DNA of 64,000 bases from a bacterium UBP1_UBA4783 (GTDB lineage: Bacteria; Krumholzibacteriota; Krumholzibacteriia; Krumholzibacteriales; Krumholzibacteriaceae), in the NCBI GenBank assembly GCA_002403075.1, contig DHHB01000012.1, positions 13,767 through 77,766 on the forward strand, read 5' to 3'. The stretch's first letter is position 1; every line of letters begins with the position of its first letter. The notes beneath the pieces are model-generated. The model saw only the letters and a list, made by a program, of their open reading frames with translations, did not search any database and had not been told where the DNA came from. This document shows, piece after piece, positions 1 through 64,000 of the stretch. The position numbers were made by a program, and so were the translations under genes.

Positions 1-12
1 TCCGAGGCGGCT

Positions 13-534
13 ATGGAGAGGCCGTCCGCACGAAGGAGGGGCGCAGTGGATTTCGGAGGGGATCTTTCCGTTCTGGAGCCGTCGCTCGTCTTTCAGGTCG
101 TCAATATGGCGGGGATCACGGGCGAGCTCAAGTTCGTGACTCCCGAGAACGTGGCGAGCTTCTATTTCAAGACGGGCGAGCTCATCTACGCGACGATCGA
201 CACGCGAAAGAAGAAACTCGGCGAGTTTCTCGTCGAGAAGGGCTGGATCACGCGAGGGCAGCTCGAAACCGTGCTGAGCGAGAGCCTCACCGCGAAGCGA
301 TGCGGCCGCATCGGCCACAGCCTCATCGCGCACAGCTATCTCGATTACGAGACGCTCGTGGCGGCCGTGAGCGAGCAGATCAAGGAAGTCGTGTACGAGG
401 TGCTCGCGTGGAAACGGGGCCAGTTTCTGCTCATGAAGGGCGTCCTGCCGAAAGACGAGGACATCCTTCTCGACGTCAAGCTCGATTACCTCATCCTCGA
501 GGGGCTCAAGCGCATCGATGAAGCCGATGAATGA
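13..534 (+). CDS. DUF4388 (PatA-like) domain protein
   Basis: 173-aa ORF with a good protein-like composition. The N-terminal LSVLEPSLVFQVVNMAGITGELKF segment is typical of the DUF4388 family. GAGG lies 5 nt upstream of the ATG. Confidence 0.6.
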   Translation: MERPSARRRGAVDFGGDLSVLEPSLVFQVVNMAGITGELKFVTPENVASFYFKTGELIYATIDTRKKKLGEFLVEKGWITRGQLETVLSESLTAKRCGRIGHSLIAHSYLDYETLVAAVSEQIKEVVYEVLAWKRGQFLLMKGVLPKDEDILLDVKLDYLILEGLKRIDEADE

Positions 535-1429
535 GGAACGCGCGTGCGCCGGCGCGCTCTCTCAAACGGCGGTCATCGCCGCGCTCGCCCTCGCGTTCGT
601 CTCGCACGCCGCTCCCGCTCACGGCCGCTTCGATCGGACGGCGCTCACCGCGCGGTCGGCCGCCGCCGGAGGAGCGACGGTTTCATGCGCGGACGGAATC
701 GACGCGATGTTCGTGAACCCCGCAGGTCTCGCATCCGTCGGCGGCCTCGAGGCCTACGCCGATTACGCCGAGGCCGGCCTGCCGGCGTTTTCCCGCGAAA
801 CGCGTCTCGCTCTCGGCGGCGGCGCCGGGTTCGCGAGCTTCGGCGTCGGCTGGTACCGGCTCGCCGGGGACGCCGCCGGAGAGGATTTCATCGCCGCGGG
901 CGCCGCGCGAACGGTCGTCTCGGGCACGCAGGGATCGTACATCGCGATCGGAGCCTCCGCCGTCGCCGGCAGGGCGGCCGCGTCGGCGCCGGAACCTCCA
1001 AGCGAAAACGAATGGACGCCGGTCGGGGCCGACATCGGCGTCATCGTCCGGCCGCTTCCCGTCGTCTCGTTCGGCTACGCGGCGGGAAACGTCTTCGACC
1101 GGGATGCGGATGCCGGGGATTCCGGGGGATGGGGGAGAACGGTCCGATGGGGCTTCTCCTATTACTGGGAGAACGCCGTCACGCTGTCGTTCGCGCGGAG
1201 CGCCTCCGGCGGAGAGACGGCGCAGCATTTTGGGATCGTCGCCCGCACCGCGGTTCCGGTCGAGCTCATCTTCGGCCTCTCGAACGGCAAGGCGTCGGGC
1301 GGCGTGCGCTGGACCGGCCGGCGGCTGCGGGCCTGCGTCGCCTTCGTCCCCGGAGAGGTTTCGGGCGCGACGTGGATGATTTCATGCGAGGGAACGCTCA
1401 AACCCTCGCGGGAGGCCGAATGGCGGTGA
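518..1429 (+). CDS. PorV/FadL-like outer-membrane beta-barrel protein
   Basis: Signal-peptide-like N-terminus (ALALAFVSHAAPAHG). ADG..AMFVNPAGLA motif matches the N-terminal signature of the PorV/FadL-like family. Gly/Ala-rich alternating pattern consistent with a beta-barrel. Overlaps the next gene by 10 nt. Confidence 0.55.
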   Translation: MKPMNEERACAGALSQTAVIAALALAFVSHAAPAHGRFDRTALTARSAAAGGATVSCADGIDAMFVNPAGLASVGGLEAYADYAEAGLPAFSRETRLALGGGAGFASFGVGWYRLAGDAAGEDFIAAGAARTVVSGTQGSYIAIGASAVAGRAAASAPEPPSENEWTPVGADIGVIVRPLPVVSFGYAAGNVFDRDADAGDSGGWGRTVRWGFSYYWENAVTLSFARSASGGETAQHFGIVARTAVPVELIFGLSNGKASGGVRWTGRRLRACVAFVPGEVSGATWMISCEGTLKPSREAEWR

Positions 1430-2946
1430 GGCGGCGCACGCGGAAGGTCGCACGGGATGCCGGCCGTCTCGCGGCCGCGTTTCTCGCGCTGAGCGCCGCT
1501 CCCGGCGCCGCGCGCGCCGGAGAGCCGGATTCGCTCGCCCGCTTCGTCTGGGGCGCCGCCTACGCGCCGAGGCTCGAGATCGTCCGGACGTCGGCCGCGT
1601 TCCCGTGGAACGACGAGGAGACCGTCTCGCACCTCGCCGACCGGCTCGCCGTGTTCGGAGAAGCGCGGGCCGGGTCGGGCATCGCCGTGTTTCTCAAGGG
1701 CGCGGCGGGAAGGCGTCTCGAGGGATGGGGGCGGGAAAACCGTTTCATGCTCGATCAGGGGCATGCCTCCTTCTCTCTTTTCGGAGAGTCGATCGCCGGA
1801 TGGCTCTTTCTGCGCGAGAGGCTCTTTCGAACCGATCACCGCCTCATGAAGATCGTCTCCGACGAGGCTCCGTTTCTCGAGGGGAGGGGGGATGGGTTGT
1901 CCCTGGGCGCCCGCGTCGGGCGGAGCGTGCGGATCCGATACCTCGAGACCGCCTTGAGAGACCACGCGGAGATCGAGCGGACGGGAGGGTTGCCCCTCCT
2001 TCGCCGCGGCTGCGACGTGTTCCGTTCGCTGCGCTTCGAAGCGGCTCGCCGCGGCCGTTTCCGCGCGGGAGCGCTTCTCTCGCAGGTTCGTTCTCTCTCG
2101 GCGGGGGACGCCGTCACGGTCGGCGTCGATGTCGAGGCGCGCTCCGGCGAGGTCGCTCTCGTCGCCGAGCTCTATCGATCGCAGCCCGGCGGATGGGACG
2201 ATCTCGGCGGCGCGTCGCTCTTCGACCTCGATTTCGGGAGGTTCGAGCTCGCCGCGCCTTCCCGCGTTCTCTCCGAGAACGGCGCCTTCCACGTCGAGAT
2301 CGAGGGGCTCGCGCTCGGCGGCGAGCGGCTCGGATCGGCCGGCGTCGTGCCGAGCTACCGGTTCGCGGGAGCCGCGTTCGCGAATCCGCAGGGCGAGATC
2401 GTTCCGGGCGCCGACGAGACGGGACTCCTCGTCTGGTGGCGGCCGCCTCGAAGCGACGCCCTTCTCTCGATCGATGCCGTCGACGGCAGCAGGGCCGGCG
2501 ACGCCTACCGGCGTATCGCCGGGGAGGCGAGACTGCGGTATCGCGGCGGCTTCGAGATCTCGAACCGCGTCATCGCGGCGGAAGGCGAGCGGCCCTCTCT
2601 CGTCGTATCGCTCGCGAGCGACGTCGGACTCTCGCGAACGCTTCTCGCCGCGCGGATCGACGATTTCGGAGACGTGAACGACGTCGCCTTGTTCGCCGAG
2701 AGCTCCATCAGGCTCACCGGAACCGTGACGGCGGGAGGTGCGCTGTATCTTTTCGAATCGCGCACGAGCCGGTACCGCGTCGGATTCGAGTTCCGGCCGC
2801 GCGGGCGATTCCTGCTGACCGTCGCGGGGGGCTCCTTCGCGCCCGGCTTCGAGGCCGCGGCGATGCGTTTCGGCGATGAGCCGCTCGCGCCTCCGGAAGA
2901 CCGGTCGATCGTCGTTTCCGGGCGTTTCGCGCTGGGAGGCATGTGA
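1420..2946 (+). CDS. secreted hypothetical protein
   Basis: ATG at 1420 overlaps the upstream stop (ATGGCGGTGA). Signal peptide MAVRRRTRKVARDAGRLAAAFLALSAAPGAARA. The downstream 508 aa have normal composition. The 5' part of the long ORF (544-1419) is Arg-rich junk overlapping the previous gene. Confidence 0.55.
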   Translation: MAVRRRTRKVARDAGRLAAAFLALSAAPGAARAGEPDSLARFVWGAAYAPRLEIVRTSAAFPWNDEETVSHLADRLAVFGEARAGSGIAVFLKGAAGRRLEGWGRENRFMLDQGHASFSLFGESIAGWLFLRERLFRTDHRLMKIVSDEAPFLEGRGDGLSLGARVGRSVRIRYLETALRDHAEIERTGGLPLLRRGCDVFRSLRFEAARRGRFRAGALLSQVRSLSAGDAVTVGVDVEARSGEVALVAELYRSQPGGWDDLGGASLFDLDFGRFELAAPSRVLSENGAFHVEIEGLALGGERLGSAGVVPSYRFAGAAFANPQGEIVPGADETGLLVWWRPPRSDALLSIDAVDGSRAGDAYRRIAGEARLRYRGGFEISNRVIAAEGERPSLVVSLASDVGLSRTLLAARIDDFGDVNDVALFAESSIRLTGTVTAGGALYLFESRTSRYRVGFEFRPRGRFLLTVAGGSFAPGFEAAAMRFGDEPLAPPEDRSIVVSGRFALGGM

Positions 2947-4880
2947 TGGCCGCGGGGGCGTTCCGCGCGTTTGCGATAGCGGCCGTTCTCGCCGCTCTCC
3001 GTCCGGTGCCGGCCGCCTCGTCGGTCGCCGTCGACGAGGAGGAGGTCGTCTTCCGTTTCTCGGCGTCAAGGGCGGAGCGGGTCTATCTCGTCGGGGACTT
3101 CAACGGATGGAATCCGACGATCGACCTTATGACGGAGAGCGGCGGACGCTTCGAGATCCGCCTCTACCTCGTGCCCGGTTCGTACCGCTACCGCTTCATC
3201 GCGGACGGCGTTTCGACGCGGGACCCCGAGAATCCGTGCGGCGACGCTGAGGGAAACTCGTGTTTCACGCTCGTCGAAATCCCGGACGGGCTCGAGGTGT
3301 ATCTCAGCGCCGACTCGCCGGCGGAGCGAGTCCGCAAGCGGGAGCGGATCGACGCGTCCGCGACGATCCGTGTCGACGTCCGCCCGGCCGAAACGGCCCT
3401 TCTCGGCGGCGCCCGGATCGCGGGAGCGGTCGACGAAAGAGCGAGGGTGGATTGGCTCGTCGGGCTCGAGGCCCGCGCGCGAAACGACGAGGATCCGCGC
3501 GGCGCTTCGTACCTCGCACGGGGAGAGGCGTCCTACGAACTCGGCGGCCGGACGATCAGTTTCTTCAATAGATCGGCGGGCGCGCTTATCGAGGACGGCG
3601 CGTCGTTTCCCCTCTTCGGTCTCGTTGGGCCCTACTCCTATCCTGTCGGCCTCATGAGCCGGGGCGCCGGCTTCGACGGGAAGCTCGTCGGCGGGCTCCT
3701 CGCGGGGATCGTGTACGCGAGCCGGATCGAAGGATACCGCTCGGGGCTCGAGGGAGGGATGTCGCCGGAAGACTCGACGGCGCGTCGGGATCGGCTCGAC
3801 GCGGATGCTCTCGGTCTTCGCATCGGAACGAAGATCGGCCCCGCGGTTCTGCACGCTCTCGCCCGGTACGACACGCGGCCGGTTTCGGGGCAGTGGCGCT
3901 CGCCCGAAAACGGCGGGATCGCGTATCTCGGCCACGAGAGGGTCGGGATGTGGGGCGGGCGGATGGAGCTGCGGGGAGGCGGCTATATCGTGGACGGCGC
4001 GTTTCTGCTCGGGCGCAGCGACCGGATCGCCTCGGCCGCGCGGCCCGCGTCGGTCGATACGTTCGAGGTTTCGACGTTCGAGCGCGAGTGGGAGCGCGGA
4101 TACCGGTTCGCCGCGGGCGTGTCCCGCAACGGCGCCCATGTGGGCGCGCGCGCGGCCGTCGAGAGAACGACGATCGACGAGCTCGCCGCCGCCGGCCCCG
4201 TTCATACGAAGGACGAGGTGTCCGCTCGGTTCTCGTACGACGAGGGGCCGTTCTCGGCGAGCCTCGCCGGGGCGATCGAGATCTACGGATCTTCCGGCGC
4301 GGGAGACCGCTTCCTGCTCTCGTCGGAGAACTTCTGGCTCGACGGAGACCGCGTGACGTTCGATCGCATTCCGTTTCTTTCCGCGCGCGAGGTGCGCGAG
4401 ATCCGGCTCGCCGTCGCGTGGCGGCGAGAGCCCGTCGACGGGCTCCCATGGGGCGCCGGATCGGCGTTCGAGCTCCTGAGACGGTCGGGCTCCGGCGACT
4501 ATTCTCCGCTCGTCTTCGAAGCGCGGTTTTCGAACGGGACGCGCATCCATTCCCGGGCCGCGCTGATCCTCGACATGCGCGGCGCGTCCTATCGCCACGG
4601 AGACGCGCGAGGGGAGTTCATCGAGGCGTTTCTCGGTGTGCACGCGGCGATCGCCCCCTCGTGCTGGTGTCTCGTCGGATGCGGCGTCAACCCGTACGCG
4701 TTCGACCGCTGGCTGTACGATTACGCCGAATGGGGACGCGAGCGCTATCTCGAGGATCGCAACGTTTTCGGCGTGCTGGCGGCGCGGGGCGAGCGGGCCG
4801 CCGTGAGAAGGCTGCTCGACGCCGAGGAGGCGCTCGCCGACGACTGGCTCGTAACGGTGCAAGCGGGTTTTACATTCTAG
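2943..4880 (+). CDS. CBM48 (AMPK-beta glycogen-binding-like) domain fused to large beta-barrel-like outer-membrane domain
   Basis: GTG/ATG start overlaps the upstream stop. Signal peptide. The N-terminal VFRFSASRAERVYLVGDFNGWNP...YRYRFIADG matches the CBM48/AMPK1_CBM fold motif. The following ~550 aa have Gly/Tyr/Arg-rich beta-strand character. Confidence 0.6.
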   Translation: MMAAGAFRAFAIAAVLAALRPVPAASSVAVDEEEVVFRFSASRAERVYLVGDFNGWNPTIDLMTESGGRFEIRLYLVPGSYRYRFIADGVSTRDPENPCGDAEGNSCFTLVEIPDGLEVYLSADSPAERVRKRERIDASATIRVDVRPAETALLGGARIAGAVDERARVDWLVGLEARARNDEDPRGASYLARGEASYELGGRTISFFNRSAGALIEDGASFPLFGLVGPYSYPVGLMSRGAGFDGKLVGGLLAGIVYASRIEGYRSGLEGGMSPEDSTARRDRLDADALGLRIGTKIGPAVLHALARYDTRPVSGQWRSPENGGIAYLGHERVGMWGGRMELRGGGYIVDGAFLLGRSDRIASAARPASVDTFEVSTFEREWERGYRFAAGVSRNGAHVGARAAVERTTIDELAAAGPVHTKDEVSARFSYDEGPFSASLAGAIEIYGSSGAGDRFLLSSENFWLDGDRVTFDRIPFLSAREVREIRLAVAWRREPVDGLPWGAGSAFELLRRSGSGDYSPLVFEARFSNGTRIHSRAALILDMRGASYRHGDARGEFIEAFLGVHAAIAPSCWCLVGCGVNPYAFDRWLYDYAEWGRERYLEDRNVFGVLAARGERAAVRRLLDAEEALADDWLVTVQAGFTF

Positions 4881-4903
4881 GCCCGCGGGAGTATTATCGC
4901 GCC

Positions 4904-5311
4904 ATGCGAAAGATCCTCTCGATCCCGTCGGCCGTCGGAGCGCTCGTCGCCGCTCTCGGGACGATAGCCTCGTGCGGCGGCCTGCTCGAGAACCGCGTCG
5001 CCTCGCCGGTCGTGTCGGGGGACGAAGTCACTTTTCGACTGAAGAGCCCGTCGGCGCGCACGGTCCAGATCGCCGGCGATTGGCCGGGCAACAACTGGGC
5101 GCGCGGCGACGCGGAAGCGGGAGAGGTGCTCGTCGGACTCATGCGGGGCGGGGCCGAGAGCGGCGTCTGGGAGGTGACGGTGCGTCTCGAGCCGGGACGT
5201 TACCGGTATCGATTTCTCGTGAACGAATCCGTTTGGCTTTTCGATCCGGACAATCCGCGGATCGTGGACGACGGGAGAGGGGGGAAGGCAAACCTGCTCA
5301 TCGTGCCGTAA
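4904..5311 (+). CDS. CBM48 domain lipoprotein
   Basis: ATG with a lipoprotein-type signal (LGTIASCGG). EVTFRLKSPSARTVQIAGDWPGNNW...YRYRFLVNESVWLFDPDNP matches the CBM48 motif. Confidence 0.65.
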   Translation: MRKILSIPSAVGALVAALGTIASCGGLLENRVASPVVSGDEVTFRLKSPSARTVQIAGDWPGNNWARGDAEAGEVLVGLMRGGAESGVWEVTVRLEPGRYRYRFLVNESVWLFDPDNPRIVDDGRGGKANLLIVP

Positions 5312-5314
5312 AGC

Positions 5315-5707
5315 ATGAAACACATGTGGACGAGATCGTTTCTCGCTTTCCTTTTTTGTGTCGCGGCGATCGTTCCCGCCTGCGGTCCCGGTTTCTCGGG
5401 GATCGAGGGCGGACGGGGGGCGGCGGGACCCGAGCGCGCGGAGGGCGGGATCCGTTTCAGCCTTCATCACCCTAAGGCGAAGAAAGTGGCTATCGCCGGA
5501 GATTTCAACGGGTGGTCGCCGACCGCCGATCGGCTCTTCGACCGCGAAGACAAGGGGCTCTGGTCGATCGTTCTTCCGCTTCCGCCCGGCCGGTACGAAT
5601 ACAAGTTCGTGGTCGACGGGGAAAAATGGATCCCGGATCCCGGGAATCCCGAGCGTGAGAAAGACGGCTTCGGGGGGTACAACTCCGTGGCGGTGATAGC
5701 TCCCTAA
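5315..5707 (+). CDS. CBM48 domain lipoprotein
   Basis: Starts 4 nt after the previous stop. Lipobox (IVPACGPG). IRFSLHHPKAKKVAIAGDFNGWSP...YEYKFVVDGEKWIPDPGNP matches the CBM48 motif. Confidence 0.7.
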   Translation: MKHMWTRSFLAFLFCVAAIVPACGPGFSGIEGGRGAAGPERAEGGIRFSLHHPKAKKVAIAGDFNGWSPTADRLFDREDKGLWSIVLPLPPGRYEYKFVVDGEKWIPDPGNPEREKDGFGGYNSVAVIAP

Positions 5708-5797
5708 CGGGCCCGAGCGGACTATCGTTCACAGTGGAACGGAGCCGCGGCGAAACGGGTATTGCAGATTGCTATGGAGTTTGCTATTTTCAGCTTG

Positions 5798-5803
5798 TAT
5801 AAT
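5798..5803 (+). promoter_or_regulatory. perfect -10 hexamer TATAAT inside a 380-bp AT-rich island upstream of the giant gene
   Basis: cttgTATAATaag. The -35 is poor. The surrounding 5708-6090 is the only strongly AT-rich stretch in the first 37 kb. Confidence 0.3.
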
Positions 5804-6090
5804 AAGTTACGCCAAGGCGCCGGCGGTCCTCGAATACCGTTCGCGGGTCAAGTCCCCGGAAATAGCGAGGGAACGACGCTCGAGCCGATCCAAAGAGAAT
5901 ATTGTAATCAATTAATTTAAAAGTCGTTACGTCACAAGAGGGGGGAGATTTTCGGCCGTCCGCCAATCGCCCGCTTGAGAGGAGCGGGAATTTGTCATAG
6001 CCTCTCGTGTGGCGGCGGTTGGTTGGCATGCACTTTGCGGTATTGATTCTGAACCATTTTCAGACCTCGGTCGGGAGCCGTATTCGAGAC

Positions 6091-9000
6091 ATGAACAAGC
6101 GATCGAACATTCGCCCCGCGGCGCTCGTATTCGGGCTTTTCATCTGCATGCTCGCGGCCGCCGGCGCCCAGGCGGGGCCGGGATCGGGCGCGGCTTCGAT
6201 CGCCCCTTCCGCCGCTGTCGCGGCGGGCTCGGCCGGCACATGGACGATCACATACACCGCCGCCGAGACCTTCGTCGCGGGAACGATCGAAATCGAGATT
6301 CCGGATGGCTGGAGCGCCCCGCAGTTATCGAACTCCTCCGCGCGCGGCTTCGTTACGGCGTCGTCGATGGGGACGCTCGGGACGCCGGCATTGTCGATCA
6401 GCGGAAGAAACATCGTCGTTTCCGTCGCCGCCCTCGAGGTGAACCAGACGGTCGATGTCGTGTACGGAGACGCGTCGATCCATCAGAGCGGCGCCGCGGT
6501 CGCGCAAAGCAACCCCCAAACCGGAGTCCAGTTTCTCGTGCGGTCGGATTCGAACGGCCCGGGCAGGATGCCGATCGCCTCGTCCCCCCGGATCGACATC
6601 GTCGCGATTATCGCGGCGCAACTTGTATTCGTCACGCCTCCGCGCGTCTTTCCCGCGGACGGCGAGAGCGGCGCGATCGGGCTCGCGACGCTCGACGAGT
6701 TCGGGAGCCCCTCGCCGGTCGAGGCGGATTTGCGCATTCACCTCGCTTCGAGCGCGCCGACCGGACGTTTCTCCGCCGCTCCCGGGGCGGGTTTTTCGGA
6801 GACGGATACGGTGACGATCCTGGCGGGGACCGATACGGCGTTCTTCTACTATCGTGACCCCGTCGCCGGAATAAAGACGATCACCGCGTCCGCGGTGGAA
6901 CAGGGCTGGATCGATCCGCAGCAGACGGTCACCGTCGAGCCGGGCGAGCCGTTCAGGCTCCGGGCGGTTCCGGCCGATACGCTCGCGATCGCCGGCGAAT
7001 ACGTCCGGTATCGCCTGCGGATCGAGGATTCTCTCGGCAACCCGAGCACAGCCTCGAGCAGCCAAACGATATCGCTCTTCGGACAGCCGGGGAGCTTCTA
7101 CGCGACCGCCGATCACTCGACCCCGATCTCGCAGATCGTCATCCCGGCCGGCGTATCCTCGATATCGCTCGATTACCGGAATACCGTCAAAGCGCTCAGC
7201 ACGCCGTATATTCTCGGTTTCTTCGATCAGGACGGGACGCCGCCGACGCTCGAGGCGGCTTCGGCCTCGATCTACATCGATCACGCCGCCTACAGTCCGG
7301 TCGCTTCGGACGTCGGTTCCGCCGATCCGCTCGCGGTCGCGGACGGCGCCGACCCGGTCCCCCTCGTCGCGTACGTCCGAGACGCGTTTTTCAACGGCGT
7401 CGACGGCGCGACGGTGGTGTTCATGGCGACGGGCTCGGGCAACTCGATCTCGCAGCCCGGCGGCGTGACCGGCTCCAACGGCCGCGCGAACGGTTCGATG
7501 ACGTCCACGGTCGCCGGGCAGAAGACGGTCACCGCGCACGTCGGCGGCGTGTATATCGATCATAGCGTCGTCGCGACCTTCGTCGCGGGTCCGTTCGATC
7601 CGTCGGTGTCGGACGTCGCGGTGGACAAGAGTGTCGCGGCGGCGGACGGAGCGGACTCGATCTCGGTGACGGTGACGGTTCGGGACGCCGAGGGGAACGC
7701 GATAACGGGGAGCGTGGTGACGCTCGAGTGCACGGGGAGCGGGAACGCGATCCGACAGCCGGTGGGTGCGACGGGTGCGGACGGGACGGCGAGGGGGAGC
7801 GTCGTATCGACGACGGCGGAGGCGAAGACGATCCGGGCGCGAGCGAACGGTCTGTACCTCGCGGAGCAGGCTGCGGTGACCTTCGTCGCGGGTCCGTTCG
7901 ATCCCGACAACTCCACGGTGGCGATCGACAAGACGACGATCGTCGCGAACGGAGTCGACGCGGGGATCGTGACGGTGACGGTTCGGGACGCGAGCGGCAA
8001 TCCGGTGTCCGGAAGGACCGTTACGATCGAATGTTCGGGCGGCGACAATGCGATTCAGCAGCCGGCCGTTCCGACGGGAGCCGACGGTCGCGCGGTCGGA
8101 AGCGTGGCGTCGACGCGAGCGGAGTCGAAAACGGTCGCGGCCCGCGTCGACGGGGTTCTTGTGACGGAAACGGCGCCGGCGATCTTCGTCGCCGGTCCGT
8201 TCGACGCGAACGTTTCGAATCTCGAGGTCGACAAGACGACGATCGTCGCGGACGGCGTCGATTCGGTTCTCGTGACGGCGACCGTCAGAGACGCCAACGG
8301 GAATCCGATCGCGGGCAGGGCCGTGACGATCGAATGCAACGGAACGGGAAACACGATCCGGCAGCCGGCCGGCGCGACGGACGCTCTCGGCCGGGCCGTG
8401 GGAAGCGTGAAATCCTCCGTCGCGGCGGGGAAGACGATCACGGCGCGGGTGGACGCTCTGTATCTCGCGGACGCGGTTCCGGTCGTTTTCGTCGCGGGTC
8501 CCTTCGATCCGTCGGTATCGGGTCTCGGCGTCGACAAAACGACGATAACGGCGGACGGCGCGGATTCCGTGCTCGTAACCGTCACCGCGAGGGACGCCCT
8601 CGGAAATCCGATTTCGGGAAGAACCGTGGCGATCGAGTGCACGGGGAGCGGGAACGCGATCCATCAGCCCGTCGGGTTCACCGGCGCCGACGGCCGCGCG
8701 GTCGGAAGCGTGAAATCGACCGTGGCCGAGGCGAAGACGATCCGAGGCCGCGTCGACGGGGCGCTCGTCGCGGCGGCGGCCGCGGTGAGCTTCGTGCCGG
8801 GGCCGTTCGATCCGGGCGTTTCAGAAATTCAAGTCGACAAGACGACCATCATCGCGGACGGGGTGGACGCGGTGTCCGTGACGGTGCGCGTGCGCGACGC
8901 CGACGCGAATCCGATCGCGGGCGCGCTCGTCGCCATAGAATGTTCGGGGAGCGGGAACGTGATTACGCAGCCCGTCGGCGTGACGGGCGCGGACGGCCGC

Positions 9001-12000
9001 GCGGTCGGAAACGTGAAATCGACCGTCGCCGAGATTAAGAGCGTCCGCGCCCGCGCGGGAGGCGTGCCGCTCGACGATATCGTCCCCGTCGCGTTCACCG
9101 CGGGGGCCCTTCATCATTTCATCGTCACGCACGCGGGATCGGCGACGGCGGGAGTTCCCGCGTCGGTGACCGTCGACGCGCGCGACGCGAACGGCAACAA
9201 GCTCACCTCCTTCGCCGGCGCGGTCAGGGTGTACCCGCTGAGGGCTTCGGCCGCCGACGAGGCGACGTGGGGGCTCGGCAACGCCGCCGGCTCGATCGTA
9301 TCGGAAACGCAGGACACGGTGACGTACCAGTTCGTGTTCGCTGACGCGGGCGACGCCGAGCTCCTCATCACGGACCGGAAGGTCGAATCGGTGACGATCG
9401 GAGCGTCGAGCGGCGGCGTGACCTCGCTCTCCGCGGCTCCGCTCATCGTGGGGCCCGCCGCGGCGGACAGCGTCTTCGTCGTGAGCGGGAACGGCCAGCG
9501 CGCCGTCGTCGACACGCCGGTGCCTCTGCCGCTCGTCGTGGCGGTGGAGGACCGGTTCGGCAACCGCGTGAGCGGCGTCACGGTGAGCTTCGCCGTGACC
9601 GCGGGCGGCGGATACGTCGACGCGAGCGTCGCGCTGCCAGGCCAGCAGACGACGGCGGTCACCGGGATTCAGGGGACCGCATCTTGCGAGCATTGGCGCC
9701 TCGGCACGGCGAGCGGCGCCGGCGTGAACGCCGTCACCGCCTCCATCTCCACGGGGGGGACGAGGGAAGCGTACTTCACGGCGATCGCCGATCACGGACC
9801 GATCGCCTCGATCGTGCTCGCGCCCGCGAGCAAGCCGGTGACGGTGAACACCGAGACGATCGTGACCGCGACGCTTCGGGACGCTTTCGGCAACCTCGTG
9901 TTCGGTCAGTACGTGACGATGTATATCAAGGATGCGCCGGACGGGTTCCTCGGCGCCGCTCCCGGCAGCGCGACGGAGGAACTCTCGCTCTGGATGCGCC
10001 GCGGCATGAGCGACAGCACCGGCACCGTCTCGGTCGCTTATGCGGCGCCGGCCACCGCGGGGGCGCAGGACGTCATCGACGCGTACCACAATTCTATCCC
10101 GGCCGCGGATGTCGTCGACGCCGTCTATTCGACCGTATCGAGCGGCGCGACCGATCTTCGTGCGACCCTCCTCTCCGGCCCGACGTCGCAGGCGGGGATC
10201 GCGTTTTCGTTCCTCGTCGAAGCGGTCGACGGGAACGGCAACCGCGATCTTTCGAACACGAGCCACATCGTTCTCGAGCCGCCCCCGGGAGGCGGCTTCG
10301 TTTTCAGTCTCGTCGATTTCGGCGCGCCGGCGACCGAAGCGGATCTCTCGGCCGGAGCCGTCGTCATCTATGGGCGCGGCACGCAGGCCGGCGCGTGGCA
10401 GATCGCAGCGCGCGACGCGGCCGAGTTTCTCGCCCCGGCGCAGTGCGCGGTGGAGATCGTCGCGAACGAAACCGTGAGCTCGTACGCCGTCGCCGCCCCG
10501 GCGAGCGCGACGGCAGGAGCCGATTTCACGCTCAGCGCGGAAGCGCGAGACGCCTACGGAAACCGAGTATTAACAGCTGGTTACAACATAGACTTTAGAG
10601 CGGTTCGAGCCTCCGACAGCACGCAGGCGGCTTCGCGCGCGCTTTCCGTGGCGAGCGGCACCCTGGCGAACGGGCTCTACAGCGGAGCGAATTTCCGGTA
10701 CGAAGCGGCGGAGCTGATCCGGATCGAAGTGACGAGCGCGAGCAACGCGGCCGCGGGGTACAGCGGCGCGATCGCCGTCGACAACGCCGCGGCGTACCTT
10801 CTCGCGAAGATCGGCGGCGACAGCGCGGGAGTGGCGGCGGGGGATTCACTGCGTCTTCGCGCGCGTGTCTTCGACGCGTTCGGAAACGCCGTCGACGGAC
10901 AGAACGTATTCTTCACGGTGCAGGAGGGGGACGGCCGGGTTTCCTCTCCGCTCGCCGTTACCGACGCTTCGGGCGCGGCGTGGGTCTGGTTCCGCACCGA
11001 TACGATTCGCGGAACGAACCGCGTGCGCGCGGCCATCCTCGACGCGAATCCCGAAGGGCTCGAGACGCAGAGCTACACGGTGGCCACGATCCCGAGGAGC
11101 GAGGTCGATCGCGTCGAGCTCGCTTTGTCCGGAACCTCCTTCCGGGCGGGAGAGATCTTCGCGGGGAACGTCGCCGCGTACGACGTCTACGGCAACCTCA
11201 TCGACACCGATTCGGGCACGCAGCTCCGTCCCGCGGCCCTTCGCGCGTCGGTCGATTTCAATCCCGAAATCATGACGCTGGAGGCGGGAAGATCGTCGTT
11301 CGCCGCGTTCGATTCGGTCGCCGGCGCGAACCGCATCGAGATCCTCTCGCTCGCGGGAGATACGCTCTCCGCTCCCGGCGCTTCTTATACGATCGCGCCG
11401 GCCCAGGCCTACCGGATCACCGAGATATCGGGCGACACGGCCGGCGTCACGGTCGGCGCCGGCGTCGAGCTCCGCGTCCGCGTGCGGGACCGTTACGGAA
11501 ACGCCGTCGCGGGAGAGATCGTGCGGTTCCAGATCACGAGCAATCTCGGCGGCGCGCCCGCGCTCTGGGACGGCACCGGCGCTCCGAACGACGGGATCGT
11601 GCTCACCGGAGCCGGCGGAGCGGCGAGCTGCTTCCTCGTGACGGATCCGAACGCCGGGCTCAACACCGTGACCGCCTCCATTCTCGACGCCGATCCGCCG
11701 GCCCTCGAGCGGGTCGTCTTCGAGGTCGGCACGATCGCCGGGACGATCGCCCGTTTCGACGTCGTACCGGACGGCTTCGCGAAAAAGGCCGGAGAGAGCT
11801 TCGCCGTCCAGATCGTCGCGTACGATCTCAACGGCAACGTGGCGGCGGACGACGATACGACGCGCGTCGATCTCGGAAGCGACGGATCGGCCGCCTACGC
11901 CGTCAATCCGGTCGTCCTTTCGGGAGGGCGCGCGACGGCGAACGCGAGCGACACCGTCGCGGAGCGGCTCGTGCTCCGCGCCCGCACGCTCGCGGGGGGC

Positions 12001-15000
12001 GCGACGAGCTACAGCGATACGATCGTCGTCTCTCCCGAGGCGCCGAGCGGCGTCATCGCGTTCGCGTCGGTGACCCCCGACACGATCACCGCGAACGGCA
12101 CGAGCGTGAGCTCGATCACCACTCGGCCGATCCGGGACATGTACGGCAACGTTGTTTCTCCGGGAACCCTCGTGCGCGTCACGCCGTCGCTCGGATCGGT
12201 CGGGAGCGACGACCAGGATCCGTCGACCCCGGATACGAAGGAGCGCCGGACGGAGGCGAGCGGCGCCGTCTCCGTGTTCATACGCTCGGCTTCGTCGCCG
12301 GGAGCGTCGAACGTGGTTTTCCAGAGCCTCTCGGGGAGCGCGGCCGGTACGGCGTCCGTGATCTTCGCTCCTCCTCCGTCGTGCTTCTACGCCGGATATC
12401 TCACGCCGCGCCACCTCGTGCCGACCGAAGCCGTCGAGCTGCGCTGTTCGGCCGCGAACGTGAGCGCGACGGGCGTTTCACTCGCGACTGCGACGACGAT
12501 CTCGTTCGCGGACAGCGCCGGCCACGCGTACGAAGCTCATCTCGCGGCGCCGATGTACCTCCGCGGTTCCTCGGCCGACACGCTCCGATTCGCCTCCGTC
12601 GCGGTTCCCACCGGCATGCTCGGAGGAACGTATACGCCCCGCGTCTCGCTCGTCGGAACCGATAGGTACGGGTACGCGTATCGCGGCGAGTTCGCCGCCG
12701 GATCGAATTCGATTTCGATTTCGGACGTCGCTATCGAGAGCGTCGTCGCGGAAAAGGCGATCCTGAGCAGAGGGGACACGTTCACGGTGGACGTGCGGGT
12801 GCACAACGGGGGCGGGTCCACGGTCGCGGTGAACGACATCACGCTGAACTATAGCAACGGGCTGTACGGTCTCGTCGGCTCGTGGGATCCTCCGCTCCCG
12901 AGCAACCTGGCCCCCGGGGGCGTGCGCGTGTTCCGGCGATCCATATTCGTTCTCGGGTATTCGCCGCTCGGTCCCGATACGATCGACGCCTCGGTAACCG
13001 CCCAGGCGAACGGCTCGCAGGTGCAGGATCCGTCCGCGTACCCGAACGTCGCGGCCGTCGTCATCCAGTCCGCCGCGTCGATCGGCTACGTCGCGGGAAC
13101 GCTCGCTCCTGACACGGTCTCGCAAGGGCAGACGCATTCGTTCGCGGTGTCGTTCCGTAACAGCGGGCAGGCGGCGGTCATACTCAACGCGGCGGACACG
13201 CGTCTCGGCTTCACCGACGGAGCCGACGCCGTATCGATCTCCCTCGGTTTCGAGGGCGCGCTGCCGGGCAACAGAACGACCGAGCTCGTCTTTCCTCCGG
13301 TCGAAGTGCCGGCGTCCGTGGACGCGGGAAGCTGGCCGGTGACGGTCAGGCTCCGAGGGACCGAGAACGGCGGACATCTCGACACGACGCTCGTTCTGTC
13401 CGACCAGATCCGTGTCGTGAGCCCCGCCGCTCTCTCGTACGGGAGCGGCACGCTCGCTCCGCCCGCGGTCAGCAAGCGGAGCACCGTCTCGTTCGAGGCG
13501 GGGATCGTGAACGCCGGCGGAGCGACGGTGATGTGCGATCCCGATTCGACCCGGTTCACCTTCACGGACGGATCTCTTGCCTACACGGCGACCCTCGACC
13601 CGGCGCGGGGCCGATCGATCGGCCCGGGCTCCTCCACGCTCTACTTCAGGGCGGTCGCGATTCCGGCCGGCATCGCCGTCGGAAGCTATCAGCCTTCGAT
13701 GCGGATTCGGGGTTTCGAGAACGGCCTTCCCTTCGCCGCCGACCTCGCGCTCTCCGATCCGGTCGGCGTGCAGGAGCCTTCCCAGCTCGCCATCACGAGC
13801 ACGACGGTGTTCCCGTCGCCGCTCGTCACGGCCGATCAGTCGGCGCCGTGGTTCGCCGCCGTGCAGGTCCAGAACAACGGCGGAGCCGCCGTCCGCCTCG
13901 AAAGCCTCTCCATGAGGCTCCTCGCGGGTCCCGTCGATGTGACGGGTCAATGCGTCCTCACTCCGATAGACTTCGTGCCGAACGTCGATTCGCTGCTCGG
14001 AGGCGAATCGCGGGCGATCGCCGTGCGGCTCGACGACAACCCCTCGAACGGGATGACGACGGGAACGATCGTCATCGAGTCGGCGATCGCCGGCCGCGAT
14101 CTCAACAGCGGCGCGGCGCTCCTCGCCACCACCGAGTACGGCGGCAAGGGGAGCTATCTCGTGCAGACCCCCGCGAGCCTGGTTTTCACGTCGATCTCGC
14201 CGTCGGTCGACACGGTCACGGCGCTTCAAACGAAGGATTGGATACTGGCCGTCGCGGTCCGGAACGCGGGCCAATCCGACATGCAAATCGATCTCTCTCC
14301 GGCCGCCACGTTCGTGTCGTTCTCGACGTCGGGCGATTTCGCGACGATTCCGCCCGCCGCGCTCGCGGGCGGCGGGACCCTGCTCGAAGGCGGGGCGACC
14401 GACACGCTCCTGTGGCGGGTGGACCGGACCGGCTCCGTCGCCGGGAGCTGCCTCATCGCAGCGACCGTGCGCGCCGTGGAATCGAACAGCGGACGGGCGT
14501 TCGTCGCCTCGAGCGGCGCGCAAGGGGTCCGCGGAAACGCGCTCGTGCAGACGCCCGCCGTGCTCGGCATCGTCGGCATCACGCCGCTCCAGAATCCTGT
14601 GACGATCTCGCAGGAGCGCTCGTGGAGCGTCGAGATGGAAGTGCGCAACACGGGCCAGTCGGATGTCGCCCTTCTCCTCGCGCGCGTCGATTCGACGCGG
14701 GTCGCGATTCCCGAAGGCAGCGGATTCGTCATCGGCAATCCGTCCTCGCTCGCGGGCGGCGGCACGGTTCTTCGCGGGGGCGCCGCCGGTCGGCTCGTCT
14801 TTGCCGTCTCGACGACGGGAACGGCCGCGCCGGGCGCCCGGGAGATCGTCGGATCGGTCCTCGCCGTGGAGTCGAACAGCGACCGGCGGGTGTTCGCGTC
14901 CCGCGCCGAGGGCGGGGACACGGTCACCTTGCAGCTTCGTCCCGAACCGGCGTATGCGGCGGGAAGCCTCGCCCCGACGGCCGCGAGCAGCGGAACGAGC

Positions 15001-18000
15001 GTGTCGTTCGAGGCGGCGGTCGAGACCGCCGCCGGGCTGTACGCCACGCTCGTCCTCGATCGCGGGGCGACGATCCTCAGCTTCGGCGACGCCGACGGCG
15101 ACACGTTTCGAACGGCTCTCTCCGCCGTTTCCACGAACGTTCTGCCGCCCGCGGCGCAGCGAACGCTCCTCTTCGACGCGAATACGATCGATCCCGCCGT
15201 CGCGCTCGGGAGACACTCCGCGTCGCTTCGGCTCGTCGGCGAGGAGAACGGCAATCCGTTTTCCCGCGTGCTGCCGCTCGCGCCCGATTCGATTCTCGTC
15301 GAGCGCGCGCCGCAGCTCAGCATCAGCCGTGTCGCGGTTCCCCCGTCGGTCACCCGATCGCAGACCGCGCCGTGGACCGTGAGGATGGTGCTCCGCAACA
15401 ACGGCGAAGCGTCCGTCGATCTCGACCTCTCCGAGGCCAAGACGTTCCTTTCCTTTACGATCATCGGCGCGGGCGACCGGACGTACGAGTACGCCGTCGC
15501 GAGGCCGGCGGCGCTCGCGGGGCGGGGCGGAACGGTGCTTCCGGGAGGAGCGATCGACAGCCTCGTCTTCACGATCACCGGGACCGGCTCGACTCCGGGG
15601 ATAGCGCTCGTGAACGGCACCGTGACGGGGACCGACGTCAACAGCAATCTCACCGTGTCGGACGATACGTATAACGGCGGATTCAGCCACGTCGCGGTCG
15701 AGCTGCCGGGCGAACCCGTCGTCGCCTCGAGCGCGCCCTCGCGGGCCACGGTGACGTCCGGACAGACGACCGCGTGGCAGATAGCCTGCGAAGTATGCAA
15801 CACCGGGGAGGCCGATCTCACTCTCGTGCCCGACAGCGCGCGCGTGTACCGCGACGACGGCGAACCTCTCGCGCACGAGCGCCCCGCCTCGTTCGTCGAG
15901 GGGGGGCTCGCCCTGCCGGGCGGCGCATGCCGCCATCTCCTGTTCTCGGTATCCCCGACGCCGGTGATTCCCGCGGGCGCCGACATCGTCCTCCACGCCC
16001 GCGTCGCGTTGGTCGAGAACAACAACGGAATACAGCGCTTCTTCGACACGCGCCTCGCCGGTTCGGGCTCGGGTTCGATCCGCGTGCAGTCGCCGGCGCT
16101 GCTTTCGATCGCTCTCGCCTCCTGCGTGTCGCCGCGCCGGCCCTACGTCAACGAGGGACAGCGGTTCTCCGTCGTCGTCGCGGCGGCGAACGGCGGCGAA
16201 GCGCGCGCCGAGAGCGTCCGTCTCGCGCTCGAGGGATCGGGCTCGTCGGCGATCGAGGATACGCTCGCCGTCATGGAGGCCGTCGCCGGCGGCGGCGCGG
16301 TTTCAGACACCTTTTTCGTCATCGCGGCCGGAGCGGGGGATGAGGTCTTCACGGCGCGCTTGCGCGGCGCCGTCGACGCGAACTCCGGGCAGGAGGATCT
16401 CGCGGCGTTCGCCTCAGCCACGGACGACACGGCGCTCGTCGTGATACAGGTTCCGGCCTCCCTCGCGGTGACCGCGGTCGCCCCGTCCCAGAGCGCCGTG
16501 AACGCGGGCCAGACGGTGGAGTGGACGGTCCGCGTGAGCCTTCGCAACTTCGGCGAGGCTCCCCTCGAGATCGATCCGCCCGCTCCGGCGGATGTGTCCT
16601 TTGCGATCGGCGGCGCCGCGGTCGGCGGGTATCTCGTCGTGGCGCCGGACGGGTTCGCGTCGGGAGTCACTCCGCTCGTCCTCGAGGGTGGCGCCTCGGA
16701 CAGCCTTATCTACCGGATCGCGGCGACCGGCCGGGATACGGGCACCGTCGACGTCGTCGCGGCATTCGATTGGCGCGACGGGAACGATCCGGCCGCGCCG
16801 CGCGTTCCCGCATCGGGGGGCTGCCAGGTGCGCGTGAAACCCCCGTCGGGGCTCAGGATACTCTCCGTGACGAGCGCCGCGCCGAACAACGCCGCGTTTC
16901 CGAATACCTCGATCGTCAACACCGGCCAGACGTTCACGGTCTCCGTGCGGGTCGAGAACACCGGCGGAGACGATCTCGACAGCGTGCTCGTGAGACTCGC
17001 GACGAACGGCGTCTCGGGCACCGTCGCCGCGGGCGATTCGATCGCCTACATGCCGTCGAGATCGGAGCGCGATTTCGTCTCTACGGTGACCGCCGCCCCG
17101 GCGCCCGCCGTCGAATATCTGCGCGCCTCGATCGTGAAAGCCGTTTCGGTCAACACCGGCGAGCGGGTGACGCCGGCGGAAGCCGTCGAATCGATCGAAA
17201 ACCTCCGCATCGAGCTTCCGGCGCTCCTCGCCTGTGTCGCGTCGGTCACGGCGCCCGCCGGCGCCGTCGACGACACGCTCTCGACCGGCCAGCGGTTCGT
17301 CGTGACGGCCGTCGTCGAAAACGAGGGGCAGGCGGGCATCGATACGACGGGGAGGATGACGCTCGTCCTGCCCGCCGGCATGGATCTCGCCGATCCGGGC
17401 GAGCCCCTCGCGAAGCGGTTCGCAGCGGGGGTTCCGCTCGCGTGGACGATCGTCGCGCCGGCGTCTCCTTCGCTCGATACCGTGCTCGCGGCGATCAGCT
17501 CGATCCCCGAGGACGCGAATATCGCTGCGCCGGCCGCGGTTCGAAACGCGGAGGCGCGCGTCGTCGTTTTCGTCGAGCCCGCGGCCCGCATCGAGAATTG
17601 CGCGGTGTCGCTCGCGGCGCCCCCGGGCGCGGTCGACGGCACGCTCTCCACGGATCAGGATTTCGTCGCCCGCTCGTCCTTCGTTCCGTCGGCGAACGCC
17701 GATTCCCTCTGGGTCGAGATCGATCCGCCGGCGGGCTTCTCCGTCGCGAGCGAGACCGCCAAGTACGTCGGGAGGGGAACTGGCGCCGCGGTCGCGCGCG
17801 ACTGGATCGTTCGCGCTCCGGTGAGCCCCGCGGCGGTCGATACGATCGCCGCCCGGGTCGTCGGCATCGACGTCAATTCGGGGGAACGCATCGCGCCGTG
17901 CCGGGCGGTCTTCGCGGTGCGGGTGGTCGAGAAAGCGGCGCTGTCCCTCGCCGGGGGGATCTCGGGGCCCCCCGAGGCGCTCGACGGAGTGGTCTCGGTG

Positions 18001-19128
18001 AATCAGGTTTTCACGGTCGAGGCGTCGGCGTCGAAGGCCGGCGAGGCCGGCGTCGATACGGCCGGCGCTCGGATCGAGCTCGTCCTGCCCGCCGGACAGG
18101 GGTACGCGCTCGACGGCGCTACCGAAACGTACCGGAAGCCGTTCTATCCGGGCGGGTCCGTCGCGTGGCGGATCCGCGCGCCGGGCGCTCCCACGGCTCC
18201 CGGCATCCTGCGGCTGCGGTTCGCCGAGCCGTACGCGAGGGACGTCAACACGAACCTCGCCTGCGCGATCTCGCAGGGCGAGGTCTTCCTGCCGGTGCAA
18301 ACGGAGGCCGGGGCCGTCCGCATGTCGAACGTGTCGGCCGCCGATTCCATCCCGCCGGTCGTCGTTCCCCAGGGAGCCTCCGGGGTGCCGGTTATGCGGG
18401 CGGCGCTGCGGAACGCGTCGAGCTACACGATCGGTCTCGACACGGTGTACGTCGCCGTCACGGACGGTCGCGGACGCCTCGTATCGCCGCCGTCGCGTCG
18501 CATCGCCGCTCTCGCGCTCGTCGCCGGAGGCGTCAGGTACGAGACGGCGGCTCCGGGGCACAACCCCGTTCCGATGGCGGTCGATCACGGTTTCGAGATC
18601 GGTCCCGGCGCCGCGGACACGATCCTCATCGTCGCAGACGTCGCGGAGGACGCCCCGCCCGGGGAGCTCCGATTCGAGATCGAGCGGAGCGCGGACGTGA
18701 TCGTTTCCATCACCCTCGACGGCGGGGGCGCGGGCGAACGAGTCGGCGTCGTGAACGAGCAGGGCGGCGATATCGCGGGCTCGTTCCTGAGCGGACCGCT
18801 CTCGGTCATGAGCGCGCGGTTCGAGGAGTACGTTCACAACTACCCGAATCCGTTCCGCGCCGGTTCCCAGGAAACGCGTATCTGCTATTTCCTGACGCGG
18901 AACGCGGGCGTATCGATACGCATCTACGATCTCGCCGGCAGCCTCGTCTGGACGAAGGAGATTGCAGCCGGCGCTCCGGGCGGCACCGGTTCCCCGGAAG
19001 GGATCATGCACGAGATTGCATGGGACGGTCGCAACGCCAGAGGCGAGATCGTCCGAAACGGCGTCTATCTCTGCAAGCTCGAGGCGGGCTCGCAATCGGC
19101 GCTCTTCAAGATCGCCGTCGCGAAGTGA
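6091..19128 (+). CDS. giant (4345 aa) secreted adhesin-like protein: signal peptide, tandem Big_1 Ig-like repeats, further Ig-like domains, ~17 CARDB-like repeats, T9SS-type C-terminal sorting domain
   Basis: ATG at 6091 gives the signal peptide MNKRSNIRPAALVFGLFICMLAAAGAQA. The table ORF starts at GTG 6007. Six 101-aa repeats (FVAGPFDP..VDKTTI.ADG.D...VTVRDA.GNP..G..V.IEC.G.GN) fall within a longer series of Ig-like domains. Later ~120-aa repeats carry RN.G.. motifs typical of CARDB. The last ~95 aa match the TIGR04183-like CTD: YPNPFRAGS...RIYDLAGSLVW...WDGRNARGEIVRNGVYLCKLEAGSQ. Confidence 0.85.
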   Translation: MNKRSNIRPAALVFGLFICMLAAAGAQAGPGSGAASIAPSAAVAAGSAGTWTITYTAAETFVAGTIEIEIPDGWSAPQLSNSSARGFVTASSMGTLGTPALSISGRNIVVSVAALEVNQTVDVVYGDASIHQSGAAVAQSNPQTGVQFLVRSDSNGPGRMPIASSPRIDIVAIIAAQLVFVTPPRVFPADGESGAIGLATLDEFGSPSPVEADLRIHLASSAPTGRFSAAPGAGFSETDTVTILAGTDTAFFYYRDPVAGIKTITASAVEQGWIDPQQTVTVEPGEPFRLRAVPADTLAIAGEYVRYRLRIEDSLGNPSTASSSQTISLFGQPGSFYATADHSTPISQIVIPAGVSSISLDYRNTVKALSTPYILGFFDQDGTPPTLEAASASIYIDHAAYSPVASDVGSADPLAVADGADPVPLVAYVRDAFFNGVDGATVVFMATGSGNSISQPGGVTGSNGRANGSMTSTVAGQKTVTAHVGGVYIDHSVVATFVAGPFDPSVSDVAVDKSVAAADGADSISVTVTVRDAEGNAITGSVVTLECTGSGNAIRQPVGATGADGTARGSVVSTTAEAKTIRARANGLYLAEQAAVTFVAGPFDPDNSTVAIDKTTIVANGVDAGIVTVTVRDASGNPVSGRTVTIECSGGDNAIQQPAVPTGADGRAVGSVASTRAESKTVAARVDGVLVTETAPAIFVAGPFDANVSNLEVDKTTIVADGVDSVLVTATVRDANGNPIAGRAVTIECNGTGNTIRQPAGATDALGRAVGSVKSSVAAGKTITARVDALYLADAVPVVFVAGPFDPSVSGLGVDKTTITADGADSVLVTVTARDALGNPISGRTVAIECTGSGNAIHQPVGFTGADGRAVGSVKSTVAEAKTIRGRVDGALVAAAAAVSFVPGPFDPGVSEIQVDKTTIIADGVDAVSVTVRVRDADANPIAGALVAIECSGSGNVITQPVGVTGADGRAVGNVKSTVAEIKSVRARAGGVPLDDIVPVAFTAGALHHFIVTHAGSATAGVPASVTVDARDANGNKLTSFAGAVRVYPLRASAADEATWGLGNAAGSIVSETQDTVTYQFVFADAGDAELLITDRKVESVTIGASSGGVTSLSAAPLIVGPAAADSVFVVSGNGQRAVVDTPVPLPLVVAVEDRFGNRVSGVTVSFAVTAGGGYVDASVALPGQQTTAVTGIQGTASCEHWRLGTASGAGVNAVTASISTGGTREAYFTAIADHGPIASIVLAPASKPVTVNTETIVTATLRDAFGNLVFGQYVTMYIKDAPDGFLGAAPGSATEELSLWMRRGMSDSTGTVSVAYAAPATAGAQDVIDAYHNSIPAADVVDAVYSTVSSGATDLRATLLSGPTSQAGIAFSFLVEAVDGNGNRDLSNTSHIVLEPPPGGGFVFSLVDFGAPATEADLSAGAVVIYGRGTQAGAWQIAARDAAEFLAPAQCAVEIVANETVSSYAVAAPASATAGADFTLSAEARDAYGNRVLTAGYNIDFRAVRASDSTQAASRALSVASGTLANGLYSGANFRYEAAELIRIEVTSASNAAAGYSGAIAVDNAAAYLLAKIGGDSAGVAAGDSLRLRARVFDAFGNAVDGQNVFFTVQEGDGRVSSPLAVTDASGAAWVWFRTDTIRGTNRVRAAILDANPEGLETQSYTVATIPRSEVDRVELALSGTSFRAGEIFAGNVAAYDVYGNLIDTDSGTQLRPAALRASVDFNPEIMTLEAGRSSFAAFDSVAGANRIEILSLAGDTLSAPGASYTIAPAQAYRITEISGDTAGVTVGAGVELRVRVRDRYGNAVAGEIVRFQITSNLGGAPALWDGTGAPNDGIVLTGAGGAASCFLVTDPNAGLNTVTASILDADPPALERVVFEVGTIAGTIARFDVVPDGFAKKAGESFAVQIVAYDLNGNVAADDDTTRVDLGSDGSAAYAVNPVVLSGGRATANASDTVAERLVLRARTLAGGATSYSDTIVVSPEAPSGVIAFASVTPDTITANGTSVSSITTRPIRDMYGNVVSPGTLVRVTPSLGSVGSDDQDPSTPDTKERRTEASGAVSVFIRSASSPGASNVVFQSLSGSAAGTASVIFAPPPSCFYAGYLTPRHLVPTEAVELRCSAANVSATGVSLATATTISFADSAGHAYEAHLAAPMYLRGSSADTLRFASVAVPTGMLGGTYTPRVSLVGTDRYGYAYRGEFAAGSNSISISDVAIESVVAEKAILSRGDTFTVDVRVHNGGGSTVAVNDITLNYSNGLYGLVGSWDPPLPSNLAPGGVRVFRRSIFVLGYSPLGPDTIDASVTAQANGSQVQDPSAYPNVAAVVIQSAASIGYVAGTLAPDTVSQGQTHSFAVSFRNSGQAAVILNAADTRLGFTDGADAVSISLGFEGALPGNRTTELVFPPVEVPASVDAGSWPVTVRLRGTENGGHLDTTLVLSDQIRVVSPAALSYGSGTLAPPAVSKRSTVSFEAGIVNAGGATVMCDPDSTRFTFTDGSLAYTATLDPARGRSIGPGSSTLYFRAVAIPAGIAVGSYQPSMRIRGFENGLPFAADLALSDPVGVQEPSQLAITSTTVFPSPLVTADQSAPWFAAVQVQNNGGAAVRLESLSMRLLAGPVDVTGQCVLTPIDFVPNVDSLLGGESRAIAVRLDDNPSNGMTTGTIVIESAIAGRDLNSGAALLATTEYGGKGSYLVQTPASLVFTSISPSVDTVTALQTKDWILAVAVRNAGQSDMQIDLSPAATFVSFSTSGDFATIPPAALAGGGTLLEGGATDTLLWRVDRTGSVAGSCLIAATVRAVESNSGRAFVASSGAQGVRGNALVQTPAVLGIVGITPLQNPVTISQERSWSVEMEVRNTGQSDVALLLARVDSTRVAIPEGSGFVIGNPSSLAGGGTVLRGGAAGRLVFAVSTTGTAAPGAREIVGSVLAVESNSDRRVFASRAEGGDTVTLQLRPEPAYAAGSLAPTAASSGTSVSFEAAVETAAGLYATLVLDRGATILSFGDADGDTFRTALSAVSTNVLPPAAQRTLLFDANTIDPAVALGRHSASLRLVGEENGNPFSRVLPLAPDSILVERAPQLSISRVAVPPSVTRSQTAPWTVRMVLRNNGEASVDLDLSEAKTFLSFTIIGAGDRTYEYAVARPAALAGRGGTVLPGGAIDSLVFTITGTGSTPGIALVNGTVTGTDVNSNLTVSDDTYNGGFSHVAVELPGEPVVASSAPSRATVTSGQTTAWQIACEVCNTGEADLTLVPDSARVYRDDGEPLAHERPASFVEGGLALPGGACRHLLFSVSPTPVIPAGADIVLHARVALVENNNGIQRFFDTRLAGSGSGSIRVQSPALLSIALASCVSPRRPYVNEGQRFSVVVAAANGGEARAESVRLALEGSGSSAIEDTLAVMEAVAGGGAVSDTFFVIAAGAGDEVFTARLRGAVDANSGQEDLAAFASATDDTALVVIQVPASLAVTAVAPSQSAVNAGQTVEWTVRVSLRNFGEAPLEIDPPAPADVSFAIGGAAVGGYLVVAPDGFASGVTPLVLEGGASDSLIYRIAATGRDTGTVDVVAAFDWRDGNDPAAPRVPASGGCQVRVKPPSGLRILSVTSAAPNNAAFPNTSIVNTGQTFTVSVRVENTGGDDLDSVLVRLATNGVSGTVAAGDSIAYMPSRSERDFVSTVTAAPAPAVEYLRASIVKAVSVNTGERVTPAEAVESIENLRIELPALLACVASVTAPAGAVDDTLSTGQRFVVTAVVENEGQAGIDTTGRMTLVLPAGMDLADPGEPLAKRFAAGVPLAWTIVAPASPSLDTVLAAISSIPEDANIAAPAAVRNAEARVVVFVEPAARIENCAVSLAAPPGAVDGTLSTDQDFVARSSFVPSANADSLWVEIDPPAGFSVASETAKYVGRGTGAAVARDWIVRAPVSPAAVDTIAARVVGIDVNSGERIAPCRAVFAVRVVEKAALSLAGGISGPPEALDGVVSVNQVFTVEASASKAGEAGVDTAGARIELVLPAGQGYALDGATETYRKPFYPGGSVAWRIRAPGAPTAPGILRLRFAEPYARDVNTNLACAISQGEVFLPVQTEAGAVRMSNVSAADSIPPVVVPQGASGVPVMRAALRNASSYTIGLDTVYVAVTDGRGRLVSPPSRRIAALALVAGGVRYETAAPGHNPVPMAVDHGFEIGPGAADTILIVADVAEDAPPGELRFEIERSADVIVSITLDGGGAGERVGVVNEQGGDIAGSFLSGPLSVMSARFEEYVHNYPNPFRAGSQETRICYFLTRNAGVSIRIYDLAGSLVWTKEIAAGAPGGTGSPEGIMHEIAWDGRNARGEIVRNGVYLCKLEAGSQSALFKIAVAK
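7276..9093 (+). repeat. six in-frame tandem copies of a 303-bp unit (Big_1 Ig-like domain) inside the giant gene
   Basis: The motif ttcgtcgcgggtccgttcgatcc recurs at 7579, 7882, 8185, 8488 and 8791 (303-bp period). The first and last copies are degenerate at DNA level. Confidence 0.8.
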
Positions 19129-21035
19129 TGAGCATGAGAACGAAACGACGCAGCACGGCTATCTGGATTCTCGCGCTCCTTCCGCTCCTCGCCGGGCCGG
19201 TCGCCGCGCAGGAAGGAACGGGGGGGACGCGCTCTATTTTCGCGCTCGGGGCGGGCTCGCGCGCCATCGCCATGGGGGGCGCCTTTTCCGCCGCCGGCGA
19301 CGACGCATCGGTCCTCCTCTACAATCCGGCGGCGCTCGCGCTCAACCGGTACACATCCGTTCTCGCGACCCACGCCCGGCTCTTCTCCGGCTGGAGCGAC
19401 GCGGGGTACGATTTCCTCGGATTCGTCTATCCGACCGTTTCGGCGGGCGCCTTCGGCGCGGGCTTCATGACGGCCGGGACGGACGGCATCCGGGGATTCG
19501 ACGAATGGAGCCGCGAGACCGGCGAGCTCACCTATCGCGAGAGTCAGGCGGTCATCGCCTACGCGTACACCCTTCCGTGGCGGTACGCGGGCGCGGTCAC
19601 CGCGGGATCCTCGGTCAAGATGCTCAGTCAGCGCGTCGGGGACTATTCGGATACGGGCACGGGCGTCGACGTCGGATTCGTGTTCCGGCCGCGCTGGGTC
19701 GAGGGGCTCAGCCTCGGCTGCAACCTTCAGGATATCGTCGGCGCCGAGATCAAGCTCGTTTCCGTGAGTGAACCCGTCGATCGCACGATCATGATCGGGG
19801 CGGGGTACGCCCGCGCCTTCGGAAACGGTTCGGCGATCCTTCTCGCGGCGCAGATGGACGCGCCCGAACGAGGCGACTCGCGGTTCCGCGCGGGGGTCGA
19901 GTACCGGTTCCGCGGCCTCTTCGCGGTCCGCGCCGGTTACGACGGCGAGGGCGTGACGGCGGGCGTCGGCGTCGGCTGGCGCGGCTTCGGCTTCGACTAC
20001 GGCTACATGAGCCGGGAGGACGCCGGCAGCACGCATCCCCTCTCGCTGTCCGCCCGCGTCGGCTCGTCGGTCGACGATCGGGTGCGGATACGCGAGGAAC
20101 GGCGGCTCGCGGAGCAGGAACGCCGGATCCAGCAGATACTCTCGAGCCGGATCGCGGGCCATATCGCCGAGGCGGAGCGGTTCCGGCTCGAGGGAGCGCC
20201 CGCGAAGGCGCTCGACGAGCTCAAGATCGCCCTCGAATACGATCCGACGAATCGGGCGGTCGCCGACACGATCGCCGTGGTCGAGCGCGCGATCCTCGCC
20301 GCCGAACAGGAGCGCACGCGAAACGCGGAGAAATCCGCGCTCATCAACCAGCACTTCCGGCTGGGTCTCGAATACTACGGCACGGGGGATTACATCAGGG
20401 CGCGCACCGAGTGGCGGAGCGCGCTCGAGATCGATCCGGAGAACGCGCAGGCCGCGGAGTACCTCGGCGCGACCGAGGACAAGCTCGGGAGTCTCGCGGA
20501 TCAGCACCGGACGCGCGCGCTCGATCTCGAGCAGCGCGGCCAGCTCGCCGCGGCGCTCGGCGAGTGGAACATGGTGCGGACGATCGCGCCCGAGTCCGCC
20601 GAAGCGAACGCCGCCGTGCAGCGTCTGACCGCGCGCGTCGACGAGCTGAGCCGCGATTACCTCACCGCCGCCAAACGTCTCCGTGTCGCCGAGCTCTACG
20701 AAGGCGCCGTGAAGGCGTTCGGCGAGGGGCGGTACCCCGACGCCGTGCGGCAGATCAGAGAGCTGCTCGGCATCGATCCGAACCACGCGGAGGCCCGCAC
20801 GCTGCTGCGCCGCGCGGAGCGGCGTATGACCCCGCTCGACGACGCCGAAAAGGCGGCGATCCGCGCGCTCTACCTCGAGGGCATGAGGCATTTCACGAAC
20901 GGCGATTACCTAAAGGCCGTCGAACGGTGGCAGCGCATCCTCGAGATCGATCCCGACAACGAGAGCGTGCTGAGGAATATCGATGAGGCCTCGAAGCGGC
21001 TCCGCAACAGCGGCGCGGCGGGAGGCGCACGATGA
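19128..21035 (+). CDS. PorV/FadL-like outer-membrane beta-barrel fused to C-terminal TPR repeats
   Basis: ATG overlaps the giant gene stop (TGATG). Signal peptide. IFALGAGSRAIAMGGAFSAAGDDASVLLYNPAALA is a PorV/FadL-like N-terminal motif. The C-terminal 300 aa are TPR-like helical repeats (LEYDP, LEIDPEN, LGIDPNH, LEIDPDN). Confidence 0.7.
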   Translation: MSMRTKRRSTAIWILALLPLLAGPVAAQEGTGGTRSIFALGAGSRAIAMGGAFSAAGDDASVLLYNPAALALNRYTSVLATHARLFSGWSDAGYDFLGFVYPTVSAGAFGAGFMTAGTDGIRGFDEWSRETGELTYRESQAVIAYAYTLPWRYAGAVTAGSSVKMLSQRVGDYSDTGTGVDVGFVFRPRWVEGLSLGCNLQDIVGAEIKLVSVSEPVDRTIMIGAGYARAFGNGSAILLAAQMDAPERGDSRFRAGVEYRFRGLFAVRAGYDGEGVTAGVGVGWRGFGFDYGYMSREDAGSTHPLSLSARVGSSVDDRVRIREERRLAEQERRIQQILSSRIAGHIAEAERFRLEGAPAKALDELKIALEYDPTNRAVADTIAVVERAILAAEQERTRNAEKSALINQHFRLGLEYYGTGDYIRARTEWRSALEIDPENAQAAEYLGATEDKLGSLADQHRTRALDLEQRGQLAAALGEWNMVRTIAPESAEANAAVQRLTARVDELSRDYLTAAKRLRVAELYEGAVKAFGEGRYPDAVRQIRELLGIDPNHAEARTLLRRAERRMTPLDDAEKAAIRALYLEGMRHFTNGDYLKAVERWQRILEIDPDNESVLRNIDEASKRLRNSGAAGGAR

Positions 21036-24000
21036 AGCGCCGGGAACGCATACGGGATCGGGAAACCTTCCACCTCGAGGTTCCGGCCGACGAGAACAAC
21101 CTCAGCGAGGTCCGGGACTTCATCGCCAAAATATGCGACCGCGCGGGGTTTTCGAAGAGCGAGACGAACAACACGAAGCTCGCCGTCGACGAAGCGTGCA
21201 CGAACATCATCAAACACGCGTACAAAGAAAAGGGCGGAGACATACGGATCGACGTTCAGGCGTCGCCCGGCACGGTCGAGATCAGCATCTTCGACCGGGG
21301 CGAGCCCTTCGACTGGTCCAAGGTGAAAGAGCCCGATCTCGACCACTACGTCGAGATCGGCAAGAAGGGCGGCCTCGGGATCTATCTGATGAACCGCCTC
21401 ATGGACAAGCTCAGCTATTCGGCGTCGCCGGCGGGAAACCGCCTCTCCATGACGAAGCGGGCCGCGGCCGCCGCGGCCTCGCATATGCCGCTCTTCGATT
21501 CGATCATACGGCCGAAATGGACCTCGACGCTGCGCTTCAAATTCGCGATGCGGGCCGCGCTCGGGTTCTTCGGCCTCATCATGTTTCTCTGGGTGATCCT
21601 CTTCTACCGGCAGACGCACGATCTTCGCGACCGGGTCGCGGACGCCTGGCTCCAGCGCAAGCGCATCGCCGAGATCATCGCGAGCTCGAGCGTCGGCGCG
21701 CTCACGAAGGACCCGTACGACGTGAGCGGTCTCGAGCTCAGCACCGACGCGATTCCGCGTCAGATGCGGCGCGCCCCCGAGGTGAAATACATCCGCGTCG
21801 TGCACGAGGACGGACGAATCTTCGCTTCGAACCGGCAGGAGGAGTTTCTCACGGCGTACGCCGTTCCCGCCGAGGTTCGCGAGCTCGAACGCGGCGCCGC
21901 CTTCCGCTCCGTGCGCGACGACAGCCTCGGATCGATCCGCGAGTTCCATCAAACGGTGTATCTCACCGATTCGGAGCGGGGCCAGACGACGGCGATCGGA
22001 CGCGTCGTCGTCGGCGTTTCCGAGCCCCTCGTGACGGAGGACATCATCGACCCGCGGCCCATGATGACGCTGCTCCTCGTCGGCGTCTTCGCCGCGGGGG
22101 TCGCGCTCCTCTACCTGCTCGTCGCCATATTCGTGCGGCCGATCCAGGCGCTCACCGACGGCGTCCGGGCGATCGGCGAGGGATCCCTCAACGACGAGAT
22201 TCAGATCACGGGACCGCAGGAGATCGGCGAGATCGCGCGCGCCTTCAACGAGATCACTTCGAAGTTCCGCGACGCGCAGAAGAACGTCGTCGAGCAGGAA
22301 CGTCTCCACAAGGAAATGCAGGTCGCCCAGGAGATCCAGCAGACCCTTCTTCCGAAACGCGTGCCGGCGATCGGCGGCTACGACATCGCGAGCCTGTACC
22401 GTGCCGCCAAGGAGGTCGGCGGGGACTATTACGACTTCGTGCGGGTCGACGACGACACGCTCGGCGTCGTCGTGGCGGACGTCTCCGGCAAGGGCGTGCC
22501 CGGTTCGCTCGTCATGACGATGATCCGCACGGCCCTCCGCATGGAGGCGCGCGGAAACCACTCCGCCGCGGAGGTCATGGCGCGCATGAACGACTTCGTG
22601 ACGGAAGACATGAAGAAGGGCATGTTCGTCACGATTTTCTACTCGATCCTCGATTCGAAGAACCGCATCATCTCCTACGCTTCGGCGGGTCACAATCCGA
22701 TGATCCTGTACCGCGCCGAGACGGACGAGACGTATTTTCTCAATCCCCGCGGTTTTCCCGTCGGCATCAAACTGCCCGACGACACGCTCTTCCGCCGCTC
22801 GATCGACGTCGAGAAGATCAAGCTCAAGAAAGACGACATGCTCGTCATCTACACGGACGGCGTGACCGAGGCGATGAACGGGGATCGGGATCAGTACGGC
22901 GAGGATCGCCTCATCCGGCTCATCAAGGACTGCGGACGCCTCTCGCCCCAGGAGTTCATCGACCGTCTCAACGCCGACATCAAGGGCTTCACCGGCGATC
23001 AGCCCCAGAACGACGACATCACCGTCGTCGCGATCAAGGAAAAGCTCATGGCGGACGAGGTGCTCTACGGGATCCGCCGGAAGCTGCTCGATCTCGTCGA
23101 GGTCCAGGGGGTTTCGGTCGCCGAGGCGTGCCGGATGATGAGGGTTTCCCCCTCGACCTACTACCGCTACAAGAAGCGCCTCGTGGAGCTCGGAGATCGC
23201 GGGCTCCAGGACAAGACCCTGCGCCGCGAAGTCGATATCAGGCGAGTCAGCGTCGAGCAGCGAAAGGGCATTCTCGAGATCATCCGCGCGAATCCGCGCT
23301 TCGGCGCGAAGAAAATAGCCGCTCTGTACAACGAGGGGAAGGAAGAGCGGGCGCACCTTTCCGCGGCGATCGTCTACGACGAGCTCAAGCGTATCCGGCT
23401 GAACACCTACGAGATGCGGCTCGAGTACCTGCGCCGCAACCGTCTCATCACCGACGACGAATTCAAGACGCTCATGGCCGCCCACGGCAGCCGGCCGCGC
23501 GAGTCCGTCGAGGCGCCGGCGGGCGGGGAGATCGTCCCCGCCGACGCGGCCGCGGAGACGGAACCGGAAGCGCACAAGGCGAAGCACGTCCCCCGTGCGC
23601 CGCGAGCCGCCGCCGCGCCGGCGCGCCGCCGTTTCGCCCGCGAGGCGTTCGAGACGGGCGAGGGAACAGCGATCGAGGTCACGTCCGAGGAGCTCGACGG
23701 CGGCGCCGTCGCGCTCCACGTGGCGGGACATCTCGATTCGTCTTCGGCGGGCGAGCTCGAGGGGATCCTCGAGAGCGTGCACGAGTACGGATACCGGAAC
23801 ATCATCGTCGATCTCGCCGCGGTGACCTATATTTCGAGCGGGGGCTGGGGCATCTTCACGGGGCGGGTGAAAACGCTCCGCGAAGCCGACGGCGACGTGG
23901 TGCTCGTCGGCATGTCCTCGGAGGTATACGACATCTACGAGCTGCTCGGCTTCCAGCAGATCATCATGCAGTTCCCGTCCGTCGAAGAGGCCGTCGCCTA

Positions 24001-25243
24001 CATCGGCCTGCCGCTGGCCGAACGCCGGAGCCGCTTCGAGAAAGCGTCCCGCGAGGCGGCTCCCCTCGAGCCGGCCGAAACGCCGGTCGCCTCTGGAGAA
24101 GCGGCGGCCGGAAGCGAAGTAATCGCCGAGCCGGAGTCGCCCTGGGCGGCGCTCAAGATCGAAGCGGGGACGGTCGGCGGCCAGGGAGAGATCACGGTGC
24201 TCTATCTCGACGGCGTCGTCGATACGGTAAGCTGCGTGAAGCTCCGCGGCGTTCTGGACGGGCTCGTCGACCGCGGCGCCGTGAAGATCGTTCTCGACAT
24301 GTCGCGGGTCGAGTACGTGAGCTCGAGCGGCTGGGGCGTGTTCGCCTCGCGCATACGGGATATCAGGCTGCGAGCGGGAGACATAAAGATATTCGGCATG
24401 GATCAGGAAGTCGACGGAATATTCCACATGCTCGGATTCGATTCGATCATGCGCTCCTTCGGAATTCTCACCGAAGCGATCGAGGATTTCAAGAACGACG
24501 CCACCGCCCTCGCGGCGGAGGACGAAACGTTCGACGAGGAATCGCCGGAGGCGGCGGTCGCGGCGTCGGAGCGCGCGCCTGAGCCTGCCGCCGCGGCGCT
24601 CGCGATCGCTTCCGCCGGCGGGACGGGACGCGAGGGAAGGACCGTCGTCGTGAGGATCGACGGCGCGATCGACTCGTCGACCTCGGAGGCGTTCGAAGCC
24701 GAGCTCGACGCGCGATCCGCCGAGCGTCCGAAGAACCTCGTGCTCGATCTCAGCAGGCTGGTTTACATATCGAGTGGCGGATGGGGTATCATCATCAGAT
24801 ACATGCAAAAGCTCGGCGAAACCGGCGGCCGCGTCGTCGTCGCCGGCATGAACTCGATCGTTCTCAAGATATTCCGCGATCTCGGCTTCGAGCCGCTGAT
24901 CCCGCAGTACGGAACGCTCGAAAAGGCGCTCGAGGAGCTCGCCCCCGGGATGCGGGAGACCGAAGCGACTCCGGAAGAGGAGGCGTCGGCGCCGGTCGCT
25001 GCGGCTCAGCCCGGGGCCGAGGTCCGGAAGCACGATCTCGCCGACGCGCTGCTCGGCGCTCCGGATATGGCGCCGCTCACGCCGCTCGAGCCGGTCAAGG
25101 ATACGGAGAAGGTCATCTTCATCGATTTCAAACGGCGCACGGACGTGCGCGAGGACAAGGACAAGCGCATTAAGCGGCTCGGCTGGGACGAGTACGGCAA
25201 ACGGCTGCTCGATTCCGGCCGGAAGCCCCGGCGCACGAAGTGA
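21032..25243 (+). CDS. 1403-aa fusion protein: RsbW-like anti-sigma-factor kinase (GHKL) domain, 2 TM, HAMP, PP2C SpoIIE/RsbU phosphatase, IS3-type HTH segment, three STAS (anti-sigma antagonist) domains
   Basis: Single uninterrupted ORF; the ATG overlaps the upstream stop. aa 10-140: DEACTNIIKHAY and GGLGIYLMNRLMDKL (N/G boxes of RsbW/SpoIIAB). Hydrophobic helices at aa 166-192 and 344-367. aa 368-420: HAMP-like. aa 425-672: GGDYYDF, DVSGKG, SAGHNP, YTDGVTEA, DDITVV (PP2C). aa 675-815: VSVAEACRMMRVSPSTYYRYKKR (IS3 OrfA-like HTH). Three repeats of ..DL..V.YISSGGWG.. (STAS) at aa ~880-990, 1040-1150 and 1205-1300. Confidence 0.8.
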   Translation: MKRRERIRDRETFHLEVPADENNLSEVRDFIAKICDRAGFSKSETNNTKLAVDEACTNIIKHAYKEKGGDIRIDVQASPGTVEISIFDRGEPFDWSKVKEPDLDHYVEIGKKGGLGIYLMNRLMDKLSYSASPAGNRLSMTKRAAAAAASHMPLFDSIIRPKWTSTLRFKFAMRAALGFFGLIMFLWVILFYRQTHDLRDRVADAWLQRKRIAEIIASSSVGALTKDPYDVSGLELSTDAIPRQMRRAPEVKYIRVVHEDGRIFASNRQEEFLTAYAVPAEVRELERGAAFRSVRDDSLGSIREFHQTVYLTDSERGQTTAIGRVVVGVSEPLVTEDIIDPRPMMTLLLVGVFAAGVALLYLLVAIFVRPIQALTDGVRAIGEGSLNDEIQITGPQEIGEIARAFNEITSKFRDAQKNVVEQERLHKEMQVAQEIQQTLLPKRVPAIGGYDIASLYRAAKEVGGDYYDFVRVDDDTLGVVVADVSGKGVPGSLVMTMIRTALRMEARGNHSAAEVMARMNDFVTEDMKKGMFVTIFYSILDSKNRIISYASAGHNPMILYRAETDETYFLNPRGFPVGIKLPDDTLFRRSIDVEKIKLKKDDMLVIYTDGVTEAMNGDRDQYGEDRLIRLIKDCGRLSPQEFIDRLNADIKGFTGDQPQNDDITVVAIKEKLMADEVLYGIRRKLLDLVEVQGVSVAEACRMMRVSPSTYYRYKKRLVELGDRGLQDKTLRREVDIRRVSVEQRKGILEIIRANPRFGAKKIAALYNEGKEERAHLSAAIVYDELKRIRLNTYEMRLEYLRRNRLITDDEFKTLMAAHGSRPRESVEAPAGGEIVPADAAAETEPEAHKAKHVPRAPRAAAAPARRRFAREAFETGEGTAIEVTSEELDGGAVALHVAGHLDSSSAGELEGILESVHEYGYRNIIVDLAAVTYISSGGWGIFTGRVKTLREADGDVVLVGMSSEVYDIYELLGFQQIIMQFPSVEEAVAYIGLPLAERRSRFEKASREAAPLEPAETPVASGEAAAGSEVIAEPESPWAALKIEAGTVGGQGEITVLYLDGVVDTVSCVKLRGVLDGLVDRGAVKIVLDMSRVEYVSSSGWGVFASRIRDIRLRAGDIKIFGMDQEVDGIFHMLGFDSIMRSFGILTEAIEDFKNDATALAAEDETFDEESPEAAVAASERAPEPAAAALAIASAGGTGREGRTVVVRIDGAIDSSTSEAFEAELDARSAERPKNLVLDLSRLVYISSGGWGIIIRYMQKLGETGGRVVVAGMNSIVLKIFRDLGFEPLIPQYGTLEKALEELAPGMRETEATPEEEASAPVAAAQPGAEVRKHDLADALLGAPDMAPLTPLEPVKDTEKVIFIDFKRRTDVREDKDKRIKRLGWDEYGKRLLDSGRKPRRTK

Positions 25244-25247
25244 GCGA

Positions 25248-26024
25248 ATGAAGAAGTACGCTGTCATGACGATGAAGGGCGGGACGGGAAAGACGACGAC
25301 CGCCGTCTGCCTTTCGCACGGCCTTTCGCTCGCGGGGAAGCGCGTCCTCCTCGTCGACTGCGATCCGCAGCGGAGCGCCGCGACGAGCTTCGGCGTCAAG
25401 GGAGAGCGCGGGCTCGCGGAGCTCCTGACCTCGGGCGAAGTCGACATCCTGCAGGTGCGCGACAACCTGTTCTTCATCGATTCGGGCGGCCGGCGTCTCG
25501 CCGAGGTCGAGCTCGTTCTCGGCTCGCACGAGAACCGCGAGCGCCGTCTCTCCGAGGCTCTCAAGCATCTGAAGGGATGCGATTACGTGATCTGCGATTG
25601 CTCGCCGTCGCTCAACCTCATCAACATCAACGCGCTCGTATACTGCGACGAAGTGATCATACCCGTTTCGATGGATTATCTCGCGGAGAGGGGGGCGACG
25701 GAGACGGCGGGGATCATCGAGGAGATCCACGCGTTCAACAGCCGGAAACCGATATCCTTCCGGCTGCTCCCGACGTTCTACGACTCGCGCACGCGGCTCG
25801 CGCACCGCGTCCTCGAGGATCTGCGAGAGAGGTTCGGCGACCGCCTTCTCACGACGGTCATACGCATGAACCAGGCGATCAAGGAAGCGCCCGGCCAGCA
25901 GAAGACGATTTTCGAACACGCGCCGCTCTCGCGCGGCGCGTTCGACTATTACCATCTCACCGAGGAGATTCTCGGCCGCGATCGTCCGGGCGAGAGCCGC
26001 GTCGGCGAGTCCCAGGGAAGCTGA
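25248..26024 (+). CDS. ParA/MinD-family P-loop ATPase (orphan, no parB)
   Basis: Deviant Walker A MKGGTGKTTTA, DCDPQ, CDCSPS motifs. Starts 5 nt after the partner-switching gene. Confidence 0.85.
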   Translation: MKKYAVMTMKGGTGKTTTAVCLSHGLSLAGKRVLLVDCDPQRSAATSFGVKGERGLAELLTSGEVDILQVRDNLFFIDSGGRRLAEVELVLGSHENRERRLSEALKHLKGCDYVICDCSPSLNLININALVYCDEVIIPVSMDYLAERGATETAGIIEEIHAFNSRKPISFRLLPTFYDSRTRLAHRVLEDLRERFGDRLLTTVIRMNQAIKEAPGQQKTIFEHAPLSRGAFDYYHLTEEILGRDRPGESRVGESQGS

Positions 26025-26079
26025 TCTGGCGCCGGCGGGCGCGTTGTGCTACCATCCGGCCCGTACGGAAGGAGAACCG

Positions 26080-27198
26080 GTGACGGGGTTCGAGCTGAGG
26101 GAAGAGATCGATCACGGCGGCCGGAAGTACTTCCTGCAGACGAGCCTGCTTCCCCAGCGGGGGATCGTCCAAAGCTCGTTCTTCAGGAACGGCGTGCTGT
26201 TCGACACGGCGCACGTCTCCGTCGACGGCAAAGCCCCCGCCGAAGATCTGCGCCGCGCGGCCAAGGAAGCGCATCTCGACAACAAGCGCCGGTTCCTCAT
26301 CGTGCTCGGCGTGAGCGAGCGCGTCCGGGCCGCCGACGATCCGAAACCGCACGTGCGCATCGCCCAGGCGCTCGCGAGGCGCCACCTCTGCGAGGAAGCC
26401 GTCCGGGAGGCTCGGAAAGCGGTCGACAAGGGAAACAAGGATTCCCTCCCCTATTTTATCATCGGATCCTGCAGCTTCGAATCGGGGGATTTCGACGAGG
26501 CGATGAAGGCCGTGCAGGCGGGCCTCGCCATCAACCCCGAATACCCCGATCTGCACAACCTGCTCGGCGCCGTTCACCTCAAGCAGCGCCGTTGCCGGCA
26601 AGCGATCGAATGCTTCAACCGCGCCATCGGGCTCAACCTCTATTACGGCGAGCCGTACTTCAACCTGGCGCGCGCCTTCCTCCTCAACACGATCGTCAAG
26701 GAGGATTACGAGCTCTCGCGCGACATCGAGACCGCTTTCATCGGCAATCTCGACCGCGCGTCGCAGCTCGATCCGTATCTCGTCGCCGAGCGCGTCGACG
26801 AGGCCAAGAGGCTCTTTCGCGAGGGGGATTACGCCCGGGCGTACGAGACGCTCGAGAGCGCCAAGGGCCGCCCGGAGCGGGGAGGGATCGACGATATCGT
26901 GCTCGATCTCTACATGATGCTGCTCTACGACGGCGAGGACCTGCGCGAAGAGGATATCGAGGCGTATCTCGACCGGGTGAGGGAAATCGTCGACCAGAAT
27001 CCGACCTTCGCCGACGGGCACAACAGTCTCGGTATTCTGTATACCGCAAAGTGCAAGATATTCATGGACCGGGCGAACAAGGCCTTCCGGAAAGCCCTTG
27101 AAATCAATAGCAATTACCAAAAAGCCCAGAAGAATTTGCGTTTATCCGAGAACGACCGGCAAGGAATATTTATCCTTTTAAAGGCACTATTGGACTGA
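26080..27198 (+). CDS. TPR-repeat protein
   Basis: The table ORF starts at TTG 26044. GTG 26080 is preferred because AGGAG lies 5 nt upstream. Repeated helical TPR-like units (AINPEYPDLHNLLGAVHLKQRRCRQAIECFNRAIGLN, FRKALEINSNYQKAQKNL). Confidence 0.55.
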   Translation: MTGFELREEIDHGGRKYFLQTSLLPQRGIVQSSFFRNGVLFDTAHVSVDGKAPAEDLRRAAKEAHLDNKRRFLIVLGVSERVRAADDPKPHVRIAQALARRHLCEEAVREARKAVDKGNKDSLPYFIIGSCSFESGDFDEAMKAVQAGLAINPEYPDLHNLLGAVHLKQRRCRQAIECFNRAIGLNLYYGEPYFNLARAFLLNTIVKEDYELSRDIETAFIGNLDRASQLDPYLVAERVDEAKRLFREGDYARAYETLESAKGRPERGGIDDIVLDLYMMLLYDGEDLREEDIEAYLDRVREIVDQNPTFADGHNSLGILYTAKCKIFMDRANKAFRKALEINSNYQKAQKNLRLSENDRQGIFILLKALLD

Positions 27199-27243
27199 AC
27201 CTTGCTATCTTTAACCTGGGCATAGGAGAGGACCGGTCACGTT

Positions 27244-27612
27244 ATGGACAAGCTCGCCATAGACGTAGAATACGTCGATAACGTCGTCGTCCTGAAGCTT
27301 CGCGGCATCGTCGACTCCGGAACCGCGCAGTTTCTCGAGGATACGTTCAACGAGCTCGTCGCGGCGAGCACGGTCCGCATCGTCGCCGATCTCGGCGATG
27401 TGAACTACATAAGCTCGGCCGGCTGGGGGATATTCGTGGGGGAGATCAAGGGGATACGCCAGCGCGGCGGAGACATCAAGCTCGCGGCAATGCCTCCCGA
27501 CGTGAGGGAGGTGTTCGAGCTCCTCGAGTTCAGCACGCTTTTGCGGCCGTACGGGACGCGCGAGGAGGCGATCGCCGCGTTTACCGCGCATCAGAATACG
27601 AAAACGTCATAG
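27244..27612 (+). CDS. STAS-domain anti-sigma-factor antagonist (SpoIIAA/RsbV-like)
   Basis: VNYISSAGWGIFVGEIK motif. 122 aa. GGAGAGGA RBS. Confidence 0.8.
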   Translation: MDKLAIDVEYVDNVVVLKLRGIVDSGTAQFLEDTFNELVAASTVRIVADLGDVNYISSAGWGIFVGEIKGIRQRGGDIKLAAMPPDVREVFELLEFSTLLRPYGTREEAIAAFTAHQNTKTS

Positions 27613-27634
27613 CGCCGGAAGAAGCGAGGTTGGA

Positions 27635-28072
27635 ATGGAAGGGATCAACGTATCGTTCTCGAAGCCCGAGGATAATCCGGACGTGTCGGTGCTGTCCGTT
27701 CAAGGGTACGTGGATACCACGACGTCGGCCGAGCTCGAGGAGAGTCTGAAGAGGCTGCTCAAGAAAAACCGATTCAACATCGTCATCGATCTCGCCGGCG
27801 TGAACTATATCTCATCGGCCGGATGGGGCATCTTCATCAGCGAAATCAAATCGATCCGGGAGACCGGCGGCGATCTCAAGCTCGCCTCGATGGTCGCTGA
27901 CGTGTACGAGGTGTTCGAGCTCCTCGAGTTTCAAACGATCCTCGAGAGCTACGATACCGTCGCCGAAGCGGTGAAATCGTTCGGCGCGCCGGGAGGAGAC
28001 GCCGGATCGGAGAAGCCGGAAAGCCGCGCCGGCGCCAAGGTCGGCAGCACGCACGGACCGAAGACCGACTAG
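27635..28072 (+). CDS. STAS-domain anti-sigma-factor antagonist (second copy)
   Basis: VNYISSAGWGIFISEIK motif. 145 aa. Paralog of the previous gene. Confidence 0.8.
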   Translation: MEGINVSFSKPEDNPDVSVLSVQGYVDTTTSAELEESLKRLLKKNRFNIVIDLAGVNYISSAGWGIFISEIKSIRETGGDLKLASMVADVYEVFELLEFQTILESYDTVAEAVKSFGAPGGDAGSEKPESRAGAKVGSTHGPKTD

Positions 28073-28105
28073 ATCCCGGCTCGTTTCTTCCCTCGGAGAC
28101 GGCAC

Positions 28106-28140
28106 GAGCGCCGGCGCCACAGCGCCGGCGCTCTTTCTCT
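28106..28140 (+). terminator. rho-independent terminator after the STAS genes
   Basis: Perfect 12-bp stem gagcgccggcgc / gcgccggcgctc with loop caca, then tttctct. Confidence 0.55.
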
Positions 28141-28204
28141 ATGACGCCGCTCCGCTTTCTGATAGCATGAGAACCCGCCGCCCGGCCCCGAGGGAGAACG
28201 AGAT

Positions 28205-30367
28205 ATGGACCTGGATATCGCTCTGCGGTTCACCATCTGGACGACGGCTCTCGCCGTGGGGCTCGTCGTTCTTTCCGTCGCCGCGTACCGCCGCACGGCC
28301 CCGCCTTTGCCCCCCGCGCGGCGCGCGCTGCTCCGGGCTCTTCGCGCCGCGAGCTTCGCGGTCCTCGCTCTCCTCGTCGTCAATCCGGCGATCGTCATGA
28401 CGCGTACGGAAACGCGCCGGCCGCTCGTGATCGTGCTTCTCGACCGGTCGCGCAGCATGGAAACGCGCGACGCCGGCGGCCTTCCGAGGCTCGACGCCGC
28501 CCTCGAGGACGCCGAGCGCCTGCGGCGCGAGATCTCGCGGAGACAAGCGGAGGTCGTCGTCCTCCCGTTCGCGGACGCCCTCGCGCCGGATGCCCTTCAG
28601 CCGGGCGGGACGGTGGCGCCCGATCGGGACGGCACCGATATCCGGGGCGCCCTCGACGGCGCGGGGGATCGATACCCCGGCGCGGTCGCCGCGGTCGTGC
28701 TGCTGAGCGACGGCCGGACGACGCGCGGAATGGTCGCGAGCGGGAAAGGCGCGTACGCCCCCGTTTTCGCGGTCGGATACGGAGACACCGCCCGAAGCGC
28801 CGACGTCGCCGTCGAGGAGGTCGTCGCGGATCGCGTCGCCTATCGGGGAACGACGGTTCCCGTGGAGGCGGTCATACGGGCCGAGGGCTTTCGCGGAAGC
28901 GTCGTCGAGGTGCGTCTCATCGAAGATGGAAAACGCGTCGCCGCCGTCGTGCTCGCGGTGCGCCGGGACAGCGAGCTTCTCGCCGCCGCTTTCGACTACC
29001 TTTTCGAGCGCGAGGGGGCGCGCCGTCTCACCGTCGAGGCGATTCCCGGCGGGCCCGAGCGCGACCGCGGCAACAACAGCGAATCGATCCGTATCGACGT
29101 GCGCAAGGAGAGGATTCGCCTGCTCTACGTGGACAATCTCGCGGATTGGAACTCGGCGTTCCTCCGCGATCTCGTCGGGCGGTCGGAGCGGCTCGAGGGG
29201 GAGATCGCGCTCGGGGCCGCCGGACGGGGATTCACCCTCGATCCGGGGGGAGCGCGTTGGACCTTTCCGCGGGCCTCATCCGGGCTCGCCCGCTACGATC
29301 TCGTTATCGTCTCGGACGACGCGCGTCTCTTCGCCGAGAGGGAGAACGTCGAAACGCTCGTTCGATATGTCGAGGAGGGGGGTAGCGCGCTCTTTCTCGC
29401 CGACGAGGGATCGCCGATGGCGCGGGGCGGGGAGTCTTTCGGATTGATCGAGCCCGCCCTTCCCGTCCGGCGTGCGGGAACGCCGCGCATCGAGTACGGC
29501 GAGCATTTCGTGAAAGTATCGGCCGAGGCGGCCGGGGAGCGGTTCGCCGCGATGCTCGGTTCGGAGCGCGCGCTCGCCGCGATGCCGCCGCTTCCCGCCG
29601 GCATCGCGGGGGTGGTTCCGAGCGCGGGCGCCGAGACGCCGTTCACCCTCGCGAGCGGTTCGAGCGCGAGGGCGTTCCTCGCGATCGAACGCCGGGGGAG
29701 CGGTCTCACGGCCGCCGTGCTCGGATTCCCCCTGTGGCGATGGAGGCTCGCGGGCGCCGAGGGAGCACGCGTGTACGAATCCTTTTTCGGCGGACTCGTT
29801 CAGTACCTCGCGGAGGGCGCGAAATCGCCCCCGCTCGCCCTCGACGCCGATCGCACGGTGTATCGAAGCGGCGACCGCGTGCGGCTCACCGCCTCGATCG
29901 GGGAGAGGGACGCGCCCGGGACGCTCCGCGGCGAGCTGCGCCGCGCCGGGGACGCGCCGGCGGATGTGGCCGCCACGTTCCTGTTCGAGCGCGACGCGCG
30001 CCGGCGGGGCGTCTATCGCGCGTCGATCGAGGGTCTCCCGCCGGGATCGTACAGCGCCGTCGCGGTCGAAGGGCCGGGGACCGCCGTCGCGTCGAGCCCC
30101 GTCGCGTTCGCCGTCGAACCGGCTTCTGTGGAGTTACTCGATCTCTCGAGGGACGGCTCGCTCCTCGCTCGAATCGCCGCCGAGTCGGGCGGCGTCTGCG
30201 TCGAGCGCGGCTCGATCGATTCGGTCGTCGCGGCGTTCGATCTCTCGGGCCGGAGCGTGGACCGGCGGAGCGCGCGCGAGCTGCGCGGAAGCGTGCCCGC
30301 CCTGATCGTTCTCGTCGCCCTTCTCGGAGCCGAGTGGATCGCCCGGAAAGCGTGGGGGCTCGTATGA
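28205..30367 (+). CDS. BatA-like membrane protein with N-terminal double-TM and von Willebrand A domain
   Basis: Two N-terminal hydrophobic helices. VIVLLDRSRSM (MIDAS DxSxS start of a vWA domain). C-terminal TM (ALIVLVALLGAEWIA). GGGAGAA RBS. Confidence 0.6.
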   Translation: MDLDIALRFTIWTTALAVGLVVLSVAAYRRTAPPLPPARRALLRALRAASFAVLALLVVNPAIVMTRTETRRPLVIVLLDRSRSMETRDAGGLPRLDAALEDAERLRREISRRQAEVVVLPFADALAPDALQPGGTVAPDRDGTDIRGALDGAGDRYPGAVAAVVLLSDGRTTRGMVASGKGAYAPVFAVGYGDTARSADVAVEEVVADRVAYRGTTVPVEAVIRAEGFRGSVVEVRLIEDGKRVAAVVLAVRRDSELLAAAFDYLFEREGARRLTVEAIPGGPERDRGNNSESIRIDVRKERIRLLYVDNLADWNSAFLRDLVGRSERLEGEIALGAAGRGFTLDPGGARWTFPRASSGLARYDLVIVSDDARLFAERENVETLVRYVEEGGSALFLADEGSPMARGGESFGLIEPALPVRRAGTPRIEYGEHFVKVSAEAAGERFAAMLGSERALAAMPPLPAGIAGVVPSAGAETPFTLASGSSARAFLAIERRGSGLTAAVLGFPLWRWRLAGAEGARVYESFFGGLVQYLAEGAKSPPLALDADRTVYRSGDRVRLTASIGERDAPGTLRGELRRAGDAPADVAATFLFERDARRRGVYRASIEGLPPGSYSAVAVEGPGTAVASSPVAFAVEPASVELLDLSRDGSLLARIAAESGGVCVERGSIDSVVAAFDLSGRSVDRRSARELRGSVPALIVLVALLGAEWIARKAWGLV

Positions 30368-31665
30368 CGGAGCAGTCCGCCTTCCGCGCGGGACCGGCGC
30401 GGCGTCGAGCGCGCGAGATCGTTCTCGCGGCCGTACTCGTCGCGCTGTCGTCGGCTACGGTCTCCGCCGGACGATCGCCGGACCGGGCGCGAAAAGGGGA
30501 TCCCGCGGCGTACGCTCTCTTCAGGAAGATGTACGGAGCGTTGCGGGACGCGAAGACCCTTTCCCTCGAGAGCGAGTTCGTGTGGGAGACGAACGGCGAG
30601 GAGATCGGCCGCTCGTCCTACGAGCTTCGTCTCGGAAGACCGAACCTCGCTCGACTCGAATCGCGCAGCGGCGACGGCTCGCGGACGGGTATCATCGTCG
30701 TCGACGGCCGGGATATGTGGGTATATTGGCCGACCGGCCGGCCCTCTATGCCGGGGATCGATTCGATTCGCGCCCCCGAGGGCGTGGAAAACACCTTTAT
30801 CCGGCAGCCCGCTCCCGCCGGATCGCGGTCGATCGGCGGCGAGACGAACACCCTCGGAACGGGGATGTCGGCCCCGATCCTCGATCCGAGCATCTTTCAC
30901 GGACTCGCGGATCCCATGGAGCCGTTTCTCGACGAGGTGCGAAGCATCGGGATCTCGACGGTCGACGGCGAAATCTGCGACATCGTCGTCGCCGAATACG
31001 ACGAGCGCAAACGCAGCCGCGCCTTCTGGATCGCGCGGAGCGACGGTCTCCCGCGGAGGCTTATCGAAACGGTGCGGCTCGATCGCGAGATCGTGAAGCG
31101 CGAGCACTGGCGGAAGGTTTCGGTGAACGCGGCGATGCCCCGCGATCTCTTTTCGTGGCGGCCGCCCGCCGGCTGGGAGGAATACCTTCCGCCCACGCTC
31201 CATCGCGGGCTGCTTCCGCCCGGAAGCGTCGCGCCGGATTTCACGGTCGCGCTCCTCGACGGCGCGAGCTTCACGCTATCCGAGCAGCGGGGCAAAACGG
31301 TCTGGCTCTGTTTCTGGCGCCTCGCGTGTCCGCCGTGCCGCGTGGAGCTTCCGCATCTCGAACGGCTGCGCAAACGGCACGGGAAGAACGGGCTCGTCGT
31401 CCTGGGCGTCAACTTCGCCGATGACCGCGGCCCGGCGCTCGAGTATCTGCGCAAGGAGTCGATCGGTTTCGCGAACGCCGTCGACACCTCCGCCGCCGTG
31501 CAGGATCTCTATTACCGCCGCTACCAGACGCTGAAGGGCCACAGCGCCGTTCCTCTCAACTACATCATCGATCCCGAAGGCCGCGTCGCCGACGCGTGGT
31601 ACGGATACGAGAAGGGCTCGGGCGCGGGCAACGCCGCGTTGAAACGGCTCGGGGTCATCCGCTGA
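30364..31665 (+). CDS. LolA-like / TlpA-family thioredoxin fusion (thiol:disulfide oxidoreductase, CPPC)
   Basis: ATGA overlap with the upstream stop. Signal peptide. The C-terminal domain has WLCFWRLACPPCRVELPHLERL (thioredoxin CxxC) plus the redoxin-like VVLGVNFADD. Confidence 0.6.
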   Translation: MTEQSAFRAGPARRRAREIVLAAVLVALSSATVSAGRSPDRARKGDPAAYALFRKMYGALRDAKTLSLESEFVWETNGEEIGRSSYELRLGRPNLARLESRSGDGSRTGIIVVDGRDMWVYWPTGRPSMPGIDSIRAPEGVENTFIRQPAPAGSRSIGGETNTLGTGMSAPILDPSIFHGLADPMEPFLDEVRSIGISTVDGEICDIVVAEYDERKRSRAFWIARSDGLPRRLIETVRLDREIVKREHWRKVSVNAAMPRDLFSWRPPAGWEEYLPPTLHRGLLPPGSVAPDFTVALLDGASFTLSEQRGKTVWLCFWRLACPPCRVELPHLERLRKRHGKNGLVVLGVNFADDRGPALEYLRKESIGFANAVDTSAAVQDLYYRRYQTLKGHSAVPLNYIIDPEGRVADAWYGYEKGSGAGNAALKRLGVIR

Positions 31666-31755
31666 TCCGCGGACATCCGCGAACATATTTCTCTTGAAAA
31701 CGCTCGGGCGATCTGCTTGAATCGATCCCGGCTCGTGTGAAGGGTGGTGGTCGTG

Positions 31756-33456
31756 ATGTGGTGGAGCCTTTTTTTATTTCCCGCCGTTATTCCCCCGTAT
31801 CCCCTCGACGAAATCCCGGCGACGCGCGAAGCGGCCGGACGGGTGGTCGTCAACGAAGTGTATTACGACCATCCGGGCAGAGACGACGGATGGGAGTTCG
31901 TCGAGCTGTACAACGCCTGCCGCGACACGGTCGATCTCTCGCTCTGGCGCATCGAATCCCTCGACGGCGCCTCGGGAAGGGCCCGGTGCGTTTGGACGGG
32001 GACGGCGCCGGCGCGCATCGGCCCCGGAGAGATCGTCTGCGTCGCCGGCGGGGCGCTCGGTCCGGCGAGCGGATATCTCCTCGCGGGCGAGCTCGAGAAC
32101 GGTCCCGACGCGGTCCGTCTCGTGTCGCCGGCTGGGATCGAGGACCTTCTCGGGTACGGCCCGCTCGCTCTCGAGGGGCTCTTCGAGGGAGGCCCCGCGC
32201 CGGACGTTCCGGCGGGGGCGAGCCTCGCGCGGAAGCCGGATGGAGCGGACCGCGATCGCAACGACGCCGATTTCACCGCGGCGACGCCGACGCCGGGTCG
32301 CAGGAATTTCTTCGAGCGCGACGTCGCGCTTTCGCACGCGCCGCCGGACGAGCTTCCCTGCCCCGGCGCTCCGTTCGCCTTCAAGCTGAAATTCGCGAAC
32401 GCGGGGCTCGAGCGGTTCGAAGACGCCGTGCGCGTGCGGGTCGTCGTCGAAAGCGGGCTCGCGGCCGATTCGGCGGCGGCGCGTAAGGAGCTTCGTCTCG
32501 ACCCGGGCGCGCACGACTCGATCGCGGTTACGGCGCGCGCTCCCTTCGCCGATCGGTTCGCCGTGCGGTCGTTCGTGGAAGGAGCTCCCGACGATTGGGC
32601 GGGCGACGATTCGCTTCGCTTCGAGCTTCGAACCTCGCCCGGCGACGTCGTCGTGAACGAGATCATGTACCGTCCCGGCGCCGGCGAGTGCGAGTGGGTC
32701 GAGATCGTCTGCGCCGGAGGCGCCTCCCGCGATCTCGCCGGCTGGACGATAGCCGACGCCACGGGATCGCGCCGCCTCATTTCGCGGGAACCGCTCGTCC
32801 TCGCGCCGTTCGGGTATCTCATCCTCGCGCGCGATTCGTCGGCCTTCGCCGCGAGGTACCCGCGCTGCGCCGCTCCCGTCCGAACCCCCGCCGGCGGATG
32901 GCCCTCGCTCAACGACACCGGGCGCGACGGCGTCGCCGACAGGGTTTCGCTCCACGACGACTCGGGCGCTCTCGTCGAGTCGGTCGCCTATCGCGACCTT
33001 CTCGGCGCGGAGCGCGGACGGAGCATCGAGCGCCTGTCGGAGACGGCGTGCAGCTCTCTTCCGGGAGGCGTCTGGCACCGCTCGGCCGCGCGCGACGGGG
33101 CGACCCCCGGCGCCGAGAATTCGACTCGCTCGAGCGCCTCGCCGAAAGGGACGCGTCCCTCGCTCGCCCCGAATCCGTTTTCGCCCGCGCGCCACGGCTC
33201 CGTGTCGATATCGGGCGTTCTCGCCGGTGGCGAGGTCGGATTCCGCGTGCGGATATTCAGCTTGGCCGGGATCGAGCTGCGGCGCCTCTTCGCCGAGACG
33301 GGCGGCGCGAGGACCTTTTCCTGCAGGTGGGACGGAGCGGACGACGGCGGAGCCGTTCTCCCGTCGGGCTTGTACGTGTGTCTCGTCGAGTACATCGGAG
33401 CGGGAGGTGGGGTGTGCAGAAGGGAAAAGCTCTGTGTCGTCGTGGCCGCCGGCTGA
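31756..33456 (+). CDS. secreted protein with two Lamin-tail (LTD) domains and T9SS-type C-terminal sorting domain
   Basis: VVNEVYYDHPGRDDGWEFVELYN and VVVNEIMYRPGAGECEWVEIVCAG are LTD signatures. The C-terminal APNPFSP...RIFSLAGIELRR...WDGADDGGAVLPSGLYVCLVEY matches the same CTD class as the giant protein. Confidence 0.7.
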   Translation: MWWSLFLFPAVIPPYPLDEIPATREAAGRVVVNEVYYDHPGRDDGWEFVELYNACRDTVDLSLWRIESLDGASGRARCVWTGTAPARIGPGEIVCVAGGALGPASGYLLAGELENGPDAVRLVSPAGIEDLLGYGPLALEGLFEGGPAPDVPAGASLARKPDGADRDRNDADFTAATPTPGRRNFFERDVALSHAPPDELPCPGAPFAFKLKFANAGLERFEDAVRVRVVVESGLAADSAAARKELRLDPGAHDSIAVTARAPFADRFAVRSFVEGAPDDWAGDDSLRFELRTSPGDVVVNEIMYRPGAGECEWVEIVCAGGASRDLAGWTIADATGSRRLISREPLVLAPFGYLILARDSSAFAARYPRCAAPVRTPAGGWPSLNDTGRDGVADRVSLHDDSGALVESVAYRDLLGAERGRSIERLSETACSSLPGGVWHRSAARDGATPGAENSTRSSASPKGTRPSLAPNPFSPARHGSVSISGVLAGGEVGFRVRIFSLAGIELRRLFAETGGARTFSCRWDGADDGGAVLPSGLYVCLVEYIGAGGGVCRREKLCVVVAAG

Positions 33457-34202
33457 TGCGATCGTGCGCGATCGCGGCCTCTTGCGCGCTGGGCGCGGCC
33501 GCCGGAGGCGCGGCCGGCGAGGCGCCGTTCAGCCGAATCTTCGGTCCGCTCGCCGTGACGGCGGCCGATACGGCGGGCGTCGCCTGCGTGAGCCTGTCGC
33601 TCGCGAACCCCCACTCGATCGACGGGCTCGTCTCGTCGCTCGCCGAGGCGGAGGCCGACGCCGGCGCCGCGGTGGCCTGCGTGCGCTATTTCCGGCTTTC
33701 CCACGCCCTCTACACCGAGGACCGGCTCTTCTGCGCGATCGCGTTCGGGACCCCCGTTACGGGCGTCATGATCGGCGGCGAGTCCGGTTTCCTGCGGCAA
33801 AGCGCGAAGGGATATCGAGGCGAGCGATCGTTTCCTGCGCGCGTCGTCGCCGTGTGGCGTCGCGCCCGCTCGGCGTCGATACGGCTCGCCGTGCCGGTGA
33901 TCGAGAGCGGGGCGGCGTCGCCTGCCGGGAGCGCATGGTCGTGCGACGTCTCATGTGGAGCCGTCGGTCTCGGCGTCGCCGTCTTTTCGCCGGACGGTCT
34001 CTCGACGGATCGCCGGCTCGAGGCGGCGGCCGCTCTCGGAGAGCGAACGACCGTCGGGGCGTCCTACGCCTGGCGTTCGGGCGAGCTTTCGACCCGCGTC
34101 CGCTTCGAAATCCGGCGCTGCATCTTCGGATTCGAATGGAGCGTTCACCCGCTGCTCGGCGTGAGCGCTTCGGCGGGCGCCGGGAGGAGGTGGGTCTGGT
34201 GA
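33456..34202 (+). CDS. hypothetical secreted/outer-membrane protein coupled to LTD cargo
   Basis: ATG overlaps the upstream stop (TGATG). Signal-peptide-like N-terminus. No recognisable domain. Confidence 0.4.
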   Translation: MRSCAIAASCALGAAAGGAAGEAPFSRIFGPLAVTAADTAGVACVSLSLANPHSIDGLVSSLAEAEADAGAAVACVRYFRLSHALYTEDRLFCAIAFGTPVTGVMIGGESGFLRQSAKGYRGERSFPARVVAVWRRARSASIRLAVPVIESGAASPAGSAWSCDVSCGAVGLGVAVFSPDGLSTDRRLEAAAALGERTTVGASYAWRSGELSTRVRFEIRRCIFGFEWSVHPLLGVSASAGAGRRWVW

Positions 34203-35776
34203 AAGCGCTTCATGCGGTCCTCCTCGCGGCGACGTTTTTCGAGGGCTGCGGTGGCATCGGCGCGTACAGCCCCGGATCTCCGCCCGGTCGGGCGGCCGGC
34301 GGCGTAATCGGCTCGGAACCGATCGCGCGGGACGGGGACCGCGACGATTCCGTGGATCCCACGATCTCGATCGAGGAGTTCGAAATCGACCGGGAGCTTT
34401 CTCCGTCGAGCGGCGCGGGCCGCGCGGCCGCGCGGGCGTCGGGCCGTCTCCGGTTCACCGTCGACGGGATCGCCGCCGGCGGGGGGAACCGAAAGGAGGG
34501 GCACGCCACGCTGTCTTCTCCTCGTTTTCGCATCGTCCTTCGGCGGAGGGAAACAGCCTCGTATACGTCGACCGCGGGCTTCGCGCGGCTCGAGACCATC
34601 GCCGGTTTCCTCGCGCTCGCCGTGGGGAGCTTCGTTCCCGATTTCGCGGAAGGGCTCATCGCGGGCGGCGCCGGCTCTCCGCACGTGTTCTCGGGAGCCT
34701 TTCCGATGGCGTCGAGGCGCCGGATAGCTCCGAACACATCATCCTACGGCCGGGCGCTGATCGGAGGCACGATCGAGATCGGCGGCGGGGCGTGCGGCGG
34801 AGTTCTCTTCGCGGGACGGGAGCGGATCGTCCGTTCCGGCCGGCTCGAGACGGGCCCGGCCCGGGTCGCGGGAGTACGCGTCGAGATGCGCGCCGGCGGG
34901 TTCAGCGGGGGGATGTCGCTCATAACCAAGGAAGGAGACGGCCGGAAGACGCTCGCGGGCGCGGACGCGCGCTTCGGGACGGGCTCCGCGAGAGCGGGCT
35001 TCGAGGCGGTGCATCTGCCCGGCGGGTTACCGGCCGCTCTCGCCGCGTTTTCGTTTCGCGGACGAAAAACGAGCGTCGGAGTTTCGTTGCATTCGTCTCC
35101 GTCGGGCGCCGGAGGGATTAGCGGTAGAGTGAACGGCGTGGACATAGGCTCCGCTCCGGCATACGGGGGGGCGATCGCCGCGGCCGAGCGGAAGGTCGCC
35201 CGCGGAACGGCGGTTCGGGCGGCGCTCGAGCGCGCCGCGCGGACCGGCGACCTGGAGAGGACGGAGCGCTGGACCATCAGAGCGGAGATCGAAAGAAAGT
35301 GGCGGCGCATCCGTCTCGTCCTGTCGGGAAACGCCGCCGAGTCCGGGGAGACGCCGCTCCTTCCGTTTCCCGGAGCGACTGAGACGAGCCGGGAGTCGGG
35401 CGGAGGAGCAGGCGCGCTGGTCGTCGTGAATCCGGCCTCCCGGGTATCGATCCGTTTCGCGGTAAAGAGCGTTGCGAAATCGCACGACGAGCGAGGCGTC
35501 CTCGTCTCGCCGATGCTGCGGGTGCGTTCCCCGGGGGGGCGTGTCGTGCTGACGGCTTTTCATGCGTCATACGGGGCGTCGAAAGGCGCGCCCGCCTGCT
35601 ACTACTATGAGCCCTGCCTCGACGGCGCATACCCGTGGCGCGGGGCATACCGGGATGTGAGCAGGAGCGCATTCATTATCTCTATTAAATACAACAAGTT
35701 TGAAGCATCGTGTAAGGTGGCGCATCAGGATAACGCCGCGGCGGAGGGGAGCGTACAGGCTGTGGCCGCTTTCTGA
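34199..35776 (+). CDS. hypothetical lipoprotein / outer-membrane protein
   Basis: GTG start overlapping the upstream stop (GTGA). N-terminus LLAATFFEGCGG (lipobox-like). Gly/Ala-rich beta-strand-like body. Confidence 0.4.
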   Translation: MKALHAVLLAATFFEGCGGIGAYSPGSPPGRAAGGVIGSEPIARDGDRDDSVDPTISIEEFEIDRELSPSSGAGRAAARASGRLRFTVDGIAAGGGNRKEGHATLSSPRFRIVLRRRETASYTSTAGFARLETIAGFLALAVGSFVPDFAEGLIAGGAGSPHVFSGAFPMASRRRIAPNTSSYGRALIGGTIEIGGGACGGVLFAGRERIVRSGRLETGPARVAGVRVEMRAGGFSGGMSLITKEGDGRKTLAGADARFGTGSARAGFEAVHLPGGLPAALAAFSFRGRKTSVGVSLHSSPSGAGGISGRVNGVDIGSAPAYGGAIAAAERKVARGTAVRAALERAARTGDLERTERWTIRAEIERKWRRIRLVLSGNAAESGETPLLPFPGATETSRESGGGAGALVVVNPASRVSIRFAVKSVAKSHDERGVLVSPMLRVRSPGGRVVLTAFHASYGASKGAPACYYYEPCLDGAYPWRGAYRDVSRSAFIISIKYNKFEASCKVAHQDNAAAEGSVQAVAAF

Positions 35777-35840
35777 TCGATGGAAGGGCCCCCGCCATCG
35801 CGGCTCGGCGGGGAATGCAGGTAGGGGGAATTGTCGATGA

Positions 35841-37445
35841 ATGCCGGTATACCGGCCGCGGAGCTCGGAATTGGAACCGTTCATGCTCATTGCCCGGGTG
35901 ATGGAATCCGTCCGTACACTGATATACGACGATAAAACCCACGGCAGGAGGGTGATCACCTTCCCGCCTCCGCTGCCGTTCGTCGAGCACTCGAACGAGC
36001 TGCTTTCTTCGCTTCCGTCCGGCGAAGCGAAGGACAACCTCCTCAAGATCGCGGGCGCCGACAACGTTTTCAAACGGGCGGGGCTGTTCGCAGAGTATCT
36101 CGGCACATCCGCGGAGCCCCACAAGGAGATCTTGCGCGCCGCGGCGCTCGCCGTTTCCGGGGAGACGGCCGGCCTCAAGCTCGTCTACGCGGCGCTCCTC
36201 GCCGTGCCTCCCGCGGAGCATCTCGTCATGGAGCTCGCCGAGTTCAGGAACGTCAGGCGAGCGATGGCGCGCGTCGCCGCGAGGGAGAAGGCGGGAACAC
36301 CGCTTCGGGAGAGCGAGGACTGGTTCAGGAAGAAGGCGCTGCTGCTCTCGATCTCCCACCCGCTGCCGGGAGTGTCGAACGCTCCGTCGGACGCCCCGTG
36401 GCTCGGTTGGAGCGAGGAGGTGCGGCGCGGCGTATCGGATCCGGATCGGCGCTGGGACAAGGCCGTGCTCGAGCGCGCCAAGGCGGAGCTCGAGGCGCGG
36501 GAGCTGCGCATCAAACTCCTCCTGACGAACATCGATTTCATGTCGAAGGGGCGCACGACGATCTACCTCATGACCACGGGCGAGGAGACGCGATGGCGCA
36601 TACAGGCGCTCGACGAGGCGTATCAGCGCTTCGGCGAGGCGACGCTCGTCATCCGCCACCGGCTCGGCGCCGCGTGGGAACCGGTGATGGAGGCGCTCCG
36701 GACGACGAGCTCGGGCCGCGCCCTCGCAGACCTCTTCGACGTCCAGGCGGCGAGGGCCCATTCGTATCCGTCGATGAAAACGGGGACCTCGGTCATCCGA
36801 GCCCTTCTCATGCATCCGCTGCTGCTGAGAGCGCAGCGCAAGCCGGATTTCCTGAGCTGCCTCTCGATATACGCGGGCGGGGCGGGGAACGGCGTCCTCG
36901 AGATCCTGCTCCAAAAGCTCGCCGCGGTGAACGTCCTCAAGATGCTCCTCGATCTTCCCGGATTCGATCTTCATGAGAGAATCCTGACGATCGATCTCTC
37001 AAAGGTGCCTCCGGCGCCGTTCGTCGACATCGAGGACATGCCCCGCGACGTCGACTGGGCGAACGTCCACAAGGAATCGGCCGTGAGCTGGCGCACGCTC
37101 GTCCTCACCTACATGGACAACGACAACTTCATCGTCGAGCTCATCAACAATCCGCGGGTCGCCGCCCAGCCCGGCATCATCCCGCTCATCGCGCAGAAAT
37201 CGAGATCGACGAGGGTGCTCAACATCATCGCGAACACGCGCTCGCTCTATTCGGGATTCTCGAACAAGGAGGTTCCCGTCAACCTTCTCATGAATCCCGC
37301 CAAAGCGCCCCTCTCGGCCCTCCGAAAGTTCATTCACGTGAGGTTCATGGACAAGGCGTCCCTCGCCCGCCTCGCGGGCAAGGGGAGCGCGATCCGCGAG
37401 GATATCCGGCGCGAGGTTCAGCATTACCTCTCGTCGCTCAAGTGA
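35841..37445 (+). CDS. hypothetical protein (534 aa)
   Basis: Long ORF with normal amino-acid composition. GGGGGAA lies 9 nt upstream of the ATG. No domain recognised. Confidence 0.5.
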   Translation: MPVYRPRSSELEPFMLIARVMESVRTLIYDDKTHGRRVITFPPPLPFVEHSNELLSSLPSGEAKDNLLKIAGADNVFKRAGLFAEYLGTSAEPHKEILRAAALAVSGETAGLKLVYAALLAVPPAEHLVMELAEFRNVRRAMARVAAREKAGTPLRESEDWFRKKALLLSISHPLPGVSNAPSDAPWLGWSEEVRRGVSDPDRRWDKAVLERAKAELEARELRIKLLLTNIDFMSKGRTTIYLMTTGEETRWRIQALDEAYQRFGEATLVIRHRLGAAWEPVMEALRTTSSGRALADLFDVQAARAHSYPSMKTGTSVIRALLMHPLLLRAQRKPDFLSCLSIYAGGAGNGVLEILLQKLAAVNVLKMLLDLPGFDLHERILTIDLSKVPPAPFVDIEDMPRDVDWANVHKESAVSWRTLVLTYMDNDNFIVELINNPRVAAQPGIIPLIAQKSRSTRVLNIIANTRSLYSGFSNKEVPVNLLMNPAKAPLSALRKFIHVRFMDKASLARLAGKGSAIREDIRREVQHYLSSLK

Positions 37446-37564
37446 CGGTTCCCGCGCCACGCTCCTCTCCGGCGCGGGTCTCTCCGCTCCGCCGCACGCC
37501 GGCGTTCCCCTCCGAAACGGCAACCTATCGCGCGGCAACTCGTTGCGCCGCTTCGCCTATTGAG

Positions 37565-37593
37565 TTGACAAAGCGTCCGCGCGCCCATAATAT
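37565..37593 (+). promoter_or_regulatory. sigma70-type promoter TTGACA-N17-TAATAT
   Basis: TTGACA at 37565-37570 and TAATAT at 37588-37593, ~60 nt upstream of the aminotransferase ATG. Confidence 0.5.
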
Positions 37594-37655
37594 AGATATT
37601 GCTTATTTTTTATGAGATGTGCCGTTTTCCCGACGAGGATCCACGAGGAGGAGAG

Positions 37656-38810
37656 ATGTTTGCGGAAAGAATGAGCAGGCTCGGCACGGAGACCGCCTTC
37701 GAGGTTCTGGCGCGTGCGAAGGCCATGGAGGCCGAGGGAAGGGATATGGTCCATCTCGAGATCGGGGAGCCCGATTTCGACACGCCGCCCAATATCGTGA
37801 AGGCCGCCATCAAGGCGCTCAAGGAGGGCTTTACCCACTACGGCCCGTCCGCCGGGATGCCCGCGGCGAAGAAGGTGTTCGCCGAGCACATCTCGAAGGA
37901 CCGCAAGATCGAGGTGCGGCCGGAGAACGTCGTCATCACCCCGGGCGCCAAGCCGATCCTTTTCTTCTCGATCATGGCCCTCGTCGACGAGGGGGACGAA
38001 GTCATCTATCCGAATCCCGGGTTTCCCATCTACGAGTCGGTGATCAACTTCGTCGGCGGCAAGCCCGTTCCCATCCCTCTGCGGGAGGAGAAGAACTTCT
38101 CGTTCGACGTCGACGAGCTGCGCGGACTCGTCAACGAGAAGACGAAGCTCATCATCGTCAATTCTCCGCAGAATCCGACGGGAGGCATCCTGACGAAGAA
38201 GGACATGAAAACCGTCGCCGAGCTTGCCGACAAGTACGACGCGTGGATCCTCAGCGACGAGGTGTACAGCAAGATCGTATACGAGGGGAAGCACGTCAGC
38301 ATATACGACTTCCCCGAGGTCAAGGATCGCACCATCCTCCTCGAAGGCCACTCGAAGACCTATGCGATGACGGGGTGGCGGCTCGGGTACGGGATCATGC
38401 CGCCGAAGCTCGCGGACGCGGTCGCCCGCCTTCAGACGAACTCGAACTCCTGCACGGCGAGCTTCACGCAGATGGCCGGCATCGAGGCCCTCACCGGTTC
38501 GCAGAGCAGGTCGCGAAAGATGGTCAAGGAGTTCAAGGCGCGCCGCGATCTCATCGTCGACGGCCTCAACGCGATCCCCGGCTTCACGTGTCTCAAGCCG
38601 AAAGGCGCCTTCTACGTCTTCCCGAACATCACCGGCACGGGGATGAAATCGAAGGAGCTCGAGACGTTCCTCCTCGAGAAGGCGGGCGTAGCCGCCCTCA
38701 GCGGCACGAGCTTCGGTGCGTACGGCGAGGGATACGTGCGGTTCTCCTACGCCAACTCGCAGGAGAATATCAAGAAGGCGCTCGAGAAGATCCGGAGCGC
38801 CCTCAAGTAA
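37656..38810 (+). CDS. class I/II pyridoxal-phosphate-dependent (aspartate) aminotransferase
   Basis: GGAGGAG RBS. 384 aa. Motifs NPGFP, NSPQNPTG, SKTYAMTGWRLGY (PLP-lysine region). Confidence 0.85.
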   Translation: MFAERMSRLGTETAFEVLARAKAMEAEGRDMVHLEIGEPDFDTPPNIVKAAIKALKEGFTHYGPSAGMPAAKKVFAEHISKDRKIEVRPENVVITPGAKPILFFSIMALVDEGDEVIYPNPGFPIYESVINFVGGKPVPIPLREEKNFSFDVDELRGLVNEKTKLIIVNSPQNPTGGILTKKDMKTVAELADKYDAWILSDEVYSKIVYEGKHVSIYDFPEVKDRTILLEGHSKTYAMTGWRLGYGIMPPKLADAVARLQTNSNSCTASFTQMAGIEALTGSQSRSRKMVKEFKARRDLIVDGLNAIPGFTCLKPKGAFYVFPNITGTGMKSKELETFLLEKAGVAALSGTSFGAYGEGYVRFSYANSQENIKKALEKIRSALK

Positions 38811-38832
38811 GCGGCGCCACGACGATTCGACT

Positions 38833-38874
38833 CCCCTGTCGAAAGCCGACGCTTTCGACAGGGGGTTCTTTTTC
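38833..38874 (+). terminator. rho-independent terminator
   Basis: Perfect 14-bp stem cccctgtcgaaagc / gctttcgacagggg, loop cgac, then gttcttttt. Confidence 0.6.
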
Positions 38875-38889
38875 CGGAGGTGTATTGCG

Positions 38890-39831
38890 GTGCGCGGCGT
38901 AGACGTCGTCGCCCTCGGCGGCAACGCGATCATACCGAACAAGGGAACCGGCACGATCGAGGAGCAGCGGCTTCTCACCGATACCTCGATGCGCCAGGTG
39001 GCCGATCTCATCGCGGCGGGCCGCAGGGTGATCGTCACGCACGGCAACGGACCGATCGTCGGCAACATCGTCGAGCGGAACGAAGCGGTGAAGGACCGCA
39101 TCCCGCCCATGCCGCTCGACGTCTGCGACGCCGATTCGCAGGGCGGCATCGGATACATGATCCAGCAGTCGCTGCGCAACGAGCTTCTCGCGAAGGGGTT
39201 CTCGCGCGACGTCGTCTCGCTCGTCTCGCAGGTCGTCGTTTCGAAGGAAGACGACGCGTTCAAGCATCCGACGAAGCCGATCGGGCTGTTCTACGGCGAG
39301 GAGGAGGCGCGCGCGCTCGAGCGCGAGAAGGGGTTCCGGATGGTTCTCGACGCGAACCGCGGGTGGCGGCGCGTCGTGCCCTCCCCGGATCCGCTCGAAA
39401 TCGTGGAGGCCGGCGTGATCTCGAAGCTTCTCGAGCTCGACGTCGTCGTGATCGCCGTGGGCGGCGGCGGCGTTCCGGTCGTGCGCGAGGGGAACCGCCT
39501 CGCCGGCGTCGAAGCGGTCATCGACAAGGATCTCGCGGCGGCCGTTCTCGCGCGGATGGTGGGAGCCGAGCGGCTCATCATCCTCACGAGCGTGCCTGAA
39601 GTGTACGTGGGCTTCGGGACCGCGGCGCAGAAGGCGCTCCGCCGGGTGAAGCTCGCCGAAGTGCGCCGCCACCGAGACGCGGGCGAGTTTCACGCGGGAA
39701 GCATGGGCCCCAAGATCGAAGCCGCGATCCGGTTCATCGAATGGGGCGGCACGCGCGTCATCATATCCGAGGCGACGAAGCTCCTCGAAGCCTGCGCGGG
39801 CGCGGCGGGAACGCACATACTGCCGGACTGA
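38890..39831 (+). CDS. arcC: carbamate kinase
   Basis: GGAGGTG RBS then GTG. VVALGGNAI, THGNGPIVGN, GGGGVPVV, AVIDKDLAAA motifs. Confidence 0.8.
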   Translation: MRGVDVVALGGNAIIPNKGTGTIEEQRLLTDTSMRQVADLIAAGRRVIVTHGNGPIVGNIVERNEAVKDRIPPMPLDVCDADSQGGIGYMIQQSLRNELLAKGFSRDVVSLVSQVVVSKEDDAFKHPTKPIGLFYGEEEARALEREKGFRMVLDANRGWRRVVPSPDPLEIVEAGVISKLLELDVVVIAVGGGGVPVVREGNRLAGVEAVIDKDLAAAVLARMVGAERLIILTSVPEVYVGFGTAAQKALRRVKLAEVRRHRDAGEFHAGSMGPKIEAAIRFIEWGGTRVIISEATKLLEACAGAAGTHILPD

Positions 39832-39910
39832 TCTCCTCCTTCATCCTTCGCGGGCGGCGTTCGATCGAAACGGGGCGGAGGGCGCGCGGGGACGCTTCGC
39901 GGAGGGACTC

Positions 39911-41209
39911 ATGCGAGTCACCCTTTCATACGGAACGGGCTCGTTCGACGTCGAGATGCCCGGTCGCTCCGCCGTCAAGAAGGCGGGCGACGCCGGGATC
40001 GCGCCGGTTCCGGACGAGCGCGCCTCCCTCGCGGCAGCCCTCGAGCGTCCCGTCGCCTCGCCTCCCCTCGAACGTCTCCTCCCGCGGACCGGGTCCGTCG
40101 CCGTTCTCATATCCGATCTCACGCGCGGGGCCGCCGCCGCGAGACTTCTCCGCCCGCTCCTCGAGGAGCTCGAGAGGCTCGGCGCCGGTCCGGAGCGCGT
40201 CATCGTCATCCTCGCTCTCGGTCTGCACCGGGGGAGAGGGGGAGCCGCGCTCGAGGCGCACCTCGGCGCCGATATACTCTCGCGCTGGACGGTGGTGGAG
40301 CACGACGCTCGAGACGGCGGCTCGCTCGTCGACGTCGGCGCGACGGCGGCCGGCACGCCGTGCGCGCTGAACCGCGCGGCGGTCGACTCGTCGCTCGTCA
40401 TCACGCTCGGCGCCGTGGCGTTTCATTACTTCGCGGGGTACGGGGGCGCTCGAAAACTCATCCTTCCCGGCATCGCCTCCGAGAGCGCGATACTCGCCAA
40501 TCATCGACTGTCGCTCCGCGCGGACGCCGGCGCGGGCCTCTCCGCGGGATGCCGTCCCGGAGTTCTTGACGGCAACCCCGTTCACGAGGACATGCTCGCG
40601 GGGGCGCGGCTGTTGGAGACCCGCGTTTTCTCGGTGAACGTCGTGGCCGGAGCCCGCGGCGAAGCGCTCTTTATAAACGCCGGCGATCTCGACGCGTCCC
40701 ACCGCGCGGCCTGCGGTTTCCTCTCGGCCCACATGCGGATTCCCCTGGCGCGGCTCTACCGCGCGGTCGTTTTCTCCGCGGGAGGTTTTCCGAAGGATAT
40801 CGATCTCCTGCAGAGCCACAAGGCGATCCGCCACGCCTCGTACGCGCTCGAGGAAGGCGGTCTCATGCTCGCCGCGGCCGAATGCGGCGAGGGCGTCGGA
40901 TCGGAATCGTACGCCGGAGCGTTCGAGCAGGGCCGCCTGGCCGTTCCCGGGCGGGTGCGCGCGAGCTACACGGCGAACGCGCAGGCCGCCATCTCCACGT
41001 GCGAGCTCGCCGCGCGCTTTTCGATCTATCTCAAATCGGCGATGGACGACGCCCTCGTCGGCCGTTTCGGGTTCTGCTCGTGGAAGCCCGGGTACGAGGA
41101 CTATCTGCTCGCGAGTCTCGCGGACGACGAGATCCTCGTCATCGAGAACGCGTCGCTGTTCCTTCCCGGGATCGAGGCCGCCGCCGGCCCCGGCCCCGCG
41201 CGCGGCTAG
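39911..41209 (+). CDS. LarA-like (lactate racemase N-terminal domain, DUF2088) protein
   Basis: GGAGGGA RBS. 432 aa. VLISDLTRG...LALGLHRG pattern consistent with the LarA family. Confidence 0.55.
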   Translation: MRVTLSYGTGSFDVEMPGRSAVKKAGDAGIAPVPDERASLAAALERPVASPPLERLLPRTGSVAVLISDLTRGAAAARLLRPLLEELERLGAGPERVIVILALGLHRGRGGAALEAHLGADILSRWTVVEHDARDGGSLVDVGATAAGTPCALNRAAVDSSLVITLGAVAFHYFAGYGGARKLILPGIASESAILANHRLSLRADAGAGLSAGCRPGVLDGNPVHEDMLAGARLLETRVFSVNVVAGARGEALFINAGDLDASHRAACGFLSAHMRIPLARLYRAVVFSAGGFPKDIDLLQSHKAIRHASYALEEGGLMLAAAECGEGVGSESYAGAFEQGRLAVPGRVRASYTANAQAAISTCELAARFSIYLKSAMDDALVGRFGFCSWKPGYEDYLLASLADDEILVIENASLFLPGIEAAAGPGPARG

Positions 41210-41267
41210 CGGCGGACGTTATCCCCCGTCGCGGCGGAATCGGGTTTTCGCTCGGGCCGTTCGGTAG

Positions 41268-41273
41268 TATAAT
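41268..41273 (+). promoter_or_regulatory. -10 hexamer TATAAT upstream of purD
   Basis: ggtagTATAATggcg, ~60 nt before purD. Weak -35. Confidence 0.3.
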
Positions 41274-41330
41274 GGCGAGTGCCGCGGCGCGGAGGTAGAG
41301 CCGTGCCCCGGCCGCACGGGAGAAAAGGAC

Positions 41331-42632
41331 ATGAAAGGAACCATGAAGGTGCTCATCGTCGGCGGCGGCGGACGGGAACACGCCATCGCGTGGAAGATCG
41401 CGCAGTCTCCGGAGCTCGGAGAGCTCTACGCCGCCCCGGGCAACGCGGGCATCGCCGCCGTCGCCGAGTGCGTCGGCGTTCGGTCGGACGATAGCGCGGG
41501 GCTTCTCGCCTTCGCGGAGGAGAAAGGGGTCGATCTCACGATCGTCGGCCCCGAGGCGCCGCTCGTGGCGGGGATAGTCGATCTCTTCTCCGCGCGCGGT
41601 CTCGAGGTTTTCGGATTCCGCCGGGACGGCGCGCGGCTCGAGGGAAGCAAGGTTTGGGCGAAGGAGTTCATGCGGCGCCACGGGATTCCGACGGCCGGCT
41701 TCGCCGCATGCGACGACGCGGCGTCCGCGCTCGCGGCGATCGAGCGGGGGACGCCTCCGTTCGTCGTGAAGGCGGACGGGCTCGCCGCGGGCAAAGGCGT
41801 CATCGTCGCGGCGACGCGCGAGGAAGCGCGCGAGGCGATCGAGCTCTTGATGCTGAAGAAGGAGTTCGGCGCGGCGGGGAACCGGCTCGTCGTCGAGGAG
41901 TTCCTCGAGGGGCCCGAGGTGTCGATCCTCTCGCTGTTCGACGGCGCGGCGTACCGTCTCTTCGCTCCGTCGCAGGATCACAAGCGCGCGCTCGACGGCG
42001 ACCGGGGACCCAACACCGGGGGGATGGGGGCCTATGCGCCGGTTCCCGCGCTCTCGCCCGCCATGCTCGAGTGGATCCGCGCCTCGATCATCGAGCCGAC
42101 GTTCGAGGGGATGCGGGCCGACGGGATCGCGGGCGCCGGAATTCTCTACTTCGGCCTCATGCTCACCGCGGACGGGCCGAAGGTGCTCGAGTACAACTGC
42201 CGGTTCGGCGATCCGGAGACGCAGGCGGTTCTTCCTCTCTTCGACGGGGATCTTCTCGCGGCTATCGACGCCGCCGCGAGGGGCGAGCTCGACGGCGCCG
42301 CCTTCTCGAACAGCCCTCTCTCGGCGGCGTGCGTCGTCGTCGCCTCGGGAGGCTATCCGGGACCGTACCGGACGGGGTTCGAGATCGCGGGGCTCGACGA
42401 GGCGGAGTGCCGCGGGTGCGTCGTTTTTCACGCCGGCACGGCGCTGCGGGACGGCGCGATCGTCACCGCGGGCGGCCGCGTGCTCGGCGTGACCGCGGTC
42501 GCGCCCGGGCTCGGCGAGGCGATCGCGAAGGCGTACCGCGGCGTCGACGCAGTCCGGTTCGAGGGGGCGTTCACGAGGGGCGACATCGGCGCGCGGGCGC
42601 TCGTCGCGGGCGAAAGAAAGGAGCAGCGGTGA
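41331..42632 (+). CDS. purD: phosphoribosylamine--glycine ligase
   Basis: MKVLIVGGGGREHAIAWK N-terminus and an ATP-grasp body. Confidence 0.9.
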   Translation: MKGTMKVLIVGGGGREHAIAWKIAQSPELGELYAAPGNAGIAAVAECVGVRSDDSAGLLAFAEEKGVDLTIVGPEAPLVAGIVDLFSARGLEVFGFRRDGARLEGSKVWAKEFMRRHGIPTAGFAACDDAASALAAIERGTPPFVVKADGLAAGKGVIVAATREEAREAIELLMLKKEFGAAGNRLVVEEFLEGPEVSILSLFDGAAYRLFAPSQDHKRALDGDRGPNTGGMGAYAPVPALSPAMLEWIRASIIEPTFEGMRADGIAGAGILYFGLMLTADGPKVLEYNCRFGDPETQAVLPLFDGDLLAAIDAAARGELDGAAFSNSPLSAACVVVASGGYPGPYRTGFEIAGLDEAECRGCVVFHAGTALRDGAIVTAGGRVLGVTAVAPGLGEAIAKAYRGVDAVRFEGAFTRGDIGARALVAGERKEQR

Positions 42633-43096
42633 AAGGGGAAATTCAGGTGGCCGTGGTCATGGGGAGCGAATCCGACCGGGAGACGATGCAGGCGTGCGTC
42701 GAGGAGCTCGGGCGGCTGCACATCGCGTGCGAGCTGCGCGTCTCGTCGGCGCATCGGCAGCCGAAGGCGACGGTCGAATACGTCGAGGAGGCGCTCGCGC
42801 GCGGCGTGCAGGTATTCGTCGCAGGCGCGGGGATGGCCGCGGCGCTCCCCGGATACATCGCGTCCCTCACGACGCGCCCCGTCATCGGCGTGCCGCTTGC
42901 GAGCGGCTTGCCCGGCGGCATCGACGCGCTGTACGCCATCGCGCAGATGCCCCCCGGCGTCCCCGTCGCGACGGTCGCCGTCGGCGCTCCCGGCGCCCGC
43001 AACGCGGCCATACTCGCCGCCGAGATTCTCGCGCTCTCGGACGACAGGATCGCGGAGGCGCTGCAGGAGATGCGCAACCGGTGGCACCGGAGCTGA
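42629..43096 (+). CDS. purE: N5-carboxyaminoimidazole ribonucleotide mutase
   Basis: GTG overlapping the purD stop (GTGA). VAVVMGSESD, VFVAGAGMAAALPG motifs. Confidence 0.8.
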   Translation: MKGEIQVAVVMGSESDRETMQACVEELGRLHIACELRVSSAHRQPKATVEYVEEALARGVQVFVAGAGMAAALPGYIASLTTRPVIGVPLASGLPGGIDALYAIAQMPPGVPVATVAVGAPGARNAAILAAEILALSDDRIAEALQEMRNRWHRS

Positions 43097-43764
43097 GGGG
43101 CCTTCTCACGCGCTCGCTCGCGGCGCGCGTCGCCGCCGCCCTCGCGGCGGGCGGCGTGGCCGTTCTCCCGACCGATACGATATACGGATTCCACTGCGCC
43201 GCCTCCAGCGCCGGCGCCGTGAAGCGGATCCGCGCGCTCAAGCGACGCGCTTCCCGCAGCGGCTTCGTGCTGCTCGCGGCCGACGCCGCGATGGCCGAGC
43301 GGATCGTGGCGCGGTGGCCCGGCGGAGCGAGAGCGATCCTCGCGCGCATCTGGCCGGGACCGCTCACGGCGCTCCTTCCCGCCCGAAAGGGCGTGCCTCC
43401 GGCGCTCGCGCCCCGCGGCGTCGTCGCCGTGCGCGTGCCGGGTCGCGCGGATCTCCGCGCGCTCGTCGCCGCGATCGGCGAACCGCTCGTCTCGACGAGC
43501 GTCAACGTTTCGGGCGGGAGACCTCTCGCGCGGATCGCCGACATCGAGCGGTCGTTTCCGGGCCTCGACGCGTACGTCTCGAAGCGGGGCCGCACGTCCA
43601 GGATCCCTTCGACGATCGTCGATTTCACGGGAGACGCGCCGGCGCTCGTCCGGAGCGGCGCGATTCGATGGCGCGAGGGCGTCTTCGGAGGATTGCGCGC
43701 GCCGCGGAGGAGGGAAGGCTCGGGCGGTCAGTCGGGGAACCCCTCGAAGCGGCGGTCCCGGTAG
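43081..43764 (+). CDS. tsaC: L-threonylcarbamoyladenylate synthase (YrdC/TsaC family)
   Basis: GTG start overlapping the purE end. VLPTDTIYG, LKRRASRSGFVLL, STSVNVSGG motifs. Confidence 0.7.
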   Translation: MAPELRGLLTRSLAARVAAALAAGGVAVLPTDTIYGFHCAASSAGAVKRIRALKRRASRSGFVLLAADAAMAERIVARWPGGARAILARIWPGPLTALLPARKGVPPALAPRGVVAVRVPGRADLRALVAAIGEPLVSTSVNVSGGRPLARIADIERSFPGLDAYVSKRGRTSRIPSTIVDFTGDAPALVRSGAIRWREGVFGGLRAPRRREGSGGQSGNPSKRRSR

Positions 43765-44588
43765 GCGTCGCAGCGCGAGCAGAGGAGTATCCGTTCCCTC
43801 TCGCCGCGCGCGAGATGCGCCGCGTAACCGAGACGGACGGGTCCGTTCCAGATATCGAGGACGCTCTCCGCGCCGACGTCGCCGATCACGGCGCGCCCGG
43901 CGATATCCCAGCAGCACAGCACCGCGCGGCCGTCGGTGTAGAAGAACATCTCCTCGCGCATCTTGAGACACGGTTTCCGCACCATCTCCACGCCCTCGTC
44001 CCACGGCCAGTTGTAGAGCGGCACGATGAGCGCCCTGTCCGCGCGCGCCCCCCAGTACTCGACGAACGCCTCCTGCTCGCCGCGGTTGAGATCCATGTCG
44101 ATCATCCGGACCTCCGTCGCGACGCGGCCGCCGTGCCCGCGGGCGAGCGAAATGAAGCGCTCGACGTTGTCGACGACCTTACCGTAATCGAGGCCGACGC
44201 GGCAGCGCGCGTAGGTTTCCCGCGAGAACGCGTCGACGCTGAAGCGCACGAGATCGATCCCCGCGTCGATGAGCTCCCGGCCCCTGCGCTCGTCGAGGAG
44301 GCTCCCGTTCGTGTTGATTTCGGCGCGCGCCGTCGGATCCTGCTTGATGTACGCGACGATCTTCGCGAGCCGCTTGTCGATGAGCGCCTCGTTCTGGAGG
44401 AACGGACGGTACGTGACGCCGAGCCCGCGCGTGTCGTCGACGATCTTTTTCCAGATCGCGTCCGGCATGACGACCGGACCGCGGTCGATCTTCTTCTGCG
44501 GACAAAACGGACAATCGGCGTCGCAGCCGAGGATCGTCTCGATCTGTATGAAACGGGGTTGGGGAGGGGTCCTGATCTCGTGTTCCAC
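43728..44588 (-). CDS. radical SAM protein
   Basis: CDADCPFC (CxxxCxxC) 4Fe-4S/SAM motif near the N-terminus. 286 aa. Starts 4 nt after the waaA stop on the minus strand. Confidence 0.75.
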   Translation of the reverse strand: MEHEIRTPPQPRFIQIETILGCDADCPFCPQKKIDRGPVVMPDAIWKKIVDDTRGLGVTYRPFLQNEALIDKRLAKIVAYIKQDPTARAEINTNGSLLDERRGRELIDAGIDLVRFSVDAFSRETYARCRVGLDYGKVVDNVERFISLARGHGGRVATEVRMIDMDLNRGEQEAFVEYWGARADRALIVPLYNWPWDEGVEMVRKPCLKMREEMFFYTDGRAVLCCWDIAGRAVIGDVGAESVLDIWNGPVRLGYAAHLARGERERILLCSRCDAYRDRRFEGFPD

Positions 44589-44591
44589 GGG

Positions 44592-45902
44592 TCACCTTTT
44601 TCCGGCGAGAAGCGTTTCCAGCAAATCTACGCAACGGGGGGCCGCTCCGCAATGTTTTCGTATGAAGCGCGATCCCGTCTCTCCCGTCCGTGCGAGGAGA
44701 TCCGGATCGGCGAGCAGCGCGAGCGCCTCGCGCGCGAAATCGGCTCCCGTCCGCACGATCTTCGCGGCGCCGAGATCGACGAGGCGGCGCGCCTCGTACG
44801 AGTTGTCGATGCGCGGTCCGAACAAGACGGGGAGCGAGAGCACCGCGGGCTCCATCACGTTGTGAACGCCCGTCGTGAAGCTGCCGCCGACGTAAGCGAT
44901 TCGCCCGGCGCGATAGAGCTCGGCGAGATAACCGACGCCGTCGGCGACGACGACCTCATCCTCGCCGGGAGGATCGTCGCCGAGGCTCGAGAGCGGGCGG
45001 AAGGGGAGTCCGGCGGAGGCGAGCGTCCGGCGGATCTCGGCGAGCCGCTCGACCGAGGGCTCGTGCGGAACGAGTATGAGACCGGTTCCGCGGCGTTCCT
45101 TCCGGAGCGCGCGGAATCCCGATACGACGAGCGCCTCGTCCTTCGGCCACGTGCTGCCGGCGATGATCCACGCCCTGCCGGCGGCGGCGACGGCCCCCGG
45201 CAGCTTTGCCGTCGAGGCATCGATTCTGCGGCACACCTGGTCGAAGCGCGTATCACCCGCGACCGTGATATCGACGCCGCCGCGGACGCCGCGGCGAAAA
45301 CGTTCTGCGTCCTCCTCCGAGATCGCCGCGATGGCGCCGAGCCGCGAGTAGAGGCCGCCGTAGAAGCCCCTCGCGATCCGCGAGAGGCGCAGCGAGCCGG
45401 GGGAGAGCGTTCCGGCGACGAGCGCCTGCGGCACGCCCCGCTTCGCCGCCTCGAGGACGAGGTTCGGCCAGATATCGAACTTGACGTACACGAGGAGGTC
45501 GGGACGCAGCGCGTCGAGACAGAAGCGCGCGTTGCCCGGAGTGTCGACGGGGAGGTATTCGACGAACGAGATCGCCTCGATCCGCTTCGAGCGGTCGAAC
45601 CGCTCGTAGTAGCTCATACCCGACGGCGAGAAGAACGTGAGCGCGATCTCGATACCGCCGGGGCGTTCCGCGAGCAGACTCATGACCGGCTTCGCCTGCT
45701 CGAACTCGCCGACGGACGAAACGTGAAACCACGCGAGCGGGGATCTCCGCTCGAGCCTCGACGCGCCAGCGAGCCAGCGTTCCCGAAGACCGCGCCGTCC
45801 CGCGAGCCCCTCCGCTATCTTTCCGTTCCAGGCGGCCGCGGCCCGCGCGGCGAGGGCCGCGGCGGGGAGAAGAGCGTTGTAGACGGCGAGTTCGATCTTC
45901 AC
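44592..45902 (-). CDS. waaA: 3-deoxy-D-manno-octulosonic acid (Kdo) transferase
   Basis: GTG start overlapping the upstream stop (GTGA on the minus strand). WFHVSSVGEFEQAKPV signature of the KdtA family. The longer table ORF has Arg-rich junk at its N-terminus. Confidence 0.75.
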   Translation of the reverse strand: MKIELAVYNALLPAAALAARAAAAWNGKIAEGLAGRRGLRERWLAGASRLERRSPLAWFHVSSVGEFEQAKPVMSLLAERPGGIEIALTFFSPSGMSYYERFDRSKRIEAISFVEYLPVDTPGNARFCLDALRPDLLVYVKFDIWPNLVLEAAKRGVPQALVAGTLSPGSLRLSRIARGFYGGLYSRLGAIAAISEEDAERFRRGVRGGVDITVAGDTRFDQVCRRIDASTAKLPGAVAAAGRAWIIAGSTWPKDEALVVSGFRALRKERRGTGLILVPHEPSVERLAEIRRTLASAGLPFRPLSSLGDDPPGEDEVVVADGVGYLAELYRAGRIAYVGGSFTTGVHNVMEPAVLSLPVLFGPRIDNSYEARRLVDLGAAKIVRTGADFAREALALLADPDLLARTGETGSRFIRKHCGAAPRCVDLLETLLAGKR

Positions 45903-46945
45903 GCTCGGACCTTCCGTTCGGCGAGAAGCGCGGCGAGGGCATCCATTGCCCGCCGCGGAGATATCGCCGTGAGGCATTCCTTCGTGCCGTACGGACACCG
46001 GCGGGCGCCGTTGCGAGAGCATGGTCTGCAGCGCAGCTCCGTCTCGAGGGCGACGCTTCGCGGCAGCCGCGGAAAATATCCGAACTCGCGAACGGTCGGA
46101 CCGTAGAAGGCGACGACCGGCGTGCCGACCGATTCGGCGAGATGGAGCGGCGCCGAGTCGTTCGTCACGAGCGCTTCGCATCGTTCGAGCACGGCCGCCG
46201 ATTCGAGGATCGAGAGCCTGCCCGTGAGATCGAGAGGCGCGGGGAAGACCTCCGCCGCGATTTCGGCGTTCGTCTCGGCGTCAGCGGAGCCGCCGATGAG
46301 GATCGTCGAGCGTCCCCGGGCGGCAGCGAGCCGCATGAGATCGATGTAGCGCTCCCGCGGCCAGCGCTTCGTCTCCCACCGGGCGCCGGGAGCGAACGCG
46401 ACGGGTCCGGGGGCGCCCGGCGCCGCGGGCGGCGCGACGGCGTCCGCGGCGGCCCGCGCGGAGGCAGGCAGCGGCAGGTCGACGCGGCCGCCCGCCGCCG
46501 AAACGCCGAGCTCTTCGAAGAGTCTCGCGTACCGCTCGGTTTGCCGGACGACGCCGCGGTACAGGTTCGTTTTGCCGGCGATGAGCGCGAACTTCGCGAT
46601 TTCGTTCTTGTCGATCATGACCTTTCTCGGCGCGCGCAGCGAATGGTACAGGGCGAGGCTTCGCAGGACGCCGTGCGCGTCGACGACGGCGTCGTAGCGT
46701 TCGCGCGCGAGCCGGCCTCGAAGCCGCGCGAGCTCTCCGAGACCGCCCCGGTCGACCGTCAGCACCTCGTCGAGATACGCGTTTTCGGCGAAGAGCTCCG
46801 CGAAACGCTTCCTCGTGAGGAGATGGATGACCGCGTCCGGCGCGGCCCTTCGCAGCCGGATGAGCTCCGGAACGAGCAGGACGATATCGCCGAGGGAGCT
46901 GAGCCTTATAACGAGAATTTTGGCGTAGGATAAGGGCATCGACAC
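45899..46945 (-). CDS. ADP-heptose:LPS heptosyltransferase (GT9)
   Basis: KILVIRLSSLGDIVL at the N-terminus and LIGGSADAE...SAPLHLAESVGTPVVAFYGPT at the C-terminus, typical of WaaC/WaaF. Confidence 0.75.
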   Translation of the reverse strand: MSMPLSYAKILVIRLSSLGDIVLLVPELIRLRRAAPDAVIHLLTRKRFAELFAENAYLDEVLTVDRGGLGELARLRGRLARERYDAVVDAHGVLRSLALYHSLRAPRKVMIDKNEIAKFALIAGKTNLYRGVVRQTERYARLFEELGVSAAGGRVDLPLPASARAAADAVAPPAAPGAPGPVAFAPGARWETKRWPRERYIDLMRLAAARGRSTILIGGSADAETNAEIAAEVFPAPLDLTGRLSILESAAVLERCEALVTNDSAPLHLAESVGTPVVAFYGPTVREFGYFPRLPRSVALETELRCRPCSRNGARRCPYGTKECLTAISPRRAMDALAALLAERKVRA

Positions 46946-47116
46946 GCTCCGAGTGTTGCGATCGAATATACCGGAAGATGCGAATCAAGTCCAGATAAAC
47001 GAATGAGATAAGGAAATTGGGGCGGCCGCGCCGCGGCTGCGGCCCCTTTCCTTAATTCATTTAATGAAATCGAATTGCATTAATCAGCAATATTTGCAGA
47101 ATGATAAAAATCAATC

Positions 47117-47145
47117 TTGAAAATAATCGCTCTATATCTTAATAT
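47117..47145 (+). promoter_or_regulatory. sigma70-type promoter TTGAAA-N17-TAATAT
   Basis: In the AT-rich divergent intergenic region between the LPS operon and the XRE regulator. Confidence 0.45.
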
Positions 47146-47204
47146 GTAGTTTAACAAGCGTTTTGCGGGGTTTTTATCCCATACGGCACAGCGGGGGACT
47201 TGCG

Positions 47205-47765
47205 ATGGACGACAAAGACGAAATCGGTTTGAGAATCAAGCAATTCCGCCTTTCGAAAGGGCTTACGCTCAAGGACATCGAGATAAAGGCGAGGGTTTCG
47301 GCGACCCACGTCTCCGAAATCGAACGCGGTATGACCTCGCCGACCGTGGGAGCGCTCGCGAAGATCGCCGAGGCCATGGGAACGGACGTGGCCTATTTCG
47401 TGGAAAAGCAAAACGTCGCGAAGGTCTCCATCATCAACAAGACGAAGCGCAAGAGGATGCAGTTCAAGGATTGGGGAGCGACCTACTACAGTCTCGCCAA
47501 GGATATCCCGAATCCGCGGTTCTCCTTTCTCGAGGTCGAGCTCGAGCCGGGGATCAAACGCCCCGAGGAGACGAGCACGCACGGCGGGGAGGAGTTCGCC
47601 ATCGTGACGAAGGGCGTCATGGAGATCATCATCGGCGACCAGAAATACATTCTCAAGGAAGGGGACAGCATCCATTACAAAGCGGCGAAGCCCCACGCGA
47701 TGCGAAACATCGGCGACGCGAAATGCCGCGCGATCTGGGTCACCCTTCCGCCGTACAGCCTCTAG
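47205..47765 (+). CDS. XRE-family HTH regulator with C-terminal cupin domain
   Basis: GGGGGA RBS. LRIKQFRLSKGLTLKDIEIKARVSATHVSEIERG (HTH_3). The C-terminal HGGEEFAIV...GDSIHY is cupin-like. Confidence 0.75.
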   Translation: MDDKDEIGLRIKQFRLSKGLTLKDIEIKARVSATHVSEIERGMTSPTVGALAKIAEAMGTDVAYFVEKQNVAKVSIINKTKRKRMQFKDWGATYYSLAKDIPNPRFSFLEVELEPGIKRPEETSTHGGEEFAIVTKGVMEIIIGDQKYILKEGDSIHYKAAKPHAMRNIGDAKCRAIWVTLPPYSL

Positions 47766-47799
47766 ACGGCGCCGGCGTGGCATGGAGGAGCATGAATCG

Positions 47800-48363
47800 A
47801 TGATATCGAAGGAAGAGATCGGAAAACGCATCAAGAAGGTGCGCGAGGAGCAGCATCTGACGCTCAAGAACGTCGAGGCGAAGGCGGGGATTTCGGCGAC
47901 CCACATCTCCGAGATCGAGCGCGGCAAGACGTCCCCGACGATCGGCGCGCTCATCCGCATCGCCGAGGCCCTCGGTCGCGATCCCGCGTACTTCATCGAG
48001 GACGCGGAGCTCGACGACGTTTCCTGCGTTTCGTTCGAGGACCGCAAGCCCTGCGCGCTCGAGCGGTGCCCCGGCACGCGCGAGATGCTAACGAAGTCGA
48101 TCCCGAGCGGCAAGATCAACGCGCAGCTCATCACGCTCGCGCCGTCGAAAGGGGCGGATGTCAGGCTCCACGCTCACGAAGGGGACGAGGCCGCCCTCGT
48201 GCTCCAGGGCGCCGTGCGATTCTCCGTCGACGGCGAGCCTCACGATCTCGTCGAGGGCGACAGCATCTACTTCGTCGCGAGCCAGGATCACGGCTACGCG
48301 AACGCGTCCGGAACCGAGCACGCGAAGATGATCTGGTTCGCTTCCGAGCGAAAGGCGGATTGA
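47800..48363 (+). CDS. XRE-family HTH regulator with cupin domain (paralog)
   Basis: GGAGGAG lies 9 nt upstream of the ATG. The table ORF starts at 47782. Same architecture as the previous gene. Confidence 0.75.
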   Translation: MISKEEIGKRIKKVREEQHLTLKNVEAKAGISATHISEIERGKTSPTIGALIRIAEALGRDPAYFIEDAELDDVSCVSFEDRKPCALERCPGTREMLTKSIPSGKINAQLITLAPSKGADVRLHAHEGDEAALVLQGAVRFSVDGEPHDLVEGDSIYFVASQDHGYANASGTEHAKMIWFASERKAD

Positions 48364-48394
48364 GATCCGCCGCCGTCCGCCGTCCCGGTTTTCG

Positions 48395-48427
48395 AGCCGC
48401 CCGCCGCGCGGGCGGCTTTTTTATTTT
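48395..48427 (+). terminator. rho-independent terminator
   Basis: 10-bp stem agccgcccgc / gcgggcggct, 3-nt loop, then tttttatttt. Confidence 0.55.
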
Positions 48428-48430
48428 GTA

Positions 48431-48460
48431 TTGACGGTGCCGGGGAGGCGTTCCTATAGT
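48431..48460 (+). promoter_or_regulatory. promoter TTGACG-N17/18-(C)TATAGT
   Basis: Directly after the terminator and 30 nt before the DUF1844 gene. GGAGG RBS at the start. Confidence 0.45.
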
Positions 48461-48489
48461 CGGAGACGAACCGCGAGGAGGGACCGCCG

Positions 48490-48852
48490 ATGGTATCTGA
48501 AAACGGAGACGAACGAACCGAATTCCTCTTTCACAATCTCATCGCCATGTTCGCGACGCTCGCGCTCCAGCAGCTCGGCAAGCTCGTGAATCCGCTGACC
48601 GGCGCCGTCGAACGCGACCTGCGCCAGGCGCGCATCACTATCGACATGCTCGAGATGATCGGCGAGAAAACGGCCGGGAACCTCTCGGCCGAGGAGCAGC
48701 GCCACCTCGACACCGTGCTCACGGAGCTGCGGATGAACTGGGTGGACGAGGCGAACCGCGGCGGGATCGAAGCGGAAACGACGGGGACGAACACGGACTC
48801 CGCCGCCGGCGGAGCGGACGATGGCACGAAACGTGATACGACGAAAGGATAA
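48490..48852 (+). CDS. DUF1844 domain protein
   Basis: LALQQLGKLVNPLTGAVERDLRQARITIDMLEMIGEKTAGNLSAEE matches the conserved DUF1844 core. Confidence 0.7.
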   Translation: MVSENGDERTEFLFHNLIAMFATLALQQLGKLVNPLTGAVERDLRQARITIDMLEMIGEKTAGNLSAEEQRHLDTVLTELRMNWVDEANRGGIEAETTGTNTDSAAGGADDGTKRDTTKG

Positions 48853-48892
48853 TCCGAACGGCGACACGGGGAACGAGACAGGAGGCAACGGT

Positions 48893-50770
48893 ATGAAACG
48901 AACGGTATGCGCGATCGCCCTGGTTGCGGTGCTCGCCGCATCCGGCGCCGCGTGGGGGCAGGACGGCTGGAAGGGCACCTCCGGTCTGCTCCACGTGGAG
49001 CGAGCCGGCACGGTCGGAAGAGGCGTGCTCCTCTTCTCCCTCGGCACGTCGTACTATACAGCGGACGCGACGCTCACGAAAGGTCCGCGCAGCATGCTCA
49101 ATCCGACCGATTTCGACGAAGCGGACGTCGATTACCATTTCTTCGGTTCCCGCGCGGTTCTCACCTTCGGGCTCAGCGACTACGTCGAATTCGCCGCGGG
49201 TCTCAACGTCCGCAACTGGATCATGCAGGTGCCGGAGGAGTTCGAGGTGAACGACGTGTTCGAGACCCGCACGCGCGGCGGTCTCGGAGACACGGATCTG
49301 CTCCTCAAGCTCTGTCCGCCCGTGCCGTCGAAGTACGTCGCCGTCGGCGTGCTCGGCCACGCGAGCTTTCCGACGGGGCGCGAGGAGGCGGGCTTCACGA
49401 CCGGCTCGACCGATTTCGGCGTGAAGGGGCTTCTCTCGCTGAGCCTTCCCGAGAGCAGAAAGTTCGTTCCGATGAGGCTGCATCTCAACGCCGGGTATCG
49501 CTTCAATAAGAACGAGGACGACGGCTACGGGATCCTCTACGCGAACAACCCCGATTCGACCGGTTTCTACCCGCCCGGCTATCCGAAATCGCCCGACGGG
49601 GAGAGCGACGGATTCAACGACGTCTTTCAGTTCGGCGCCGGGATCGAGTTCCTCGCGAAGGGCTCGAGCCTGTTCGCCGAGTTCACGTGGGATAAATTCC
49701 TGAACGCCGACTTCGAGGAAGGGGACGCCTACTACCTGCCGGGGAACGCGAACGTCTACACGATCACGCCCGGCATAAAGCTGCTCTCCGAGAAAGGCGG
49801 CGGCGTCACCTTCGCCGCGGATATCAACCTCAATCCCGAGGACGACAAGTCCTTCGCCGCCGTTCCCGACTGGGCGCTCTACTTCACGCTCTCGTTCGGC
49901 GGGAACGTACTCCCGCAGGACCGCGACGACGACGGCATCGAGGACAAGGTCGACAAGTGTCCGGACGATCCCGAAGACTTCGACGGGTTCGAGGACACGG
50001 ACGGTTGCCCCGATCTCGACAACGACGGCGACCGGATAAAGGACGCCGTCGACAAGTGCCCCGATCTCGCCGAGGACTTCGACGGGTTCGAGGACGAGGA
50101 CGGGTGCCCTGATCTCGACAACGACGGAGACGGCATCCCCGACCTCCGCGACAAATGTCCGAACGAACCGGAGGATTTCGACGGGGTTCAGGACGACGAC
50201 GGCTGTCCCGACATCGTCGTCGACAGCGACGGCGACGGCATCCCCGACGACGTCGACAAGTGCCCGACGAAGCCGGAAGACATCGACGGCTTCCAGGACG
50301 AGGACGGCTGTCCGGATCCCGACAACGATCTCGACGGGATTCCCGATACGGCCGACCGGTGTCCGAACGAGATGGAGACCTTCAACGGCTACGAGGACGA
50401 GGACGGGTGTCCGGACGAGCGTCCCATCGAGGAGCGCTTCATCCTCCGCGGCGTCAATTTCGAGACCGCCTCGGCGTCGATCACGCCCGATTCCTACACG
50501 ATCCTCGATCAGGTCGTCCGATCGCTCAAGGCGTATCCCGACGTTCGGGTCGAGATCGCCGGTTTCACGGACGACGTGGGCAAGGACGATTACAACATGA
50601 GCCTCTCGCAGAAGCGCGCGGATTCGGTCAAGCAGTACCTCGTGAACGCCGGCGTCGCGGCCGAGCGGATCGAGGCGCGCGGCTACGGAGAAACCAACCC
50701 CATCGCTTCGAACAAGACGGCCGCCGGGAGGGCCGAGAACCGGCGCATCGAGTTCAAGCGGCTGAACTAG
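48893..50770 (+). CDS. OmpA-family outer-membrane protein with N-terminal beta-barrel, ~7 thrombospondin type-3 (TSP3) repeats and C-terminal OmpA domain
   Basis: AGGAGG lies 7 nt upstream of the ATG. Signal peptide. Repeated DxDxDGxxDxxDKCP units. C-terminus ILRGVNFETASASITPDS...NRRIEF (OmpA_C). Confidence 0.8.
   Translation: MKRTVCAIALVAVLAASGAAWGQDGWKGTSGLLHVERAGTVGRGVLLFSLGTSYYTADATLTKGPRSMLNPTDFDEADVDYHFFGSRAVLTFGLSDYVEFAAGLNVRNWIMQVPEEFEVNDVFETRTRGGLGDTDLLLKLCPPVPSKYVAVGVLGHASFPTGREEAGFTTGSTDFGVKGLLSLSLPESRKFVPMRLHLNAGYRFNKNEDDGYGILYANNPDSTGFYPPGYPKSPDGESDGFNDVFQFGAGIEFLAKGSSLFAEFTWDKFLNADFEEGDAYYLPGNANVYTITPGIKLLSEKGGGVTFAADINLNPEDDKSFAAVPDWALYFTLSFGGNVLPQDRDDDGIEDKVDKCPDDPEDFDGFEDTDGCPDLDNDGDRIKDAVDKCPDLAEDFDGFEDEDGCPDLDNDGDGIPDLRDKCPNEPEDFDGVQDDDGCPDIVVDSDGDGIPDDVDKCPTKPEDIDGFQDEDGCPDPDNDLDGIPDTADRCPNEMETFNGYEDEDGCPDERPIEERFILRGVNFETASASITPDSYTILDQVVRSLKAYPDVRVEIAGFTDDVGKDDYNMSLSQKRADSVKQYLVNAGVAAERIEARGYGETNPIASNKTAAGRAENRRIEFKRLN
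49921..50420 (+). repeat. degenerate tandem DNA repeats encoding TSP3 calcium-binding motifs
   Basis: gacgacgacggctg(c/t)ccgga(tc) units recur ~7 times. Confidence 0.6.
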
Positions 50771-50799
50771 CGCGGGGCGGCGGGCGCGCGGAACGCGAC

Positions 50800-50832
50800 G
50801 GGGGGGCGAGCGATCGCCCCCCCGTTTTTTAT
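50800..50832. terminator. bidirectional rho-independent terminator between convergent ompA-like and mazG genes
   Basis: gggggggcg / cgccccccc 9-bp stem, 6-nt loop, followed by tttttt on the + strand. Confidence 0.55.
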
Positions 50833-50860
50833 TCGCGCGCCGGCCGCGGTACGCCGCGTT

Positions 50861-51727
50861 TCAAGAACGCCCGCGGGGCCGGGCCGCGCCCTTCGCCCGC
50901 GCGGAGCGCTTCGACGGCGCCGCCGCGGGGCGGCGTCTCTTGCTCTTCCTCCACAGCGCTTCCATCTCGTCGAGGGTCATCGAAGAGAGATCCGCCCCCG
51001 CGCGGCTCGCGCGGCGCTCGACGTCGTTGAAGCGCCGGATGAACTTCGCCGTCGTCCGCTCGAGAGCGCTCTCGGAATCGATCCCGAACCGTCGCGCGAG
51101 GTTCACGACGGTGAAAAAGAGATCGCCGATCTCGTCCTTGGTCGCCTCGCGCCTTCCGCGGCGAAGCTCGCGCCGCACCTCCGCGATCTCCTCGTCGAGC
51201 TTATCGAGGATATCCGCGCCGTCGGACCAGTCGAAACCGACCTCCGCCGCCTTCCTCTGAACCGCGGCCGCCCGGCGAAGAGGCGGAAGCTTCTCCGGAA
51301 CCGCGTCGAGGAGCGCGGGGGATCGTCTCGTCCTCCGCTCGGCGCGCTTCACGCGTTCCCACTCGGCGAGGCTTTCGGCGCTCGTCCGCGCTTTCGTCGG
51401 GCCGAAGACGTGCGGATGGCGCCGCACGATCTTCCGGTGCGCGCGCGCCACGATGTCCGCCAGCGCGGTCCGCCGCCGCTCGAGGAGGAGCTCGTGGATG
51501 AATACGACGATGAAGAGCACGTCGCCGAGCTCGTCCTCGGCGTCGCGCGGCGTTCCGCTCTTCTCGGCGCGCAGGAGCTCGTACGCCTCCTCGATGAGAT
51601 AGGAGATGATGTCGTCGAGCGTCTGCTCGCGGTCCCACGGGCAGCCGTTCTCGCCGCGGAGCGTGCGGAGGGTTCGCCGCAGCGCGGAGATTTCGGCGCC
51701 GAGTCTCGCATCCGGGTCGCGCGCCAT
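50861..51727 (-). CDS. mazG: nucleoside triphosphate pyrophosphohydrolase MazG
   Basis: [34 protein letters not shown] motifs. 288 aa. The table ORF upstream of this start is antisense to uvrA and was rejected. Confidence 0.8.
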
Positions 51728-51934
51728 CGCCGTCCTCCATGATGAACAGCCGCGGTCCATCCTACGCGATGCGCGGGCGGAATACAAGCCCGGGCGCGGG
51801 ATGCGCGGCCCGATGCGCGGCCGAGGGGCGGCGCTCCGAGGCGCCGCGTCGGAAATGAGCCGCGGAAATGCCCGTTGCGGGGGCGCTCGCGAGCTGATAC
51901 ACTGAACGTTTGACCTTTTTGCGGGGGCGAAGCG

Positions 51935-54712
51935 ATGGGCACGGACCGGATCGTCATACGCGGCGCGCGGCAGCACAACCTCAAGAACATCGATCTCGAG
52001 CTCCCGAGACGGCGCATCATCGTCGTCACGGGGGTCTCCGGTTCCGGGAAGTCCTCGCTCGCGTTCGATACGATCTACGCGGAGGGGCAGCGGCGGTACA
52101 TCGAATCCCTCTCGACGTACGCGCGGCAGTTCATCGAGAAGCTCGAGCGCCCCGACGTGGACGACATCGCCGGCATCAGCCCGACGATCGCGATCCGGCA
52201 GAAGAACACGGTGACGAGCGCGCGCTCGACCGTCGGAACGGCGACCGAGATATACGACTATCTCCGGCTGCTCTTCGCCCGCGTGGGGAGGATCGTCTGC
52301 CCGAAGTGCGGCGTCGAGGTGCGGTCGCATACGCCGAGCGAGGCGGCGCTCGAGACCGTCCGGATCTTCGACGGTCGGCTCGTGAACTGCGCGGCGCCGA
52401 TCGGCGCGACGAGCCCCGCCGAGTGGAAGGCCCGGCGGAGCTACCACCTCTCGCGCGGCTTCACGAGGCTCCTCGTCGGAGACGACGTCGTCCGCGTCGA
52501 CGAGTTCTCCCCGGCGGGCTCCGCGAAGCTCGAGCTCGCCGTTCTGCTCGACCGGCTCGAGGCGACGGAGGCGAACCGCTCGCGGATCGCGGAAGCGGTC
52601 GAGCTCGCCTATCGCGAGTCGGGAGCCGTCGACGTTTCGGAGGCGTCCGGCGGCATGCGCCGCCGGTTCACCCAGACCCCCGTCTGCTCGACGTGCGCCG
52701 CCGCCTTCGAGGCGCCGACGCCGCTCCTCTTCTCGTTCAACAGCCCTTCGGGGGCCTGTCCCGATTGCCACGGCTTCGGCGACCGCATGGAGTTTTCGGA
52801 GGATCTCATCGTTCCGGACAAGCGGCGCACGCTCGAGGATCGCGCGATCGATCCATGGTCGCGCGAGCGGTTCATGTATTTCCACCACAAGATGCTCGAT
52901 TTCTGCCGAGGCAAACGCATCCCGGTGAACGTTCCGTGGGTCGATCTTCCGGCGCGCTCGCGCGCGCTCGTGCTCGAAGGAGAGGGGCGCTACCTCGGCG
53001 TCATGCGCTTTCTCGAGAAGCTGCGGGAGAAGAGCTATAAAAAGGGGCACCGGTTTTTCACGAGGAGATACATGGCCTTCACCACGTGCCGCACCTGCCT
53101 CGGCGGACGCCTCAGGCGCGAGGCCTACGACGTCCGTATCGGCGACCGGACGATCCGGGACCTCGGCCGCATGATTCCGGCGAGGATTCTCGACGAGCTC
53201 TCCCGCGTCAGGTTCACGGAGGAGGAGGCCTTCGTCGCGCGCGACGTCATCGCCGAGCTCTCGGCGCGTCTCCGGTTCATGGTCGACGTCGGCTTGGGGT
53301 ACCTCACGCTCGACCGTCTCACGCGCACGCTCTCGGGGGGCGAGGCGCAGCGGATAAACCTCGCGAACTCGCTCGGCGCGAACCTCGTCGACGCCCTGTA
53401 CGTTCTCGACGAGCCCTCGATCGGCCTTCACGCCGCCGACAACGAGCGGCTCGTCTCCGTGCTCCGGCGACTGCGCGAGCTCGGCAACACCGTGATCGTC
53501 GTGGAGCACGATCCGGATATCGTCGCCTCCGCCGACTGGCTCGTCGACCTCGGCCCCGGCCCGGGAAGCCGCGGCGGCGAAGTGCTGTTCAGCGGACCGG
53601 TCGAGGAGGCGCGGACGGCGGACGCGCCGCTCTCCAAAACGATCGCGTGGCTCTTCCGCGGAGGCGCGGGCGGCCGGCGGCGCGGGAAAAAGCGCCCGAG
53701 CGCCGGAGCGATCGAGCTCTCGGGGGTCGCCGAGCATAACCTCAAGGGGATCGACGTCCGGTTTCCGCTCGGCGCCGTGACGTGCGTGACGGGCGTTTCG
53801 GGATCCGGCAAGAGCACCCTCGTCGTCGACGTGCTGCACGGCGTCGTATCGAAGGATCCGCTATCGGCGGCTCACCTGAAGCTCCGCGGCTGGAAGGTCA
53901 CGGGACGCCTCGACCGGGTGATGCTCGTCGACCAGAGCCCGATCGGCGTCTCCCCGCGGTCAAATCCCGTCACCTATATCAAGGCGTTCAGCTTCATCCG
54001 CGACATCTTCGCCGCGGAGCCCCTCTCCCGAAGGCGAGGATACGATCCGGGACGATTCAGCTTCAACAAGGCGGGCGGGCGGTGTTCCCGCTGCCAGGGC
54101 GCCGGATTCCGCAAGGTCGAGATGCATTTCATGGCGGACGTGTTCGTGCCGTGCGAGGAGTGCGAGGGGCGCCGGTTCAACGCGGAGACCCTGGACGTGC
54201 GCTACAAGGGAAAGACGATCGCGGAAACGCTCGACATGACGATCGACGACGCGATCCTCTTCTTCGACGGATCGCCGCAGCTCGGCGAGAGGCTCTGGAT
54301 TCTCTCGAAGGTCGGACTCGGATATCTGACGCTCGGCCAGCCGTCGAACACCCTCTCCGGCGGGGAAGCGCAGCGGATCAAGATCGCCCGCGAGCTCGTC
54401 GATTCCCCCGGCCAGCGCAACCTCTACATAATGGACGAGCCGACGACGGGGCTGCACATGAGCGACGTCGACCGGCTCCTCGCCGTTCTCGACGATCTCG
54501 CCGCGGCGGGGCACACGATCGTCCTCATCGAGCACAACATGGAAGTGATCCGATGGGCCGACATGATCGTCGACCTCGGACCCGGCGGCGGAGACGACGG
54601 CGGGGAGGTTATCGCTTGTGGTCCGCCCGGGAGCATCGTACAATCGGAGCGTTCGATAACCGGCAAACACCTGGCCGCGTACCTCGGGAAGTACGGAGGT
54701 GCTCCCTCATGA
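51935..54712 (+). CDS. uvrA: excinuclease ABC subunit A
   Basis: Two ABC cassettes ([14 protein letters not shown] and [11 protein letters not shown]), Zn-finger cysteines and LSGGEAQRI signatures. Confidence 0.9.
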
Positions 54713-55683
54713 GAATCCTCGTGACGGGCGGAGCGGGATACATCGGAAGCGTCGTCACCGAGCATCTCCTCGGCGCGAAACACGACGTCGTCGTCGTCGA
54801 CAACCTCTCGACGGGCCACCGCGGGGCCGTCGATCCGCGCGTCGCCTTCCGCGAGGGGGATCTGCTCGACGGCGGATTTCTCGAGCCGGCGCTCGACGGC
54901 GTCGACGCGGTGTGCCATTTCGCGGCCTTTTCGCAGGTCGCCGAGTCGGTCGCCGACCCGATCAAGTATTACCGCAACAACGTCTCGGGCGCCATCTCGC
55001 TGCTCGCCGCCATGAGGGCGAAGGGCGTGAAGTACTTCCTCTTTTCGTCCTCCGCCGCCGTCTACGGGGAGCCGGATTCGACCCCCATCCCCGAGGATGC
55101 CCCGGCGCGGCCGCTCAACGCGTACGGCAACACGAAGCTCGGCATCGAGCGGCTTCTCGCCGATTGCTCCGCGGCGTGGGAGCTTCGATCGCTGGCGCTG
55201 CGCTACTTCAACGCCGCCGGAGCGGGGGAGCGCTGCGGCGAGGATCATCGTCCCGAAACGCACCTCATCCCGCTCGTTCTCGACGTCGCGATGGGAAGGC
55301 GGGACGAGCTCGTCGTCTACGGCAACGACTATCCGACCCCGGACGGAACCTGCGTGAGGGATTACATCCACGTCAAGGATCTCGCGACGGCGCATCTCGT
55401 CGGCCTCGAAAAGCTCGTCGCCGGCCACGCCGGCGTTCTCAACCTCGGAAACGGGACGGGGTTCAGCGTGCTCGAAGTCATCAGGGCCGCCGAACGCGTG
55501 ACGAAGCGCACGGTGCACTACCGGATCGGCGAGCGCCGGCCGGGCGATCCGGCCGTTCTCGTCGCCTCTTCCGCGGAGGCCGAGCGGGTGCTCGGCTGGA
55601 AGCGGTTTCATCCGGGGATCGAGGAGATCATACGGGACGCCTTCGCGTGGAAGAAGCGCCATCCCGACGGCTACGAGTCCTAG
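54709..55683 (+). CDS. galE: UDP-glucose 4-epimerase
   Basis: ATGA overlap with uvr[15 protein letters not shown] Rossmann motif, YGNTK catalytic motif. Confidence 0.85.
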   Translation: MRILVTGGAGYIGSVVTEHLLGAKHDVVVVDNLSTGHRGAVDPRVAFREGDLLDGGFLEPALDGVDAVCHFAAFSQVAESVADPIKYYRNNVSGAISLLAAMRAKGVKYFLFSSSAAVYGEPDSTPIPEDAPARPLNAYGNTKLGIERLLADCSAAWELRSLALRYFNAAGAGERCGEDHRPETHLIPLVLDVAMGRRDELVVYGNDYPTPDGTCVRDYIHVKDLATAHLVGLEKLVAGHAGVLNLGNGTGFSVLEVIRAAERVTKRTVHYRIGERRPGDPAVLVASSAEAERVLGWKRFHPGIEEIIRDAFAWKKRHPDGYES

Positions 55684-55689
55684 AAACCT

Positions 55690-55704
55690 CTGGAAAATTT
55701 CCAG
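55690..55704. other. perfect 15-bp palindrome CTGGAAAATTTCCAG
   Basis: Seen directly in the sequence 7 nt after the galE stop. Confidence 0.5.
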
Positions 55705-55989
55705 CCAGCTCATAATCCGCGCATCCATCGCCGCCGTTTCCGCGTCGATCAGGCCTTCCCCCCGCAGCGGCGGGGTGTGCCATCTAACTGACTTTATAGC
55801 AACGCGTTGAATAGCGCGCTCGCCTTCCCGGCGGGGCGAGCCGAGAGAGGACGGGGGGTGTCGCTCCGTGGCATGTAAGTTGCGTTTTGGCATGGCGAAA
55901 GACGCCTCGCGGGGCCGCATACCCGGCCGGCGCGAACGACGGAACGGGATCGATTCGGAGCGGAGCCGGCCCGCTCGCCCGCTCATGAT

Positions 55990-57960
55990 ATGGAAGAGAC
56001 GCTCAAGATACGGATCCTCAAGGCGGTCGGAAACGACGCCGCCATGCGCGACGTTCTCGTCGAGCTCATGGAGCGCGCGCAGGCGGAGTACTGCGCCTAC
56101 TGCACCTCGCGCGACCGGGAGCTCGTGTATATCCTGTGCGAGAACCGCGAGCTCGGCGGCCGGATTCCGGAAATCCGCGAAAAGGTCCGGGCGAGCTTCC
56201 GCATGTTCACGAACGGATTCGAACCCGAAAGCGACCCGCTCGAGCGGATCATGTATCGAAAGAACGGGCCGAGCGTCGCGTATCTCCTCGGGAATCCGCG
56301 CGTCGAGAGCTATTTTCTCGTGCCGCTCGCGTTCGGCTCGAAGGTGCGCGGCGTGCTCTTTCTCGGAAGCGTTCGGAAAGAGGCGTTCGGCAGGAACGAC
56401 ATCGCCTCGCTCCGCGGGCTCGCCGAGGAGGACGGGGAGCGCTCGCCGCTCGCCTTCCGCATGGGAGGAGAACGCGATCTGCTGCGGCGGCTTCTCGCGG
56501 CGATACCCTCCGGCGCAGCGCTCGTTTCGACCGGCGGCGACATCGTCGCCTCGAACGCGGCGTTCGCCGATACGCTCGGGGTCCGCGACGAACTACCGGA
56601 CACCGTCGGCCGGCTCGGCTCGCTCGCCGCGTTCAACCTGCAGGGCGTGTGGGACGAGCACGAAATACTCCAGCGCGACGTCGTCGACCGCGAGATCAAG
56701 AGGTCGGCCGCGCCGGAGCGCCATCTATCCGTCTCCGTCGTGCGCGTCGACGGTTTCACGGAGGAAGCGGGCTCCCTCTTTCTCGTCAGGGACGTGACGC
56801 GCGCGCGAGAGCAGGCCGAGATGCGCGAGGAGATGATCGCCATGGTGGCGCACGAGCTTCGCACGCCTCTCACCGCCCTCAAGAGCTCGCTGACGATCCT
56901 GGCGGAGGAGGGAGGGTGCGGAATCGGCGAAGAAAGCGCCGCCTCCGGAGATCCGGCCCGGCGCTTCCTCGCGAACGCGGTCCGAACCGCCGAGCGGCTC
57001 GGGATGCTCGTCGACGGGCTCATCGATTCCTCGGCCGCGCGGATCGACGAGCGGCCGCTGCGCATCGAGCGCCGGGACACCGGGGCTTTCATCGAAGACG
57101 CGTCGTCTATCTTCGTGGAGCCGATGAAAAAGAAAGGCATCGATTTCAGGGTGTTCGTCGATCCCGATACGAGCCGTCTCGCCTTCGATCGCGACCGGCT
57201 CGAACAGGTTCTTCAGAACCTCCTCTCGAACAGCGTCAAACACGTGCCTTCGGGCGGCGCTGTATCGATCACCGTCATACCCTGCGCCGGCTGTCCGTCG
57301 CTTCTGCTGCCTCAACCCCTCGTCGGCCGCGTCGGCCCGCTGTCGTTCGCCGATCTCTGCGTCCGCGATACGGGAGGCGGAATGCCCGAAGAAGCGGTGC
57401 GCCGCATGAACCGTTCAATCGAGACGGTCGACCGGCCCGTCCGGGCGTCGCTCGGGCTCGGACTCCGCGTCGCGCAGCGGCTCATCCGCCTTCACGGCGG
57501 ATCGCTCGCCGTCGACGAGGGAACGGTCGGCGGCAGCGCCGTCCATCTCTACCTGCCCGCGGACGAGGCGACGGCGCGCGTCGTCCAGCAATACCGGGCC
57601 GCCGAGATGAGGCTCGAAGAGATGCTGAGCCTCGGCCTCATGCCGGAAGTCTTCTGCATCGAGAACGCCGGCGGAGAGCCGTGGGAGAACGCTCTCTCGT
57701 CCGTGAGAGGCGGAGCGCGGATCGATCCCCGACGGAGCGAACCGCGCGAGGACGGGCTCCTCGTCTGGCCGCTCGACGCCTCCTTCGCCGTCGGCATCGG
57801 CCCTCGGGAGAGCGGGGCTATCGCCCTGCCGGCCGGGATCCGGGCCGGACGATCGATAGCTCGCAGAGACGGAATGAACCTGCGGGAGCTCGTTCGCGCG
57901 TCGTGCGAGGCGCTCGACGCCCACGAGCTCGTTCCCGCCCTGAAAGGAGTGACCGAATGA
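55990..57960 (+). CDS. sensor histidine kinase (GAF/PAS-like N-terminus, HisKA, HATPase_c)
   Basis: H-box MVAHELRTPL, N-box NLLSNSVKH, DTGGGM and GLGLGLRVAQ. Confidence 0.75.
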   Translation: MEETLKIRILKAVGNDAAMRDVLVELMERAQAEYCAYCTSRDRELVYILCENRELGGRIPEIREKVRASFRMFTNGFEPESDPLERIMYRKNGPSVAYLLGNPRVESYFLVPLAFGSKVRGVLFLGSVRKEAFGRNDIASLRGLAEEDGERSPLAFRMGGERDLLRRLLAAIPSGAALVSTGGDIVASNAAFADTLGVRDELPDTVGRLGSLAAFNLQGVWDEHEILQRDVVDREIKRSAAPERHLSVSVVRVDGFTEEAGSLFLVRDVTRAREQAEMREEMIAMVAHELRTPLTALKSSLTILAEEGGCGIGEESAASGDPARRFLANAVRTAERLGMLVDGLIDSSAARIDERPLRIERRDTGAFIEDASSIFVEPMKKKGIDFRVFVDPDTSRLAFDRDRLEQVLQNLLSNSVKHVPSGGAVSITVIPCAGCPSLLLPQPLVGRVGPLSFADLCVRDTGGGMPEEAVRRMNRSIETVDRPVRASLGLGLRVAQRLIRLHGGSLAVDEGTVGGSAVHLYLPADEATARVVQQYRAAEMRLEEMLSLGLMPEVFCIENAGGEPWENALSSVRGGARIDPRRSEPREDGLLVWPLDASFAVGIGPRESGAIALPAGIRAGRSIARRDGMNLRELVRASCEALDAHELVPALKGVTE

Positions 57961-58373
57961 AAGGCTACCGGATCCTCATCGTGGAGGACGACGTCGACAT
58001 CGTGGAAACCGTGAAATACAGCCTCGAGGTCAAGGGCTTCACGGTCGACGTGGCGCACGACGGGCTGCATGCGCTGCGCAAAGCGAGGATGGAGCCCGTC
58101 GATCTCATGCTGCTCGACATCATGCTGCCGGGCAAGAACGGATACGAGGTTTCGCGCATCCTCAAGGAAGAGATGGATCAGGGGAAGGTCGAGCCGTTTC
58201 CGATCCTCGTCCTCACCGCGCGAAAGGTCGCGAGCCCCGAGCGCGAGGACTTCCTCAAGACGTGGTCGAAGGCGGACGAGTTCATGTACAAGCCGTTCGA
58301 TATGAAACGTCTGCTGGCGCGGATCGCGGTTCACATGGAAGGAAGCGGCGCCGCCGCCGAGGCGGGGCGCTGA
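57957..58373 (+). CDS. response regulator receiver domain protein (CheY-like, no output domain)
   Basis: ATGA overlap with the HK stop. ILIVEDD, LMLLDIMLPG, KP motifs. Confidence 0.8.
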   Translation: MKGYRILIVEDDVDIVETVKYSLEVKGFTVDVAHDGLHALRKARMEPVDLMLLDIMLPGKNGYEVSRILKEEMDQGKVEPFPILVLTARKVASPEREDFLKTWSKADEFMYKPFDMKRLLARIAVHMEGSGAAAEAGR

Positions 58374-58421
58374 AGGCGTCCCAGGCGGTCGGGCCGCGAC
58401 GGAGAAAGGTCGCGTGCGTAC

Positions 58422-59144
58422 ATGGAGCCGGCGGTGAAGGATAAACCGCGACGACGGGAATCCCGCGATCACCTCGCGAAGGTGTTCGAGAGCTTTCCCG
58501 AGGCGCTTCTTTCCCTCGACACCGGACTGCGCATCGTCATGATGAACGCTGCGGCCGAGGAGCTTACCGGCTTCAGACGCCAGGAGATCGCGCGCCGCCG
58601 CGTGAACGCCGTCATCGGCGTGGCCCAGCTCCGCTACATGACGGGGATCCTGCGGGAGCGCGGCAGTTTCACGACCGCGAGCTTCATAACGAAGATACGC
58701 TCGAAGGAAGGCGGGGAGATCCCGGTCAGGCTCGTCGTTTCGCCCCTGCGCCGCGGCCGGCGAGGTCTCTCCGGCATCCTCTGCGTCGTTTCCGATCTCC
58801 GGGACGTGAAACGGATTCAGGGGAAGCTTCTCGAGGCCGAGCGGCTTGCCGCCCTCTCCGAGATAGCCGCCGGCCTGAGTCACGCCATAAACAACCCCCT
58901 CTGCGCGATCCTCGGGAACACGCAGCTCCTCCTCATGGAGAGCGACCGGCTCGACGCGGGGGCCGTCAAGAAGCTTCGGAGCATCGAGAGGGAGATCTCC
59001 CGCATACAGCGCGTCGCCGAGCGCCTTCCCCGCATCACGCGCCCGGCGTCGAGCGAGTACGTCGGAGGCAGGCGCATGCTCGACATCGAGGCATCGGGCC
59101 ACGCTCGCCGCCGCTCCCCCCGCGGAAGGCCCGCAAAGCAATAA
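58422..59144 (+). CDS. PAS plus HisKA protein lacking an ATP-binding catalytic domain
   Basis: FESFPEALLSLDTGLRIVMMNAAAEELTGF (PAS). H-box LSEIAAGLSHAINNPL. The protein ends ~60 aa later without N/G boxes. Confidence 0.6.
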   Translation: MEPAVKDKPRRRESRDHLAKVFESFPEALLSLDTGLRIVMMNAAAEELTGFRRQEIARRRVNAVIGVAQLRYMTGILRERGSFTTASFITKIRSKEGGEIPVRLVVSPLRRGRRGLSGILCVVSDLRDVKRIQGKLLEAERLAALSEIAAGLSHAINNPLCAILGNTQLLLMESDRLDAGAVKKLRSIEREISRIQRVAERLPRITRPASSEYVGGRRMLDIEASGHARRRSPRGRPAKQ

Positions 59145-59148
59145 TCAA

Positions 59149-59177
59149 TTGACAAATGACGTTTATTGAATAAGATT
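59149..59177 (+). promoter_or_regulatory. candidate tRNA promoter TTGACA-N16/17-TAAGAT
   Basis: TTGACA at 59149-59154 overlaps the last codons of the upstream CDS. The -10-like taagat lies ~10 nt before the tRNA 5' end. Confidence 0.4.
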
Positions 59178-59186
59178 TACGCCCGT

Positions 59187-59262
<76 letters not shown>

Positions 59263-59443
59263 TTTCAAGCCGCTCCGCGCCCGCAGGCGCGTCCCCGGGA
59301 TCAGCCCTCCGTTTTGGCCATAAGCCTATATATAATAATATGTTGGACGGCACGGCAGGCGGGAGCGAGGTCATTTTTCATATTGACACCCGCGAAACCC
59401 GGGGAGTATCTTTCGCGGTATAGGTGAAAGTGGGAGGTTGAGG

Positions 59444-59644
59444 ATGCTGGATGAGAAGACGCTGGCCGTCATTGCGGCGGCCGTGAACGCATATCTTGAA
59501 TCCGACAATAACGACGAGAAAAGGTTCGGCCAGAAGCTGAGCCCCTGGAAGATGGCCGGTCGCCGCGAAACGATGTCGAAGCGGGCGCTGACCGTTCGGG
59601 CGAATCCGACGAGGACGAGCCTGAGGAGATTCTCGATCATATAA
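59444..59644 (+). CDS. small ORF with OadG-like (decarboxylase gamma-subunit C-terminal) motif
   Basis: GGGAGG RBS lies 6 nt upstream of the ATG. LAVIAAAVNAYL resembles the conserved OadG tail. Lies directly upstream of oadA. No clear TM helix. Confidence 0.35.
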   Translation: MLDEKTLAVIAAAVNAYLESDNNDEKRFGQKLSPWKMAGRRETMSKRALTVRANPTRTSLRRFSII

Positions 59645-59684
59645 ATCCGGGGTGCCGCCGAAACCGTTCCAAAGGGCTTGCTGT

Positions 59685-61664
59685 ATGCCGACTCGGCCCA
59701 AAATCCTCAAGGCCTTTACATCCGTGAAGATCACCGATACCACGTTGCGGGACGGCCACCAGTCGATCCTCGCCACGCGGATGCGGACCGAGGATATGCT
59801 CCCGATCGCGGAGCGGCTCGATCGCATCGGGTTTCATTCGCTCGAGGTGTGGGGCGGGGCGACGTTCGACGTCGCGACGCGTTTCCTCAACGAGGATCCG
59901 TGGGATCGTCTCGTCGAGCTCAAGAAGCGCGTGAAGAAAACCCCCCTTCAGATGCTGCTCCGCGGCCAGAACCTCGTCGGCTACCGCAACTACGCCGACG
60001 ACGTCGTGGAGGCATTCGTAGCGGAGGCGGCCGAGGCCGGCGTCGACATCTTCCGCGTGTTCGACGCTCTGAACGACGAGCGCAACTTCGTCGCCTCGTT
60101 CAAGGCGATCAGAAAGACCAAGAAGCACATTCAGGGCACCATCTCCTTCTCGCTCACCGGTTCGAAGATCGGGGGCAAGGTCTACAACCTCCGCTACTTC
60201 GTGGACAAGGCGAGAGCGCTCAAGGAGATGGGGGCCGATTCGATCTGCATCAAGGACATGGCCGGGTTGCTCAACCCGTACGACGCCTACGAGCTCATCC
60301 AGGCGCTCAAGCGCGTCGTGAGGGTCCCGCTGCAGCTTCACTGCCATTACACGAGCGGCATGGCGTCGATGACCTATCTCAAGGCGATCGAGGCGGGGGT
60401 CGACGTCGTCGATTGCGCCGTGGCGCCGTTCGGGCTCCGCACGGGGGAGCCGGCGGTCGAGCCGATCGTCGCCGCTCTCAGGGGCAAGATGCGGGATCCG
60501 GGGCTCGATCTCGAGAAGCTCTACGAGATCGCCCAGTATCTCGAAACGATCGCTCCGAAGTACCGCCAATTCCTCGACTCGACGAAGATGTCGATCATCG
60601 ACACGGGCGTGCTCGAACATCAGATACCGGGCGGCATGCTGACGAACCTCATGAGCCAGCTCAAGGAGGCCGACGCCCTCGACCGCCTTCAGGAGGTCTA
60701 CGAGGAGCTGCCGCGCACGCGCAAGGAGCTCGGCTACCCGCCGCTCGTGACGCCGACGAGCCAGATCGTGGGGACGCAGGCCGTTCAGAACGTGCTCTTC
60801 GGCCGCTACAAGATGATTTCGAGCCAGGTGAAGGACTACGTGTACGGCCTCTACGGCAAGCCGCCGGCGCCCATCGACCCGAGGATCCAGCGGATCGTTC
60901 TCCACGGCTATCCGAGGGGCGACAAGCCGATCACCTGCCGCGCCGCCGACACCCTCGAGCCCGAAATGGACAAGGCGCGGGAGGCGACGAAGGATCTCGC
61001 GCTGAACGGGCGCGACGTTCTCATCTACGCGATGTATCCGACGACGGGGCTCCGTTTCCTGCGATGGAAGTACGGCAAGGAGCAGGCCCCGCCCGAGACG
61101 AAACCGAAGACGCTCGAGGACGTGAAGCGCGAGAACGATCTCGTCGAGAAGGCGCTCAAGGGCAACCTCGTCGAGAGGGCGCCGGCCGCGGGAGGTTCCG
61201 GCGGCGCGGCGATGCGCACGTTCAGCGTGTCGATCGGCGGAGAGCGTTTCAGCGTGGACGTCGAGGAGGTCGGCGGCAGGCCGCGCGTGGTAGCGGTCGG
61301 CGAGACGCAGCCGATCGTCCGGAAGGACCCGCCGGCCGCGGCCGACACGGACAAGAAGGAAGCGGAAAAGAAAGAGGAGCCGAGGGCGCCGAAAGAAGAG
61401 GCGAAGCCGAAGGCCGCGAGGAACGAAACCCCGGCGGCGTCGAACGGCGAGTATTCGGTCATCGCTCCCATGCCCGGCATGGTCGTGCAGTTCGAGGTGA
61501 AGGTGGGCGACCTGGTGAAGGAAGGGGACGTTCTCGTCATTCTCGAGGCGATGAAGATGCAGAACAATCTCACCTCCAGCATGAACGGCACCGTCAAGGC
61601 GCTCAAGGTCTCGCCCGGCTCTTCGGTCGAGAAGGATCAGGTGCTTCTGACGATCGCCCCGTGA
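59685..61664 (+). CDS. oadA: oxaloacetate decarboxylase alpha subunit / pyruvate carboxylase subunit B (carboxyltransferase plus biotinyl domain)
   Basis: ITDTTLRDGHQS (HMGL-like carboxyltransferase). C-terminal biotin attachment EAMKMQN. Confidence 0.85.
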   Translation: MPTRPKILKAFTSVKITDTTLRDGHQSILATRMRTEDMLPIAERLDRIGFHSLEVWGGATFDVATRFLNEDPWDRLVELKKRVKKTPLQMLLRGQNLVGYRNYADDVVEAFVAEAAEAGVDIFRVFDALNDERNFVASFKAIRKTKKHIQGTISFSLTGSKIGGKVYNLRYFVDKARALKEMGADSICIKDMAGLLNPYDAYELIQALKRVVRVPLQLHCHYTSGMASMTYLKAIEAGVDVVDCAVAPFGLRTGEPAVEPIVAALRGKMRDPGLDLEKLYEIAQYLETIAPKYRQFLDSTKMSIIDTGVLEHQIPGGMLTNLMSQLKEADALDRLQEVYEELPRTRKELGYPPLVTPTSQIVGTQAVQNVLFGRYKMISSQVKDYVYGLYGKPPAPIDPRIQRIVLHGYPRGDKPITCRAADTLEPEMDKAREATKDLALNGRDVLIYAMYPTTGLRFLRWKYGKEQAPPETKPKTLEDVKRENDLVEKALKGNLVERAPAAGGSGGAAMRTFSVSIGGERFSVDVEEVGGRPRVVAVGETQPIVRKDPPAAADTDKKEAEKKEEPRAPKEEAKPKAARNETPAASNGEYSVIAPMPGMVVQFEVKVGDLVKEGDVLVILEAMKMQNNLTSSMNGTVKALKVSPGSSVEKDQVLLTIAP

Positions 61665-61758
61665 TTCTTTCAGCGGAGCGAGGAACCGCTCCGAGAAAGA
61701 GCTTTATCTTATTGCCGGCAAAGTAATTGAAAAATTTGTGCGGGCCGAGCCGCAGCCC

Positions 61759-61787
61759 TTGACACCGTCAGGGATTTCTTATTAATT
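61759..61787 (+). promoter_or_regulatory. candidate promoter TTGACA-N17-TTAATT
   Basis: cccTTGACAccgtcagggatttcttaTTAATTcag, ~35 nt upstream of the nuoF-like ORF. Confidence 0.35.
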
Positions 61788-61820
61788 CAGTTCATATCTG
61801 TCGCGCATATCGGCCGGAGG

Positions 61821-63704
61821 TTGTCTCTGAAACTCTCGAAGCTTCGTTCGTATAAGAGCCTTGACAGATTCAAGAAGCAGATCGTCGATCAGCGTCCGGT
61901 GGACGCCGTCACCGTCGGCATCTGCACGGACACCGGCTGCCGTGCGTGCGGCTCGGCCGCGGTCTACGAGGCGCTGAAGAACGAGGTTGCGAAGGCCCGT
62001 CTGCGGAACGTCGAGGTCAAGGCCACGGGGTGCCACGGGTTCTGCGAGAAGGGCGGCCTCGTCGTCATCCATCCCCGCCGCATACTCTATACGCAGGTGC
62101 AGCCGTCCGACGTGCCCGAGATCGTCGAGAGAACGCTCGGACGGGGAGAGGTCGTGGAGCGTCTTCTCTACCTCGATCCGTCGAACGGGCGGCGAATCGA
62201 GCTCGAAGAAGAGGTTCCGTACTACGCGAAACAGCTTCGTCTCGTTCTCGGCGACAACTCGAAGATCGACCCCACGGACATCCGCGACTACGTCGCGCTC
62301 GACGGATATCAGGCGCTGCGGCGCGCGCTCGAGAGCATGAAGCCGCAGGCCGTGATTGACGTCGTGACGCGCTCGGGGCTCCGCGGGCGGGGCGGCGGAG
62401 GGTTTCCGGCCGGCGTCAAGTGGAACACGGCGCGGCGCGCGCCGGGAGACCGGAAGTTCGTTCTCTGCAACGCGGACGAAGGCGATCCGGGCGCCTTCAT
62501 GGACAGAAGCGTCTGCGAGGGCAACCCCCACAGCGTCATAGAGGGGATGATCATCGGCGCCTACGCGGTCGGGGCGCGCGAGGGCTGGATATACGTCCGC
62601 CACGAATACCCGCTCGCTCTCGAGGCGCTCACGATCGCGCTCGATCAGGCGCGCGCGTGCGGGTTTCTCGGCGAGCGGATCCTCGGGAGCGGTTTTTCGT
62701 TCGATATCGGTATATCGCGGGGAGGGGGCGCGTTCGTCTGCGGCGAATCGACGGCGCTCATGGCTTCCCTCGAGGGAAAGCCCGGCGAGCCGCGCGCGAA
62801 ATACGTTCATACGGTCGAAAAGGGACTCTTCGACATGCCGACCGTCCTCAACAACGTCGAGACGTGGGCGAACGTGCCGAAGATCATCCTCGGAGGCGCC
62901 GGCTGGTACTCCTCGATCGGGATCGGGGACGTGAGCGCCGATCCGTGGGGCGGGAGCACGGGGACCAAGATATTCTCGCTCGTCGGCAAGGTCGTGAACA
63001 CCGGTCTCGTCGAAGTGCCCATGGGAACGACGCTGCGCGAGATCATCTTCGATATCGGCGGCGGCGTTCCGAACGGAAAGAAATTCAAAGCGGTGCAGAC
63101 GGGCGGGCCGTCGGGAGGCGTGCTTCCAGAGTCGCTGCTCGATCTGCCGGTCGATTTCGACCGGCTGGCCGGGGCGGGCTCGATGATGGGATCGGGCGGC
63201 ATGATCGTCATGGACGAGGACACCTGCATGGTGGACGTCGCCCGCTATTTCATCGATTTTCTGAAGGACGAGTCGTGCGGCAAATGCCTTCCGTGCCGCG
63301 AGGGGCTGCGCGCGCTTCTCGAGATACTGAACCGGATCGTCGAGGGAAAGGGCCGGCGCGGGGACGTCGCGCTCCTCGAGGAGGTCGCCGGGAGCGTCGC
63401 CGAAACCTCCCTCTGCGCGCTCGGCGGATCCGCCCCGAATCCGGTGCTGACGGCGATACGGTATTTTCGGGACGAGATCGAGGCGCACATACGGGACAAG
63501 CGGTGCCCGGCGGGCGTCTGCAAGCCGCTCCTGCATTACCGGATCGTTCCGGAGCGCTGCACGGGCTGCCACGCCTGCGTCAAGCCGTGTCCGGCCTCGT
63601 GCATCAGCGGCGCGGCGAAGAAGGTTCACGTGATCGACGAGGCGAAGTGCGTCACATGCGGCGCCTGCCTCGACGTCTGCACATTCGACGCGATCGAGAG
63701 GTGA
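61821..63704 (+). CDS. NuoF-like NAD(P)H-binding flavoprotein with N-terminal thioredoxin-like [2Fe-2S] domain and C-terminal 2x[4Fe-4S] ferredoxin domain (HndC/HydB-like)
   Basis: GGGGFPAG, CNADEGDPGAF, ESCGKCLPCREG, and C-terminal CTGCHACVKPCP / CVTCGACLDVC. The exact start is uncertain: TTG at 61821 directly abuts GGAGG, and a later GTG is possible. Confidence 0.8.
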   Translation: MSLKLSKLRSYKSLDRFKKQIVDQRPVDAVTVGICTDTGCRACGSAAVYEALKNEVAKARLRNVEVKATGCHGFCEKGGLVVIHPRRILYTQVQPSDVPEIVERTLGRGEVVERLLYLDPSNGRRIELEEEVPYYAKQLRLVLGDNSKIDPTDIRDYVALDGYQALRRALESMKPQAVIDVVTRSGLRGRGGGGFPAGVKWNTARRAPGDRKFVLCNADEGDPGAFMDRSVCEGNPHSVIEGMIIGAYAVGAREGWIYVRHEYPLALEALTIALDQARACGFLGERILGSGFSFDIGISRGGGAFVCGESTALMASLEGKPGEPRAKYVHTVEKGLFDMPTVLNNVETWANVPKIILGGAGWYSSIGIGDVSADPWGGSTGTKIFSLVGKVVNTGLVEVPMGTTLREIIFDIGGGVPNGKKFKAVQTGGPSGGVLPESLLDLPVDFDRLAGAGSMMGSGGMIVMDEDTCMVDVARYFIDFLKDESCGKCLPCREGLRALLEILNRIVEGKGRRGDVALLEEVAGSVAETSLCALGGSAPNPVLTAIRYFRDEIEAHIRDKRCPAGVCKPLLHYRIVPERCTGCHACVKPCPASCISGAAKKVHVIDEAKCVTCGACLDVCTFDAIER

Positions 63705-63745
63705 CGGCCGGGATCGGGCGCGAGCGAGCGCGGCCGGCCGGGATC

Positions 63746-64000
63746 ATGAGCAGGATCGACACGATACGGAAGATCGAGCGTTCGCTCGTTGAGCGGCGGG
63801 TCGCCGCGGGGCTCGCGACGCCGGCCGCGGCGCCGGACGCCGCGGCGGTCGAGGCGATTCTCGACCGGCACGGCCGCGCGAGCGAGCAGATCATCGCCAT
63901 TCTCCAGGATCTCCAGGAGAAGCGCCGCTATCTGCCCGAACCGGAGCTGCGGTACATCTCGCGCGAGCTCGATATCCCGATGACGCGCATCTACGCGATC
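63746..64000 (+). CDS. NuoE-like [2Fe-2S] thioredoxin-like subunit (partial, runs off the window end)
   Basis: ATG at 63746. IIAILQDLQEKRRYLPEPELRYISRELDIPMTRIYAI matches the NuoE/HndA N-terminus. No stop before position 64000. Confidence 0.55.
   Translation, partial: MSRIDTIRKIERSLVERRVAAGLATPAAAPDAAAVEAILDRHGRASEQIIAILQDLQEKRRYLPEPELRYISRELDIPMTRIYAI

Follow-up and report, generated by a model that had tools for sequence, protein, structure and literature searches.

A two-part helix-turn-helix module of IS481 type behind the PP2C domain of a putative partner-switching protein in Krumholzibacteriota

The window analysed here, a whole stretch of 64,000 nucleotides of DNA, encodes a predicted membrane signalling protein of 1403 aa in which a two-part helix-turn-helix (HTH) module directly follows a PP2C-type serine phosphatase. 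The module is a conserved and selected part of the protein and reflects an old domestication, not a recent insertion. Its closest transposase family is IS481, whose N-terminal region it matches, and the plausible roles considered for it include the binding of DNA as an output of the signalling system.

Host protein and gene neighbourhood

The gene (21032-25243, + strand) is an uninterrupted open reading frame whose ATG overlaps the stop codon of a TPR gene upstream; its layout was delineated by Pfam and NCBIfam models and by orthologues of the same domain order. By its domain content the product is a fused partner-switching protein, with an RsbW-like kinase, a membrane sensor, HAMP, PP2C, the HTH module and three STAS domains along one chain. 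The hallmarks of partner switching recognised in it are the HATPase_c_2 kinase, the PP2C phosphatase and STAS domains with a conserved, putatively phosphorylatable serine. The HATPase_c_2 domain, of the RsbW/SpoIIAB type (serine kinase/anti-sigma; aa 17-142, 21080-21457, + strand as are all domains of the protein), matched Pfam PF13581 with E = 4e-31 and NCBIfam RsbW with E = 2.5e-25. A hydropathy scan placed two hydrophobic segments (about aa 171-193 and 343-367) around a putative extracytoplasmic sensor (21542-22132), and we infer a transmembrane topology for this region, in which aa 208-338 gave a weak sCache_3_2 match (E = 2.4e-4, below the Pfam cut-off). It is followed by HAMP (aa 364-407, 22121-22252; PF00672, E = 2.9e-10) and by the SpoIIE/PP2C serine phosphatase (aa 473-669, 22448-23038; PF07228, E = 2.1e-51), the C-terminal end of which is a DDITxV motif that was invariant in the family alignment (A2).

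The two-part HTH module occupies aa 668-819 (23033-23488), and is supported by Pfam, NCBIfam IS481, AlphaFold2, Foldseek and omega. Behind it lies a low-complexity linker rich in Ala, Pro, Arg and Glu (aa 820-880, 23489-23671; GC 0.73-0.74), described as disordered, which had no tblastn match in any orthologue compared and is not conserved. The first STAS domain (TIGR00377 match at aa 889-986, 23696-23989) carries the motif YISSGGWG, with Ser 935 (23834-23836) as candidate phospho-acceptor by homology to SpoIIAA/RsbV. The second (24149-24481; motif YVSSSGWG, Ser 1097) was assigned from three stretches matching Pfam STAS and from domain mapping, and the third (24635-24928; motif YISSGGWG, Ser 1247) had its best Pfam STAS stretch at aa 1202-1299. 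The three cis domains share the motif Y[IV]SSxGWG, in which these serines are the putative sites of phosphorylation.

Two stand-alone STAS genes further downstream (27244-27612 and 27635-28072, + strand; Pfam STAS, E = 9e-18 and 9e-20) both carry the motif YISSAGWG, and their products are likely to be trans substrates of the same kinase and phosphatase. Of all neighbours of the PP2C-HTH gene, a downstream STAS gene had the widest conservation in the synteny comparison. The syntenic cluster comprises a giant surface protein with a FlgD_ig tail, an outer-membrane-like protein with TPR, the PP2C-HTH regulator, STAS and sometimes ParA; it marks an uncharacterised envelope system in the carrier phyla that deserves study. 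An AT-rich region of roughly 380 bp (5708-6090) upstream of the giant gene was the only long non-coding stretch.

Identity, fold and selection of the HTH module

A transposase-type HTH stretch had been noticed between the PP2C and the first STAS domain in a preliminary description, and its peptides VSVAEACRMMRVSPSTYYRYKKRL ... RANPRFGAKKIAALYNEGKEERAHLSAAIVYDELKRIRLN were located at aa 675-815 (23054-23476). The profile searches bore this out, as HTH_28 (aa 682-728; 30.0 bits against a Pfam cut-off of 25) and, between SpoIIE and STAS, HTH_23 (28.4 bits against 24.6) and HTH_29 (28.8 bits against 28.1) scored above their cut-offs; HTH_32 at aa 709-778 reached 26.3 bits, under its cut-off of 33.7. 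The likeness to the OrfA and OrfB (HTH_21) regions of IS3 elements stood only as far as the transposase-type HTH is concerned. The segment matched the NCBIfam IS481 model NF033577 best (positions 2-110 of 284, E = 9e-17), at 57-61 bits against a full-length cut-off of 224 and with the catalytic two-thirds of the profile unmatched. IS630 followed with E = 4.8e-8 and IS3 with E = 4.7e-7 (29 bits against a cut-off of 160), and on these E-values the transposase matches are far beyond chance. HTH_Tnp_1, the IS3 OrfA type, reached 20.8 bits with the segment and 17.3 with the full protein, below its cut-off of 24.1, and HTH_21 had no match at E <= 1 in Pfam scans of either. Among 24 family members tested, the IS481 model was matched by all (best E = 1e-18), the IS3 model by 21 (best E = 2.8e-11) and HTH_21 by none.

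Besides, the module was collinear with residues 5-140 of an IS481-type DDE transposase, P0143 (29% identity over 139 aa, E = 2e-14). This is a genuine transposase with HTH_32, rve and rve_3, its rve domain begins at residue 155, and residues 5-140 make up its whole N-terminal region ahead of the catalytic core. No rve/DDE match was found anywhere in the 1403-aa protein with Pfam or NCBIfam. As judged from these comparisons, the nearest transposase family of the module is IS481, not IS3, and the module is best regarded as a homologous N-terminal HTH domain of the IS481 type and not as a transposase. A sequence-profile search of the PDB returned only SpoIIE phosphatases and a marginal match with the HTH of the Sleeping Beauty transposase (E = 0.005).

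The AlphaFold2 model of the module (pLDDT 91.8) consists of two helical subdomains with a low-confidence hinge between them (about aa 727-736, model residues 61-70), and a long connecting helix (aa 668-690) joins it to the PP2C domain. Helices were placed at aa 696-703 and 707-725 in the first HTH subdomain (30-37 and 41-59 in model numbering) and at aa 741-753, 759-767, 778-787 (75-87, 93-101 and 112-121), 793-802 and 808-819 in the second. The third helix of the first subdomain contains S-x-S-T-Y-Y-R-Y-K-K-R, which we take to be the motif type of transposase HTHs, and this SPSTYYRYKKR helix should be the recognition helix by homology to them. The best Foldseek matches in the PDB were the DNA-bound paired domains of Pax5 (probability 0.99), Pax6 (0.98) and Prd (0.90), followed by the transposase DNA-binding regions of TnsB, MuA and SETMAR (0.51). 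Their E-values were weak (best 0.043, TM about 0.3), which reflects a different orientation of the subdomains in the model and in the DNA-bound structures. The modelled fold is that of a Pax paired-domain-like, two-part HTH with two three-helix subdomains and a flexible linker.

The module has a pI of 9.8 against 5.4 for the whole protein, and R712, K714, K761, R787, R796 and R802, which are basic in at least 88% of the family alignment, lie in the presumed DNA-recognition helices. Across the family, 30 of 56 modules had a pI above 9 and some were acidic (minimum pI 5.0), and nucleic-acid binding may, given this spread, not be universal. DNA binding by the module is plausible from these features and from the predicted fold, and so is the suggestion that it turns the protein into a DNA-binding one-component regulator.

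We also looked for traces of a mobile element. The segment lies in frame within the single 1403-aa reading frame and has a GC content of 0.63 against 0.56-0.74 over the rest of the gene. No convincing inverted or direct repeats were found at its flanks, the best being imperfect matches of 12-21 nt that are typical of GC-rich DNA, and within the 64-kb window there was neither a second copy of the module nor an IS481-like transposase. In seven pairwise comparisons its omega (dN/dS) was 0.11-0.24, similar to that of the kinase (0.06-0.13) and of the first two STAS domains (0.09-0.21) and lower than that of the sensor (0.23-0.45). Exaptation, rather than a disrupting insertion, is indicated because the module is in frame, has neither IS boundaries nor a catalytic domain, and is under purifying selection; the preliminary description was right in seeing an in-frame, exapted stretch of host-like GC with neither DDE domain nor flanking inverted repeats. 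Automatic annotation by JGI calls many family fragments 'transposase', which would suit a recent IS insertion or its remnant, with the gene a chimera or pseudogene, or a mere coincidence of sequence. Such readings are highly improbable. They are contradicted by the uninterrupted reading frame, the host-like GC, the lack of inverted repeats, DDE domain and paralogue in the window, the low omega, HMM E-values that go down to 9e-17, and a PP2C-HTH junction that is conserved, with 40-99% identity, in 80 loci whose bins belong to several phyla. A recent IS insertion was rejected, as repeats, GC anomaly and window paralogue were lacking and the conservation and selection data refute it.

Distribution of the PP2C-HTH architecture

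Exhaustive searches of cluster representatives and profile searches were needed to see the family, as a word-indexed search for homologues of the segment by itself returned only 4 matches. The profile search gave only fragments of 368 aa or less, and full-length architectures were obtained by using phmmer to place the window's own domains on the proteins from the exhaustive search. This search yielded 335 representatives at E <= 1e-3; the module came directly after PP2C in most of the 150 listed among them and in nearly all of the best 50, and it lay at about aa 645-810 in full-length relatives. Relatives were encoded by 381 stretches in GTDB species genomes. The HTH part was present in all of the best 80 of these, so that at least 80 GTDB species representatives carry the PP2C-HTH junction, within the same gene cluster and order. 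The bins of these 80 loci are labelled Krumholzibacteriota, Latescibacterota, Zixibacteria, Eisenbacteria, FCPU426, Ignavibacteria and Gemmatimonadota, and KSB1 proteins carry the junction as well. A lineage-specific insert, for which a comparison of orthologues had been proposed, is not what this comparison revealed: the junction is conserved in at least seven phylum-level groups.

The more distant members likewise do not fit an insert placed 'inside' a signalling protein. In them the PP2C-HTH protein lacks STAS, which is encoded by genes of its own downstream; many of these proteins end 30-60 aa past the HTH and some have a STAS-less tail, and in other lineages TPR/BTAD tails follow the HTH in place of STAS. 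This distribution is most simply read as an ancestral HTH with the three in-cis STAS domains as a later fusion, and the E-value ranking and the taxonomic distribution together suggest a single origin and an ancestral arrangement of the module. In Krumholzibacteriota, together with Latescibacterota, the STAS substrate domains would have been fused behind the HTH through the disordered linker, and the module therefore now looks internal. The closest module relatives without PP2C have HTHs in tandem, and several carry a membrane GT2 glycosyltransferase as a fusion partner; such fusions would also fit a role of the module outside transcription.

The literature searched contained no report of a PP2C-HTH or SpoIIE-transposase-HTH architecture, nor any account of partner switching in Krumholzibacteriota. 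The 'transposase' labels put on family fragments by automatic pipelines inflate the counts of mobile elements in metagenomes from the carrier phyla. The module offers a clean bacterial case of ancient transposase-domain domestication, in which a complete IS481-like N-terminal region has been retained over a very long time across uncultured phyla.

Possible roles and relation to known systems

As a joint explanation we lean towards an ancient capture of an IS481-like HTH onto a kinase/phosphatase gene together with a role in DNA output. The segment would represent the whole DNA-binding N-terminus of an IS481-like transposase, a paired-domain-like HTH in two parts, captured at the 3' end of a membrane kinase/phosphatase gene by an ancestor in the candidate phyla that carry it, which we take to be of the FCB group (superphylum). 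The catalytic DDE part would have been lost, and purifying selection would have maintained the HTH as a fixed domain at the C-terminus. In the present protein the periplasmic sensor and HAMP would set the balance of the N-terminal serine kinase against the PP2C phosphatase, and this balance would determine how far the STAS domains, in cis and in trans, are phosphorylated at their conserved serine. The HTH, rigidly linked to PP2C by the long helix, would be the output or anchoring element that binds nucleic acid, most likely specific DNA. In this way signalling and expression of the surrounding conserved cluster of surface-protein genes would be coupled, the protein acting as a membrane-tethered regulator for which a sigma factor is not required.

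The module may instead have given up DNA and serve protein-protein interaction or scaffolding in the partner-switching machine. It could, for example, dock STAS or the RsbW-like kinase as a decoy resembling sigma region 4, or dimerise the phosphatase via the long connecting helix. We rate this as a real though clearly less probable alternative. It is consistent with a module fixed to a membrane protein at an invariant position after PP2C, with a conserved helix joint, with the acidic modules of some members and with the related tandem modules joined to membrane glycosyltransferases. The protein also bears a weak resemblance to Sigma70_r4_2 (E = 0.0028, below the Pfam threshold). RsbW-type domains canonically partner a sigma factor, and none of the eight syntenic cluster genes analysed was seen to encode one. 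The conserved basic residues in the presumed recognition helices, the strongly basic module of the 1403-aa protein, and the nearest structures, which are paired domains bound to DNA and DNA-binding regions of transposases, argue against it.

A tether of the signalling complex to the nucleoid, or a ParB-like partner of the adjacent ParA-like ATPase, would position envelope machinery and have no role in transcription; we think this unlikely. For ParA-type ATPases the nucleoid serves as a matrix, and they require a DNA- or cargo-bound partner. A ParA/AAA_31 gene lies directly downstream of the 1403-aa gene (25248-26024) and is syntenic in Krumholzibacteriota, Latescibacterota, Zixibacteria, Ignavibacteria and Gemmatimonadota loci. 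Against this, the gene is missing from the Eisenbacteria and FCPU426 loci, all with the HTH module, and from 11 Krumholzibacteriia loci that keep the HTH, and the Pfam and NCBIfam scans of the protein gave no ParB-like features. As several HTH-bearing lineages have no ParA, a strict functional link to it was rejected as a general account.

Returning to DNA output, an HTH tethered to the membrane through a transmembrane segment, HAMP and PP2C was counted against it, being unusual though not unprecedented. Partner switches normally act via a sigma factor or, as with SypA, on an unknown target, and a conserved domain of DNA-binding type welded to the phosphatase suggests a direct and testable route from the partner switch to DNA. 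Only tentatively do we propose its full form, a sigma-independent partner switch of FCB-group candidate phyla in which the membrane sensor and the kinase, phosphatase and STAS domains would gate a direct, DNA-binding, paired-like output over the giant-adhesin and outer-membrane cluster. If a sigma-independent DNA output were true, it would parallel in bacteria the way in which Pax transcription factors arose from transposases.

The paired domain is regarded as a domesticated transposase DNA-binding domain. With it, and with SETMAR and the N-terminal domains of TnsB and MuA, the module appears to share the two three-helix subdomains and the flexible linker, at a sequence identity of 16-23% and weak Foldseek E-values; it differs in being bacterial and in being fused to a PP2C/kinase sensor rather than to a transcription-factor scaffold. 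In comparison with IS481-family DDE transposases, and the related IS3 and IS630, the entire pre-catalytic region (HTH_28/HTH_23 plus HTH_32) is homologous, whereas the rve/DDE core, terminal inverted repeats and mobility are lacking and the module is fused to a signalling protein, vertically conserved in several phyla and constrained by purifying selection as part of a host gene. Among one-component regulators, ToxR and CadC are bound to the membrane, and proteins of this type may be functional analogues, as sensor and putative DNA-binding domain are combined in one membrane protein. They have an N-terminal winged helix of OmpR type and no kinase/phosphatase chemistry, unlike the 1403-aa protein.

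Among known partner switches, Rv1364c of Mycobacterium tuberculosis combines sensor, PP2C, RsbW-like kinase and STAS on one polypeptide (PMC9138534). It resembles the 1403-aa protein in holding the whole partner-switching set in a single chain; it differs in its order (PAS, PP2C, kinase, STAS), in having one STAS domain, in being soluble, in regulating SigF and in lacking a DNA-binding module. SypE of Vibrio fischeri also unites an RsbW-like serine kinase with a PP2C phosphatase on a single polypeptide and acts on the single-domain STAS protein SypA, with surface polysaccharide and biofilm, not a sigma factor, as output (PMC10120452). The likeness extends from kinase and PP2C in one protein to the STAS partners, and the 1403-aa gene lies in a surface-protein cluster. 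SypE takes its input through a central receiver domain, is soluble and has neither HTH nor fused STAS, whereas the 1403-aa protein has a putative transmembrane sensor with HAMP, the HTH module and three STAS domains in cis.

Origin and fold of the helix-turn-helix module

The signalling protein is encoded by one uninterrupted ORF of 1403 aa (21032-25243, + strand) and carries a complete partner-switching set, in which Pfam recognised HATPase_c_2 (aa 17-142, E = 4e-31), HAMP (aa 364-407), SpoIIE/PP2C (aa 473-669, E = 2e-51) and three STAS domains (E = 2e-52). Because two hydrophobic segments (about aa 171-193 and 343-367) bracket a weakly Cache-like region, the kinase, PP2C, HTH and STAS domains are all predicted to be cytoplasmic. 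The motif Y[IV]SSxGWG is kept in the three cis STAS domains and in both downstream STAS proteins, and by homology its serine would be the one phosphorylated in SpoIIAA/RsbV-type proteins.

Within the PP2C-STAS interval, HTH_28 (aa 682-728), HTH_23 and HTH_29 scored above their Pfam gathering scores and HTH_32 (aa 709-778) slightly under. The preliminary description had assigned peptides mapping to aa 675-815 (nt 23054-23476) to a domesticated IS3-type HTH; domestication was borne out, but the family proved to be IS481-like. The NCBIfam IS481 transposase model matched the segment best (E = 9e-17, profile positions 2-110 of 284) as compared with IS630 (E = 4.8e-8) and IS3 (E = 4.7e-7), while in the Pfam scan the IS3 OrfA model HTH_Tnp_1 stayed under threshold and HTH_21 was undetected. 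Among diverse family members, IS481 was matched by 24/24, IS3 by 21/24 and IS630 by 15/24. Residues aa 676-812 were collinear (29% identity, E = 2e-14) with residues 5-140 of P0143, a bona fide IS481-type transposase composed of HTH_32, rve and rve_3, in which rve begins at residue 155. As the IS481 profile matches and this alignment ends before rve, the module (aa 668-819) corresponds to everything that precedes the catalytic core in an IS481-like transposase, its entire DNA-binding region. Its onset coincides approximately with the first residues of the transposase, directly after the last PP2C motif DDITVVAIKEK.

The AlphaFold2 model of the module, built from an 89-sequence alignment, had a mean pLDDT of 91.8. 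In the numbering of the segment, a long helix (2-24) runs on from PP2C and is followed by a first HTH subdomain made of helices 30-37 and 41-59. After a hinge of low confidence (61-70, pLDDT about 63) comes a second subdomain, likewise helical, with helices at 75-87, 93-101, 112-121, 127-136 and 142-153. A Foldseek search of the PDB placed the DNA-bound paired domains of Pax5 (probability 0.99), Pax6 (0.98) and Prd (0.90) at the top, followed by the DNA-binding regions of TnsB, MuA and SETMAR. The E-values were weak (0.04 or higher, TM about 0.3), as is to be expected where a flexible hinge joins two subdomains, and the model is supportive of a paired-domain-like fold, not decisive.

No DDE match was found anywhere in the signalling protein with Pfam and NCBIfam, flanking inverted or direct repeats amounted to short imperfect matches as expected in 65% GC DNA, and the GC of the segment (0.63) lay inside the gene's own range. 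These features, like the unbroken frame, agree with the preliminary description; the module is no recent insertion. Neither a second module copy nor an IS481-like gene was found within the 64-kb window.

Distribution and order of assembly

Searched exhaustively, 1.84 billion cluster representatives yielded 335 matches at E <= 1e-3. When the window's own domains were mapped by phmmer onto the best 150 of the 335, the PP2C-HTH junction was found in the majority, including nearly all of the best 50, and full-length members had the architecture HATPase_c_2, (sensor), HAMP, PP2C, HTH, the last occupying about aa 645-810. Three STAS domains occurred, among the same best 150 of 335, only in the closest relatives (over about 50% identity); many members stop 30-60 aa past the HTH (total length 797-845 aa) and others have TPR or BTAD-like tails. 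A GTDB scan with one genome per species gave 381 stretches that code for relatives of the junction region, the HTH part being present in all of the best 80 of 381. A contig of MAG DeMMO6_31 showed 99% identity to the window, the next closest phylum-labelled matches were Candidatus Krumholzibacteriota, and further ones came from bins labelled Latescibacterota, Zixibacteria, Eisenbacteria, FCPU426, Ignavibacteria and Gemmatimonadota; more distant full-length members were annotated as candidate division KSB1. The possibility of a lineage-specific insert was not upheld, the module being found in bins of several phyla: it is ancient and common to them.

Public names for the family are 'SpoIIE family protein phosphatase' at NCBI and 'transposase' for fragments at JGI. 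Dozens of PP2C-HTH fragments bear the latter name in JGI/IMG annotation, a systematic error by which mobile elements would be overcounted in metagenomes where these phyla abound. On a 2.3-Mb contig (L001/L026, CAWIIQ010000001.1) the orthologue, alignable end to end with the window protein, was called as five genes (292/292/232/313/85 aa), probably through frameshift errors in long-read assembly, and family fragments are therefore separately annotated as 'transposase' or 'phosphatase'. P0003 (226 aa, 1678-nt ENA contig) joins FliG_C to the second half of the module (66-73% identity to the window) and is most likely a chimeric assembly rather than a real fusion.

Synteny was determined by tblastn of the window's neighbouring proteins against 81 orthologous loci (L001-L081). 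One gene order (window 6007-30367) is kept across at least seven phylum-level groups by MAG label: a giant surface protein (4373 aa, FlgD_ig C-terminal domain), an outer-membrane-like protein fused to TPR, the kinase/sensor/PP2C/HTH gene, a ParA/AAA_31 ATPase (missing in some lineages), one or two STAS genes, a TPR protein (also missing in some) and a membrane protein of 720 aa that matches VWA faintly. The cluster has the look of an uncharacterised system for the envelope or for adhesion that brings its own partner-switching regulator. The likely true start of the giant gene is ATG 6091, giving the signal peptide MNKRSNIRPAALVFGLFICMLAAAGAQA. The roughly 380 bp upstream of it (5708-6090) are non-coding and AT-rich, contain two copies of TTGCTAT (about 5771-5795) and a -10-like element, TTGTATAAT, and are a candidate for the cluster's promoter or operator. 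Two adjacent small ORFs (4906-5311 and 5315-5707, +) have lipoprotein-like N-termini and by eye resemble glycogen-binding CBM48/AMPK1_CBM-type modules (…YRYRFLVNESVWLFDPDNP… and …YEYKFVVDGEKWIPDPGNP…).

In Eisenbacteria, FCPU426, Zixibacteria, Ignavibacteria and Gemmatimonadota loci, and likewise in some Krumholzibacteriia, the signalling protein lacks STAS, which is encoded by a separate downstream gene. In L074 (Eiseniibacteriota) the gene stops about 220 nt past the HTH match, at 8765, and is followed by a STAS ORF; in L071 (Zixibacteria) the 973-aa protein has a tail of about 200 aa past the HTH without STAS, and ParA and then a STAS-containing ORF lie downstream. Given these STAS-less proteins and separate STAS genes, the distribution is most simply read as an HTH module that ancestrally stood close to the C-terminus and a later fusion of the three cis STAS domains via the non-conserved, high-GC, low-complexity linker aa 820-880. 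This reverses the earlier picture of an HTH inserted into the signalling protein.

Constraint and role of the module

Nei-Gojobori omega estimates against seven orthologues (dS 0.33-1.66) were 0.11-0.24 for the HTH module, 0.06-0.13 for the kinase, 0.03-0.12 for HAMP-PP2C, 0.09-0.21 for STAS1 and STAS2, 0.20-0.46 for STAS3 and 0.23-0.45 for the sensor. The constraint on the module equals that on the catalytic and substrate domains.

The module has a pI of 9.8 in a protein whose overall pI is 5.4 and whose other domains are all neutral or acidic. Six positions (R712, K714, K761, R787, R796 and R802) are basic in at least 88% of the family alignment A2, R712 and K714 sitting in a Y-Y-R-Y-K-K-R helix. 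Against DNA binding count the membrane anchoring of the protein and a pI that varies across 56 family members (mean 8.4, >9 in only 30/56, a few acidic), and a protein-interaction or scaffold domain is the main rival, though a distinctly less probable one. Weighing the basic module and its conserved basic residues against these counterpoints, we slightly favour, as the best single explanation, that the module would bind nucleic acid and so serve as the switch's output or anchor; a DNA-binding function is plausible and testable. Nucleoid tethering linked to ParA, whose gene neighbours the switch, is a minor rival since ParA is not co-conserved with the module.

Relation to known systems

The nearest module relatives without PP2C (P0073, P0095, P0061, P0097 and P0074) carry two tandem N-terminal copies and reach lengths of up to 2000 aa. 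In P0073, P0095 and P0061 these are fused to GT2 glycosyltransferases (Pfam), and P0097 is named 'glycosyltransferase' by NCBI; two of the five carry taxon labels, P0074 that of Patescibacteria and P0097 that of a Bathyarchaeia bin. They constitute a second, separate family that domesticated the same transposase-type module.

A full-text literature search found no description of the PP2C-HTH architecture. Among characterised systems the closest are SypE-SypA of Vibrio fischeri, where kinase and PP2C share one protein with a STAS partner and a non-sigma output controls surface polysaccharide (PMC10120452), and Rv1364c of M. tuberculosis, a single chain bearing PAS, PP2C, kinase and STAS (PMC9138534). 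Both are without a DNA-binding module, whereas the window protein has the HTH. Partner switching itself is known; what is new here is that a partner-switching kinase/phosphatase has a paired-like HTH of transposase origin built in.
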